A stretch of DNA of 60,205 nt, filler included, from Sphacelaria rigidula (taxonomy: Eukaryota): the NCBI GenBank assembly GCA_964200075.2. It is 10 parts of 10 records of this genome, joined end to end, with 100 filler letters (N's around TTAATTAATTAA, not from the genome) between each part and the next. Parts side by side here need not be neighbours in the genome. Positions count along the whole stretch, not along the records: positions 36,186 to 42,115 come from CAXNAA020023404.1; 9 more parts are not named here. One strand, written 5' to 3'. This document shows positions 1-60,205 of this stretch, piece after piece (positions within the stretch are counted from its first letter, which is position 1; the number at the start of each line of letters is the position of its first letter). A program made the translations under genes and the position numbers. The notes beneath the pieces were generated by a model that saw only the letters and a list, made by a program, of their open reading frames with translations, did not search any database and was not told the DNA's origin.

Positions 1-153
1 GGAGAGATGGGTTGATCCCTTGAGACCACGGACTCATCCCGAGGAAGGGGAAGAGTTCAAAGTGTGAGGAAAAACAAAACAAAATGGCGAGCACAAACTC
101 CCTGGAGAATGAAAACCGTTTTGCATTGGCTGCATCGTTTACTCGATGCTTAC

Positions 154-324
154 CTCGTCCTTGATGCTCGAGGCGGTCACCGGAATCCCGGCCGCGATTT
201 TCCTGGACTTGACTAGCTTGTCTCTCAAACGCTCGTCGGGGTCCGGCTCAAGCATCGAACTCAGCGCTCGCCGGACTTCCCGCGGGGCCGGCAGAGGCGC
301 GGGTGTGCCATCCCATGACGGTGT
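154..324 (-). CDS. Internal exon of an uncharacterised multi-exon gene (TPSWDGTP...SSIKDE)
   Basis: Acceptor cttgtttggtttacAG and donor GAG|GTAAG; 171 bp, phase 0/0, open frame. Confidence 0.6.
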
Positions 325-889
325 CTGTAAACCAAACAAGATCGTCATCCCCAGATTGAAAAAAGCGGCGGTTGGCAGAATAGTGAGCTATTTGTAACGC
401 AAAACAGGTCAAGGAATGTCGAACGGCTACGGGAGAATAGACTGACCCAATAATCTACAATGAAATGCAAGGCAGGTAGCGCGGGAGGAACATCGTCATT
501 TCTGGAGGCTACGGGCTCGTCTCGAGGACAGGGGGCGCGTGGAGCGGGGGGGGGGGCGGAGCGAGGGAGGGAGGGACGGGGGTACATGTACGGTAGAAAA
601 AGGAAGTTATCAAATTACGCAGAACCATGCTACTGGCATGCAGATGAGCTTCCCACACCCATCGTTACTAGATCTCACGTCAAAAGATGTTCCTGCTCGT
701 TCCTGTACGCATGGTGCGCACAAAAGCAACGAGGTAAACCGCAATCTGCTTCGATTATTAACGCTATGCTCGATACCGATGCACCCTCCACACGTTGGTC
801 CGCCAATCGAAATATCTCTTCTGCATGTAGAAAGTTATGTCTTCCCCCCCCCCGAACCCATTGCCATAGCCTCTCCCCCCCATCCCTTT

Positions 890-990
890 TCTTGGTCCGG
901 CGAAAACCCGGCGTGCTCCGTCCCGATTTTGTAGGGATGCGAGGTCAACGGTTTTATGACTATGGCATGTACGATCATGAGTTCACCCCC
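890..990 (+). repeat. High-copy dispersed repeat family A (GGGATGCGAGGTCAA...CATGAGTACACCCC end)
   Basis: Matches 17921-17993 (-) and 27350-27408 plus 28631-28667 (+). Confidence 0.7.
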
Positions 991-1440
991 CATCTATTTT
1001 CGGGACATGGACGCAGTCCCGAGGATTCAGCACGTGTCCACCGGTACATGTCTAACAGTTGTTATTGTCGAGGATCAGACAATGAATTTCAGCACTCCCG
1101 CAGCCCGTCTACCTTTTCCGGGTTATAACGAAATCACGTTCTCACGCTGACACGACGAAACCAGTAAGCTAAAATAGCTGTCGGAATTCGAATCCCCCAC
1201 GTCGCTGCGTCCCGGTGGTATAAATTCAACCGGTATACCGATAGTCCGGTACTATAGGACGGACGGGTATGAGTTGGAATACCGGTACGTACGGTCTTTT
1301 CCCAGTAAAAAAAACTGGTTTCCGTTTTAAAAAGGCGTGAGGCCGTGAGTAGCAGTGAAGACGAGATTCGGTGACGGTTGACGGGGTGCGGGATTGAGTG
1401 CTGATCCGATCCTTGACAGTAAAATATCAGACGGGCAACG

Positions 1441-1545
1441 AGAGGAGAGAGGGACAGAGACAGAGACAGGTAGGGACAGAGGCAGAGACAGGTAGAGACA
1501 GAGACAGAGACGAAAACAGAGACAGAGACAAGACAGACACCGAGA
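1441..1545. repeat. (AGAGAC)n-like microsatellite
   Basis: Imperfect hexamer repeat seen directly. Confidence 0.8.
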
Positions 1546-1546
1546 C

Positions 1547-1668
1547 CCGTTGATCCCTCGCCACTACGTATTCGTGGAGAGGAAGGACAGGGGCTTCAAG
1601 TCTCACGGTATTCCAACGTTTGGATCCTGAACCCAACCACTTGGGAAACATTATCATGCCCGTCTCGT
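1547..1668 (-). CDS. Possible small exon (ETGMIMFPKWLGSGSKRWNTVRLEAPVLPLHEYVVARDQR)
   Basis: Acceptor ctcAG, weak GT donor, open frame; phase partner not resolved. Confidence 0.3.
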
Positions 1669-2200
1669 CTGAGCCACGACATCTATTTCGTGGACAATTG
1701 CCGAGGACGGTCCAATTTTATGGTGTCACAATCACATCACACAAAACGTGTAACGAAGAGATAAACAAACAACTTTGAATGCGTGGACTGACCAATAATG
1801 GGCCAGACTGAGCACCGATTCGAGGTGGTCGTGGTCTCCCTCCCCCAGTGCTGCATGCGACCACGTGCCCTTCGGCTTGAAATGCGGATTCGACCCTCAC
1901 GCGAACGTATAGGCGCGGCACGAGATCCACGGGACCGATTATCGTATGCAACGTACCACACATAGTCAAATATGTGCGAGTATTCAGCGATTAAAATGCC
2001 CTTGCGAACACGGTACCCGTTTTGGAACTTCGCCCATGTCAGACCGAACCACTCTACGTTGATGTTCTTTATCGAAAGCTTGATTGTTAACACGAGGTAT
2101 TTGATCAAAAACCCAACGACCTCCCCATTTAGCTCTTCTTCTCCCTATTTTTTTCGTACGATGATGGACTCTAAACCTCTTGTCAACAAAAGATGCTCAC

Positions 2201-3175
2201 ATCGGCGAATAAAATCTCTCGCAGAGCCATCTCCTCCATCGTGGAACCCTGGACGCCACCTCGCATTTTTCTGCCGTTCCTATTTCGGATCGAACTCGAC
2301 AGCCAAGTCGCGTCAAGATTTCTCAGCCCTCCTCCTTCTTCACCACCGATATCGACCCATGGCCAACCACTAGCGTCAGACGTTTCGCTTACAATATCTC
2401 CGTCACCTCGTGAAAATTCGACGAAGCCGTTCGCCATACTGCCGCCATCACCAGAAGTCGCGCTGCGCTGTGCTCCCTCCTCCGCGATCCCCGACATGGA
2501 AGGAAATATTTCGCGTGCTTTCTTTATATGCGACGAATCCACAGCCGGAGCCGTCTTCGCGAACGCGGTGGTAGAAGTCTCACCCCTGTCTAGTAACATC
2601 GACGACCCCCCTCTCACAGCCGATTTTCTTTGACCTCTTGTATCTCCGAACAACAATTCTTTCAGCATCGGCGCACTGAGCCTGGAAGCACGCGAGGCAC
2701 TTCGACTGCTTTCCCTCATTCCCGCTCGGAGCGCTGCGGCCAAACCGTCGCCTCCACGTTTTCTGAATCTCCCGCCGCCTTTCAATCCGCCGCCCTTGAG
2801 GGGCCTCGCCCTACCCGACAACGCGTTACCGAAGGTTTGCTCCCCGTGGTAACAGGCTCTGCCGCACGATGTAGCCATGGTAGAAGGGTTGAACATACGA
2901 GAGGCGGACAGCGGTCGGTGTCCGAACGTAGTCGACTGCTCAGCAACTATCTCCCTTCGATAAGGCTCCAAGTTGACCATCGTCTCAACGTCGCAATCGC
3001 GTTGATCTTTGTTGCCAAGGCTTCGACGCCGGCGTCGCGGGGTCGGCGCAGGCTCCTCCGCGAGAACCGCTGCGGCCGGGGGTTTTGAACAGCCATATTC
3101 TGCGGGGTTGTTTCCAGCACGCAGTGCCCAGGCCAACACGTCCCGCTTCTTCCGCGCGAAGTCTCGAACGGATTT
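2201..3175 (-). CDS. Large exon (325 aa, KSVRDF...ILFAD) of the same uncharacterised gene; low complexity, no recognised domain
   Basis: Core of the 390-aa ORF 2183-3355; acceptor tgtgtgtccAG, donor GAT|GTGAG; phase 0/0, compatible with exons 3956-4100 and 154-324. Confidence 0.65.
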
Positions 3176-3955
3176 CTGGACACACAGATGGAGGGAAGAA
3201 GGTGACTTTTGGACGGGTGGCGAAACGGTGTGCGACTTTGAAGAGGATGGCGAGACGGTGTGAAATGTGTTCCACAGTTCTTCCTCGGAGCGGGCGAGAA
3301 TCTGAGATGTTGCGAATATATTTATTTTGCGTGGAATTGACCTCCACAACGGCAAAGTTTCTTGCGACGCTCTGTACTGCTGAGTACTACTGCTGATGCA
3401 AACACGTGAAGCGTAATGTTATCGAAAAGCTTCATATTGGAGAAGTCCTGAAATGTCGGAGATTTCCAAGCGGCCCAGAGAGAGGGTCGCGTTTTGATTG
3501 AGTTCCGCCGCAGGTGTTGGACCTCTCATCACGGACACAGTGCTAATTTCGTCGTTGGCTCGACTTCGTCGGCCTGAGGACGCTACCCCCGTCAACCCAC
3601 GGCGCACTCTACTGTTCGACATGACCCACGGTGTCACTGCCAAGGTTCCGGATAATTCCCGAACGATTGCCAGCGCCACGGCGTACACACAGGGCAGCTC
3701 TCTGAACTGCTGCGTTGCAGTTCGAATCGTTCGATCTTCTCCGAGAACGAAGCTTCGGAGACATAACTCAAGGCGAGTCATTTTGAGAGATATCGAAAGC
3801 CAGAGTCCGTAACGTCCGAAAATTGGGAGATAGGCAAAAAAACAGCGTCGATAATGATGAACGTAATAAGAAGCAACACCCTATCCTTACGCATTTTACT
3901 GCCCCAATCATATCCGAATGCGCGCGTCCCGCGTAGATTGGGGAGTTCCACATAC

Positions 3956-4100
3956 CTCCCTGTCTACCATGAAGGTAGCGGTCCGTGGCACGTCGGCGGA
4001 CGTCAGGTCAACCAACGATGGGTTCTTCGCGCGTGCGGGTGTGGTAGGTTTCCCGGGCGACCCAATCGAACACATGGGCAAATATGACAACGGAAGACAG
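3956..4100 (-). CDS. Upstream exon of the same gene (CLPLSYLPMC...FMVDRE)
   Basis: Strong acceptor gttttgtttttatttcAG, donor GAG|GTATG, ends in phase 0. Confidence 0.55.
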
Positions 4101-5931
4101 CTGAAATAAAAACAAAACAAAACAGGGGGTATGATGGAATGTTGTTGACCCCTCGAGCAGTGGAGTATTCGTTTGCCACGGAAACTGAAAGGTCTCGTTA
4201 CCACCGAGAGTTGGAGCAAAGCGATACCAGCAGCTGTGAATTTCCCGTCCTGTATACGTACCGCTGAATGTGGCCGCATGTATCATACTCTTCTGCAAGG
4301 TCATGATCATAGACCCCCACTAACAGTCCATGCCTGAACGGCGAGTAATCTATATTGGGTCAGGGGCCTGGTTTCTCGAGAGGGAGAGGCTCCACTGAAT
4401 CATTTCGCAAGAGGATTATTAATAGTGCGTACAATAACCAGTTTCGGTATCACCGGATACACCTTATTTTCATTAGAGATAACACGGGATCTTACAAATT
4501 AAGGATGAACTGTGTCCAGAGTGTGAGCCTTGGGAACCTTCATTGTTGTTGTTGTTGTTGTTGTTGTCTTCGCATTAAAAACCGTCCCGATATCTGCGCG
4601 GTACCTTCGATCATAAGCATCGAAATACTTTCGAAATACGAACGCAAAGGCCTCCTCCGGTCGTGATGTATGACCTCGCTGATCCTCATGAGAATCCAGC
4701 CGGGATTCGTAAAATCCCGTGTTTATACCGAACAATGTCGACCTCTGCTCATCCACGTGAAAGAACACTGTTTTATTTTTGTTTTGTCAGAATCCCCTTT
4801 CAATCAATCAACACAGTATCTTACAAATCGCGGATGGACTCTTTTTAGGACGAGTGAGACCAAACATCACAGTCGGACAGTGCATTTATTTGCATGTTAT
4901 TTTCGAGAATATTTCGATGCTCATGGAGGTTCCCAAGCTTCATCGTAAGAAAAAATCTATCTTGAATTTGTGAAATGCCGCTTTAGATATCATCAACGAA
5001 AATTTGTACACAGGTTGGGCAATTCGGCGCTTCCTGAAGTGACTGCTGGTACAATATTAATATACATATTTATATAGGGGGAGAGAAAAAAATGCACTGG
5101 CGCGAAATGAACGCGACGAGTAAACACAATACACACATCCCGAGCCTCGAAGACCCACGCACGTACATCTGCCACACGCACGCATTAGCTCCAGCGCCTT
5201 TCCTTGCTCAACTACACACAGCGGTCTTTCTTCGGCGGGAAATCGTTGGGTAGTAAAGGGAAGGCATCCGCGGTCTCGATTATTTTTTTACCGAACATGC
5301 ACCACAGCTCGACCTTCGTTCGGGTGTTGCAGTACGCGTCTGACACGAAGTTGTTGATGGGATATTGAACAGATTGGGCCAAGATCAAATACAACGTGCT
5401 CAGCTGATCAACAGCTACGGCTCGAACTGTATGTTTTTAGTTTTGGTTAACCGAAGGTAAAAGGAGAGCTCCCAGGTTCATGGGTGTGGTTGAATTGCTT
5501 CGCCATATCTTTGCACGCACCTTCGAGGTCGCTACGTCCATATTCTTCGTCAAGAAATTTGACAGCCTCTTCGCGCAAGCCGCTTCTTTTGCCAGTCATC
5601 TTGGAAGGCAACATCTCACCGACCAACGATAAGTTTCAAAGAGCCATCAGATTCTGAAAAAAAAACAATATATATATATATATATATATATATTTTTTTG
5701 TCTCGATACGACACGCCCTCGCTGCCGATACGGCCGACTCTTATGGGGAAAGTCTGCCCCCAAAGTTGACCTCTCACTGCGTAAGCTAGGCAACCAGGTT
5801 ACCGGGGTTTTGTTTTTTTGCGGTAACCGTGATGGTAGTCGAGCTAGATCATGTTGTGCGGCGTGGGAGAACCTCAACTCCGCACAATGGGGATGGTCGT
5901 ATCCCGCAGTGTGTAAATGGCGAGACACCCA

Positions 5932-6031
5932 NNNNNNNNNNNNNNNNNNNNNNNNNNNNNNNNNNNNNNNNNNNNTTAATTAATTAANNNNNNNNNNNNN
6001 NNNNNNNNNNNNNNNNNNNNNNNNNNNNNNN
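5932..6031. other. Artificial scaffold spacer N44-TTAATTAATTAA-N44 (also 11963-12062, 17994-18093, 24025-24124, 30056-30155, 36086-36185, 42116-42215, 48146-48245, 54176-54275)
   Basis: Nine identical 100-bp spacers with stops in all six frames separate ten pieces of 5931/5930 bp. Confidence 0.97.
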
Positions 6032-6240
6032 GAGCGCGAGGGGCGGAGGGAGCTACGGCGAGGACTACGGGAGTCTCGTGAATCGGAACGGCTACGACCA
6101 CGGCGGTGAAAGCGAGAGCGGGAGCGAGAGTCCCGGGAATCGGAACGACTGCGGCGTGCTGAGGAGAGCCTGGAGTTTGAGCGGCGTCTATCGTTCTTCC
6201 TTCCCCGTCCCTCACCACGTTCAGCGCCCCTCCCAGACAT
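6032..6240 (-). CDS. Arg/Ser-rich N-terminus, probably the gag start of the downstream Gypsy unit (cut by the scaffold end)
   Basis: ATG-initiated MSGRGAERGEGRGRK...SRS, about 2 kb downstream of an LTR plus PBS on the same strand. Confidence 0.45.
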
Positions 6241-6625
6241 TTTGTTTTTTCACGTGTAATATGCTTTACTTATCAACTAGTACAGCATGAAACAGTACAG
6301 CATGAAACATCGGCGGGGCGCGTGTGTTTCGTCAATTGTCATGGTCACAATGAGATGTGATCCAAGAGAACAGAGATGCGCAGCGACACAGTTTTTGTTT
6401 GCCCCATATCAGTATGAGGCAAGGAAACAAAAACCGATAACAACGGCCGAGAGAGGGAAAAAGACGCCGACAGGACAGAAGGGGGAAGAGCGGAGGCATC
6501 GCGTGGATTAATAAATGTTTTCACTGACAGTCAGCGTGGTCAGTGTTCAAGGACTGATGATCTTTTGCAAGGACTCACTATCTTGTTATGATGCTTTTCC
6601 ATTTTGAAAATGATCAGTCGAGAGG

Positions 6626-6908
6626 GATCGGTCCTCAAAAGGTTGGTCATCAAAGGATTGTGGTCAACCAAAGCAACCGCAGTAATGAACAGTACGGGCA
6701 GCAGCGGGTTCAAAACGATTTTCTAAATTACCGATCAACCCGTACACACAATTAGTAACATGTGTGATCGGTCCTCAAAAGGTTGGTTATCAAAGGATTG
6801 TCGTCAATCAAAGCAACCGTAGTAATGAACAGTACGGGCAGCAGCGGGTTCAAAACGAATTTCTGAGTTACCGGCCAACCCGTACACACACAATCAGTAA
6901 CATGTGAG
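6626..6908. repeat. Two tandem copies of a 140-bp unit in the retrotransposon leader
   Basis: gatcggtcctcaaaaggttgg... starts at 6626 and 6766, highly similar. Confidence 0.9.
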
Positions 6909-7156
6909 ATCCCGACCAAAAGGGGTGATGGTGACGCGATGCAGGGAAAGCCACTTGAGTGTGGGGGTAGGCCACAGCGGCGAACAACGTCTCCTCACCA
7001 CGAAGAGATGCATTTCAGGGGAACAGATGCGTGGGGACATCGGTGTAACAATTGAGGCACATATGGTAATGACAATCATTTATCGGTAAAAGCTCATGCG
7101 GTCAAAGTGGGGCACAGTACAAGCAGCAGAGTGGGAAACTACGCATGACTTTACAT

Positions 7157-7748
7157 GTAGGTGTAAGAGACATTACGCGCACATGAGGGCTAAACAGGCA
7201 GTGCGATAGCCAGCAGGGTACATCTACCTATGGGCGGTGAAGGCGAAAATAGCAACGCCTCAGGCGGGACAGCAACCGCAGAGCAGCAAAACAAAATCGG
7301 GACAGTAGCCGCCGAGCAGCAGAACAAAATTGCATTGTTCTTTACGCGGAACAGTAACCACACAGCACGGTAACTGACAGCACAGCGGAAACAGCCGCAG
7401 CAACTGCAACATGAAAGTTTATAGTAGCAACAAAAGCGACAGCAACACAGCAAAGCAGCAGCGACCGCAGCGGCCGTGACAACAGCAGACGATAACAGGC
7501 GGAAGCAACGCCACCACCACCACCACCAACACCAACAACAACAACAACAGCCGATAACAGAGACAAAGGACAACAACGAGAACCGCAGCAAACGAACAAC
7601 GAACAGCCACAACAACGGATAACAACAACGCGGCTGCACAGCTTCCGGAGCTGTCTGGAACTTGATGTCCCAAAACACCCCGACATAGTTGTAGGCCCTC
7701 TGGTTCGTTGACTCGTGCAATCTCGATCAACCTTTATGCCTTTTATCA
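7157..7748 (+). mobile_element. Possible solo LTR with CAA/CAG/CAC-rich interior, nested in the Gypsy leader
   Basis: TG...CA ends; aacac..cga.atagttg motif near the 3' end shared with 12816-12830; no clear TSD. Confidence 0.3.
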
Positions 7749-8262
7749 ATTGTTTTGGCTAGGTTATTTCACTTTTGCTTTGGACGTCTGCGGTGGCGTG
7801 CTGATGAACCATCGTTGATGAACTCGTGCATAAAGCCGTTGGTGGCGCTCTGCTTGGGTTGTATGTAATTCAGTGCAATGCGACGGGAAACAACGCAATA
7901 CCACGAACAGGCAGGACGACAAAGCCTACCTTGTCCATGCTTACTCTTTACTGTTCCGCGCAATTGTGATTGAGGCAATCCGAAAAGAGAGTACAAGCAT
8001 ATCCTGGTGCAGTTGTTTTTGCTGTTGAAAACAATGAGGGCACGCAACTGTGAAGCAGCGCGGTTGTGTTGTTTCGTTCTTGTGGAAAGAAGGGCGTATG
8101 TTGCAGTGTGGACTTTCTCCCATTTGTGCAAGGCACACTATTTACCATATATAGGTCTAGTGACGCGACAAAATGACACCTCAAGCCTCCCCACACGAAA
8201 AAATATTTTACGAAGGCGCATGCTACGTCTTTGGGGGTCATGCCGGAGTTGACTCTACACAA

Positions 8263-8278
8263 CCACGGATGGACACCA
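8263..8278 (-). other. Primer-binding site (TGGTGTCCATCCG...) directly after the LTR CA end
   Basis: TGG follows ...CATGACA; resembles the complement of the 3' end of the tRNA-His copy at 41864-41940. Confidence 0.6.
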
Positions 8279-8738
8279 TGTCATGGCTCGATACTCACCA
8301 CCTAGGTGGGAAGGTGCCAGTTCAGTGGGCACGGGGGGCTTGCGGGCCCAAACGCAATCATTAGTATCGAGGCCATTGAGCTCGATTTTACCAAGTGTAG
8401 AGTCAGCCACCGCACCAGTGGTCAGGTGGCATACCGTGAGCCGCGCAGGCTGCAAGACAAAATGTATTGCATGAAGGTCAGGCTTACATTTGTGAAGACC
8501 AAAGACTTCTCTGAGATAGCAGTCCGTGATAGTGTTAATGCTTCTTGTCTTATTGGCAACCGGCTGGTAGCTGCTAATCGCGCGTTGAGATAAGTTCCCA
8601 AAAAGACTGTGCCCGAGTAGGGGAACACTGTCGAAATCAATCAGACTCAGAATGGTCCATGACCTGTCGGGCTAGACAACACAAGAATATGACACATGGA
8701 ATCTACTCGACTGGACAATAACCGATAAATCCGGAACA
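8279..8738 (-). repeat. Gypsy LTR (460 bp), copy 1
   Basis: Preceded by purine tract GGGGGA; starts TGTTCCGGATTT, ends GACA; homologous to 41400-41863. Confidence 0.75.
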
Positions 8739-9432
8739 TCCCCCCAGCTTTTGAATAAGGCTAAGCAAAAGAAATGTGGGAAACGAAGCCTGTGCATCAA
8801 CACTTGAAATAAGGAAACGAGAAAAACCTGCCACTAATGTTGCAGGGGAAAACTCGGTATCTAATAGATAGGTAAACCCCGTTAGATGGGGGAAACCCTA
8901 TCCGTTGGGAAAGGAAAAATATTTTTAGCGCCCTTCCCAATCAACAGAAACCGCAGACAAGTGCGATCGCTGTCGTTTTCCCGGGATCTCAGTTAGACTG
9001 GAGAACGACTAGCTAATTAGCTTCATCGCACGTCGACACCTTAGATCAGTTACACTGAATTCCGGCGTAGTGCGGGGCTTTAACCACATCCAACTTGGGT
9101 TGGATTCGCTAAAAACAACCTTTTCACGAACTAATCAATAGTTACAGGAGTGCAGCTTTTGGGAAGTGCTTTCCTGTAACTACTGATGTTTATGCTACGA
9201 AGAATAGAGCCCATGCGCCTTGGCTCATATATGTGTTTGCATGCTACAAAATGGGAACCAGACAAGGCCAAGGAACGACAAAAAAAATGACAAACAAAAA
9301 CAGGCACACTCGCAATTCACAACTGATACGGTACCAACAACGCCTCTTGCTAATTTTACAACCCTCTTCCCTGTGCAATGATATCCTGTACCATTTCATA
9401 TGCCGACTATTCCTAGACATTCCCACTCCATT

Positions 9433-11472
9433 CTAAAGTCGGGGTCCTTTTTCCCGCGTTAAGCGATCTAGTTCCTGGCGGGATAGCTCCTCCCAGTCTC
9501 CGTGTTCGTATCGTACTCGCCAAAAGCGACTCCCGTAGTCATACACCTGACCCTTGACCTTGAGACCTCGAAAGTCTTTCCAGAAAGTAACACCTATTGG
9601 GAAAAGTTTCAAGGCGTCACTGCGCGACAGGGGAGCGGGGCGCTTCTTGGAGTGCGGGGGCGGATTGGGTGCAACCGCGAGGTTTTACAGGTGCCAAAGT
9701 GCGTGGAAAGCGTCTAGTTCCAAAGGGGAAAAGCTGTCTCGGAGCTGGCTCTCTGGCAACCAGTCTGACACCTTCCCCTCCAACGACCTGGCCTCGTATT
9801 CCCATTGTTTCGTGCCGGCCATGGAGTAGATCTCTCGGCGGTCCACTCAAGTGACGAACTCGTGAGTTTGGCGAGGAGCGGTGTTGGATTTGCAATCTGA
9901 GCCCCATACGTATTGAGCGAACTCGTCGGCTATCCAGTGCCTGAGATGCGGTGGGCGAACATGGAAGGGTTTCACGTCAGAGACTGCTACTCTACATGTA
10001 CGACGATTGCGCCCCTGGATGACTACCTCTACACTGAGGCCGGTCATCAGCACTTCCTTCACTCTCCAGGGCCCCGTGTACCCTTCGTGTTGCAGTTTCC
10101 TACCCTTACCGTCCCGATGTATTGTGCTGTCTGATTCGCGTACCATGACCAGATCCCCTTCTCTCGCCGCCACTCCTGGAGAAGGTCTTAAGATTGAGGC
10201 GTTCATCTTCGCACGAGTCAATGCTTTCGCGGCGTGTCTTTAGTCAAGAGCTAGACGTACCTCCTTGAGGTTTTGTCTACGTTGCTCCACGAAGGCATCC
10301 AGAACGTTACTTGATTCCTTCTCCTGGTTCAGGGGAATGAGCGAATCTAGAAACGTGCGGGGTTCACGACCGAACAGAAGCTCAAATGGGGACATGTCTG
10401 AGGGTAGGAAAACGTCTGGCAAGGTACGCTTGATCCAGAGCGCTGGGGAGACATACTCGTCCCATCTCTGGGGCCACGACCTACACAGCTCTGCCAGCAT
10501 ATCTAGTAGCCATCCCCCCAGCCTCTCGACTGCTCCTTGGCCTCTGGGGTGATCAGAGGGCCCAAAAGCAATGTCTGCTTTCAGCCACCTGCACAGGTGG
10601 GTCACCACCTCAGCTCTAAATTCCTTTCCTCCATCACTGCGAATTTTGCGGGGGACGCCGAATGTCAAGCAGAGTTCAGCAAGGATGCGAGCTACACTTT
10701 CAGCCTGCTTCGTTTGAAGCGGGAAGCCGAAGGGAAACTTGGAGGCTCGGTCTACGATCAAAAGAATGTACTTTTTGTTCGTAAGCGATGCAGTGTCTAT
10801 CCTCAGCAGGTCCATCTCCAACTCTTCCCATGGTTCTACGGCTTGTCCCGGTGTCATTGCAATCTTACAGCTATTGGACCTCTTCCTCGTGTGACAGCTG
10901 CAAGATAGCACGTTCAGTCTGGTATCCTTTACAATTGACGGCCAGACACAGCGATCTCGCATCAAAGACAGCGTGGCTCCTACTCCGATATGACCATGTA
11001 GGGAGTGTACCAACGCCAAGATGTCAGGTACCATAACCGAGGGGATGGCTAGCAACGGTTTCTTAGTGTCCTTCGTCAGCCACGCCACACCTTGATCGTC
11101 CAGACTGTATAGGCGTGCAACGTCGTCATTCACCGTAACCTTGACATTATTTTCCGTACTGGATTCCCCTGGTACCTCGTCGGCACTCACCACAATCTCG
11201 CAGTCTGCTTCACTCGTATTGGGTACCTTCTTTCCCCCCTGCACCTCGTCTGTACTCACCGTACTCTCGCCATCCTTGCCATTCGTACAATGTTCCTTTT
11301 CTCCTCTTAGTATCGATCTCACCTGCCCCAGGAACGGGTCCTCCTCCTGTGCGCGTTTCAGCGCGGATGCGTTGGTCAACATCTGGATCGCCCTCTTGAA
11401 TGCCGACGTGTCTACTGCAGTTTTCACCGTAGACGAGGGTTTGTCCCCCCCGGCGATGAGCACGTCTTCCAC
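9433..11472 (-). pseudogene. Gypsy integrase pseudogene with C-terminal chromodomain-like and Tudor-like segments
   Basis: ORFs 10240-11472 and 9847-10221 continue in frame through stops to VDRREIY..WEYEARSLEGKVSDWLPESQL and FPIGVTFWKDF..VKGQVYDYGSRFWRVRYEHGDWEELSRQEL; final TAG at 9433-9435. Confidence 0.85.
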
Positions 11473-12062
11473 TTCCGGCCTCTCACTGACCGGGGCAGGG
11501 GTGATGGGGCAGGGGTGATGGGAGCAGGCTCCCTCGTTGGGGCTTTAATAGGTGTAATACCTACCGACGGCTGAAGGTTCATCCGAACATCTGTGGGCAC
11601 AGTATGTATGCAAGCAGCGCCTGGGAACTGCAAGCGTACGGACGGGCGGCGAATTCTGGGGGAGCGACGGGGTGATTCGTCTTCAATCGACGCGCAGTCA
11701 GCGAACGGCAGCGATCGTGGGGTGCTTTCGTATCTCGCCTCATCTACAATCTTGCCTTCTCCCGTGAAATCAAAAGGTGACAATTCCGACAACCATTTTC
11801 CATCTAATTGTGGACCGCGGGACCTTGCGGTTTCCGAGGACGTGCTGGCGGTGAAATCGTCGGGGAATGAGTCGTCTATGTCATCCCCTGGTCCCTGTTG
11901 ATGAGGCAGGCGGCACAAAGCGCCAGGTAACACGTGTTGAGTTCCCTCCCGCCATCGAAGTTNNNNNNNNNNNNNNNNNNNNNNNNNNNNNNNNNNNNNN
12001 NNNNNNTTAATTAATTAANNNNNNNNNNNNNNNNNNNNNNNNNNNNNNNNNNNNNNNNNNNN

Positions 12063-12390
12063 CAGCTGCTTTCCCTGCTGCTTCGCCGTCTTCCTCAGTA
12101 AATCCTCGTGGACGTGAGCGTGGGAACAGTGGAACTCGTTGATGTCAGCGATCTGGGGGCTAGGCGGAGCCCCCGGGGCAATAACAGCACATGCCGAAGC
12201 ACACTTGTCACTACCACTTTGATCGAGGCGGCGGGCATACATTTTGAGTTGACGTGGTTGTCCGGGTATTATCAGTGCATTTCCTGAATTGAGATCTACC
12301 CTGAAACCATCACGAAAACCAGTGTAGGTGTGTCCCAACATCCAGAAGCAATTGCTTTGGAATTTTGATGGCTTTCTCTGGATGTGTTTG
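12063..12390 (-). mobile_element. Ty1/Copia polyprotein fragment (GAG-pre-integrase region)
   Basis: DINEFHCSHAHVHEDLLRKTAKQQG fits the Copia H..LGH...L pre-integrase motif. Confidence 0.7.
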
Positions 12391-12391
12391 T

Positions 12392-12880
12392 TGTTGTCAC
12401 TGCTAAACCCCTCGCCGCCAGCCAAGAGAGCTCGCCGCACGGGAGTATTCCCTTACATCGTCTTGTTGCACGGGTCCTTGGGTACACCGTGTACTGCTAA
12501 TGATACCGCCCTTGTTGTAGGCCGTATTGATGCCCGACGACTGTTTCAGGTTGGAGTGAGTTACTGTATCTCGACAAATCATGTGGATGTGTTCGTTTGT
12601 TCGTTCTACCCCTATCCCGTGGCGCAGCCTGGTCAGCTGGCGACAGGGGTGTGTCCTCTTGTGTCGTTCCGTTGCTCGTGGTCCAGTGTTCCCCCGGGAG
12701 TGACCAATCATACCGCCCTTGTTGTAGGCCGTATCTCCACCGGACGATTGCTTCCAGCTGGGTATTGCGTCCTGACGAATTGTTTTATTTTTATTTGACA
12801 TCAAGTTTTGCTCATAACACGCGATAGTTGATCCGCCGGGCTGAACGAGAAGTTCTCACCAATGACCCTTGGCTTTTAAC
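12392..12880 (+). mobile_element. Probable LTR-like insertion with internal direct repeats
   Basis: ataccgcccttgttgtaggccgtat occurs near 12503 and 12710; it interrupts the Copia frame. Confidence 0.35.
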
Positions 12881-12960
12881 CCTGAGTGTCGTCTTGGATG
12901 GGCTCGTGCCCACTCCCGCAGGATTTTGAATTTCGCACTTCGGGCACATCATACGAGATA

Positions 12961-13207
12961 TGCTGCGGTAGGGTCAGCACTTTTGGGGGCCAAAACCGAC
13001 CTAATTCAGGGGTTCCTCAAATTAGGAACTATCCACAAATATGGGTGAGGATATCGCCGTTTGCAAATTCATTAGGGAAATCCCTAGCGAATTGGAAGAA
13101 AAACCCTGGCGTACTCTCACCTATTTCGTAAGTCGTGTTCTGGATGAGATAGAGGGTTCCTAACAATTCTTATCTCAGGCCGTAAAAGGGCTGGCCCTAT
13201 TGCAGCA
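12961..13207. mobile_element. MITE family B (TIR about TGCTACGGTAGGGGTGCAC), diverged copy
   Basis: TGCTGCGGTAGGGTCAGC ... GCTGGCCCTATTGCAGCA; interior similar to 31922-32161 and 36363-36581. Confidence 0.55.
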
Positions 13208-16200
13208 TCACTCATACCTGAACTTCGACTGCATCCCCGCTTTTATCTCCCTGTTGCTGCGTACTTCCCCCCCCCCCATCGCATTGTACTTCACGCTGCA
13301 CGCCTTTTTCAAGGCAGGTTTAATACTTCAAACGTACTGCCACGGAAACGAGCGGGGTGCCACTCTCGCTATACGCGACGGATGTGTCGGGACGGAGTCG
13401 AACAAAGACGTGGAGCTCACTTGGATCTACGTCCAACCAGAGCAGTTACCGCGATGCTATACCGCAACTGCGTTTTCCCTCCCCTGTTTCCGGATTGTCT
13501 GGCATTCCATCCTTGTTCCGTTGGTAGATGAGGTCTACGCGTGCGTACCATTTAGTGCTTTACTTTGTAGATGGACTTGCGTGTGTGTCGTCTTGTTCGA
13601 CATAGGTGCGTGAGTGTCAGGTAGATACAACGTTTTTGTGGATTGAACGTTTGATGCTGTGTCGGATCGCAGCGACGCTCACCTTTTAGAGGTGTGGAAG
13701 AGTGATTATTTGTTTCTTCACTTCATGCTTTTGTGCGAGTGTAGTATAGAAGAGCCCTTTCTCGTTGAATTTTGAAGTTCCTCGACGCAATTACATTGTG
13801 CCGAGGTGATCATGATTCAACTGCATAAGGACTCGTCTGGGATGGGATAATGTGGTGAAGCTCGGAGGCGTTGCAAGATATACGCTGTGCGGGTCTGCTC
13901 GTAGACCCTGGATTCCGTGACGCCTTGTCATCACGTTTGCTGTTGTCATTAGTTGTGATTGTTCTGGCCTCGCCACAGGGCATTGACCCATCTCAATCAG
14001 TTACCGGCTTGCCTTGGTCTCTACCCTGGGCCATCACTACGCTCTGCTCCTATGGCTGCGCCCCGGCTATACTGAGGGAGAGAGGCTTGCAGATATAACA
14101 TGGCGCTGTGAAACACGTGAGTTCCTAATCAAGAGTCTGCACATGGATGAACCTTCTATGTGTGATTGTTCTTGGTGGATAGCTATGGCTCCTACGTTGT
14201 GCCCACGTGGGAGCTTGGGTTAGCTGGACCCAATGGTATCTCCTGGTACTCGAACTGAGAGGCCTCAGCCAGTGCATTAGCTATCCCCTCATTATGACAT
14301 CAAAGCGTTCAAGCATAGGAATTTCGATTTTAAGCAGGGAAAGATGTGCCGCGATACCCCTGAATACTACCATACATGTTTCATTCCGAGCGATGATCCC
14401 CAAATACCCCCACATTTGACGAAATCGCTTGCGAATCCCGAGCCTTTTGGACGAAACAAATGCGGTTTCGATGGTCAGCTGAACCTCACCCGAATGTTGG
14501 AACTCAATAACGGTTCCAGGCTGTTGTTATACGTCCAGTACAGTGTGTCAATATTTTTGTTCCGAAAAACCTGTTCTGAAATGTTCCGTCGCCAATACCC
14601 CACGAAAGAAATGGAGAGGAAAAAACAAGAGGAAGGAAGGGATAGTCGCACATACGTCCGGTACATCGTGTCAAAATTGCATCGAAACCAACCAAGATGG
14701 AGCCCGGGAATCGCGTCAATATCTCGAAATTGACTTGTCCTCTTCCACTCTCGGCTCAAAGGTCATCACAAACTACTCGTCGGTTCGCACACTACTACGA
14801 GACGCTTTGGCACGCTGGGGGCCTCGTCTGCGTGCATTCGTCGAGACGGCGCACGTAGTACGACACGTGATGCTGTACAATCGCAGCTTGTGCGGCACCA
14901 CGCGGCACAGCCGCCCGTAACCTAAAATTCAACTTCGACCGTTTTTTTTGCTAATTCCGCCGCATATCGTACCACCCTCGACTCTCTACATCTCGACACA
15001 TTGGCTACAGTTTTGTATTTCGTTTGATGAAACCTCGTCGGCTCGCAGGGCCCCGTGAATTTGAAGACGCGTGTTGATTTGCCGATCACCACGATTCGTC
15101 ATAGTAGTCACAACTCGTGGTACGTCGTCTGTTAGAACGGGCTGAAGGAAAGTGCGCTTCGTAGGCGGCCCATCCTGTATTGAATATAATGAGGCAAAAC
15201 GAGCTTGAAAATTTCAGCTGCAAAGTCCCCAGCATTTGTCGCGCCCTGTAAACCCTGACAATCTCAGCAGCAGAACCATCAGAATAGCACCGTGAATGAA
15301 AACTACGCAGTCTAGAGTACTGGCAGGCCGACAGGTTGTTGACCTCGGGGGCAGCCATCCCTTCGCCGGCTAAGACGGCGGTTGTAGCAGACCCGCGGCA
15401 ATTTTGCCTCTGGCAAGCGCTCAAGGTGTCACACTGGCAAAGCATTCACTGACCCTAAAGCACTGAACGATTGGCCGCTGATCAGTGATGTCGTACCTCA
15501 GCTTTCGATACGCCCAAGAGGGGAAGACGAGAAAGTCCAAGGTATGATGTAAACAGCTCCACACTACCCAGCACGCGACGTCATGTATCCTAACCCGCGA
15601 GCCACACGTGTGGCTTTCTCCTTCAACGCGATCGCCGAACGTCCCCACCAGACGTGACTCGTTGCCGTAGACGGTTGAGGAGTGCCATGGAGCTTTCATC
15701 GAAACATTAAAATACTCACGACACCGGATACGGTATGATATTTCGCATATCTCGGTTCGATATCCGACACCACTTCACACGTCCCAGTTTGCAATCGCTC
15801 ACGACACCGTGTACAAAATACCACCCATCCTCATGGTCATTTTTCCCGCGCAGATTAGCCCGATTTTCCGGGCTCGTCGTCACAGAAGTACGCTCGTCTC
15901 TTCCAATACCGACCCTACTTTTCCTTGCAAAATGTATGGTTGTCGTCGTTTCTCCCGAGACTCCAGAAAACAAAAACAAGAACGGACAATGAGACACGAG
16001 AAAAGACAGGAACAGAAAAATAGTAGGTTCCCCCCACCGTACCGGGGTAAGGAAAAAACGAACCCCTCAGATCCGCCACTAGCGTTTACAGTAGAGAGAG
16101 GGAGGAAAAGAAGAGACAACAGACAAGAGACAAGATACAAGAAGGATCAGAATGACCACTAAGCGATGTTCAAGTTAACAACATCATGCACCCTCAGAGA

Positions 16201-17128
16201 GAGGCAAATGCCGAAGCTACTCTGAAACCGAAACTACTCCAACAAATACGAGGGCCAACCTTCATTTCATCACCACCCTGAAGAGGTTCCTCAGCAAAAA
16301 CATTACCATCTCTCCCGGGACATACTGCCACGATCCGCTTCGAACGGGAACTGAACCAGAATCACCTAATAATGAAGCACAGCACGCCAAAATCACCGGA
16401 GGGAATTTATCCAACAATGTGTACACAATTTTCTTCACTCTTGATTACGTTATCAGAGCGAGTAACTGGCGACGACAACAAAGATGTTCGTGTTATCCCG
16501 TCACAGGTCAATCAATATACAAATATGTGGAATCACACGGTAATGTACACCCTCCCGAACCATGCACCCTACGTCCGGAAACTTGCTGCTCTAGAGGCAG
16601 CGCGACGGGAGCAGGTATGGTTTGCGACAAATCCGTGATCTTTGCCAACGTTCAACTTTCTCATCAAGCTCACGACCAGCGTGCTAATCAAGCTCACTTC
16701 ACCGGCGATTGACGCGGAAGGCGCGTTCCAAAGTATGTCGTAATACATTAGCAGCCCGAGTCGGATTTGCTCGGTGACAACAGATACCACTACATCTCGG
16801 ACGGGAGATCTCAATGCTCGAGGCCCTGACGAAACACCTCAGGGTGTACAGCATGAAGTATGGCTTCTCATTGATGGTATGGGGGCGTCGCATGCCTGCC
16901 GTGAGCTGGCTTGTGATGGCAGTTGAGCCCCTCGGAGATCATTGAGTGACACCCCTCGATTAAGGGTGTAATGAGTGGGAGGACTGTATGCTGAGGGGAT
17001 CGCATCATGGTTCCAAACGCCCTAAGATCGACGTTTCTCGGAACCAATCGAGCCAGTCCCTGCAGGGACCACGCCCCTGACCCTAACCTCAACCCTGACC
17101 CTGACCCTGACCCCGAACATAAGGCTGT

Positions 17129-17802
17129 TCAAGTCATTGGCGCTGGGGTCGGTGCCGGCGTTGGCGCCGGGGTCGGTGCCGGCGTTGGCGCAGGGGTCGG
17201 TGCCGGCGTTGGCGCAGGGGTTGGTGCCGGTGTTGGCGCAGGGGTCGGTGCCGGTGTTGGCGCCGGGGTCGGAGCCGGTGTTGGCGCAGGGGTTGGTGCC
17301 GGCGTTGGCGCCGGGGTCGGAGCCGGTGTTGGCGCAGGGGTTGGTGCCGGTGTTGGCGCCGGGGTCGGAGCCGGTGTTGGTGCAGGGGTCGGAGCCGGTG
17401 TTGGTGCGGGGGTTGTTGGTGCTGGCGTCGGTGCCGTAGTTGGTGCGGGAGTTGTTGGTGCTGGCGTCGGAGTCGGAGTTGGCGCCGGTGTGACGGGAGC
17501 GGTGGTCGGCACAGGGGTCGGCACGGGAGTGACGGGAGCCGTGGTCGGCGACGGGGTCGGCACAGGTGTGACAGGGGCCGCAGTCGGCGACGGGGTCGGC
17601 ACAGGTGTGACGGGAGCCGTAGTCGGCGCCGGGGTCGGCACAGGCATGACGACGGTAATCAAGGTCGGCGCAATTGTCACAGGGGCGGTAGTCGGTGCCG
17701 GGGTCGGCGCAGGTGTGACGGGAGCCGCGGTCAGCGCGGTTGGTGCAGGTGTGACGGGAACCACAGGCGCAGTCGGGGTGGCCGTGGGTGCTGGAGTTTT
17801 GA
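17129..17802 (-). CDS. Terminal exon of a Pro/Thr/Ala-rich (PTPA)n mucin-like or cell-wall glycoprotein
   Basis: Open frame of TPAP and [11 protein letters not shown] repeats with varied third codon positions, ends PAPMT*; acceptor gttgttgctgcaaaAG. Confidence 0.75.
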
Positions 17803-17920
17803 CTTTTGCAGCAACAACGGAGGCAGAATTCCCAACCACGGAACGACATGAACAGGGCGCACGGTCGATGCAGTAGCAAAATGTGAGTTCAAGGCACTGC
17901 AATTCACGCGTGCGCGCGCG

Positions 17921-17993
17921 GGGGGTGTACTCATGATCATGCATGCCATAGTCAAAAGACCATTGACCTCGCATCCCTACAAAGCCGGGACGG
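17921..17993 (-). repeat. Dispersed repeat family A
   Basis: Reverse complement of the 27375-27408 plus 28631-28667 and 915-990 sequences. Confidence 0.75.
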
Positions 17994-18093
17994 NNNNNNN
18001 NNNNNNNNNNNNNNNNNNNNNNNNNNNNNNNNNNNNNTTAATTAATTAANNNNNNNNNNNNNNNNNNNNNNNNNNNNNNNNNNNNNNNNNNNN

Positions 18094-18138
18094 CGAGCAT
18101 CCAAGTATTTTCTTAGCTGCTGCCATCTGTACTGTTCC
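18094..18138 (-). mobile_element. Short LINE fragment
   Basis: Near reverse complement of 43050-43094 in the LINE pseudogene. Confidence 0.6.
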
Positions 18139-18392
18139 TACCCTCTCCACCAACTTCGCGTTCGGGGGACGGGGGGGGGGGGCACATTTTTGCTCTGGAT
18201 GGTATTAGTCCTTCCCTGTTTCAAAATTTGTGGTGCTACGTTGTGAGGGGTGTTGTGACTCTTAGGTACCTGCACTACCGCTGTAATAGTTTGAAGCAGC
18301 TTGAACGAACTAAGTACGGATTTGTTTCGGAACATCCGTGTCTCCTCTCTTGTTATTCTGCGTGTTCCCGGCTTTCTTGTATATTGGAGCAG

Positions 18393-18500
18393 AGACCGAC
18401 TGGGATCAAGGTTACGGTGACCAACGTTCTGATCGCGATCAACGTGCTCGTGTACGCTGTGCAGATGCGATATCCCGCCATTACGCAAGCAGGTTGGAAG
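18393..18500 (+). CDS. Rhomboid protease (plant RBL10-like) exon
   Basis: VTNVLIAINVLVYAVQ first TM helix; AG acceptor, AAG|GTATG donor; phase 0. Confidence 0.8.
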
Positions 18501-19501
18501 GTATGATGAACGACACATGACAGTGGCATTAGTTTTTTTTGCGTGACTACAGGCGGTTCCAGACTCTGGACTTTTTTCAAACCGAAACTTTGTCGCGTTT
18601 TCCCTTTGTCGCGTTTTCCCTTTGTCGCGTTTTCGCTTTCACCAGTAGCAGTAGTGGGCTGCGATAATGTGTCTCGCTTCGCTTGCACCGACTTGCTACC
18701 CCCCCCCCCCCCCCCACCAAACAGGGTTTTACCTCCTTTCTCTTTGGTTTGTTTTTTTTTCTTTCGTCTTTTTTTNNNNNNNNNNAGTTGGGAGTGTGGG
18801 GCGCCGTTATTGTTTCTGCTTCCTGTCGCCCCCCTCGGCCCCCCCCCCCCCCCCCACAACCAGTACGGTGTATACCGGCTGCATGCATGCGTAGGTCTCG
18901 TTTCACTCGCACTTAATATCTGTTTCTGAAGGGCCGAGTGCTATCTTTCCCACGTTTGTGTAAGGTGCAGGTGCTGCAGGAAGAGTTACAAATATATTGT
19001 TTCGATGTGTAACTGCGTCTCTGTGTCGGTAGCAGCTCAGCACAAATTATCGTTCATTTCTGTACACCTAGAGTTATACTGCACACTTTTGTTTTACGCA
19101 GCCATTTTCTCTCGTTTGTTGTATTTATTGCTTACGCTTCGGTCCAGGATGGTAGCTATGCAATGGTGCACATAGAACGTAAAATGGTATATAACTGCCT
19201 CCGTGATGTCAAAGATATTCCTTCTCCGTTGTCATCGCTGAAATGCTAAGATATTGCGAAACTTATATTATGCACTAGTGTGTGTGTCGTTCTTCCGGTG
19301 GGGATTGTGTGCGTCGGTTGAGGTGTTGCTTCCTCTCTCTCTCCTCTCCCTCACGTATAAACACCCACGCGCACATTTCCATTTTCATCGTATGACCCAC
19401 ACATCCTGTGGCGATCACTTTGGAATCGGAATGAACATGCTCTACGCCCTTGTCTTTTGCTGGCGTCGTTTTGTTTTTATCTCTTCTGTATCGCCATCCA
19501 G

Positions 19502-19621
19502 ATGACCTCGGCCATCGTTGGGAAGAATCAATGGTACCGCTTGCTGACTCCGGTTGTTCTGCACGGCTCTCCCGCTCACTTGGTGGTCAACTGCATCTCC
19601 CTCAACAGTGTGGGACAGGTG
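19502..19621 (+). CDS. Rhomboid protease (RBL10-like) exon
   Basis: QWYRLLTPVVLHGSPAHLVVNCISLNSVG carries the rhomboid WR and HxxxxHxxxN motifs; ccAG / GTG|GTACG. Confidence 0.9.
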
Positions 19622-20595
19622 GTACGTGCCGCATTTGTTTCGTTGTGTTTTTTCGGCGTGCCTCTGAAGACCGAGCTAAATGTGAAGCGTGTCAGTGAAG
19701 AGAGTCTGATTTCCCATCATATTTGGGGATAGAACGCCCCCCGCTAGCCTAAAGAGTTCGATGCGTTGTGGTTCCCATCTGTCTCCGCCCGATCGCATTT
19801 GGGATTGGGACGTCCCCCTCTCGCCCATAGGTCGGCCGGCTTACCTTCACATAAGGATCGCCCGAGGAACGACTGCGTGAAGACATGAGGGCATCTTGTT
19901 TTGCCCATCACCAAATCAGTTGCGCGCCTGATGATGAATATGCGAATTCTCCCCCTCCCCTCCCCCCGATATTGTTCGTATCAACCTGCAGAACGGTGAT
20001 ATAGTCCTGAGCACCGGTGAAGTTTTCACGTCTCCTGTGATTTCACTAAAAATATCCGGTACAGCCTGCACGGCACCGGATCTACACCATGCTCAAGCTT
20101 AACATTTTGTACAAATAAAGTACGCAAGGCCGAGATTCTAACTTAAATCCATCGGGCGCGAGACCCTGCCAAATGAACCCCCGAGGAGATCGGAACGTCA
20201 GAATGGTTTTATATCGCAACGCCCTCCCCATGCGTCGGAGAGAAGCGTGACTTTTCCATGAGCAGAGTGCGGATAGGCATCCCCGTCTTGCTTCATTCTC
20301 ACCGACGCGTTGTTCAATGCTACCTGTCATCGCTGCAGTGGTGGAGACATAGCATGGCCCACCGTGTGCATTTACCTTCGAGAACAGATAAATGCGGGTT
20401 GCAAACAAAAATGGCTGTGATTCTCTCAGTGTCATGCTGCCACGCCTCGGACCGTGAGGCGGATTTTTTGCTTTGGTCGAATCCACTTGTGCGGAATGTA
20501 CAACGGGGTATTTGTCAGTCACCAGTCAATCCGCACTAGCATGCCCTAAGCTGCACTCCAGTACAGACAATAATTGCGCCGCGTACCGCACCGCT

Positions 20596-21140
20596 GGTCG
20601 CCCCGGTGGCTCAGTTGGTAAGTTCGAAACCTTTTGACGGTTGGGTCGTGGGTTCAAAACTCGGAGCACTCTGGGATTTCTTCCCACACAATAATGCCCA
20701 ACAGTTGAGAGCGACTATGTCGTGGGTACAAGAAATTCGACTTGAAGGGTCGACGAGGGAAAGGAAGTGCTCAACACACCCCGGTGGCTCAGTTGGTAAC
20801 CTCGAAACCTATTGACGGTTGGGTCGTTGGTTCAAAACTCGGAGCGATCTGGGATTGTTTCTCACACAATGCCACACAGTGCCCAACAGTTGAGAGCGAC
20901 TATGTCGTGGGTACACAATATTCGACTTCATGGTCGACGAGGAAAATGGACTGCTGAACCCCTCTAGCGGTAAAAAAAAAGAGCAAGCACCGCAGAAGGA
21001 AGGTGGAGGATAAAGAACAAGCGAAAAAAGAAAAAAATGTGTGATGCCCTTCCTCCTGTGTGACCCTGGCTGATGCGCCCACATGTACTGAAAGGTGCAG
21101 GCTGGCGTCCAGAATAGAGGGGACGACAACACACACACAC
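20596..21140 (+). mobile_element. Tandem pair of tRNA-headed SINEs (short unit 20596-20775, long unit 20778-21140)
   Basis: A box TGGCTCAGTTGG and B box GGTTCAAAAC twice; body shared with 48258-48579 and 51866-52552. Confidence 0.8.
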
Positions 21141-22036
21141 ACCACCGCGCACCACACACTTCGCTACACTGTCTGTAGTGTCGTGTCGTCCCGGGTCTTG
21201 GCCACATTCGTTAAACCACGACACCTCCACATAGGCAAGTGTGGCGTGGGACGTAAGTTTGATACGATTGTTCAAGTTGGACTTGGCGTGACTGGTCCAC
21301 TTGCAGCGACTCTAAGAGCGAGTGAAAGGTCCGTCTGTGATTAGTTTGGAATCGGTATGGCTCCCATGTCACCCGAACACCCCCAATAGTACTACTCCCC
21401 TCTCACGTTGGGAAATGGTCCCGTGTGACTAACATCCAAAGGTATCGTTGCGGAAGGTGTCCTCGCGCTCCAAGGAGTGTAATTGAAGTGCAAGTACCGT
21501 GTGTTTGGCGGTGTTTGAGGGGGAGGGGGACGTGCCTTATTTCAGAGTGTCCGACTTGCTGTTTTTGCTTCTGAAATCTCCTCGTGCATTCCTCTCTGAA
21601 GATGAAAATCAATTTTGCGTGCGTTGATGGCCTACTCTCTGTTTCTGCGCAACACCCCTGTGGGTGCTCGTCGTCGCTGTGTCGTCGTGGTAATCTCCCC
21701 TCTTGGCGTTCGTTGAGAGCGTGTTGTGTTTTATATGTCTGTTTTTTTTTTTTGTTTGGCGTTTATAACCTTTTCGTATACCGACACTCAAGAATTTCGA
21801 GTAGTAATACTTTGCGTACTGTTACACGATGCTTGGAAGCATGTCAACGCCGTCGGAATGTCTAACGTCGCTACACCAGGCTCGCGTGATAATTGCCGTC
21901 CTTTAGACGCTATTTCGTCGACAAAATCGAAGTTTGGAAGCGCAGGCATCCAAACCATCCATTTCTCCGGGTGTTTTCCTACTGCATCAAAGCGGAAGCC
22001 AATCAACATGAGTCGTTGCTCATGGCCCGCCTTTGT

Positions 22037-23230
22037 TGGGCCAGCCTAAAACGGATTTGAGCTCTCAAAGCGATATCTCAACAACACAGACAAGTTGGGC
22101 CGTGATCCGCATGTCGTATTAATCGTCTAACCAAGGGGAAGGTGTCCATCTGCTGAAAAATCTGGGCCAATTTTTCTCGTCGAGTAAACCCCATGTCTAC
22201 TTATTCCTATACCGTACCGAGATAGTGTCCAAACTAAAATCTATATGAAACCCCGAACGATCGATCAAGCGGATGATGACGATTTTTGGTGTGGACCTTT
22301 CCTGGAGCACGGGGAGACAATATATACCCTCATTTTCACCTCATTTGTAATCTATCTCGAGATATGGCGCACATAAAGTTCTATTCTAAAACCAATATAT
22401 TTCGAGCAGAGGCACTAGATGCCCTAAATCTGGATATCGCGTCTCAGTTTCCGAGAGTTGTGCTATAAAATTTGGTTTGGAGAGCCGCTAGTGCACAACG
22501 AAATAAAACCCCCAGCTTTTTCGTTTTTTTCTCGTTTTGTTTTCGTGTTTTCAGGGGAGTTTTGAGTAGAAATCAAATTGATCGTGGGCCTTATCTCAAT
22601 TTTTAAGCTCAAGTTTGAAAATTGTGATTTGAAACTTGGCATGGAGAACGACAGAGGTATGATAAATAAATAAAAAATGGGCCTTCAATTTTTTACTTTT
22701 CGGGAGAGGTTCGGGCGTTCTCGTGAAAAATGGTCGTTTCCGTACTAAAACGCCCTAAGCCAGCGAAAAAAATAGATCAAAACCAACCTGATTCATTTTT
22801 CTAGGTTCATCATGACCTAGCAAGGTCCCGCACAAAGTTTCAAAACACAAACACCAAGCGTGAGCCGGTAAACGGCGTGCAAAATACTGTTCCGAACTTC
22901 TACCAGCCCGGTTTTGTAAAGGCGATTTCGCAATTTTTTACGTAGAGTTGGACAGTGATATTTGGTATGGACAATCAACCGGGCATGGAGAAAAATTGTG
23001 TCCCGGGTCACAAAGATTTTTTCTCCCGTGAGTCAAGGGCAGGAATCAGTTTTATAGTTGTAGTAAACTGCCCTTACATCACCAGAAGAAAAACTTTGGG
23101 ACCCGGCACATTGTTATTTTTGTTCATGCCCTGTTCATTGTCCACACCAATTTTCACTCCCCCAACCCTACGTAAAGAATTTCGAATTCGCCTGCAAACT
23201 ACAAATCTGCTTTTGGGCTGGCCCAGCTCG
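22037..23230. mobile_element. Non-autonomous TIR DNA transposon family C in the rhomboid intron (left end slightly eroded)
   Basis: TGGGCCAGCCTAAAACGGATTT ... AAATCTGCTTTTGGGCTGGCCCAGCTCG-TA; colinear with 27409-28628. Confidence 0.8.
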
Positions 23231-23356
23231 TAGTTGTTTTGCTCCTCGTCTGCGTGGTGGTGGTGCTGGTGGAGCTGCTGCTGCTGCCTCTGCTGGGTGA
23301 TGTAATCGCCGCTGCTCCTTAGCTGCTGATTTTCGTGCACCCCACTGTTTTCACAG

Positions 23357-23455
23357 GTGGAGTCAATGGTGGGAAAGCCCAAGTTTTTGACGATTTACGC
23401 AGCAGCAGGCATCTCCGGGAACGTGCTGAGCTGTATCGTCAATCCGCGCATGCCG
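23357..23455 (+). CDS. Rhomboid protease (RBL10-like) exon; the catalytic GxSG exon is not on this scaffold
   Basis: VESMVGKPKFLTIYAAAGISGNVLSCIVNPRMP; ttttcacAG / CCG|GTAGG; in phase with the previous exon. Confidence 0.88.
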
Positions 23456-23960
23456 GTAGGTTTCGAGTTGATCCATCTATATATCCTGGAATTGCGCCGC
23501 ACATACAGAAATCCTGGAGGTGCATTCCGACGTGGGACTCCCCGCCCGTCTGACGTGTCGACGCGGAATGTGACCACGGCTGGGTTCATAGCGAATCAGT
23601 TAATGTGTGACAATCAATCTATACATCCATCTATAGGCGAACGTGCCCTTGGGTTATCTCATGTAGCAGTAGTCGTGTGACTGGTATTGAGGATTAGGAT
23701 CCCGAAAGCGTGGTGGGTCCGTCTAGATGCGACATCGAATTTGCCCGGCGGGTCTTCCTACAAGTGCTGATGCCGTCACTTTTGAGTGCATATTCGCTGA
23801 CGTTTTTCTCCTGCGGTGGAAAGATCTCGAATTGAGTCATCAAGTTAGGGCTCAACTCAGCAATTGTCGGCTCTGCGGCTGTCACTGCCGCCACTTCCTT
23901 CATTTCGTATTTTCCCGTATTCGTCTTCCAACGTCCTCTTCTAGTGACCATGTATTGCTA

Positions 23961-24024
23961 CAGGCTGGGCCAGCCTACAAGCGGATTTGTACTTTGCAGG
24001 CGAACTCGCAATTTTTTTCTTGGA
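23961..24024. mobile_element. End of another family C TIR element, cut by the scaffold end
   Basis: TA-CAGGCTGGGCCAGCCTACAAGCGGATTTG is the reverse complement of the family's right end. Confidence 0.7.
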
Positions 24025-24309
24025 NNNNNNNNNNNNNNNNNNNNNNNNNNNNNNNNNNNNNNNNNNNNTTAATTAATTAANNNNNNNNNNNNNNNNNNNN
24101 NNNNNNNNNNNNNNNNNNNNNNNNGGCTCGTATGTAGAACTTTCGACCACGAGCACCGTCCACCTGAGTCAATGTACACGTAAATCGCTCTGCACCGCAT
24201 GATTTGTCGTGTGTACACGAAATGCTTTTGAAGTGAAAATCTCCATACGCGCGTCGATGGAGTCGAACATGCGTCCACTGCCTGTCGCCGGCTAATCTTT
24301 GTCCTCCAG

Positions 24310-24496
24310 GGCGATGACGATGTGGATCACCGACAACCCCGAGTATATAGAGCAGCACGCCGTAGGCTTTAGCGGCGTCCTCTTCACGCTGGCTGTGATA
24401 GAATGCCACGGGTCCAACGTGCCCTATCGGTCGATTTTCGGCTTCATTCGGGTACCCACCAAGATGTACCCGTGGGCTCTCCTTGTGGTGCTGTCG
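24310..24496 (+). CDS. Second rhomboid protease (RBL15/RHBDD1-like), catalytic Ser exon
   Basis: AVGFSGVLF catalytic motif, RSIFGFIRVPTKMYPWALLVVL; ctccAG / TCG|GTGAG. Confidence 0.9.
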
Positions 24497-25609
24497 GTGA
24501 GCAGGAGTGATGTACTCTACAATAGTCTGCGGTATGATGCTGAAGCAGGTTTTGTCGTTGATTCCTACCTAAATTCAAGGATGGTATCAGTTTTTGCAAG
24601 GCCCACTTCAAGACTTCAGGATCCCTCTTTTGAGGCTGGTAACGGTCACCACGGTATCTAGCGACCTTGACAAAAGTGAGCTGTAATTTTCGGATGGTAA
24701 CTGACCACCTTGGTACTCATCGAAACAGGATACAGCCATCTTGGTCATGCACGGGAATTTTTGGACGGCAACTCGTCAGCCTGGTACTCAATTGGTACGA
24801 GAGGGCCTGTGTTTTGTTGTTGTTGAAAAACAAGTAAACGTAATACAAGAAAAAGATATGTTGTCCAAGAAATTAACAGCGAAAACGCAAAAGAGAGGGA
24901 AAATGTAAAATGGCCTTCTGGGTTGTTGGGTTGTGAACCCACGACCTATCGAGCAGAAGGTGTACACGTTTATCACTGTCCTACTGAGGTAAGGTGATGT
25001 TGAGTGAGGTTGGGATTGCGTTTTGCACCACCGTACAGTAATTGGGAGCAATACGTTTGCTCTGTATTTGTTTAGGTGGTAATGAAAAACCATGGGAATA
25101 TCAGAGTTTGCTTGGTAATTGTTAGGACGGGAATGGGAGAAGATGATGTGCTCGGTAACGATCTGGATGTGAATGGGAGAACGGCATTTGCTTGGTGAGG
25201 ATTTGGATGGGAACGTTGGTTCCGATTTGTCTTGATAGGGTACCATTTCGCAATCACCGTGGTTTTTCTGTGGCAAATTCCACGTTGGAAAAATCTTGGA
25301 GTAAACCCTGATTCTTGTCCAGATTCAACAGAAGTTACTGGTGAACTTGCGGTGCTGAACCAGTGCAGACAGGTTCTGGACCGTAGCCCTCAAGACGATG
25401 ACTTGATTGATTTTTTTTCTTTCATTGATTGTCGCATTTGACTTGAAGGTGATACCCCCCTCGCCCCCCTTCCGCCTGCGCTTCGACATGCCTGATTCTC
25501 GGCCCGACCTTGACACTTACAACAGTGTACGAAATGTGAGCAACGGTTGGTAGAAATCATGTGAAAAACTGACACCGAAACTGTATGCACGGACCGTGGT
25601 CGAAATCAG

Positions 25610-25709
25610 GTCTTGATCCCGGGGATATCGTTTATGGGCCACTTTTCGGGCATTGTGGTGGGCATGTTGCATGTTCGCGGGTACACCAAGCCCCTCTTGC
25701 CATCTCCAG
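25610..25709 (+). CDS. RBL15/RHBDD1-like rhomboid, catalytic His exon
   Basis: VLIPGISFMGHFSGIVVGMLH (GHxxG motif); atcAG / CAG|GTGAG; phase 0 to 1. Confidence 0.9.
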
Positions 25710-25879
25710 GTGAGCTTTTGATCCGTACAGTGTGAGTGGTATCACGTGAATGCCATATCCATAGTAGTCTTGGTTTTATTTTGGTCATCCTGCATCAAAG
25801 AGCACTCGTCCATCGACCCATGACGGGATCCCCGATGGCGGCAGACAGTGGCAGGAGGAGCCGACGCAGCGGGAGAAAC

Positions 25880-26180
25880 ATGCCGGCGGTAGGGTCACAA
25901 AAGTAGAGGGCGGCTCGCGACAACACCTGCGACTCTCAACTTTACCGCTGTAATAGTTTTTATTTTATTTTTTCATTTTTATTTTTTTTTACGTCTTAGT
26001 CTACTATGTTATTCTGTTTGATTTTTTTTTCTTTTTTTTTTCTTTTTTTTCTGTTCCTTCTTTTCTTCAGCAAGTGTTTGGGTTTCGTTTTTCTTGGGTA
26101 CGTCTATCATGGGACCACGGCTGGACCCCTGGGGGGTACTTAAAGTACGACAATCAATCAATCAAGCAATCAATCAATCA
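25880..26180 (+). mobile_element. Probable LINE/SINE 3' end with (CAAT)n tail
   Basis: GACCACGGCTGG...GACAATCAATC tail; similar tail at 23570-23630. Confidence 0.45.
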
Positions 26181-26377
26181 GTGCGGTGCCATCCACTGTG
26201 GAAAAGACACGAGCACGGCAGGCCATTCCACCCGTTGTTGTATGCGAGCTGGATCGTTCTACGGCATTGTGAAAGACGGCACCCCCACGCCTGGTTTAGA
26301 GCGCCGTTACCAACACACGACGTGCCGTCACCCCAGCAGCCCCTGTCGTGCATTCTGGTCCCTTGCTTCTGTCACAG

Positions 26378-26492
26378 CGTACTTGATGGAGATGGAAACC
26401 TTCGCTACGATTCGAGACAGCGTTGCACTGCGCCCAAACTTCGTCCCCTGTCCCGCGTCAGCAGCTGTCCCAGCACCCACGGATTCATCCAG
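26378..26492 (+). CDS. RBL15/RHBDD1-like rhomboid, exon after the membrane domain
   Basis: Phase-1 acceptor cttctgtcacAG matches the previous exon; YLMEMETF...RPNFVPCP; CAG|GTATG. Confidence 0.75.
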
Positions 26493-27408
26493 GTATGTAC
26501 AGTAACTTCATGTGCGATTGATCTGTAAATTGAGCGTCATGGGTAAGCAAGGCTACCTTCGATGTGCTGGAGAAGTCAACCGCATATACGGCACACTTCG
26601 TTGACACGAGAAGCACATGCGCGGTGCAGGGGCGCGGCATGTGGGGCGGTCTTTGGTGCTACCAGTAGGCTGTTCGCTTTCAACACGCCATGTATGGGTC
26701 TTGGTCGCGTCGGCGAGGTTTAAGCTCTTAATGCAAACATTTCGTCGTTGGCCGTCGTGCATGGCTTCATGTCACACGCACGCTTCAGGTCTTATTATCA
26801 TTATCTTTCTTATCGGGAAACGGGGAATATTTTGACGCGTGTGATTCGTCCAGTACAGAGAACGACGCGATTGTTTGTATTTTTTCATGTTCACTCACGT
26901 CGCCGAAGATTCTGACCGTGGTCCCTTTACGGAGTCTGTGGCTGCCGCTTTGAAGTCGCGCTCAATTCAACTTGTCGCTCAAAGGAACGATTCATGGGTC
27001 TATTTATTACTGCTTGTCTCTGTACCCGGTAGATCAATATTGTCCTTATGTCATTGTCTTGAGCGCGCGAGGTGTCCATATCGTTCCGCCGTCTGTGCTC
27101 ATACCCGAGTAGATCGGCCTAACAATCTCCCCGTCGGCTTATGGCGGGACATCCCTGAGGCAGTATGTAAGCCATGACTGTCTCTGGGGGTGGCGATATC
27201 AGAAAATGAAGTAACTCATTCGAGGCTGTCATCCATGTGAAAGATAACCAGTGCGCTTCGGGCCGAACAATCTTAGCAGGGTGCAGCTCACCCTCTATTC
27301 GACTCGCCGAAAACATGACGGCGCTTCTCTCTTGGTGATTGATCGTGAGCCTGGTCCGGCGAGAACACGGCGTGCTCCGCCCGGCTTTGTAGGGATGCGA
27401 GGTCAATA

Positions 27409-28628
27409 CGAGCTAGGCCAGCCTAAAAACGGATTTAAGCTCTAAAAATAATATCTCATCGACACAGACGAGTTGGGNNNNNNNNNNGGGCCATGATCCG
27501 CATATCGTATTAATCGTCTAACCAAGGGGAAGGTGCCCATCTGCTCAAATTTTTGGGGCGATATTTTCTCGTTGATTAAACCCCATGCCTAGCAATTCGT
27601 GTACCTAACGGGGATGGCGTCCATACTAAAATCTCTATGAAACCCCCGATAGATGCTTTCAGCGGATGACGACGAATTTTGGTGTGGAAATTTTCTGGAG
27701 TAAGGGGAGACGATAGATACCCTCACCTTCACCTAATTCGTTATCTATCCCGAGATATGGCGTACATAAGTTTCCATAATAAAACCAATATATTACGAGC
27801 AGAGGCATTAGATGCCCTTAATCTGGATATCGCGTCTCAGTTTTTGAGAGTTGTTCCATAAAATTTCGTGTGGTGAACCGCTAGTGCATAATAACAAAAA
27901 ATTAACACAGTTTGTTACCTCTCGTCATTTTCTTTTCATTATTTTTCATTTTTCTTTGTGTTTTTAGTGGAGTTTTGAGGAGAAATGAACATTGCTCTTA
28001 GCCTTTTCTGAACGTTTTAGCTCGATTTTTCGAAATGTGATTTGAAAGTTAGCATGGAGAATCACAAACGTGTGGCGAATGAAAAAAAGGGTCTTCATTT
28101 TTTTTATTTCATAGAGGTTAGGGCGTTCTTGCAAAGAATTGGTCTTCGCCATACTAAAACGCCCTCAACCTGTGAAAAAACGAATAAAAAAACTGACCCA
28201 CTGAGTTTTGTTAACTATGCCGTGGTGAGGGCCCACACAAAATTTCAATACGCAAAAACCAAACGTGGGCCAGTGAGTGGCCTGCGAAATACTGTTACGA
28301 ATTTCTACCGACCCGGTTTTTGAAAGGCGAATGCGCCGGCCAATATTTAGAGATGGAGCGTCAAATTTGGTATGGACAATGCATAGGGCATAATTTTGTC
28401 TTGTAAAGAAGCACCAGATTTTTTTTCTTCGTGAGTTAAGGGCGTTTTACTGATACCTTAAATCTGATTATTGCCCTTAACTCACGAAAACAAAAACTTC
28501 GGGGGCTTCTTCAATATATTTTTTATGCCCAATAGATTGTCCATACCAAATTTGACGCTCCAACTCTAAATATTGGCCGGCGCATTCGCCTGTAAACTTC
28601 AAATCCGCCTCTAGGCTGGCCCAGCTCG
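27409..28628. mobile_element. Complete non-autonomous TIR transposon family C with TA target duplication (Tc1/mariner-type signature), inserted in a family A repeat
   Basis: TA|CGAGCTAGGCCAGCCTAAAAACGGATTT ... AAATCCGCCTCTAGGCTGGCCCAGCTCG|TA; flanks rejoin into family A. Confidence 0.88.
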
Positions 28629-29298
28629 TAGTCATGACTACGGCATGTAAGATCATGAGTACACCCTTCGACTTGAACACTTGCACTACGTAAATGAGGA
28701 CGGAGACAGGCAGAAAGACATCCCTAGCGATAAAATATCGAGACATGTTGAGCATATGATGTGTAAGAATATGCCATGTCCAAAGCAACCGAGCCTTTGG
28801 GAAAGTTCCCGTGTATTTACGCTGTTTTTCGCTGTCGTGTTTGCCTTCCTCTCGTGTCGTTTCTCGCTCTGTCGTTAGCGATGTTTAATGCATATCCAGT
28901 GGGTCGATGCGGGAAGCATGCCGTCCGATTTGTGCGTTATTTCAAAGCGCATCAAATCGCGTTCGAGCTTGGCGCCGGGGGGGAGGAGGAGGGTTGTCTG
29001 GTGATGGAGATATTGAGGCATCAGGACGGCTGGTCCAAGGACACTCTTGATCATGACCTCTCACGATGTGTCTAGAGGCGTCCACCGTAAAGTCGAGCGC
29101 AATGGCATGTGTAGGGGGCGAGGAGAGTAATCCGTGCAAAGAAAAGAAGAACCCAAAGATCCGGTCGCCGTTGAACATGTTTCGCAGGGGCGGGGGCACG
29201 GGAGGAAGGGGGGCTACGAGTGTTGATCACGGTAGGGCCAACACGTGGTCGTATGTACCATTTAGTAATCATGCGTTGGCACAGCAGATATGTGCACA

Positions 29299-29371
29299 GC
29301 TCGCAGAGCTCCGTTGGTAGAGCGCGGCTCTGATAAAGCCGAGGTCCCGGGTTCGAACCCCGGTGTGAGTA
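29299..29371 (+). tRNA. tRNA-Ile-like gene or pseudogene, anticodon GAT
   Basis: Full cloverleaf: GCTCGCA/TGTGAGT, GCTC/GAGC, CGGCT-CTGATAA-AGCCG, CCGGG-TTCGAAC-CCCGG; followed by T6; invariant U8 and A14 substituted. Confidence 0.7.
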
Positions 29372-29384
29372 TATTTTTTCCTCA

Positions 29385-29457
29385 GCACCCCGGTGGTATA
29401 GCGGTACTGCTCCCTTCTTCAGGTCGGCAAATGACGGTTCTATTCCCGGAGGATGCG
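29385..29457 (+). pseudogene. Degenerate tRNA (Gly-like)
   Basis: GCA...GGATGC acceptor ends, TGGTATAGCGG A box, GGTTCTATTCCC B box; anticodon arm broken. Confidence 0.4.
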
Positions 29458-29611
29458 TTCGGATTTTTCTGAATGTATCTGATTTCCGCGATTGAGAGAG
29501 TGAGAACGGGAGTAGCACAAGCTTGGCACAAGAGGTGGTTTGACGAGAGTCCACGTGATGCAGGAGGGCTGATCTAGTCTGTGATACCAAGATGCAAGCC
29601 GCGCGCTGTGG

Positions 29612-30055
29612 GAGAGATGAGTTGGCGGGACAGTGCAAGCACACCTCGAGCATGTTCAAATTATTGATGCTGTACTGGGATTGCACACCCTAGACAAAAC
29701 ATGACACTGTCAAGGTGTACTGCGTACAGTATGGGATCTAATGTCTGTTGCAACAGACACAACTGTTCTGCTGCTGAACCGCACGTGCAGATTGTTTCCA
29801 CCAGTAGCTGAATGCGACAGTGCAAATTAACCATTGTAATAGCGTGTCACCTCTCGCTTTCCCACAGTTTTACAACAACACTGTGTAGCCGCCTTTTGTT
29901 ATTGGAGAGAGATGAGTTGGCGGGACAGTGCAAGCACACCTCGAGCATGTTCAAATTATTGATGCTGTACTGGGATTGCACACCCTAGACAAAACATGAC
30001 ACTGTCAAGGTGTACTGCGTACAGTATGGGATCTAATGTCTGTTGCAACAGACAC
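29612..30055. repeat. Direct repeat, 149 bp identical, 295-bp period, running into the scaffold end
   Basis: 29612-29760 equals 29907-30055. Confidence 0.9.
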
Positions 30056-30155
30056 NNNNNNNNNNNNNNNNNNNNNNNNNNNNNNNNNNNNNNNNNNNNT
30101 TAATTAATTAANNNNNNNNNNNNNNNNNNNNNNNNNNNNNNNNNNNNNNNNNNNN

Positions 30156-30253
30156 CCTTCCGGGCATTGCTCCGTCTCGAAAGGGATGCGGGGTCAATGG
30201 TCAAACCACAAAGGCAACCAACAAAAGAGGACCCCCCCCCCCCCCCCCCCCCC
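30156..30253 (+). repeat. Dispersed repeat family A, second subfamily (also 31745-31808 -, 48620-48664 -, 60141-60205 -)
   Basis: Shared GGGATGCG.GGTCAATGGTCA..CGACTAAGGCAAGCAACAAATGAGTACGCCC core, usually ending in a C-run. Confidence 0.75.
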
Positions 30254-31465
30254 TCCGGGCATTCACCTGTTCCTGCCCTTTCCCTCCGTTTGCCCGTGCA
30301 CTACGTCTCAGGTTTGTCGTTCCGTTAGCAATGCATACTCTCCATCCTACCCTTCTAATCCATGCCGATACCTTACTTGTTTTTATCCTTTCCCACTCCT
30401 TGCTCGCGCTTTGTGTTAGTGTGACTCGGGAGTGTTCCCCCTCCCTTTCTATTTTCCCCGCTGCCAAACAGTATAATCTAACTTCATCACATTTCTTTCA
30501 AACTCTATTCTCGTCATGTCGCTACGGACCAACATACCAGCACTACATGAGCTACTACTTTACCCGACCACTCTTCACTACTCCCTACCGTGCATAACCT
30601 CTGAATCGTTCGGTGCATACAGCCAGACTTGTCTGCGGCCTCTTTGCAGGCACCACGCAGTAGGACGCCCTTGTTGCTGTCGGCGAGGGCTTGCTGGATC
30701 ACTGCGTCCCTCCTTCCACGGTGAAGTTCTTGTAACCCTGAATCTGGGCCACACCCCCGGCAGCAGACATGTTGAGACACAAGAGTCCTCATTGCCGACC
30801 TCCAGAGTCGAGACTGTGGTCTATCGTTTAGCGGCAATTTCGTGTGACATAAACGCTGGTGGCATAAGAGAATCATTGCTTGAAACAAAAAGGCCGAACA
30901 TGATAGTCTTGTATGTTTCTCAAATCTGACGTGAAATTTCTCAAAACAAAACGTCATGGGAAGGTCTCCCGCCGGAGCTTCAATTTTGTGGTGGGTGATT
31001 TCGACCTGCTGCTAGTGACATGCAAGCACCATACTTTTGGGATGTTCGGTAAAACAACTGAAACAACAGCCTCGCACGAGGGTCTCGAATCTGAAGCCAA
31101 AGAGCGGTTTGAAAAAAAAACTCGCAAAGATCTGACTCGAAATGTCCAAATCGACCTCATGTTGCTGATCAGAGGTGACCGCAGCTGCAGGAGCGGCAGC
31201 GAGCGAATACCAACGATTTACCTGATACAACAGTGAATACATAGTGAACACATCAACTTGACTCGGTCACAAATGACCGGGGATTGTGGTACACTAACTC
31301 CTACATGATCACACACACTCCTGCTCTTGCAAGTGGGCTGTTACGTCACAGACAAGTTTGACCTCAATTATCCAGTATTTATCCTTGTATTAGTCTGAAC
31401 GCCACGGACTTGGCTTCGAAGTGTTGTATTTCGCCAGGTGGTATCCAACTAATGATTATACTTAC

Positions 31466-31600
31466 TTGCCAGGTGTAGGATATATCGCTGGCGCTTCTTC
31501 GCTTATGCGCCAGAAATATCTGCGGCAGCAACGAGACGGCTAGCAACACCCCCCCGAAGTAGCCGAGGCCGTTGAAAACCTCATCGTTAGACGTTCCCAT
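31466..31600 (-). CDS. First exon of a PQ-loop repeat membrane protein
   Basis: MGTSNDEVFNGLGYFGGVLLAVSLLPQIFLAHKRRSASDISYTWQ fits the PQ-loop consensus; donor CAA|GTAAG; later exons not identified. Confidence 0.85.
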
Positions 31601-31921
31601 CGTGCTGGACGTGACGTCTACAAATGGATATCCTGTACGCCACCGCACTTACTACTCCAGGTGCACCCAATGGCCGGCAAAAATACCTGAAGATACTGTA
31701 GACACAACAATGTCACGGCATCGGGGGCGGGGGGAAGGGGGGAGGGGGGGCGTACTCATTTGTTGCTTGCCTTAGTCGTTTGACCATTGACCCCTTTCGA
31801 GACGGAGGGGGGAAGGGGGGGGGGGGAAGAGAGCAAATAAGGTATGTGTACGTCTTACAACGCGTAGCGCCACTGGAGGTCCTGCAGTGCACATAGGATA
31901 TGACTCTCCATGTATGCGTGG

Positions 31922-32161
31922 TGCTACGGTAGGGGTGCACAAATATTTTCTGAGGTTCGAATTGTTGGGAGCCTTCTACCTCATCCAAAACTGCACATGA
32001 AATATTTAAGCCCGCCACAATTAGCATCCTACTGGGATAGGGATATTCCGAGTGAATTTCACAACAGACATATCCTGATCCATAATCTCGTGTAGCTCCA
32101 AACTTTGGAAGCCCCTGAATGAGGAAGGTTTGGGAACAAATGTGCAACCCCTACCGTAGCA
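31922..32161. mobile_element. MITE family B
   Basis: TGCTACGGTAGGGGTGCACA ... TGTGCAACCCCTACCGTAGCA; other copies at 36363-36581 and 54121-54175 (truncated). Confidence 0.8.
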
Positions 32162-32634
32162 GGACTCGTAGCCTACCTCATTCCGGTGCGAGCTGGTGAC
32201 TTTAATGATCGCAGCATCATGCACACTCGCTATTTTTTCGTGACGTTGATTGCGCGATGATTGACGTCTTAGGAAGGAACATAAGGAATATGGGCTATCT
32301 AGATCTTGCCCGATATTGACAGTCATGCAAATACAACCTTGGGTGTCAACTGGGAATGAGCGAAACTAGAATTAAGCGACAAAGCAACATAAAAAGACGC
32401 AAAACCTCGAGCTATTCACCTCAGGAGTTCACAACGTATCTTGGCATGTGATGGACCTATCCGTGTTCGTTCCAACACGTGAGAGCTTTGAAAAAAACAA
32501 CTGACAGCCGGTTTTAAAGCTGAGGATTTGGTTTTTCAAATAGGAGGATAGCCCGACAAAAAACACACGTCGTATCCACATCAATTCTTCAAAACACGGT
32601 TGCATTGCTTTATTTACGGGGGATCATTAACAGT

Positions 32635-32794
32635 TACTACACGCTACACAAATTTGAATTCCGATAGCGGAAATGTTGGGGTTCTAGGTGAAAAAACAGC
32701 TCCCCAGGTGTTGGGTTTTACCTGGTGAGTTCTTTTTTCACCCAGAACCCCAACATTTCCGGTATCGGAATCCAGGTTTATATGCCGTGTAGTA
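32635..32794. repeat. 160-bp hairpin (MITE-like palindrome)
   Basis: ttccgatagcggaaatgttggggttct pairs with agaaccccaacatttccggtatcggaa; TA at both ends. Confidence 0.75.
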
Positions 32795-35700
32795 GATATG
32801 TGATTAGATGGCGGGTCAGTATCATAAACTGACCTTCCGTCATCCTCCGCGGTTCAAATGGACATGACCGGCGAGCAGGAGAAGTGTATTTCTGAGTGAA
32901 TATTTAGATGAAAGATATGAGAACCTGTAAAACATGGATGTATGATTAGATGCATCTGGTCATTGTATTGCGTTGAGTGACTTGTTCGTGAACACATCTC
33001 GCCGCTGCGATACGTTGAATGACGCCTAATGAAAGTTGTCGATAGGTGCAAGTTGGAACGTCAAGGCGCTTGAGGTTCGGTGTCGTTGATGACGCGCCAG
33101 AATGGTGGAATGACTAGAGTGAATTTTTACACGTGTAATATTCAACAAGAGGCATACTCTCCTGGGCGATTATGTTTGAGCCCCACGTCTCGTAGAAATC
33201 GTCACGTAGAAGCTACTTAAAAACATCTGCAGGATTTTTTTCCGGGCATTGCGTTGCATCCGGCTTTTAGCTGACTCCGGGTAAACTGGTCCGTCGCAAA
33301 AGAGAAAGTGAGTGACTGCTTCCAGGTACTCTGTGTACTATGTTGTTTCACCTCGCTCTTTATTCAAGCTTATATCATATTGCTAAGATATGCGTGCGTA
33401 CCTAGCGATTCTTTGACTCGTTGAGCAGCATACAAGGATTTGATCCTAGGCACCCCCCGGCAACCTGCAACCACAAGTATCTTATTTAACTGTGAGGTCT
33501 TGGAAGGTACGTTATATTGGCGTTGGGAAACGGCTTCATTACACCTCGAGTTGAGAAGTCATCCCACCTTATTATACGCATGTGTGGTCTAGGTTAGCGT
33601 TGCTTTTGCAAAACCTACGATATTTTGCGATGTGTACCAGTGGGCACCCATGTTCCTCTAGTGTTGAGCTACGTCTAGTTGTCTGGCAATCTGTACCGTC
33701 TATTACGGCTGGTATCGCCCGAATGAGTAGAGGTGGTTTTAGAGCACGTACGTAGTGCACAGCACGCCATACTTCACTTTGTAGCTTGGAGCGCCCTGAT
33801 TTAGACGGTCATGAAGCAAGCACAAGAAGAGCTCACTAGAGTCAGCAGCATTAGTGCTAACATCATCAGTCACTACCTGTTCGAGGGATTCTTCTTGAAG
33901 TCATGTCACGACAGGGGTGCACACTGGGCCCAGATCTTTCTCATCGAGGGCTCCCGAAAGTGAGGAGTTCCATCAGGATATGGATCAGGACATTATCGTT
34001 TTGAATTTCATTGGAGATATCCCCAGCTCATTGGATTGCTAATTGCGCGTGCTCTCACATACTGCATGATACTTTTTTTTGGTCAGACAAGGGGCTTCTC
34101 ACAGTTCACACCTGGGATATTGTTTGTGCACCCCTCCTGTGGCACGGTTTCTCATGCTTCCACTGCGCAGCCTGTTGTGATATTTTGGAAGTGTTCGGGA
34201 GCGGCAATAATCCCAACGTGCAAACGGTAGCTCGTGTTGGCATATCCTTGCCCCTGCCGAGATATGAGACCTTTGATCATCATGTTCTCATCGCGGACCA
34301 ATTCAGAGCGTACCTGCGGTAATAAATATTGTTTTGTGTGCAATATAGGCTTGGCTGAAGGATTCAATGTTCTCTTGATTTTAATGCCTTGGCGGGTTCC
34401 TCGAAACCGAATCCCGTGAAATCCTAGTGCGAATGATGCGCTTCCCCGATGTTGCTCGTTCGATCGTTGGTTAGTCCTAGCTGACTATAGACAAACCGTA
34501 ATTTATATATATATATATATACATATGTTGTGTGTGCTGGAGAGTGCTTGCTAGGGTGACCGTCCGGGTCCTGCGCTAATCCTGAAGGCCGCAGTATCGT
34601 CTGATACTAGATGCCTTCCGTCCTGTTCTTTATTTTTTTCTGCCTTCCCTCTTTTTGTGGTGTGGGCGGTCGTTGCGAACGTGCGTCTTCGCAGCTTCTT
34701 GAGAGCTGCTGCAGACTCACGTTTCATAGTGGGCTATTGTCAAGGTATTTGGAGCAACAGGTCTCGAAGAGTCCTGGTAGTTCTATCGGTCTGATGTGAA
34801 CGTGAGATATGCACAGAAAGTAACGAGTTTCGGATACAATGATGGTTGAATCCGTCTGCTCGCCGTGCACAAGTTTCATGTGAGATTTGGATATCTAGTT
34901 TTCATCTTTGTGCAGAGCATCAACCGGTGCTCGGCAGGTTGTAAGATAAATGCAGTGTAAGAAAGCTCTCCCGCAGAGGATTGAATCGACACATCGAAGC
35001 CCTTTTCAAATAATCTGGCGAGGTTTAAGGGTGTAGGCGTAGCTCGTGATGATGAATGGGACAAGTATGACTTCAATCTGAACCACCACACGCTATGGCT
35101 TGTGCCCGAGATTGTCTAAGTGAATGATCACAGGACAGCTCCCGGCATCTTCGCTCGGTGTACACCTCGGTAAGGACAAGAACGATCGTGTTTTTGCATC
35201 AAAAGATTGTGTTTGTCTCGACCTGTGCAGGTCATTGTGCATGTTGAGGGGGAAAGGAATGATCCGGAGCACATCTCCCTGCGGTTGTCCTGAAGATGTT
35301 CTGCTATTTCAGCAGCCTGCCCTTTGTGTCCCACGCCCGGATTCTGGCTGAGGAACGCATACAGAGGCCTCCAGTGTAGAATACGAAGAGAGACAAAGTC
35401 ACCTTCTCTCTATCTTGATTTGGCACCGCCGCTAATCCCAATCGTCATTGGAACAAAATCATCTTCAACTCTTCGGTTTGCAAGCTTTCCATGAAAAAAC
35501 GAAAAAATCTCGAACGAGATTCTTGGTCGACCCAGAGTTAACTGCCTGACATTGATCGGCAGCTATTTGCCTCAAACAGTTTCCGAGCCCGTTTCGAGGA
35601 TTCGTTCCTGATCTCACAAACATGTTGTACTCTCCGATCGGATTTTTTTTTTCGCCCCAATTTTTCGATCGAAAATAATATGTGCTACGAGCGTGTATTA

Positions 35701-36362
35701 AGGCGTGTCTTCGCAAATATGTTTTCGATCGAGGAAGTGCGGTAGAAAACAATTTTTTCCGATCTGATAGGTCATAGTTTCTGAATACATAATGATGGTT
35801 GAAATCACGACGTATTAGATCCGACTTCTGTTTTCCACCGCACGCTTTCGATCGAAAAACAAGGTGCTAAGCCACTGCCTTAGCACATATATATTTTCAA
35901 TCCACATAGAGTGCGGTGGAACTCATGTGAGCAAAATCATTTATTTCGCGAGTTAGGTCCGGGCGAATTTTCAAGCTTCCGATGACACTTTGCACAGAAT
36001 GCCCCCCCCCCCCCCCCCCACGGCCGGGTTGGGGGGGGAAAACCCCCCTGTGTCTAAACACGAAGAGGGCGGTGGGGGGAAAGAGNNNNNNNNNNNNNNN
36101 NNNNNNNNNNNNNNNNNNNNNNNNNNNNNTTAATTAATTAANNNNNNNNNNNNNNNNNNNNNNNNNNNNNNNNNNNNNNNNNNNNGGGGAAAGCACTGTT
36201 TTAGGCTTGAACCTCATCTCGGAGTTAAACCTCAATTCGCACAATTTGTTGTTAAATGGTTTCAAAATCTGCTGACAATATACTTCTTCCCCAATCCTCC
36301 AATGAATCATTTGCGACCCCGAGATTTGTGCCGTGGGCTCAAAGCATGATACTTGAGCATGA

Positions 36363-36581
36363 TGCTACCGTAGGGGTGCACACCTAGTTTCTGAGGTTTG
36401 AATTGTTGAGAGCCCTCTGTTATCCCAATAACACCTCATGGAGTACGCGAAAGCACGCCACGATAATCCCGCGAGTAAACTTGAAAAGGGGAATGTCCTG
36501 ATCTGTATTCTTGTGTAGCTCCAAACATTAGGAGCTCGCGAATGAGAGATCTGGGCCCAAAGGCGCCACCTCTGCGTAGCA
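36363..36581. mobile_element. MITE family B
   Basis: TGCTACCGTAGGGGTGCAC ... CGTAGCA, flanked by TGA on both sides. Confidence 0.65.
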
Positions 36582-37791
36582 TGACTCTCTCGAGACAGGA
36601 TACGAGCTACATAGACCAGCCAAGATACACAGTTGACGGTTGAACCGCTTTGCCCTTGAGGAGTTTGGAGCTGAAATGTTTGGCACGAGATTTGAACCGT
36701 CAATACGGGGAATGTAGCGGAAGTAGTCAAGAAAGACAAACAAAATAGCGTTGGGGCGATCTGAAATTTGTGAAAACAAATTATGTAATGACTAGATGGA
36801 GAAAAAAAACTATGCTTGCTTCCGTGAGTTTTTTCAACTCACGTGCAGAAGGTCCTTGTAATAATGTTTCGGCTGAAGTTTCCTAAAATTACCCGGGGCA
36901 TTCCACTTTTTGTGTGACACCGCTTCAACCCGTGGTCGAACCGGTACAGGCAGAGGATCCTGGAAAATGAGTTTGAACTTTCAAATGAGGCTGAAGTCAT
37001 CTTCCGATAATTCACATATCCCCCGGAACAGTTTTGCAAGAAACAATCAACTGAGGAATATTGTTTGCGTCTGTTGAAACTTTCTCTACCTAGCTTGCCT
37101 TGTCGCGAGTTGTTGCTCCCGCCTCAGGGGCCAGATGTGTCCCCTTTCGCGCAGCCGAAACGGCTCTCTCCAGGTGAGAGGAGCATAATGCGTCGAATGC
37201 CTTCGATTTCCATCAAACATTGTTGCACGGTTTTGCCGAACTCCCTTGGAATGATAGTCTAGAAGGCATATTTTTTTCTCTTTATTTCTTGGTATGGATG
37301 GCATGCTCCTTGAACTCTGTGACTACGGGTTCGAGAGATCGAGCTAATGTGACGGAAATAATAATATTCATAATATTTTCTTTCATGAGAAGTATGGTGC
37401 CGCCATTGGTGTTTTGGAAAATAATTTCTGTTATCGCTGGATACGTTTTATTGTCAAAAGGGAAATTTGATAAATGGGAATCTCTGCCCCTTGCGAACTT
37501 TCCCAGGGCTCGAAAAAACTCCTGCATAGTTTTCTTCAAATATGACGGAATCCGATGAAAAGTGGCTTCACTCACCTGGTAAGAGCCGTTTCGAATGTAC
37601 GATACGAGACACATCTGGCTGTAGAGACCGGAGCAGCAACGCGTGACAAGGCAAGGTAGGGGAAGTTTCAATAGACAAATAAAATCCTCGGTAGTTAGTT
37701 TTGCAGAACTCTTCCGGGGAAAATGCGAATTGTTTGAACCCGGTTTCAGCCCCATTTGAAAATCCAACCTCATTTTCCAGGTTTCTTTAAC

Positions 37792-38207
37792 AGCCTGGAT
37801 CCGTTTTTGAGGTTCAACATTTCAATGAGTTTCAACTCGAAAACAGTGCTTTCCCTGACCTAAAGTCATGACCAATGAAATTCACATGGACGACTCATGC
37901 CCTCCAACCTCCTTAAAAACTATTTTGGGGGGTTGCCCGTCTTCCGTGCCCCCAAAGCGTATGTGCGAAAACACCTTTCCGCCTCGATATCGGGGTGAAA
38001 AAGGGGACATTTTTAGCCCGAAATTGATGCTTCCGCATATTCAGTTTGGGGGCACGGAAGACGGGCAACCCCCCAAAATGGTTTTAAGGAGGTCGGGGGC
38101 ATGAGGTCGTCCATGTGAAATTCATTGGTCATGACTTTAGGTCAGGGAAAGAACTGTTTTCGAGTTTAACTCATAAAAATGTTGAACCTCAAAAACGGAT
38201 CTAGGCT
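37792..38207. repeat. Long inverted repeat (arms about 165 bp), foldback-like
   Basis: 37792-37956 is the near reverse complement of 38045-38207. Confidence 0.88.
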
Positions 38208-38609
38208 CTGCTCTGTTCGTAAGAGATATGTTATGAAGAGATAATGTCATAACTTGATGAAAGAAGAAAACCCTGGATGCTGTCATGAAGATTTCTTGAC
38301 TTGCCTTGAGAATGTCCGCGTCAAGTTTTCGCTCAAGTTTCCTGAAATTGGGTAGGGCATTCCATTTTATGTGTGACACCGCTGCACCCTGTTATCTACC
38401 TGGTATGAGAGGCCTCCGCAATGCGAGAAGACGGCTTAGAATTTTGATTGATACTCTTTTTTGCAGAAATGGGTTCAGCTATTGAGATCGTATATTGTTA
38501 TGCGGTGCAATCTTTTTTTCAGCTGTGTAGAGAGAGTGGTCAGCCTATGGTTTCAAGAGAGAACACATGGGTGTGTTCACTCGAGACACCTAGGCACTTC
38601 GCAATTAAT

Positions 38610-41600
38610 CCCTGTCGCTGACTGCGCGTTAGTAGAAGACGAATCACCCCGTCGTTCCTCTAGAATTCGCCGACCGTCCGTGCGTTTGCAGTTCCCCGGT
38701 GCTGCTCGCGTAGGTACCGTGCCCACAGATCTTCAGATGGATCTTCAACCGCCGGTAAGTCTCACGCCTATTGAAGTCCCGTCGACGGAGCCTACTCCAA
38801 TCACCCGTGCCCCCATCTGCGAGCGGCTGGAAGTGGAAAAAGTGCTCACTGCTGGGGGTGATAGCCCTTCAACTCCGGGGAAAACCGCGGTGGACACGTC
38901 GGCAGTCGAGAAGGCAAATACAGATGTTGACGTCCGCCTTCACGCTGAAACGCCAACAGGAGGAGGACGCCTTTTTGGGACAGGTTATATCGATACTGGG
39001 GGGAGAGGGGGTGCACGGTATGGGTGATGAGGATGGCGAGAGTACGGTGGATGCCGATGGGGTGCAAGGGGGAGAGGAGGTGCCCAGTACGGGTGATACA
39101 GACGGCGAGAGTATGATGAGTGCCCATGAGGTACAGGGGGGAAAGAAGGTGCCCAGTACGAGAGACAAAAACGTGAAGAGTACGGTAAGTGCCGACGCTG
39201 CGGGGAAATACAGTCTGCACGTTCAAGGCGTGGCGTGGTTTACGAAGGACAGCGAGAAACCGTTGCTAGCGATTCCCACCACTATGGGACCGATATCTTG
39301 GCGTTGGTACACACCTTTCATGGCCATGCCGGAGTAGGTGCCATGCTGTCTCTGATTCGCGACCGCTTTCACTGGCCGTCGATGATCAAGGATACGAGGC
39401 AATACGTGCTGTCTTGCAGCTGTAGGAGGACAAAGAGGGCTAGTAGCCGCAAGACTGCAATGACCCCAGGACGAACAGTAGACCCCTGGGAAGAGTGGGA
39501 GCTGGACTTGCTGAGCGTAGACACAGCATCGCTAACGAATAACAAGTATATCCTCTTAATCGTAGATCGAGCCTCTACATTCCCATTCGGTTTTCTCCTC
39601 CAGATGAAGCAGGCTGGAAGTGTAGCCCGCACCCTTGCCGAGCCATGCTTGGCATTCGGCGTACCGCGGAAAATCCACTGTGACGGAGGAAATGAATTTT
39701 GACTCGAGGTTGTAATGCACCCGTGCAGATGGCTGAAAGCAGACATCGCTTTCGGACCCTCCAATCACCTCAGGGGCCAAGGAGCTGTCGAGAGGTTGGG
39801 GGGATGGCTGCTAGACATGTTGGCGGAGCTGTGCAAGTCGTGGTCCCAGAGATGGGACGAGTATGTCTCTCCAGCACTCTGGATCAAGCGTACCCTGCCT
39901 GACGTTTCCCTACCCTCTGACGTGTCCCCGCTCGAGCTCTTGTTCAGCCGTAAACCCCGCACATCTGTACATTCACTTATTTCCCCATCCCTCAGGACGG
40001 AATCTAATTAAGGACTGGATGCGTTCGTCGAGCAGCTCAAGCAGAACCTCATGGAGGTACGTTTGGCGTTGGAGAAGCGGCAGGCCGCATACTAATGACA
40101 GGCCTTAGTGTAGAGGTATAATAGTCCTTCCGGACCGTAAGCGTTGTACACGTAGGATAGCCGTCTCAGAGGTAAAACCCTTCCATGTTCGATCGCCACA
40201 CCTTAGGCACTCCATAGCTGGCGGGTTTGCCCAACACGTATGGAGCGCGGACTGGAAGACAACCATCACACCTCATCAAACCCCGAATTCATCACCTTCG
40301 TACATTGCCGCGAAATCTACTCTAGGACAGGCAAGAAGCATTGGGAATATAAGGCGAGGACTCCGGGGGGGAAGGTGTCGGACTGGTTGCCTGAGAGTAA
40401 GCTTCGAGAGAGTTTTTCTCCTTTAGAACTGGACGCTTTCCACGTACTTTGGCACCTGTACTATCCCGCAGTTCCACCCGAGCCGCCCTCGCACTCGAAG
40501 AAGCACTCCGCTCCCCTGTAGAGCAGTGATGCCTCGAAGACTTCCGGAAGGATTTTGGGGGTAGCAAGGTGAAAGGTCAGATGTATGACTACGGAAGCCG
40601 CTTTTGGCGAGTACGATACGAAGATGGAGACTGGGAGGAGCTATCTCGCCAGGAACTAGAGCGCCTAACGCTGAATAGGGGACACTGAACGCAGACTACA
40701 GTGTGAGCATTTACGAGTAGCCATTGTATGATATGTTATATGATACCATTGCGAGGGGGATGGGGTAACAAAATAAACGAGCAAGTAGCTATACATCGCT
40801 GGCACCGTACATTTCAGTGATGAATTTTGGGTGTTCCCGTCTCTTCTTTTCGTCGTTTTGATATTGTTTACTTCCCATCGGGTAACATACGGGTACATGT
40901 GTGAGCCGAGGCGTGTGGGTTCTATTCCGTGTAATATTGGCGCCAGTAGTTACAGAAGAGCATCCCGCACAGAAGCTGCACTCCTGTAACTATCGATCAG
41001 TTCGTGGAAAGGTTGTTTCCAACGATCCAGCCAGTGCTGGATATGGATAAAGCCCCGCACTACCCCGGAATCCGGTGTAACTGATCCAGGGTGTCGGAGC
41101 GCGATTAGCTAGCTAGCTAGTCGTTCTCCAGTCTAACTGAGATCCCGGAAAAACAACAGTGACCGCACTTGCCTGCCGTTTCTGTCGTTGGAAAGGGCGC
41201 TATAGATTGTTTTTCTTGCTTAGCGGATAACGTTTAACCCTGCTTAACAGGGTCTACCTATCCATCAGATCAGCAATGACTTTCCCACTGCAATGTAGTT
41301 ATGCAGGTTTTCTCGTTTCCCTTTCAGGCGTTGATGCACAGGCTTCGTTTTGTTTCGGCCCTTCCGGTCCTTGAAATATATACATATATGCTGGGAGGAT
41401 GTTCCGGATTTCTCGGTCATTTTCCAGTTGACTAGGCTCTGTGTGTCGTACGTTTGCTATGCTTCGTATCCGGTGGGTCATGTGCCATTTTGGGGTCTGT
41501 ATGAATCCGGTTTGATGTTGGCGCTCACGCTCCCAGAGTCTTTTGGGAACCTATCTCAACCAGTACAACAGCAACTAGCCTGTTCGCCGATTATACAAGA

Positions 41601-41863
41601 AGAATCTACGCCATCCTCGGAAGAGCTTTTCGGAGCTGTCTCTGGTCTTCATCTAAAGCCAGCCTAACTTGCATGCAGCTGATGCTGTTTTAAGCACCCG
41701 CTTGACACACTGCAGGTCGAGATGACTGCATGAACTTTACTTGCACGCATCTATACCATCGAGCTTGGTCGGACCGTGGTATTTGAATGTGTTCGAGCAC
41801 AGCAGTGCTCGGGTGCCCATGGGCTGGCACCCTTCACCTCTAGACGACCACCGATTCGCGACA
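38610..41863 (+). mobile_element. Decayed Ty3/Gypsy LTR retrotransposon, copy 2 (same family as 8279-11962)
   Basis: Frameshifted integrase (HTFHGH..SCSC, ELDLL, HCDGG, GAVERL), WEYKARTPGGKVSDWLPE chromo-like, KGQMYDYGSRFWRVRYEDGDWEELSRQEL Tudor-like, PPT, LTR. Confidence 0.92.
41400..41863 (+). repeat. Gypsy 3' LTR (464 bp), copy 2
   Basis: GGGAGGA|TGTTCCGGATTT ... ATTCGCGACA; homologous to 8279-8738. Confidence 0.78.
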
Positions 41864-41940
41864 GTTGCTAATCAGTATTGTGGTCAGTACACCACATTGT
41901 GGCTGTGGAAACCCGAGTTCAATTCTTGGATTGGTCATCA
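41864..41940 (+). tRNA. Full-length tRNA-His(GUG) copy with CCA-like (TCA) end, probable retrocopy
   Basis: D stem GTAT/GTAC, anticodon arm CCACA-TTGTGGC-TGTGG, T arm CCGAG-TTCAATT-CTTGG, acceptor TGCTAAT/ATTGGTC, then A plus TCA. Confidence 0.8.
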
Positions 41941-42063
41941 TGTCGCGAATCGATGGTCGTCTAGAGGTGAAGGGTGCCAGCTCATGGGCACCCGAGTACT
42001 ACTGTGCTCAAACACATTCAAATACCACGGCCCGACCAAGCTCGATGGTATAGATGAGTCATC
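41941..42063 (-). repeat. Inverted copy of the last ~116 bp of the LTR
   Basis: 41941-42056 is the reverse complement of 41748-41863 with 6 transitions. Confidence 0.92.
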
Positions 42064-42289
42064 CTACGATAGGGGGGGGGGGGATTTGGTTGCACGAAAA
42101 ACGAGGGTCATAAATNNNNNNNNNNNNNNNNNNNNNNNNNNNNNNNNNNNNNNNNNNNNTTAATTAATTAANNNNNNNNNNNNNNNNNNNNNNNNNNNNN
42201 NNNNNNNNNNNNNNNAGGCTCGCCTTTCCAATACCGTCCCTGTTATTCCTTACCAGACATTTTACCAAAATAAAGAAAAAAATAGGTGA

Positions 42290-43639
42290 GATTATTCAAG
42301 GTAGGAAAGACGCCGCGCTGGCGACGTATTGTTTCTTGTAGATGTACAGAAGGTCTATGACACACTATGGAGAAATGGACTGTGGAAAGAGTTGTGGGAA
42401 ACTGGGACCAGAGGAAAGGTGTGGAGAATGGTGAAGATGACAGAATGTGCCAAAAGTGCCATGATGCTAGGCGGGGAAATATCGAAATATTTCGATATTT
42501 TACAAGGAGTTGCACAAGGATGTACGTTATCACCCACTTAATTCAAAGTATTCATTAATGACTTGATACTAGTAATACAGGCAGCAAATCAAGGAGTCAA
42601 GGTGGGTGAATATATGATATCAGGATTGATGTTCGCGGATGATTTTGTGGGGGTTTCAGGAACGGTAGAAATATTACAGAAACAGATGGACAAGGCGCTA
42701 GAATAGACTGGGAAATGGAAAGTGACAGCGAACGTCAACAAATGCGCAGTACTTGTATGTAACGAAGAAAAACTCGGTAAAGTTCAAATAGAAGTGGGGT
42801 GAAGAGGAACTGCCGATCGTAGACCAGTATACATACCTTGGCGTAGAGACCCCAAAAATTTGTCCTTGGGATGGACACAAATAAAATACTGGAAAAGGGT
42901 ATGACACAGATAGGCAGGATGAACGTGGTCCTCAGAGACTCGCACCTAGACACCACGATTAAGATATGTATCCTGATGAACGCGATCGTACCCAAGCTGG
43001 AATATGCAGGAGAAGTATGGGAGGGGAACATAAAGCTGGATAAGAAGTGGAAACAGTACAGATGGTAGCAGCTAAGAAAATACTTAGATGCTTGGAAAAG
43101 ACGAGTAATACAGTTTTGAGAGCAGAGTTGGGAATGTACCCACTTGAAACAGACATAAGAATAACTGAGATGGCAATATAGCGTAAAGAACATATCGAGA
43201 AAGAGATTGCCAGACATAGTTGATAGGGCCGTATGGAAGAATGTAACGAAAGGGCAGGCTGGAATAAAGTGAGATAGAGAAGTCGAGAAGGTGTGGAAGG
43301 AGATAGAGGGAAATCAAGACGAAATCCTGTCCATGGGTGAAGGCACGGGGTACAAGACAAAAGTAAGGGACATGATCGAAGTAAGAAAAAAAAGAGCGCT
43401 CAGACGCAAAGTGGACGAGGAAGAACGCCTGAGAATATACAGGGGGTTGAGATAAGGGATAGGGATGACAAAAAGTGTGAATGATCCAATGGTCGCGGCT
43501 AAAAAATTGAAACTGCGATTTCGGGTGGGGGACCTGGACCTGCCAGAAAGAAGAAATATATTTACCACTAGTCGAGAGAAAGAGGAAATAGATGCACAGA
43601 ATTGCCCCTGTGGCGAAGTAATAGAAAGCAGAACTCATA
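42290..43639 (+). pseudogene. Non-LTR (LINE) retrotransposon reverse transcriptase pseudogene
   Basis: DVQKVYDTLWRNGLW, GVAQGCTLSP, LMFADDFV, PKLEYAGEVW, terminal CPCG..ES..H; many stops and frameshifts; ends at TA|CGAGCTGG, probably another TIR insertion. Confidence 0.92.
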
Positions 43640-43893
43640 CGAGCTGGTTCAGATTGAACGCCCAAAATTCATTCCCCGGGATTTCCTCACCCGTTTTTTC
43701 GAGTTAGACCACGAAAATTTGCACACATATTCTTGAGGGCACTATCTAAAACTCGAAGATCGGGGTTTTATTTTTTATTTTTTGTTGGTGTTGAGATTGT
43801 CGGGATCTGACCCCTACCCCGGTCAAGTAGGTCAACCGCGACCTTGGATAAAAAGCCACCACCAGTTTTTTTTAAAGAAACCCCGGTCTTCGG

Positions 43894-44012
43894 GTGCGTG
43901 CGTGCGTGTGCGTGTGTATGTGCGTGTGCGTGTGTGCGTGTGCGTGTGCGTGTGCGTGTGTGTGTGTACGCGCGCGCACGCGTGCACGTGTGTGTCTGTG
44001 TGAATGTGTGTG
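43894..44012. repeat. (GT/GCGTGT)n microsatellite
   Basis: Seen directly. Confidence 0.9.
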
Positions 44013-44931
44013 TATCTTACGGGTTCAACGGTTACCGCCGGGCCCTTGTGGTCTGAACTCGGATGATGCAACTGAAACTATTCATATCTAGAGCGGAACA
44101 TTGGGGCCTCCAACCCCGGCAGTTGCCTTTAGTTTTCCTCTGGGGAGCATCTATTATCCGTCATCGAAAATGCGGGGACGAGCGTATCAAGGAATGTTCA
44201 TTGACGAGAGTCCACAGGGTGCGAGAGTACTGATCGAATCAGCGGTAGTGCTGTATCGCCATGTAAGGTGTGTGCCGGGAAGACAGACATGGATTGATCC
44301 CCTGGTACCGCGTGCTCATCCTGACGAACAGTAGGGAGTTAACAGTGTACCGAAGAATGAAAATGTAGCCGTAGGCGTGCGTACGTGTATAGTGTTTGTT
44401 TTGGGGGGAAAAAAAAAAATGGACACCCCACGTGCCCTCGCTTTCACAGTTTACTGCCTGCACGAATCGTACCGATAGTAGCAACGTCGGAACATATTTT
44501 TCACCGTTATCAAAATAAACCACGACGTGGTAAAGGCTTCGATTGCTTGATTGACCCCCCAGGGATTCGGGCGTGGTCACATGATGGTAACCGCTTAATT
44601 CGATTTGTACTTGGTCGTTTCCCAAGAATGTGGGCCATGTTTTGAAAGCATGTATGCTGGACATTCTTAGCAAGTCAAAAAGTTTTCTTGGCCCTCTCCT
44701 CCCTTCCGCCGCCTATCTGTACGCCACCGTCATGAGCAGGGATTTCTTGGCGGGTTCGTGTCGACGGTTATGATCGGCCCGCGTTTACGAAGGTGAGGTC
44801 CGCGCGGGTGTGCTTCTGGGGCTTAACCAGGACCAAATTTTGATGTGTAAACTGTCGGATATAAAGGGACGGATTTCTGTGTTGATTGTAAACGGGAACT
44901 CGAGCATGACCAATCAAGGCTCGATGGAAAA

Positions 44932-45176
44932 TTCCAAGGGTGTGTTGGGTAGGGTATTCCCTACGTTTGGGTATTTTGAAAATCGTACCCAAAGCAACCA
45001 AAACGTAAGTAGAATATTGAGATCTTACTCAACAATACCCAGATATTGGGTAGAGTAATGCGATCGTACCTAACTCTACCCAATTTTTGGGCAGATTTTG
45101 GAGATCAGACTATCGCAACACAAAACTCGGGACAGAAAGTACCCGGGTATTCACCCTACCGAACACACCCTTGGAA
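44932..45176. mobile_element. MITE with TIR TTCCAAGGGTGTGTT.GGTAGGGT
   Basis: ttccaagggtgtgttgggtagggt ... accctaccgaacacacccttggaa. Confidence 0.65.
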
Positions 45177-45983
45177 CCTTCACATGCGGTCGGTGGGTGT
45201 TGTTGTCTGTTTGTTGTCGAGAACAAAGTCTTTCAACGTCGCTCTAGCAGATACGTATCCCAGGATGGTAGTCCAGTCGTTGTTGGATGGATCCCAACGG
45301 TACAGTATCGCCCTGCACACGTTTCGTTTGGTTTTCTTGCGTGATCTGTGTCCCGTGCAAGTATTACTACCATGGTGCTTTTCATCCAAAATCTCAAGGC
45401 TGTCGAGGCACATGCATCTATGCGTAATCCCCGTCTCCCCTCTCCCCCTTTCGATAGCACCACATGCCATCCGCCTCCCCCTTCCCTCGGTTGACCGCAT
45501 TGGTGTCGACAGGCGGCGGAATCCTCTGTCTGGTGAGCTGTACATCGTGGACGAGAGCCCCAAGCTGTCCTTGCCACGATTCCGCAAAAGAGCAAAGCCG
45601 CCGTCAGAGCGACGCTGGCCTTGATACGATTGTCGTTATGTTGTGACTGGCTCTAGGAGAAATTATCCTTGCCCACAGGTATCCCCCGCAACAGTACGCT
45701 GGATGAAATCCTTGAAACTGACGAATGTACGCATGTGCTCACATTCGTTTATTTTTTTTTGCGACACCACTTTCCGCTGTGCTGGATCGGCGCGAGTCTT
45801 TCGCTTCTCTTTTTCTCCGATTCACTAGAGTGTCTTCTTTCTGACTCCGCCGACGGTGAGACTGGAGGAGTTACATGGTAGAAGTAGCAGCTCTTTCGTC
45901 CAGAGTGATACATACACACCCCATGTCGAGGTGTCTTCACCAGTTCCTTGAGTATCGTATTTGCCATTTGTTTTCTGCTGTGG

Positions 45984-46504
45984 TTAGGCTTTGTGTTGAA
46001 CATTGCGGGCCACTTCACGCGTTTGGGGGTTTGCCAGGCTAAAATTCATGCCCCGACATTGGGCCAAAGGGGGTAGAATTTTGTCGTCGCACAGCTCGCG
46101 GAGGCTTTTCACACGAGCCTCCAGGTCAATGCCAAGCTTGTTCTTGTCAAAAGCGCTCTTGTCGTTATCGGTGAGCTGGAGACTCGTGTCTCGGCAGTTG
46201 TCCGACATGTACCGGACCTCCACGATTTGCGCTAAATCGTGCGGTAGAGTAGGTTTTAGTAGTGAAGACACCGGCCTCATACCCGGCTGAGGTTTGCCTT
46301 GCATTCAAACAATACTTGCAAAATCATGAGTATTCGGCGAAGTGTTTCTTGCGAGATTCACAGGGCTTGGTCCTCGAACTTACTTTGGTTGTCAAGCAGT
46401 AGTATTGCATCTCGTATCTGTAGTTCGCGTAGCGTAACAGCGGGCGTGCTGGGAGATGGGGAAGGGAGCGGGTTCGGTCGTTCGACTGCGAAGAATCCCT
46501 GTAC
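45984..46504 (-). CDS. Two exons (46504-46384 and 46297-45984) of an unknown protein or pseudogene, 86-bp intron
   Basis: VQGFFAVERPNP...DAILLLDNQ ends phase 1 at A|GTAAGT and joins in frame at gcaAG|GC to KPQPGMRP...LCDDKILPPL. Confidence 0.5.
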
Positions 46505-48257
46505 CTAAACTTTTTTTCGGGGCCATCCCACATTCATGTGATACTCTTCTTTGAGTGTGCCAAGCTTGTTTCGCTCGAATTGTTTGTACAAACCTAGATA
46601 CAAGTTGTAGGTACTCGCACAGTGGGGAATATATATATATATATATATATATATTTTCCCCGGCGAAGGAGTGTTTGTAGAGTGAATGATGGTTTAATTC
46701 TGTCTGCCCTTGCTGAATATACACCCTGGTGAATAACAATTGGGGTTTCGATCACGACAAGCTCTGCGCGTGAACAGCTTGCTAGTTGAAGGGGAGTTCT
46801 GAAGAGCTTGCATAATGCAGGGATCATTTCGACTGTCGCGTGGATCAGGGACATAGGACAGGTCGAGATGTAGCTGACGAATGGTAGTTCGGTTTGCTTA
46901 CCAATCAGTGTTTTGCTTAAGAGGGGAAGGGAAAAATGGCACGCATTTTCCGGATTGGCCGAAGGAAAAGCTCAGGGGATCTGAGTGGCCGATATCCCTT
47001 GATCGACGGCTGACGACAGTCTTGCCCCTTCGGAACGCGGGGAGTTTTGGACATGGCTAACGTCAGGCGGTGAATTTCGATATTGTGGTCAGCCCCTCAT
47101 TGTACATTTCCCAAAAATGTATCGAAGCGTAACTCACCGATCGTAGTACCACGCATTTTTAGGGTACTGGTGTGGACGCTCCGGTGACCGCCCTATTTTG
47201 TTCAGGTTTTTCTTGAGGGTTTCTCATATTTTTTCTGCCAAACAAGGCGTACCTCACGGACCGAAGTGGAACGAAGTTTCCGGATGTTACCATGGTCGCT
47301 AGGATAAATGTTTTTTCCATCCAACTTGGGTCGAGGTGAACGGCTAGTTCTTGTTCTCTTTAAGGCGAGTGGCACAGAAAACCTTCTCCTTAATAACAGA
47401 CACAACTTCGCCCCAACCTCGAAAACCGATATGCCGTGGGGCATAGGTGTTACTGCGACTGAAGGACGCTGCGAGCAGAGGTGGCGCTTGGTGAACACAG
47501 ACTCATCATGACAACCCACGGAATCTTTTTTGGTCGTGGCACATGGGCTGTCGTGGGTGGCTGTAATTTGGGTTCGGGGGCAAGAGGAATAGGTTTAACG
47601 ATTCCGGAAGTTATGTATCAATAGTAATATTTTGTCACGAGCTCTTTTTGAGTGCCCGTGGGATGTGATACACCCAGGACCACGTAGGCGCCCGTGGACG
47701 TCATGATTGATCATTGGCCGTCACCCTTGCCCATGGGAATGTGAGCGGCCAAAACCACTCGCAAGTCACGGTCGTTACTCATGTATCGAAATACATAGGA
47801 ACCTCCGCCGGTTTTCCACCGTAGCCGAGGTAATTCTCGCGTACGAATGTCTGTTTCAAGCTTCGTGATTGATGCCCGTGTACGGTGCCAAAAAATGTGA
47901 ATCTGTATGTTTTATTCAATTTATGCGTGTTCGCACGACGGAGTAATATTGAATTTTTTTAAGGCTTTCTGTACCGGTCTTGGGTTTATTTGCTTGAGTA
48001 GTTTTCCTGCTTCTCTTTTCTCTTTGTCCCCTTCTACATTTTCCCCTCTCCATCTCTCGCTACTTCTCTCCTATCAGTGTTGCAAGGGTCGGACAAATAA
48101 TGAATCGTCTGAAAATTACTTTGGTTTTAGTATGATGAGTCGACTNNNNNNNNNNNNNNNNNNNNNNNNNNNNNNNNNNNNNNNNNNNNTTAATTAATTA
48201 ANNNNNNNNNNNNNNNNNNNNNNNNNNNNNNNNNNNNNNNNNNNNTGTTTTAGTACC

Positions 48258-48579
48258 CCACCTTCCTTCTGCGGTGCTTGCCTTTTTATTCTTTCTCGCG
48301 AGAGGGGTTCAGCAGTCCCTTTCCCTCGTCGACCGTTAACCCTTAGACCGCAAGGGTAGTTCATCTGAATCATGCATACTTTTTTCCAGTAAAATAGGTG
48401 CCGATTCAACAGATGACCTACTCTCGCTGCCTAAGGGTTAAGTCGATTTTTGTGTACCCACGACATAGTCGCTCTCCAATATTGGGTTTGAAAAAAATCC
48501 CAGATCGGTCCGAGAATTGAACCCACGACCTAATTGTCAGAAGGTGTCGAGGTTACCAACTGAGCCTCCGGAGCGACCG
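48258..48579 (-). mobile_element. tRNA-headed SINE carrying a nested MITE
   Basis: Reverse complement of the 20778-21010 SINE sequence. Confidence 0.8.
48340..48437. mobile_element. 98-bp piggyBac-type MITE
   Basis: TTAA|CCCTTAGACCGCAAGGGTAG ... CTACTCTCGCTGCCTAAGGG|TTAA; absent from the other SINE copies. Confidence 0.85.
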
Positions 48580-50056
48580 GCACTGAGAGAGGAAGAACCG
48601 AGAGATGGGAAGATATCGAGGGCGTACTCATTTGTTGCTTGCCTTAGTCGTGTGATCATCGACCAGTAGCCACGGGGAGAGATGGAGAAAGAGTTCGAGA
48701 GGAAAACGGAAGAGACGAATCCCAAGGAGGAAGTAGAATATTTACACGGGTTACTTGATTCCAACAATTTGAAGTGTTCAACTGTTTGAACGCAAAGCAG
48801 TCCATTCGAGTCCATGTATGCCAATGCATCACAAGCCAATTTCGAGTCGGTCATTGTCAGAATATAAGTAAAAAATGATCTGTACGGTTCCTCTAAACAT
48901 AATGAATGGTCTCGAACTCGAAGCGGCCGATGAGCGGATTCACGAGAGAGCCATTCGAACGAAGAAGCTGGAAGAGCTAGGAATAGATCCAAGGCTTTCA
49001 ACGGTGTACAGTGTCAGGGTGGGATAGGGTACAAGTCGGATATCGACACCTCGCGTACTCTGGAATAGAGATTATTTTCGCCGGTCGATATCCTAGGTGC
49101 CGTAAAAGGAATACTGAGTTTCTCTTACGGTCGATACCCCGCACACTCTCAAGTACAAGGTACTCCAGATAGCCTGATAATTGATAGTACCCTGGGGTAC
49201 GAACCGTACTCAAGCATCTTTGGTGTGCTCCACTGATGGAGGGACAGAAAGATGAGAGAAACCCACTGCGCGGATATTCCCGAATTGATATGCAATATAT
49301 CAAATGTACTGGGCAAGAGTGGATTGCAAGCTAGAGTATGTTTGGGTATGAGTGCCTTCAGTAGTCTGGTCTCCCGAGTCTCCTGAGATATCGATACGCT
49401 GGGCACCCTGGAATGCTGAGTACTTTCGCCAGTCGATACACCCTACCGACGCACTTTCGTCGCGATTCATGTATGGAACGAAGAAAAGACGAAAGTAAAT
49501 GCCTTGCTCATTCCGAAATGGATGTTAACCAAGTACAAAAAATGCTAAGGATACGGGGGGTACACAGAACATTGGGAGGGTGTTATTGCTCTTGTTACAC
49601 TGAAGTACAAAGCAGTTTGGCTGTCGATACCCCGGGTACCTACTTGGAATACTGAGTATTCCCGAAAGTCGACCGAAATAAATTCCGAGTAGTTTCGGTG
49701 GTTGATACCCTGCGTGCCCTGGAGTAACCTGCGTTTCCCGGAGCACTGGTTATTCTTGTTGTCCCTAAAACATTTAAGGTACCCCGGGGTGAATACCGTA
49801 CACCAAGCACCGTCGAACAACTCTCATACTTGGTCGATTAAAACTTTACCGGAAGTTTATTGCTTGATTTGAGTGTGAACACCGATATTCGGATCTCTAG
49901 TGGGACTGACAGAGCCACCTGCTTTTATAATAGTGTGAGAAGCACCCATTTTCATCAAAATCGCGCGCCTGCGGCGCCGATTTGAGGTCAGCCAACGCCA
50001 CACCACACGTGAGGAACACGTTGCACCCCCCTCACCCAAGGGTTCTCGCTATGCTT

Positions 50057-50100
50057 TGGGTTGGGGTTAGAGTTAGGGTTAGGGTTAGGGTTGGCGTTAG
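50057..50100 (+). repeat. Short interstitial TTAGGG-like array
   Basis: gttagagttagggttagggttaggg; similar degenerate arrays at 17081-17113 and 51184-51238. Confidence 0.7.
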
Positions 50101-51333
50101 CTCGAAATAATACGCACGGGAGAAATTCAAGAGCCAATGGACCAAGTGGTAAACACAGCTCAAATTTCGCCGATCATGAACATGCAACCTTTGACGTTCA
50201 TGATCTGTTAGGAGTGACCAGAGACGTGTGGTTGCGCCAAAGATGGCGGGTACATCTGTCGCCTGGTGCATTTTTCGCCTCATGGTGCGGTACACTTCTT
50301 TCAAGAATGAAATATTCCCTGTGCCGTGCCTGCACCGTTCCTTCAAAGAGGATCCTGATGAATAAGGTTAAACGAAAAAGGTACCCCCAACCCCCAAACA
50401 GTGCTTTCTCCGTATCAGAGGTATCTCAAACTTGAGGTTTCCGATATATTGCACAGTAATTGGCAGCCGCCATATACCGGGAACCCCGAGTTTGGGATGT
50501 CTCTACTAAGAGGAATTTTTCCCAATGACGTTTTTGTCAGCCTCATGCCCCTCGATTGCATGGAAATTATTTTCAGGGCCTTTTACCGACTATGCCAGCC
50601 CACAGCGCTGAGCGAAAGCGTCATTTTGTCCTGATTTGGGGGACACATTTGTTTTCGGGAATTTGACGCTTCGCTCACCGCTGCGGGCTTACAACAGGTA
50701 TATCAAACTCAAGACTCAAGATGCCTGGTATGTTCCACAGCAATTTACAGTGAACTATGTCGGGAATCTCGAGTTTGATTTACCTTTACATCTACAAAGT
50801 CGCGGTGAAAGGCATTGAATAGTGCGATCAAGGGGCATGGGGCCGACAAAAAGTGATCGTGGGTAATCAATTTTAGTTGAGGGAAAACACTGTTGTTTTG
50901 GGGTTGAGATGTATTTTTTGTTCAATCTCATTTCTCAGGATCCTATCTTCTTTCAAATGTTGACCGTGTGTTGGCCTAATGAAAAATTCGAGCACGAAAT
51001 GACCGTCCGTTGTTGAACCTAAATGTTTTTGTGCCTGGTTGGTGGACCACGATCAGAGTACCTTCGTTATCGAGTGACCGCCACCTGGGGCGTCACATCC
51101 ATCGGGGATGTTCATCATCTGAACCTGGGATATCCAAGATGGATACCCATATGGGATATGAATATCCACCTGGGGCACTTATTCCTAACCTCAACCTTGC
51201 CTCTAACTGTAACTCTTGCCCTAACTCCCAAACCCAACGCAGGATATCTCAACGGAGTGAATGTCCTAGGTTGATGAAACATTATAGATGGATCATACCC
51301 CAGATGGATATGAGATGCGATATAGAGATGCCA

Positions 51334-51642
51334 CACACGCGGCCATTTGGCTACCCCTCAAAATGCCTCCGGAGGGATGCGCGGCACTCCAGAGGCAAAA
51401 CAAGCTTCCGGAGGCCTTCAATCTCTCTGGAGGAAACCAAGCACTACCGACCTGAAGGGCCGCGCATCCCTCCGGAGGAATTTGGGGGTAGCAAAATGCC
51501 TTCGGAGAGACGCGCGGTCCTCCAGAGGCAAAAACAAGCCTCCGGAGACGTTTAATCCCTCCGGAGGCGTTGGAGTCCTCTGGAGGCTCGAAAAGTTGAC
51601 CGATCTAGAGGAACTTCGGGAGTACCCAAATGGCCGCGTGTG
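51334..51642. mobile_element. CACTA/CMC-like MITE with CA target duplication
   Basis: CA|CACACGCGGCCATTTGG ... CCAAATGGCCGCGTGTG|CA with subterminal ccggagg repeats. Confidence 0.75.
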
Positions 51643-51865
51643 CACGTAGACGAGATACCCCATGCAGGTGAATGTCCAGGATGGACATGATATCCCATAC
51701 TGATATCTCAGCTACAGGATAGAGGTCCAATGTGGACGAGATATCCCGCGAAGGTGGACGTCCCAAATGGGCATGCTATCTCATATGAATATCCCAGATG
51801 AGTGCAGTATTGAAAGACCGCCGCGCGTGTACAGTCGCCACGCGCTTTGATACATGATGGGGTGT

Positions 51866-52552
51866 GTTGTCCCATTTTTTCTGGACGCCGGTCTACACCT
51901 CTCAGTATATGTGGGTGCATCAGGCGGGGTCACACAGGAGGAATGCCAACATAGCAGTTTTTCTCTGCGTTGTTTGTCTTACTTCTCCACACACGCGGCC
52001 ATTCGACTACCCCCAAAATACTCTGTTCCGGTCAACTGTTCGAGCCTCAAGAGGAATTGAACACCCCCAGAGGCTTGTTTTGCCTCTGAAGGGCCGCGTA
52101 TCCCGCGGGGGAATTTAGAGGATGCGCGGCCCTCCAAAGTACCATCTTTTTTGTTACTCTCGAGGGATTCAGACCTCAGAAGTCACTGGAGCATCAGATA
52201 CCCTCCAGAGGATTCGTTTATGACCGCACCTGAGGATGGAATACCCTCTTCTAGAGAGTATTTTACCTTCGAGATGATGAAAATCGCGATGGAGAATTTT
52301 CATAGGGATAGCCGAATGACCGCGTGTGCACCTTCCTTCTTCGGTGCTGGTCTTAATCTTTTATTGCGAGAGGGGTCGGCATGCACTCCCATTCCCTCGT
52401 CGACCATCAAGTCGAATTTGGTGTACCCACGACATCGTCGCTCTCCACTTTCGGGCATTCTGCAAGAAGGAAATCCCAGATCGCTCCGAGAGTTGAATCC
52501 ACGACCCGACCGGCAGAAGGTGTCGAGGTCACCGACTGAGCCACCGGGGCGA
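51866..52552 (-). mobile_element. tRNA-headed SINE split by a CACTA-like MITE
   Basis: Head 52552-52329 and tail 51989-51866 together match 20778-21130. Confidence 0.75.
51990..52328. mobile_element. CACTA/CMC-like MITE, second copy
   Basis: CA|CACACGCGGCCATTCG ... CGAATGACCGCGTGTG|CA; empty site ctccaccttcc is seen in the SINE near 21000. Confidence 0.8.
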
Positions 52553-55124
52553 TGTACTATACACGACGATTTCGGGGATATGTCAATAACTCGCAGTTTG
52601 CGCAAAGATAAACATTTTCCGGAACGATATTTGATTTCTTTTCATCTCTTTGAGCACTGCTGCAACGTGTAACCCTAGACCCAGCGACACGGGCTTGCTA
52701 GCTGTGCTTTAGATGGCATGTGGCCGGAGTTTTAGCGCGTTGCAACACCAACACGTGCCAACAGTCGTGACTCCCAAACTGAGCGCCCCTCGGGCGCTAT
52801 GTAAATGAATTTTGTGCAGATTGTCATTATCCGGTCGTTGTCCCAGTACAAATCGATGCTCGTTTGCCAGAGTAGCAGCAGCCGCCCAGCTGCTCGTGAG
52901 GTTGATTTGTGTACCAGCGTGTCGAGATATACCTTCACTGGCGGTGCGCCCCCAAATCGGCATTCGCTATGTTTATATCGTAGCCCGACCCGAACATGCC
53001 GCTGATTGGTGCACATGCAGCCTGCCTTGCGTGCGACTAGTGCGTCAAGTATCACGGCGGCTACTCAAGCCGCAAGCGGTGGAGGAATACATTAGTAAAG
53101 TTTTCGTTCAAAAGTGCAATGATTTTTGTACGCGGGCCAATTTAAGGCACCAACATACAAATAGTGCCGGCATTTCACACATAGTCTTGTTTTTCACCTT
53201 GGCGCAAGACTGCTGCTCAAGTAAGTAGTGTGTTCGCCGCAAGGCTGACAACTGCACTGCATTTTGTAAAGAACAACGACGACGACAAGTTGCGCACCGA
53301 CAGCCGTTGCTTGCCGAAGCCAAAGAGAGGAAATATATGTTATCTACGATGGCGAAGTCAAGGGCTAACCGCCGGACGCACCGCACGGGATGTGTGCAGT
53401 TAGTTGTGTTGGTTGTGTTGATTGTGTCAGACGTACAACATGAACATGAACCCCCGAGTGGCTGATGTGGGGGAAGTTGGTTAACTCACATTTTTGGACG
53501 TTTTTTTGTTCTGCAGCAAAATACGTCATTGCCAACCCCAACCCGCAAATGAGTTTTACCGTGTGTATTTTTATCTGCGGGTAAGCGATGTAGAGGAAGT
53601 GGGTCACATCACCTTTCCTTCCGCTAATTGTTCTTCTGTACTTCATTCCCAACTCTAGACCAGATGTAAGTTGCCGTGTGGATACCTGTAATTACTAAGT
53701 GGCTTACGCAGAGAAAGTGGGTAGAATTTTCTTTGCTTCGTGTCTATGTTTTATTGACAAACCTGGCCGGCTAGTGCGTTGAAGTGTACTGTACTCGGCT
53801 TTTACTCGTCGCATGTATGGTACGATGCAACTACTACTGTGGCGCGCAAAGGTCCCGACCGAGGGCATGCGAAATACTCGGCGTGCTGTTTCTGCCTCTG
53901 TGCAGGTAATCAGGGCTACCGAGATCATCCAAGTATTTTGCGCTCCGATAAACTTCAAGTATATGTTTGACACCACCACCTTCTAACCTGCTCGGTTTGT
54001 GTCGAGAAGCGGGTTACGCCATCAGCAATTATGTCCCCAAGACATGCTTCGAACCCGCAATAACTCTGTTTGACCGTTTATTGATTTTAAAACTATTTTT
54101 GCGCACCAAGTGATGAGGAATGCTACGGTAGGGGTGCACTTTTTTCGCGAAATTTTGTCTGGTTCAGAGGCTCCTNNNNNNNNNNNNNNNNNNNNNNNNN
54201 NNNNNNNNNNNNNNNNNNNTTAATTAATTAANNNNNNNNNNNNNNNNNNNNNNNNNNNNNNNNNNNNNNNNNNNNCTCGCTATGGGCTGAAGCTCGATTT
54301 CCTTGTATATCCGTTTGGTCCGTACGAAAATATGTATGCACCGCGTTCGTACGTCTGGATCTTTCTGCCAGAAAAGCTATCAGGCCTGGTTGGTCCTGTA
54401 GACACGTATAGTATACAACCAAATACAAAATCGTTGAACGGACGTGTCGTGTATGTATAGATATTTTGGACCCAACAGAAATTTCAGTTTCTTTTTTTTC
54501 AAAGCGAGCGCTTCCACGTATCCCACTGCGCACCAGAGTCCAAGCCACGAATGAAAGCGAGGTTCAAAGGGTTGCAGGCGGGGCATTGGGACTGCGTTAT
54601 GTCGGATGATGACGTTTTTAGATCATCCGGTACTCATTTCATCCTGAGGGTGAACATGACACTTTGGGGTCAACTGTAGTGGACTGGGTTACCGCGGCTT
54701 AGTATTCTTTTCAGTACACATAGGATACAGAGGACATAAGCAAGCTGCGCGGGGTGTGGTGTTTCGAGAGGAGAGTGTGTAATGTTTGTCTGTTGCGGGG
54801 AAAAGTAAAACTCTCGCTCGGGTATTCTGCAATACAGCGGTGGGTTCGGCCTGTCGCCGAACCGGGCTCCATCATGTGTCGCGTGGTACAAATAACCCGA
54901 GCCGAACTCGCCATCGGGGCAACAGAGCAGCAAACAGTATTCAACTCATGTTTATTCCATCTCTTGAAAACGGTACGCAAGATAAGTCTTGCCTATTAAC
55001 CTATGAAATAGGACATGTGCAGGCTGGAGTCGGCACGTTCCTAGTGTCCTGTGGCGGAAGCTACCGCAAACAGGGTGTGGTAACCCTGTACTCTCTTAAC
55101 AAATCAGACTTCAATTCTACCATA

Positions 55125-55877
55125 TCATCCGGGGCAGTGCTTAGCGAGGTGTCTCGGTTTTGTGCATTGCCAACAGACTGCCAGCGGGCAGTGAACATAT
55201 GAATGGTTTGCGGGTTGACCCGCGTCCGTGCATTTTTGGCACTGGGGTGGTGCTCCTGAGCCCCGGCCACTGCCTCTCCCGGGACCTCCTCGACCTCCTC
55301 CTCTACCGCCGACGCGGGTATTTCGTTGTCGCCTCCCTCCCCGCCCCCCCACCGCGTAAGGTTCACTGGGGCCGTAGTGGTTGGCGGCGTCACAAAATGG
55401 CGCCTGCTGGTAGGGCAGGCGTGGGTGTATGGGTGGCGGCTGTACATGGTAAGGGGAGGGGTACTGGGTCGGCGGGCTCAGCAGAGCCCTCGACCCCCCC
55501 CCCGCACGAATGTCTGGGCACCAACCCAGGGCGGTCTCCAGGGCAGTATGCTTGCCGCCCATGGATGTCGCGATCCCCTTTATCTCTGCTTGGAGGGCCC
55601 TGTTCGCGGCCGGCGAGCGCCGGGAGGAGGTGGCACCAAACCGTTTGTTGAGGAGTAGGGCAGGTAACGCCGGCGAGCGCCGCGCGAGACTGTTCTCAAC
55701 ATCGTTGCGGAGGTTCCGCACCCACTCCATCTCGCGACGGAGTGAGGGCTGCCCCTCGGCCAGCCGCTCCATCGCAGCTAGGTGGGCGAACATGGTGTCG
55801 AGTTGATCCGTGACTCGCGTGAGGGGCGTGAAGCGTGCATCTTTAAGAGGGTCAGCGTCCGTTGCTGCTTGGCTCAT
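55125..55877 (-). CDS. Gag-like protein C-terminus with RGG tract and two zinc knuckles (probable DIRS/Ngaro-type retroelement)
   Basis: GGRGGGRGG tract, CQKC-x8-H-x4-C and CWQC-x4-H-x4-C just before the stop. Confidence 0.7.
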   Translation of the reverse strand: MSQAATDADPLKDARFTPLTRVTDQLDTMFAHLAAMERLAEGQPSLRREMEWVRNLRNDVENSLARRSPALPALLLNKRFGATSSRRSPAANRALQAEIKGIATSMGGKHTALETALGWCPDIRAGGGSRALLSPPTQYPSPYHVQPPPIHPRLPYQQAPFCDAANHYGPSEPYAVGGRGGRRQRNTRVGGRGGGRGGPGRGSGRGSGAPPQCQKCTDAGQPANHSYVHCPLAVCWQCTKPRHLAKHCPG

Positions 55878-56259
55878 TCATGTTCAGCTCAAACTACAGT
55901 CTTGGGAATACAGCATGGGACGGGTCGGGCGAACGGGTCGTGCGGCTGTTGTTGTGCTGTAGGACTCTCAGGCTGGATCGGTCTCGCTTTCACGTAGCAG
56001 ACGTGATGGGCTGATGTGCTCACAGACCGCGTGTACAAATGCCGAGTACTGCGCATGAGCTGTGTCACACAGACTTGGTATGAAGGGGCTGACTGGACGG
56101 GTAAGAAACACGTCTGAGCGGGCGGTATGGATGTTGTGAGACCGTCAAGTATTGAGTCGGGGTTCAGCGTACTTCAGTTTGCAGGTTTCTGGCATAACAT
56201 AGGGCTCTGTGGTGCTGCGTGGGTAAAAGCGAGCGTGTGCTGTGCTTCGCGTCATCTCA

Positions 56260-56715
56260 TGTGTACTGTTACGCCCCCACCTGTACAGTGTGGGCGGCTA
56301 AGAATCGGGTTGGCGTGTGTTTGTGCCGGTCCCGGGTTGTACTCGACAGGCGGCTGAAAGCCAGGCGGGCTTGTGCAGCGCCGCGATTCGGTGGCACTGA
56401 TACTGTGCTACGCTCCAAAGTGTACTATATCGGCGGCGAAAGGACGAGCCGAGTGAGCGTGTACTATGTGGTGAGGACTGTACGGGCGTGTACGTGTGCC
56501 GGTCCCACCTATGCTGTGTGGGCGTCGAAGGACTGGGTGGGCGTGTGCTTGTGCCGGTCCCACTCTGTACTCTACAGGCGGCTGAAAGCCATAAGGACTT
56601 GTGCGGTGCCGCATCTCGTCGGCGCTTGTACTGTGCTGCGCTTCCCAGTGTACTGTACCAGCGGCAAAGGGCCGAGGCGTATGGGTGTGGACTGTGCTGG
56701 AAGTACTGTACGGGA
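56260..56715. repeat. Two diverged tandem copies with a 228-bp (76-codon) period
   Basis: gctgaaagcc at 56353 and 56581; minus frame repeats GFQPPVEY..GPAQ.HA.P. Confidence 0.75.
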
Positions 56716-58090
56716 GACGGGGTCGGGTAGGTGTGAACTGTGCAGCATCCGAATCGATACTGTACTGGCCTGAATCTGTACTGGATTGGCGACGGCAAAC
56801 TGGACGTGTACGGAGTCTCCCGAGCCTGCCGTGTACTCGTAAGGGTGTACTCATCTGTGCTATCTGGGCTGCGCGTGCACGGTGCTATCTGTACTGTACA
56901 GTCTACAAGGGGTCGGGCGGGCGTTGACTGTGTTTCATCGGAAACGATGCTGTACTGGCCTGAATCGAGATTAGATGGGTGGCAGCAAGTCGGGTGGGCG
57001 TGTTCGGTGCACCCCTCTGTGCATTTGTTTTGTTTTGTTTGTTTGATTGATTGATTTATTTCTCTCGGGGCCGGGGCGCGGGGGGGGGATGAGAACGAAC
57101 CAACAGCGATGTTGTCGCCAGCCGCGTTTTCAAGGCCGGCGCCTAAGTGCTGCGGTTTAGGCATCTGTACTGATAAAAGACACGGCGTGTGCTGACCGTA
57201 GCGCTCGTGCGCTGTGAAGATCGCCGGTGGGGCTACCAGACATGTGGCGACGGGCCGGGATCAATTACCGGGGAAGTACTGAGGTGAAGTACATGCTAAT
57301 CAGCAATGTGAGCGCCTCCCAGCGTATTACTATGTGAGGTATGCCCAGGCAAAGAATATCGTGATCCGAAGGGGTTTCTGCGTGCGAGGGTCATGGAGAG
57401 CACGGGAGCTCCTGGGGCGGCATCGTAAGGAAGGAACGGTGCGTGCTCCGTCAATAGCTACTGGCTGGCAGTACAACCAAGGGGGTGTATGAAACGGGTT
57501 ACGGGTAGGTGGGGCTGTACGTGCGTGCGGAAAGAAAGGAGAGACCCGCTGTTGTAGGAACTGCAATCTGGCAACATGCGTGTGGGTGGTGAGTGTGCTG
57601 AGTGCACGACGTCGCGAGTGGAAGTGGGACGAGCACCCTGTAATATAGACGTGCGGGTGTGTTATCGCAGAGTTCTAGTGTTTCCGTACAAAGGTTGGGC
57701 ACCATGCTACCTTGGGCTATCGGCTTGCGGTGTAGTTGTGCTGTGCGTACCACCTGTGCGGGTTTGCGGGAAGATATACGTGCAGCTACATAGATATCAC
57801 AGTATAATCGTGTGCATACTGTAATTTGGTGTGAAGTGTGCGGAAAAATAGAGCTGCCCAATTTTTCCAGTATAACTGTGTACTTCCTGACTGTAGTTTT
57901 GTGTGAGCTGGGCAGGGCATAGAGCTGCACCTATAGTACAGTATAATAGTGTACTGACTCTAATTTGACGGGGCTGCTGTAGCTTATGAATGTGGTTGGT
58001 TGCTGGACAGTGGGACGCTATTCCTACGGCTGGGAGGCCTCGAATGTACTGTACTGAGCGTGCGTGCCGGGAAGCAAATGGAGAAACTCA

Positions 58091-58739
58091 CCTGACGGCG
58101 GGGGTGAATCCGCGTAAGCAATCGCTCCTCGTCGCTGTCCTCCTCCTCCCCTGCCGAATCGGCTCCAGCTGCGCTCATGTCCGCCCTGCCGTGTGTATTT
58201 TCTCCCGCGTCGGAGAGCTCCGGTCCAGCGAATTTTTGGCGCTTGGGTTGGGGGTCCGTCAAATCCATCGGGACATGGGAGGAGGGAGGTGGTCGAGGTG
58301 GCAGTGGAGGAGGGGGGTTTTTGTGTTGCTGTGGTAGCGGTGCCGGAGATGGGCGGAACGCGCCTGGGAAGACGAGGAAATCGCCCATCCTTTTCAACCC
58401 GCCGTGGGTAGTGCCATCGGCTGCCCACAAGTGGTCGACTGCTGCTTCGAGCAAGGCTCGGGTCTGGAGGTCCCCCCGATCGTCGGGGGGAACGCTGGCT
58501 GCCATGGAGGGTTGTAAGATGGCTGCGATGTTGATTGACGTGCTTGTCGCGAGAATTTCCGCGCAGACGCACATGAGCTGGTTCATCGCGATCTCGTCCG
58601 CGGTGAGACCCATCACCGCGATCACCCTCTTTGGGTTTATGGTGGAGACGAGCCCCCGCGTCTCGTAGACTAGCTCGTGCAGAGCGTCCACGGAGAGTAT
58701 CTCCTCCGGGGTGGACATGTCCAGCGTGTCGGGGACCAT
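58091..58739 (-). CDS. Probable 5' exon of the gag-like gene (MVPDTLDM...RIHPRRQ)
   Basis: Within the 287-aa ORF 57984-58847; helical N-part, Pro-rich, PKRQK and acidic segments; ends at CAG|GTGAGT with a composition shift. Confidence 0.55.
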
Positions 58740-60205
58740 AGGTGGTAGGCGATTGGACTGTTGTAGGAGTTTGTGGGTGTAGTGTGCGAGAGGAGGGGGC
58801 GAGCCCACGTGCAGCGGGGCGAGCCTTCGTCGTCGGAGCTGTCTCAAATCGGTTCCTGCTTTCCGTGCTGTTTCTCGGTGATCAGGGATCGATGATCAAT
58901 AAATAACTGGTTACGTGTGGGGCTCATATATCTCTCTTACTCGACAGTCCCGTGTCATAACGCCTGCGGCTATATGTAAAACTTCCTGTCGCATGATCCA
59001 AGAGTGGAACCACGACGAACAGTGTTCTGGTGAGATTGAAAGTGGAAGATACGACTGAGAGTGAGATGCGGTCAAGTAGTAAATGAATCGTTTCAGTTCC
59101 AAAATGCCCCTCCACGAGGCGTGATATGCTTACTGTAGTAGCGTGCCACTGAAGCCCTTGATATCCCTGAGTAGATACTTGCGTATAGCTGTGAGCACAC
59201 GCCAATGATGGAGGCAAAGAATATCACACGGAATAAAAATTGGACAGTTAACCCGTTCGGAACCCATCGGCGATAGTTTTTTGTTTGTGAATCGGCATCA
59301 TTTTGCCTTGAAAATTACTGAAAATGTTGTCGATTCACAAACAAAAAACATCGTCAGCGGGTTCTCAAAGGGTTTAAGCGAATGATAAAACCCACTCACA
59401 ATCAACTCTCTACTCTCAATCTCGTGAAAAAATTGTTGACGGACGACGAAGGATGGCACAAGTTGACCACGGACAGGTCGAACGTAGAAAGCACCGACAG
59501 ACAGCCCCGCAACGACCGCGGGTCCGGTACCAAACGCCGTCGGGAGGGAGATAGCTCCTGCTCTCGCCAGAGCTCCTCCTGCTCTCGCCAGAGCGTCTCC
59601 TCCTCCCGCCGTCAGGAAAAAGCCGGTCGCACCTCGTCATTTCGCCACGGCACCTCTGGCGAGATGACGAGGTCCTGGAGGCCATCTCCCGAGCACGGGA
59701 GAAGTGAATGTGGCGAGAGGACGACGTGCGACAGACCTTCTCAGGAGGGCGGGAGCAGGAGTAGCTTTTGCGAGAGGACGGCGTGCGACAAACCTCGAGG
59801 TACGTCACGAGGTTTGTCGCACGTCGTCCTGTCGCAAAAGCTAATCCTCCTCCCGCCCTCGTGAGAAGGTCTGTTGCACGTCGTCTTCTCGCCACAGTCA
59901 TTTCTCCTCCCGTACTCGGGAGAAGGCCTGTAGCACCTCGACCGCCTCTCGCGCTCGGGAGAGGGAAGCGGAGGAACGGGGGAGAGTGACCAGGAGTGTG
60001 ATCAAGAAGAAGGCGAAGAGCAGGCTCACGAAGAAGAACGTTGTGGGAAAGAGGAGAGTGACGCAGCTGGTGAAGGATGGGAAGGGGGGGAGGACGACGA
60101 TGAGAACGCCGGAAAGTGGGAGTACGCGGAGCCCCGGTGAGGGGGGGGGCGTTCTCATGTGTTGCTTGCCTAAGTCGTTTGATCATTGACCACGCATCCC
60201 TTTCG

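Follow-up and report, generated by a model that had tools for sequence, protein, structure and literature searches.

Inverted LTR ends around a mature-type tRNA-His-like DNA copy in Sphacelaria rigidula: a possible trace of reverse transcription through a whole primer tRNA

In the genome of the brown alga Sphacelaria rigidula, two LTR ends of one Tudor Ty3/gypsy family lie tail to tail around a single DNA copy of a mature-type tRNA-His-like sequence. Read outward from the second of these LTRs (LTR B), the LTR and the antisense tRNA have the layout of an LTR and its PBS, with the PBS spanning the full primer instead of the customary ~18 nt. The structure is a single decayed locus and most likely preserves a mishap during reverse transcription of the element itself. 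The reading that we tentatively prefer, with a probability of roughly 0.45, is that plus-strand strong-stop DNA was read through the whole primer tRNA and then joined to a second U5 end; it is this read-through and joining step that we infer.

The window analyzed here, that is the whole stretch of 60,205 nucleotides with filler included, consists of ten unplaced S. rigidula scaffolds of ~5.9 kb each. These are joined by nine artificial linkers (N44 + TTAATTAATTAA + N44, no strand) spaced about 6031 nt apart, and 61 nt separate the structure from the end of its scaffold piece, which is followed by the linker at 42116..42215.

The tRNA-His-like segment and its inverted arms

The left arm of the structure (41750..41863, plus strand) is the final 114 nt of the LTR of an element copy that we call copy A (LTR A). 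At 108 of these 114 positions it is identical to the reverse complement of 41941-42054, the right arm, which is the inverted final 114 nt of LTR B (minus strand). The left arm terminates in ...CGCGACA at 41863, and the right arm opens with TGTCGCG at 41941. A repeat search delimited the arms as 41745-41863 and 41941-42059 (119 nt, 94% complementary, spacing 77 nt). As single-stranded DNA, positions 41740-42064 are predicted to fold with -149 kcal/mol, compared with -44.8 +/- 4.5 kcal/mol for 100 shuffled sequences (z -23). No second copy of the arm, of the tRNA or of a PBS-like motif was found elsewhere in the 60-kb window.

The six differences between the strict arms (41773, 41794, 41803, 41807, 41822 and 41851) are all transitions, and the single transversion between the arms (41747/42057) falls within the fuzzy outer 5 nt. 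At variant places in sequencing run X1, 59 of 78 kinds of change (76%) were transitions, a background against which six transitions out of six would be expected by chance with a probability of about 0.19 (hand arithmetic). Since the background is already this rich in transitions, a RIP-like or editing bias was rejected as the source of the six changes. One reading frame happens to be open across the palindrome; a protein-collection search for sister copies, using this frame, returned four candidates, none of which scored.

Between the arms, a degenerate tRNA-His(GUG)-like cloverleaf of 72 nt (41866..41937, plus strand) represents tRNA positions 1-73. The Rfam model RF00005 matched 41866-41937 along its entire length (positions 1-71 of 71) with 39.9 bits against a gathering threshold of 29 (E 4.9e-07), counting one acceptor-stem pair as non-standard, and ARAGORN called a tRNA-His(gtg) at 41865-41939; together with the arms, these calls agree with the sequence-only reading of this stretch, which had described a tRNA-His between inverted LTR ends. 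The acceptor stem contains a 1:72 mismatch and two G-U pairs. Preceding the tRNA is a GT spacer (41864..41865, plus strand) that corresponds to tRNA positions -2 (G) and -1 (T) and pairs with 41938 and 41937, respectively, so that the acceptor-stem helix continues for two pairs (-1:73 and -2:74), after which the two sides are 2 nt out of register. Mature tRNA-His is expected to carry a G at position -1. Most related copies in the reads have a G at 41921 and a C at 41927, by which a perfect T stem is restored.

The ends of the segment are of the mature type, in support of the sequence-only reading. TCA, one transition away from CCA, stands where the 3' CCA belongs (41938..41940, plus strand), and from 41938 to the scaffold end there is no T4 run, hence no Pol III terminator. 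The window's genuine tRNA-Ile gene (29299-29371) scores 58.9 bits, is without CCA and has a six-T run starting 3 nt downstream. We rejected a functional nuclear tRNA-His gene on the grounds of the encoded TCA, the missing terminator, the 1:72 mismatch and the low score (39.9 versus 58.9 bits); the locus thus yields a false tRNA-His call in annotation. Read on the minus strand, TGA-T-GACCAAT..., which is complementary to the tRNA 3' end, comes immediately after the LTR end ...CGCGACA, and the complement of all 73+3 tRNA nucleotides is present beside LTR B, with 41864-41940 reading as TGA and antisense tRNA. This junction order agrees with the proposed geometry, in which the tRNA and the reverse-complemented LTR end correspond to a primer plus the DNA made from it.

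The element family, its LTRs and the repeat beside the right arm

The window contains two copies of the family, copy A and copy 1, which are only ~79% alike. In copy 1 (9433..11544, minus strand), Pfam matches define an integrase (rve, E 2e-09, and Integrase_H2C2, E 1.9e-08, both past the cut-off) with a C-terminal Tudor domain at 9433-9684 (PTM_DIR17_Tudor, PF21743, E 2.6e-07, 30.7 bits versus a cut-off of 27.2). The corresponding region of copy A (38582..40781, plus strand) is decayed, with ORFs broken by frameshifts and stops, and is 72-79% similar, in inverted order, to 9346-11737 of copy 1. Its translation at 39130-39702 matches Integrase_H2C2 (E 5.8e-12), with rve (E 4e-4) below the Pfam cut-off. 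Judging from these domains, the element of both copies is a Ty3/gypsy element with a C-terminal Tudor domain. Reverse transcriptase (RT) and RNase H would be located upstream, and the scaffolds of both copies break before reaching them; in the homologue P0001, PF17917/PF17919 adjoin rve. Named homologues of the Tudor-bearing element come from brown algae only, and a search of viral contigs with the integrase gave four pattern matches, none of them confirmed. Neither scaffold contains a 5' LTR, and target-site duplications of the two elements are not visible within their scaffolds.

We placed the 3' LTR of copy A at 41401..41863 (463 nt, plus strand) based on the purine run before its start, the starts of contigs and its GACA end. 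The purine run, GCTGGGAGGA, directly precedes TGTTCC and is PPT-like, and in contigs of four runs the similarity to this LTR begins only at 41405. An alternative start at 41208 (656 nt) is where many family contigs cease to align; the published LTR of the Tudor-bearing family measures 636 bp according to the available text of PMC12477816. If the LTR starts at 41208, LTR B is an incomplete LTR. A start at 40376 was dropped, since it would put the Tudor domain within the LTR.

By alignment to LTR A, the LTR of copy 1 occupies 8279..8738 (460 nt, minus strand) and ends in ...CATGACA, followed by TGGTGTCCATCC. The ...GACA end is common to the two copies, and both keep the ...ACA ends and the PPT-like run before TGT. 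The left arm matches the tail of the copy 1 LTR collinearly, with a local score of 17 that was reached by 0 of 500 shuffles (8.07 +/- 1.30). It is the native 3' LTR end of copy A, and a Foldback/MITE unit for the whole structure was rejected because this arm is a collinear LTR end. Because the copy 1 LTR lies after the integrase, it is a 3' LTR, and a PBS is not necessarily expected in its flank. In the 119-nt flank, the best local match to the antisense tRNA scored 6, a value reached by 956 of 1000 shuffles, and Rfam found no tRNA in the flank after this LTR; the suggestion that the PBS of copy 1 fits priming by tRNA-His was thus not upheld.

The right arm stops exactly where an abundant MITE-like repeat starts (42055/6). 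The end of this repeat (42055..42115, plus strand, core CTACGRTAGGGG) is truncated by the scaffold end, and 73-84 contigs per run carry the repeat from 42056 with dissimilar sequence before it. Related ends are found in the window at 32150-32167 and 36587-36620, with the opposite ends at 31916 and 36357; in each of these two other copies, one end differs from the other over its outermost ~8 nt. Aligning five ends led us to prefer a TIR element over the C-rich tail of an RTE-X LINE for the repeat at 42056. In four of four runs, contigs read as about 300 unaligned nt, then 41405-41751, then 42055 onward, and the overlap at the 41751/42055 joint is ATCT (or TC), 2-4 nt, as a target-site duplication would leave. 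Since LTR A is unbroken at 41751/2, these contigs would represent another LTR with the repeat at the mirror position, and we infer that they represent the far side of LTR B, past the MITE. Most likely, the right LTR extends beyond the MITE insertion, and it is probably this insertion that set the arm length, not R-U5 as had been suggested. An empty allele of the palindrome site was rejected for the 41751-to-42055 joint because the upstream flank differs. Taking the contigs as the far side of LTR B needs MITE ends that are alike over at least 26 nt; those of the two other window copies differ at ~8 nt.

Read-derived contigs and possible origins of the structure

The palindrome is real: read-derived contigs of two studies carry the structure, so that it is not a misassembly. 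In run X1, a Logan contig (record 7; 358 nt, depth 11.3) covers 41723-42080 with one other letter and no gap, and in run X2, from a different study, records 12 and 13 cover 41723-41911 and 41882-42077 with one other letter each. The six mismatches between the arms argue against a single-molecule chimera. Among the contigs listed for runs X3 and X4, both from one sample, no long contig crosses the palindrome, and the share of words was 0.25-0.26 in X3/X4 versus 0.46-0.49; the palindrome locus may be absent or diverged there. Such an absence would fit poorly with taking the contigs of four out of four runs as the far side of LTR B.

In the reads, the tRNA-like part occurs in many copies, with 20-30 distinct contigs per run carrying the majority letters at 41921. 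The summed word depth of these contigs is hundreds of times that of single-copy contigs, and the inner part of the right arm also has a very high word depth in the reads. Recurrence of the junction, which had been raised as a possibility, was borne out by at least two further loci with a tRNA-LTR junction: X2 record 14, which spans 41897-42021 with 14 other letters and three gaps, and a joint of 41942 to 42055 present in four of four runs. In X1, word depth dips in the junction bin (1494, versus 2263 and 3887), so most of the high-depth contigs need not cross the junction. The junction pattern was found neither in viral contigs nor in prokaryote genome contigs, and its sole match in metagenome contigs was discarded as GC-rich, without a tRNA and with no likeness past 22 nt. 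The majority-letter T-arm pattern had no match in viral or genome contigs.

According to the read-through that we prefer, RT engaged in plus-strand strong-stop synthesis would have passed the stop within the primer tRNA and copied on to the tRNA 5' end. The dead-end product, an LTR with the complement of the whole tRNA, would have been connected, by way of the tRNA 5' end, with the U5 end of another LTR, whether by an end-to-end template jump, by fold-back at the acceptor stem or by end joining of cDNA ends, and the composite would have been fixed in the genome. Afterwards the MITE would have split LTR B and the arms would have diverged by about 5%. The available text of PMC8599865 reports that, without the m1A58 stop, RT copies extra tRNA sequence and the product cannot complete replication; plant VLPs accumulate aborted strong-stop LTR fragments, according to the available part of bioRxiv 10.1101/2020.01.24.919167.

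The LTR ends stop at most 2-3 nt from the tRNA ends on both sides, and the pairing that runs on through -1:73 and -2:74 is as copying across the folded tRNA complement would give. The likeness of LTR B to LTR A starts at 41405, beside the PPT-like LTR start at 41401, which fits PPT-primed plus-strand strong-stop DNA, provided that the 41751-to-42055 contigs are the far side of LTR B. Several observations speak against read-through. Had the fold-back or copying been perfect, ACA-TGGT should precede the tRNA, where the sequence has ACA-GT; this shortfall of 2 nt requires a later deletion or untemplated joining. In addition, position -1 is a T and not the G expected from a mature primer. The multi-copy state of the tRNA-like part, the absence of a long palindrome contig among those listed for X3/X4, the likeness of MITE ends required above and, if correct, an LTR start at 41208 also count against it.

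The main rival, though rather unlikely, is an inherited module, in which the family or its non-autonomous derivatives would carry a long or complete antisense tRNA-His-like PBS after the 5' LTR, and copy A would have inserted or been inverted alongside, perhaps drawn by the tRNA-like gene on the opposite strand of the module. In its favor, many copies exist of the tRNA-like part and of the inner ~60 nt of the LTR end, the junction also occurs in X2 record 14 and in the 41942-to-42055 joint, conservation is better in the PBS-proximal half of the tRNA than in its distal 5' acceptor strand, and the upstream flank of LTR B differs from the integrase-LTR spacer, like that of a 5' or solo LTR. The multi-copy tRNA part and the shared junctions are at least as compatible with a module of this kind as with a single accident, if not more so. 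However, for an untargeted insertion, an LTR A end only 2 nt from the tRNA 5' end would be roughly a one-in-a-thousand coincidence by our estimate, and the dip in junction word depth means that most high-depth contigs need not span the junction. Targeting of Pol III genes is not reported in the available text and four supplements of the Ectocarpus TE paper, where "tRNA" and "PBS" occur 0 times (PMC12477816).

A heritable unit of LTR end and complete antisense tRNA-His, which we consider doubtful, would imply that a gypsy lineage of brown algae, or non-autonomous elements descended from it, had once fixed whole-primer read-through behind the 5' LTR. Read-through would thereafter be harmless, the opposite strand would be a Pol III-type tRNA-like gene, and an element of this kind would tolerate its own primer or even encode it. 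It would shed units of tRNA plus antisense U5 and thereby show the strong-stop route to tRNA-derived SINEs still at work.

The sequence-only reading had favored minus-strand strong-stop DNA, with the tRNA and right arm as the primer and about 114-116 nt of u5-r DNA, joined tail to tail with an LTR, and with the arm equal to R-U5. The layout part of this proposal stands, in that the orientation and the tRNA ends agree and the arm does stop at 42054 within the scaffold. Its exclusivity was lost, because plus-strand strong-stop read-through also fits this layout and fits a longer right LTR better. Moreover, the arm end is the exact terminus of the abundant MITE-like repeat; with contigs of four out of four runs joining 41405-41751 to the repeat by a TSD-like overlap of 2-4 nt, the arm length is most simply an insertion artefact, and the argument from the copy 1 PBS fails. 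An origin from minus-strand strong-stop DNA now appears improbable.

We give similarly little credence to a SINE-like, tRNA-His-derived repeat whose body is antisense to the LTR end and which happens to adjoin the end of LTR A or served as its target. The multi-copy sequence comprises the tRNA part and about 65 nt downstream but not the outer arm, one contig (X3/X4) carries rearranged tandem tRNA-like units without LTR arms, and the genome has other tRNA-like repeats. However, in the right arm the 95% similarity to LTR A persists across the outer 48 nt, which are low-copy, as far as the MITE, as expected of a sister LTR and not of a dispersed SINE body. No Pol III-headed SINE is reported for Ectocarpus in the available text of PMC12477816, no A-rich or other tail and no TSD are visible at the locus, and adjacency to the LTR end would be coincidental.

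Highly unlikely in our view is a tRNA-His gene or retro-pseudogene caught between two independent LTR insertions of the same family, with their U5 ends facing the tRNA. LTR elements elsewhere do target tRNA genes, as known for Ty3 and for Dictyostelium DGLT-A, but the flush ends (2 and 3 nt), the same LTR end facing inward twice, the TCA, the lack of a terminator and a tRNA score well below that of a real gene (39.9 against 58.9 bits) all disfavor this origin. A very small chance is also left to chromosomal fold-back repair, in which a break beside a pre-existing LTR-tRNA junction would let the 3' strand fold at the acceptor stem and copy the LTR backwards. The palindrome is indeed centred on the tRNA, with symmetry through the acceptor stem, and palindromic duplications by fold-back are known in yeast; yet the sense tRNA 2 nt past the LTR end would still be unexplained, and the copy should extend into the integrase side, whereas the likeness to A ends at 41405 in four runs. 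An assembly or cloning artefact, as could be suspected from a palindrome, a classic artefact type, so close (61 nt) to where a small unplaced scaffold ends, and from X1 possibly being the assembled strain and hence maybe not independent, can practically be set aside given contigs of two studies with one difference each and arms that differ at six places.

Comparison with known systems

If the read-through is true, the locus would be a natural genomic record of an LTR-element RT copying an entire primer tRNA in vivo, whereas whole-primer copying has otherwise been seen with hypomodified primers in laboratory work; it would also mean that dead-end products can re-enter genomes. It would connect three topics that are usually kept separate, namely read-through of the primer, pairs of inverted LTRs and the origin of tRNA-derived repeats, and the recurrence in reads makes the link to tRNA-derived repeats testable in a finished brown-alga assembly. 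The ~300-nt near-perfect hairpin could, if transcribed, feed small-RNA silencing of the family.

A strong-stop-DNA model for the origin of tRNA-derived SINEs was reportedly put forward by Ohshima et al. in 1993, from distant similarity in animal SINEs. The present structure resembles it in the order of tRNA, then antisense LTR U5/R, and in the many copies; it differs in that the LTR parent adjoins at 95% identity, and the multi-copy units are candidate SINEs only. Another tie between tRNA-like sequence and LTRs is seen in the Helenus TRIMs, which likewise inflate tRNA predictions; according to the available text, their tRNA-like part lies inside direct LTRs and has no PBS complementarity (Kojima 2024, PMC10886601). 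A Helenus-type TRIM was rejected for the S. rigidula locus, since here the tRNA sits beyond the LTR ends, oriented like a PBS, and is flanked by inverted repeats.

With regard to the element itself, Gypsy-10_Ec32 of Ectocarpus similarly combines an rve integrase with a C-terminal Tudor domain and has many deletion derivatives; its LTR is 636 bp versus 463 or 656 nt here, a comparison by description only, from the available text of PMC12477816. The strong-stop fragments of VLPs and the 106B repeats are comparable as LTR-sized dead-end products that may re-enter the genome, but neither a tRNA copy nor an inverted pair is described in the available part of that source (bioRxiv 10.1101/2020.01.24.919167). 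Self-priming of minus-strand strong-stop DNA also involves folding on an internal hairpin and self-copying into an inverted repeat; there, in the available text of PMC6088434, the fold is at the TAR/R hairpin and the tRNA would be outermost, while here the tRNA is central. In retroviral primer read-through, as at our locus, the LTR is followed by a primer complement longer than 18 nt, in a product that is replication-incompetent; the available text of PMC8599865 concerns in vitro reactions and mutant cells and describes no genomic fossil. In S. rigidula, by contrast, the whole tRNA would have been copied, linked to another LTR in inverted orientation and fixed in the genome.

A tRNA-His-like sequence between inverted LTR ends

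The window is a concatenation of small unplaced scaffolds, not one locus: ten pieces of about 5,931 nt and nine identical 100-nt linkers (N44, TTAATTAATTAA, N44), located at 5932-6031 and eight more places about every 6031 nt, make up its 60,205 bases, so that repeats "within the window" sit on different scaffolds. A 149-nt direct repeat, 100% identical (29612-29760 and 29907-30055), has a second copy that stops exactly at a scaffold end, and is possibly an assembly overlap. Other repeats include a G+C-rich tandem array with a 12-nt period and a 24-nt super-period (17089-17497), and further inverted repeats of about 100 nt at 59698-59797/59808-59907 (91%) and 37831-37931/38069-38169 (85%).

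The palindrome belongs to the piece 36186-42115, whose right end is 61 nt away. The sequence-only reading had described inverted LTR ends around a tRNA-His, and the arms, the tRNA piece and the transitions were all re-found. An inverted-repeat search returned 119-nt arms (94%) with 77 nt between them; under strict limits (41750-41863 and 41941-42054), 108 of 114 positions agree, and every one of the six differences is a transition. Since transitions account for 59 of 78 kinds of change among related read contigs (chance of six out of six, ~0.19), this pattern is not special. The content between the arms is GT, a 72-nt tRNA-like sequence and TCA. The whole folds into a hairpin of -149 kcal/mol (z -23), with pairing symmetry extending beyond the acceptor stem via -1:73 and -2:74 and then slipping by 2 nt (ACA-GT on the left side; perfect symmetry requires ACA-TGGT).

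The 72-nt piece aligns with the Rfam tRNA model over the model's full length (39.9 bits; gathering threshold 29) and is called tRNA-His, anticodon GTG, by ARAGORN. Its sequence is not what one would expect of a gene in place: it has a 1:72 mismatch, TCA follows it in the CCA place of a mature tRNA, and a T4 run is absent downstream. The tRNA-Ile gene of the window scores 58.9 bits, lacks CCA and has a run of six T starting 3 nt on. Between the ends of the tRNA-His-like piece and the LTR ends there are 2-3 nt on both sides. Followed along the minus strand, the right arm has the order ...CGCGACA, TGA and tRNA complement, the last starting from the tRNA 3' end; this order is the layout of an LTR and its primer-binding site (PBS), prolonged across the entire tRNA.

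Other tRNA-like sequences occur in the window. Downstream of the tRNA-Ile gene (29299-29371, anticodon GAT, with a terminator), a further tRNA-like stretch and T-run occur at ~29389-29470. Box motifs of tRNA type (GGCTCAGTTGGTAA ... GGGTTCAAAAC) are present in repeats at 20593-20692 and 20779-20870 on the plus strand, and at 48490-48581 and 52466-52552 on the minus strand; two are in tandem, inside a larger repeat, and neither ARAGORN nor Rfam called a tRNA in them. They possibly form a tRNA-derived repeat family.

The left arm and its parent element

Upstream of the left arm lies the decayed integrase of a Ty3/gypsy element (copy A), interrupted by stops and 72-79% like that of a second, minus-strand copy (copy 1), with the Pfam domains H2C2 and rve in both, rve of copy A scoring below cut-off. 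The copy 1 integrase (10240-11544), the best preserved in the window, was compared with 6,153 candidates, 77 of which are relatives (E <= 0.001); the three that are named all come from brown algae (Pylaiella, Choristocarpus and Ectocarpus). Both copies are alignable beyond the integrase and terminate in GACA. The left arm, formed by the final 119 nt of copy A, gave a collinear local match to the copy 1 tail with a score of 17, reached by none of 500 shuffles (8.07 +/- 1.30). This identifies the left arm as the native terminus of copy A's 3' LTR (LTR A). This LTR most likely starts at 41401 and is 463 nt long; a purine run directly 5' of TGT is found there, conserved in copy 1, with a depth peak at 41392-41432. 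An alternative start is 41208 (656 nt). Between integrase and LTR, a segment of ~270 nt (40941-41227; ~8900-9180 in copy 1) reaches thousands of times single-copy depth in all four sequencing runs, far above the gypsy family's own depth, so that some very abundant short repeat shares it.

The palindrome in sequencing reads

Four runs from two studies contain part of the stretch, two of them (X3 and X4) representing one sample. A 358-nt contig of X1 (depth 11.3) spans 41723-42080 with one difference, and in X2, which belongs to the second study, this span is covered by two contigs that have a 30-nt overlap and one difference each. X1 may be the assembled strain, which makes X2 the independent witness. 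The palindrome is thus present in read-derived contigs of both studies, and misassembly, raised as a concern earlier, is ruled out. Among the contigs listed for X3 and X4, no long one crosses the palindrome, and these runs contain 0.25-0.26 of the words vs 0.46-0.49 in the other runs; in this sample the locus may have diverged or be missing.

Word depth in the tRNA-like part and over the inner ~60 nt of each arm exceeds that of single-copy contigs by a factor of hundreds; in the outer arms it is only a few-fold higher. Majority letters in these contigs are G at 41921 and C at 41927 (20-30 and 12-26 distinct contigs per run) vs A and T in the window, and make the T stem perfect again. Because depth falls at the tRNA-LTR junction, most high-depth contigs need not extend across it. 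Two further loci do extend across it, which means that this locus is not the only one with the junction, although inheritance and repeated formation look alike in such collapsed contigs. One is X2 record 14 (41897-42021, 14 differences, 3 gaps, unlike flanks); the other is a contig, found in 4/4 runs, joining 41942 to a copy of the end of a MITE-like repeat. Scans of sequence collections for a sister copy of the locus were empty or gave chance matches only. In one contig of X3/X4, at 41881-41900, tRNA-His-like units are rearranged and in part tandem, and LTR arms are absent.

An abundant repeat begins exactly at the end of the right arm. In each run, 73-84 contigs share the sequence from 42056 on but have unlike sequence to its left, and word depth is enormous, in part owing to a G run. 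Alignment of this end with four other ends in the window defined a MITE-like family of ~250 nt (31916-32167, 36357-36587 and 42055-42115), which has CTACGRTAGGGG as its terminal core and outer ends that differ slightly, and is possibly flanked by 3-4 bp target duplications.

Each of the four runs has one contig in which ~300 nt unaligned to the window lead into 41405-41751 (with 5-9 differences over these 347 nt), joined in turn to the sequence from 42055 onward. Despite a first resemblance to an empty site without the 303-nt palindrome, it is not one: copy A has a different upstream flank, and LTR A is unbroken across 41751/2, collinear with copy 1. Its simplest reading is the far side of LTR B (the second, inverted LTR, whose end is the right arm), interrupted at the mirror position by the MITE-like element. 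A target-site duplication would then account for the overlap ATCT (or TC), the 114-nt arm length would be an accident of MITE insertion, and the inverted LTR pair would be ~460 nt long. For this, that MITE copy would need ends that resemble each other across 26 nt or more, which plausibly fits MITEs; such likeness was not found in the two old MITE copies of the window.

Possible origins and known relatives

We tentatively favor, with a probability of roughly 0.45, an origin of LTR B and the entire tRNA complement as plus-strand strong-stop DNA with read-through of its primer. Synthesis would have run past the primer stop, and the 3' end of the product (the complement of the tRNA 5' end) would have continued on, or become linked to, another LTR at its U5 terminus, placing both junctions at physical ends of tRNA and LTR. 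Template jump, acceptor-stem fold-back or end joining would each yield the observed layout; given the 2-nt shortfall on the left, none of the three fits perfectly. Passages of PMC8599865 attribute such read-through products to failure of the m1A58 stop and describe them as a dead end, and parts of a preprint report LTR-sized aborted intermediates in plant virus-like particles (bioRxiv 10.1101/2020.01.24.919167).

The main rival, unlikely in our estimate, is that a whole-tRNA PBS is an inherited family trait beside which copy A landed. Less probable still is the minus-strand version of the sequence-only reading. That reading had taken the PBS of copy 1 to be consistent with His priming, which did not hold up: the 119 nt after the copy 1 LTR scored 6 against antisense tRNA, a score reached by 956 of 1000 shuffles, and an Rfam search of them returned no tRNA; since this LTR comes after the integrase, its flank need not be a PBS. 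A strong-stop-derived SINE is equally improbable. Two independent insertions around a tRNA and chromosomal fold-back repair are both very improbable, and an artefact is the least probable of all.

A limited literature search on strong-stop/SINE, tRNA-His PBS and full-length tRNA/LTR found no description of an LTR-tRNA-inverted-LTR locus, which leaves its absence unproven. In a paper on Ectocarpus transposable elements (PMC12477816), the main text has no "tRNA", "PBS", "hairpin" or "palindrom", and four supplements no "tRNA", "PBS" or "hairpin"; single supplementary matches to "palindrom" and "inverted" concern other elements. Sections of the same paper describe Gypsy-10_Ec32, with 636-bp LTRs, a 4-bp target-site duplication, one full-length copy, 87 annotated copies and many deletion derivatives, and give a Tudor domain as the hallmark of this Ty3/gypsy lineage, the one such lineage reported for Ectocarpus. 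In copy 1, Pfam identified a PTM/DIR17-type Tudor domain C-terminally (9433-9684, minus strand), and the gypsy element of the window thus resembles Gypsy-10_Ec32, as there described, in that its integrase bears a Tudor domain at the C-terminus.
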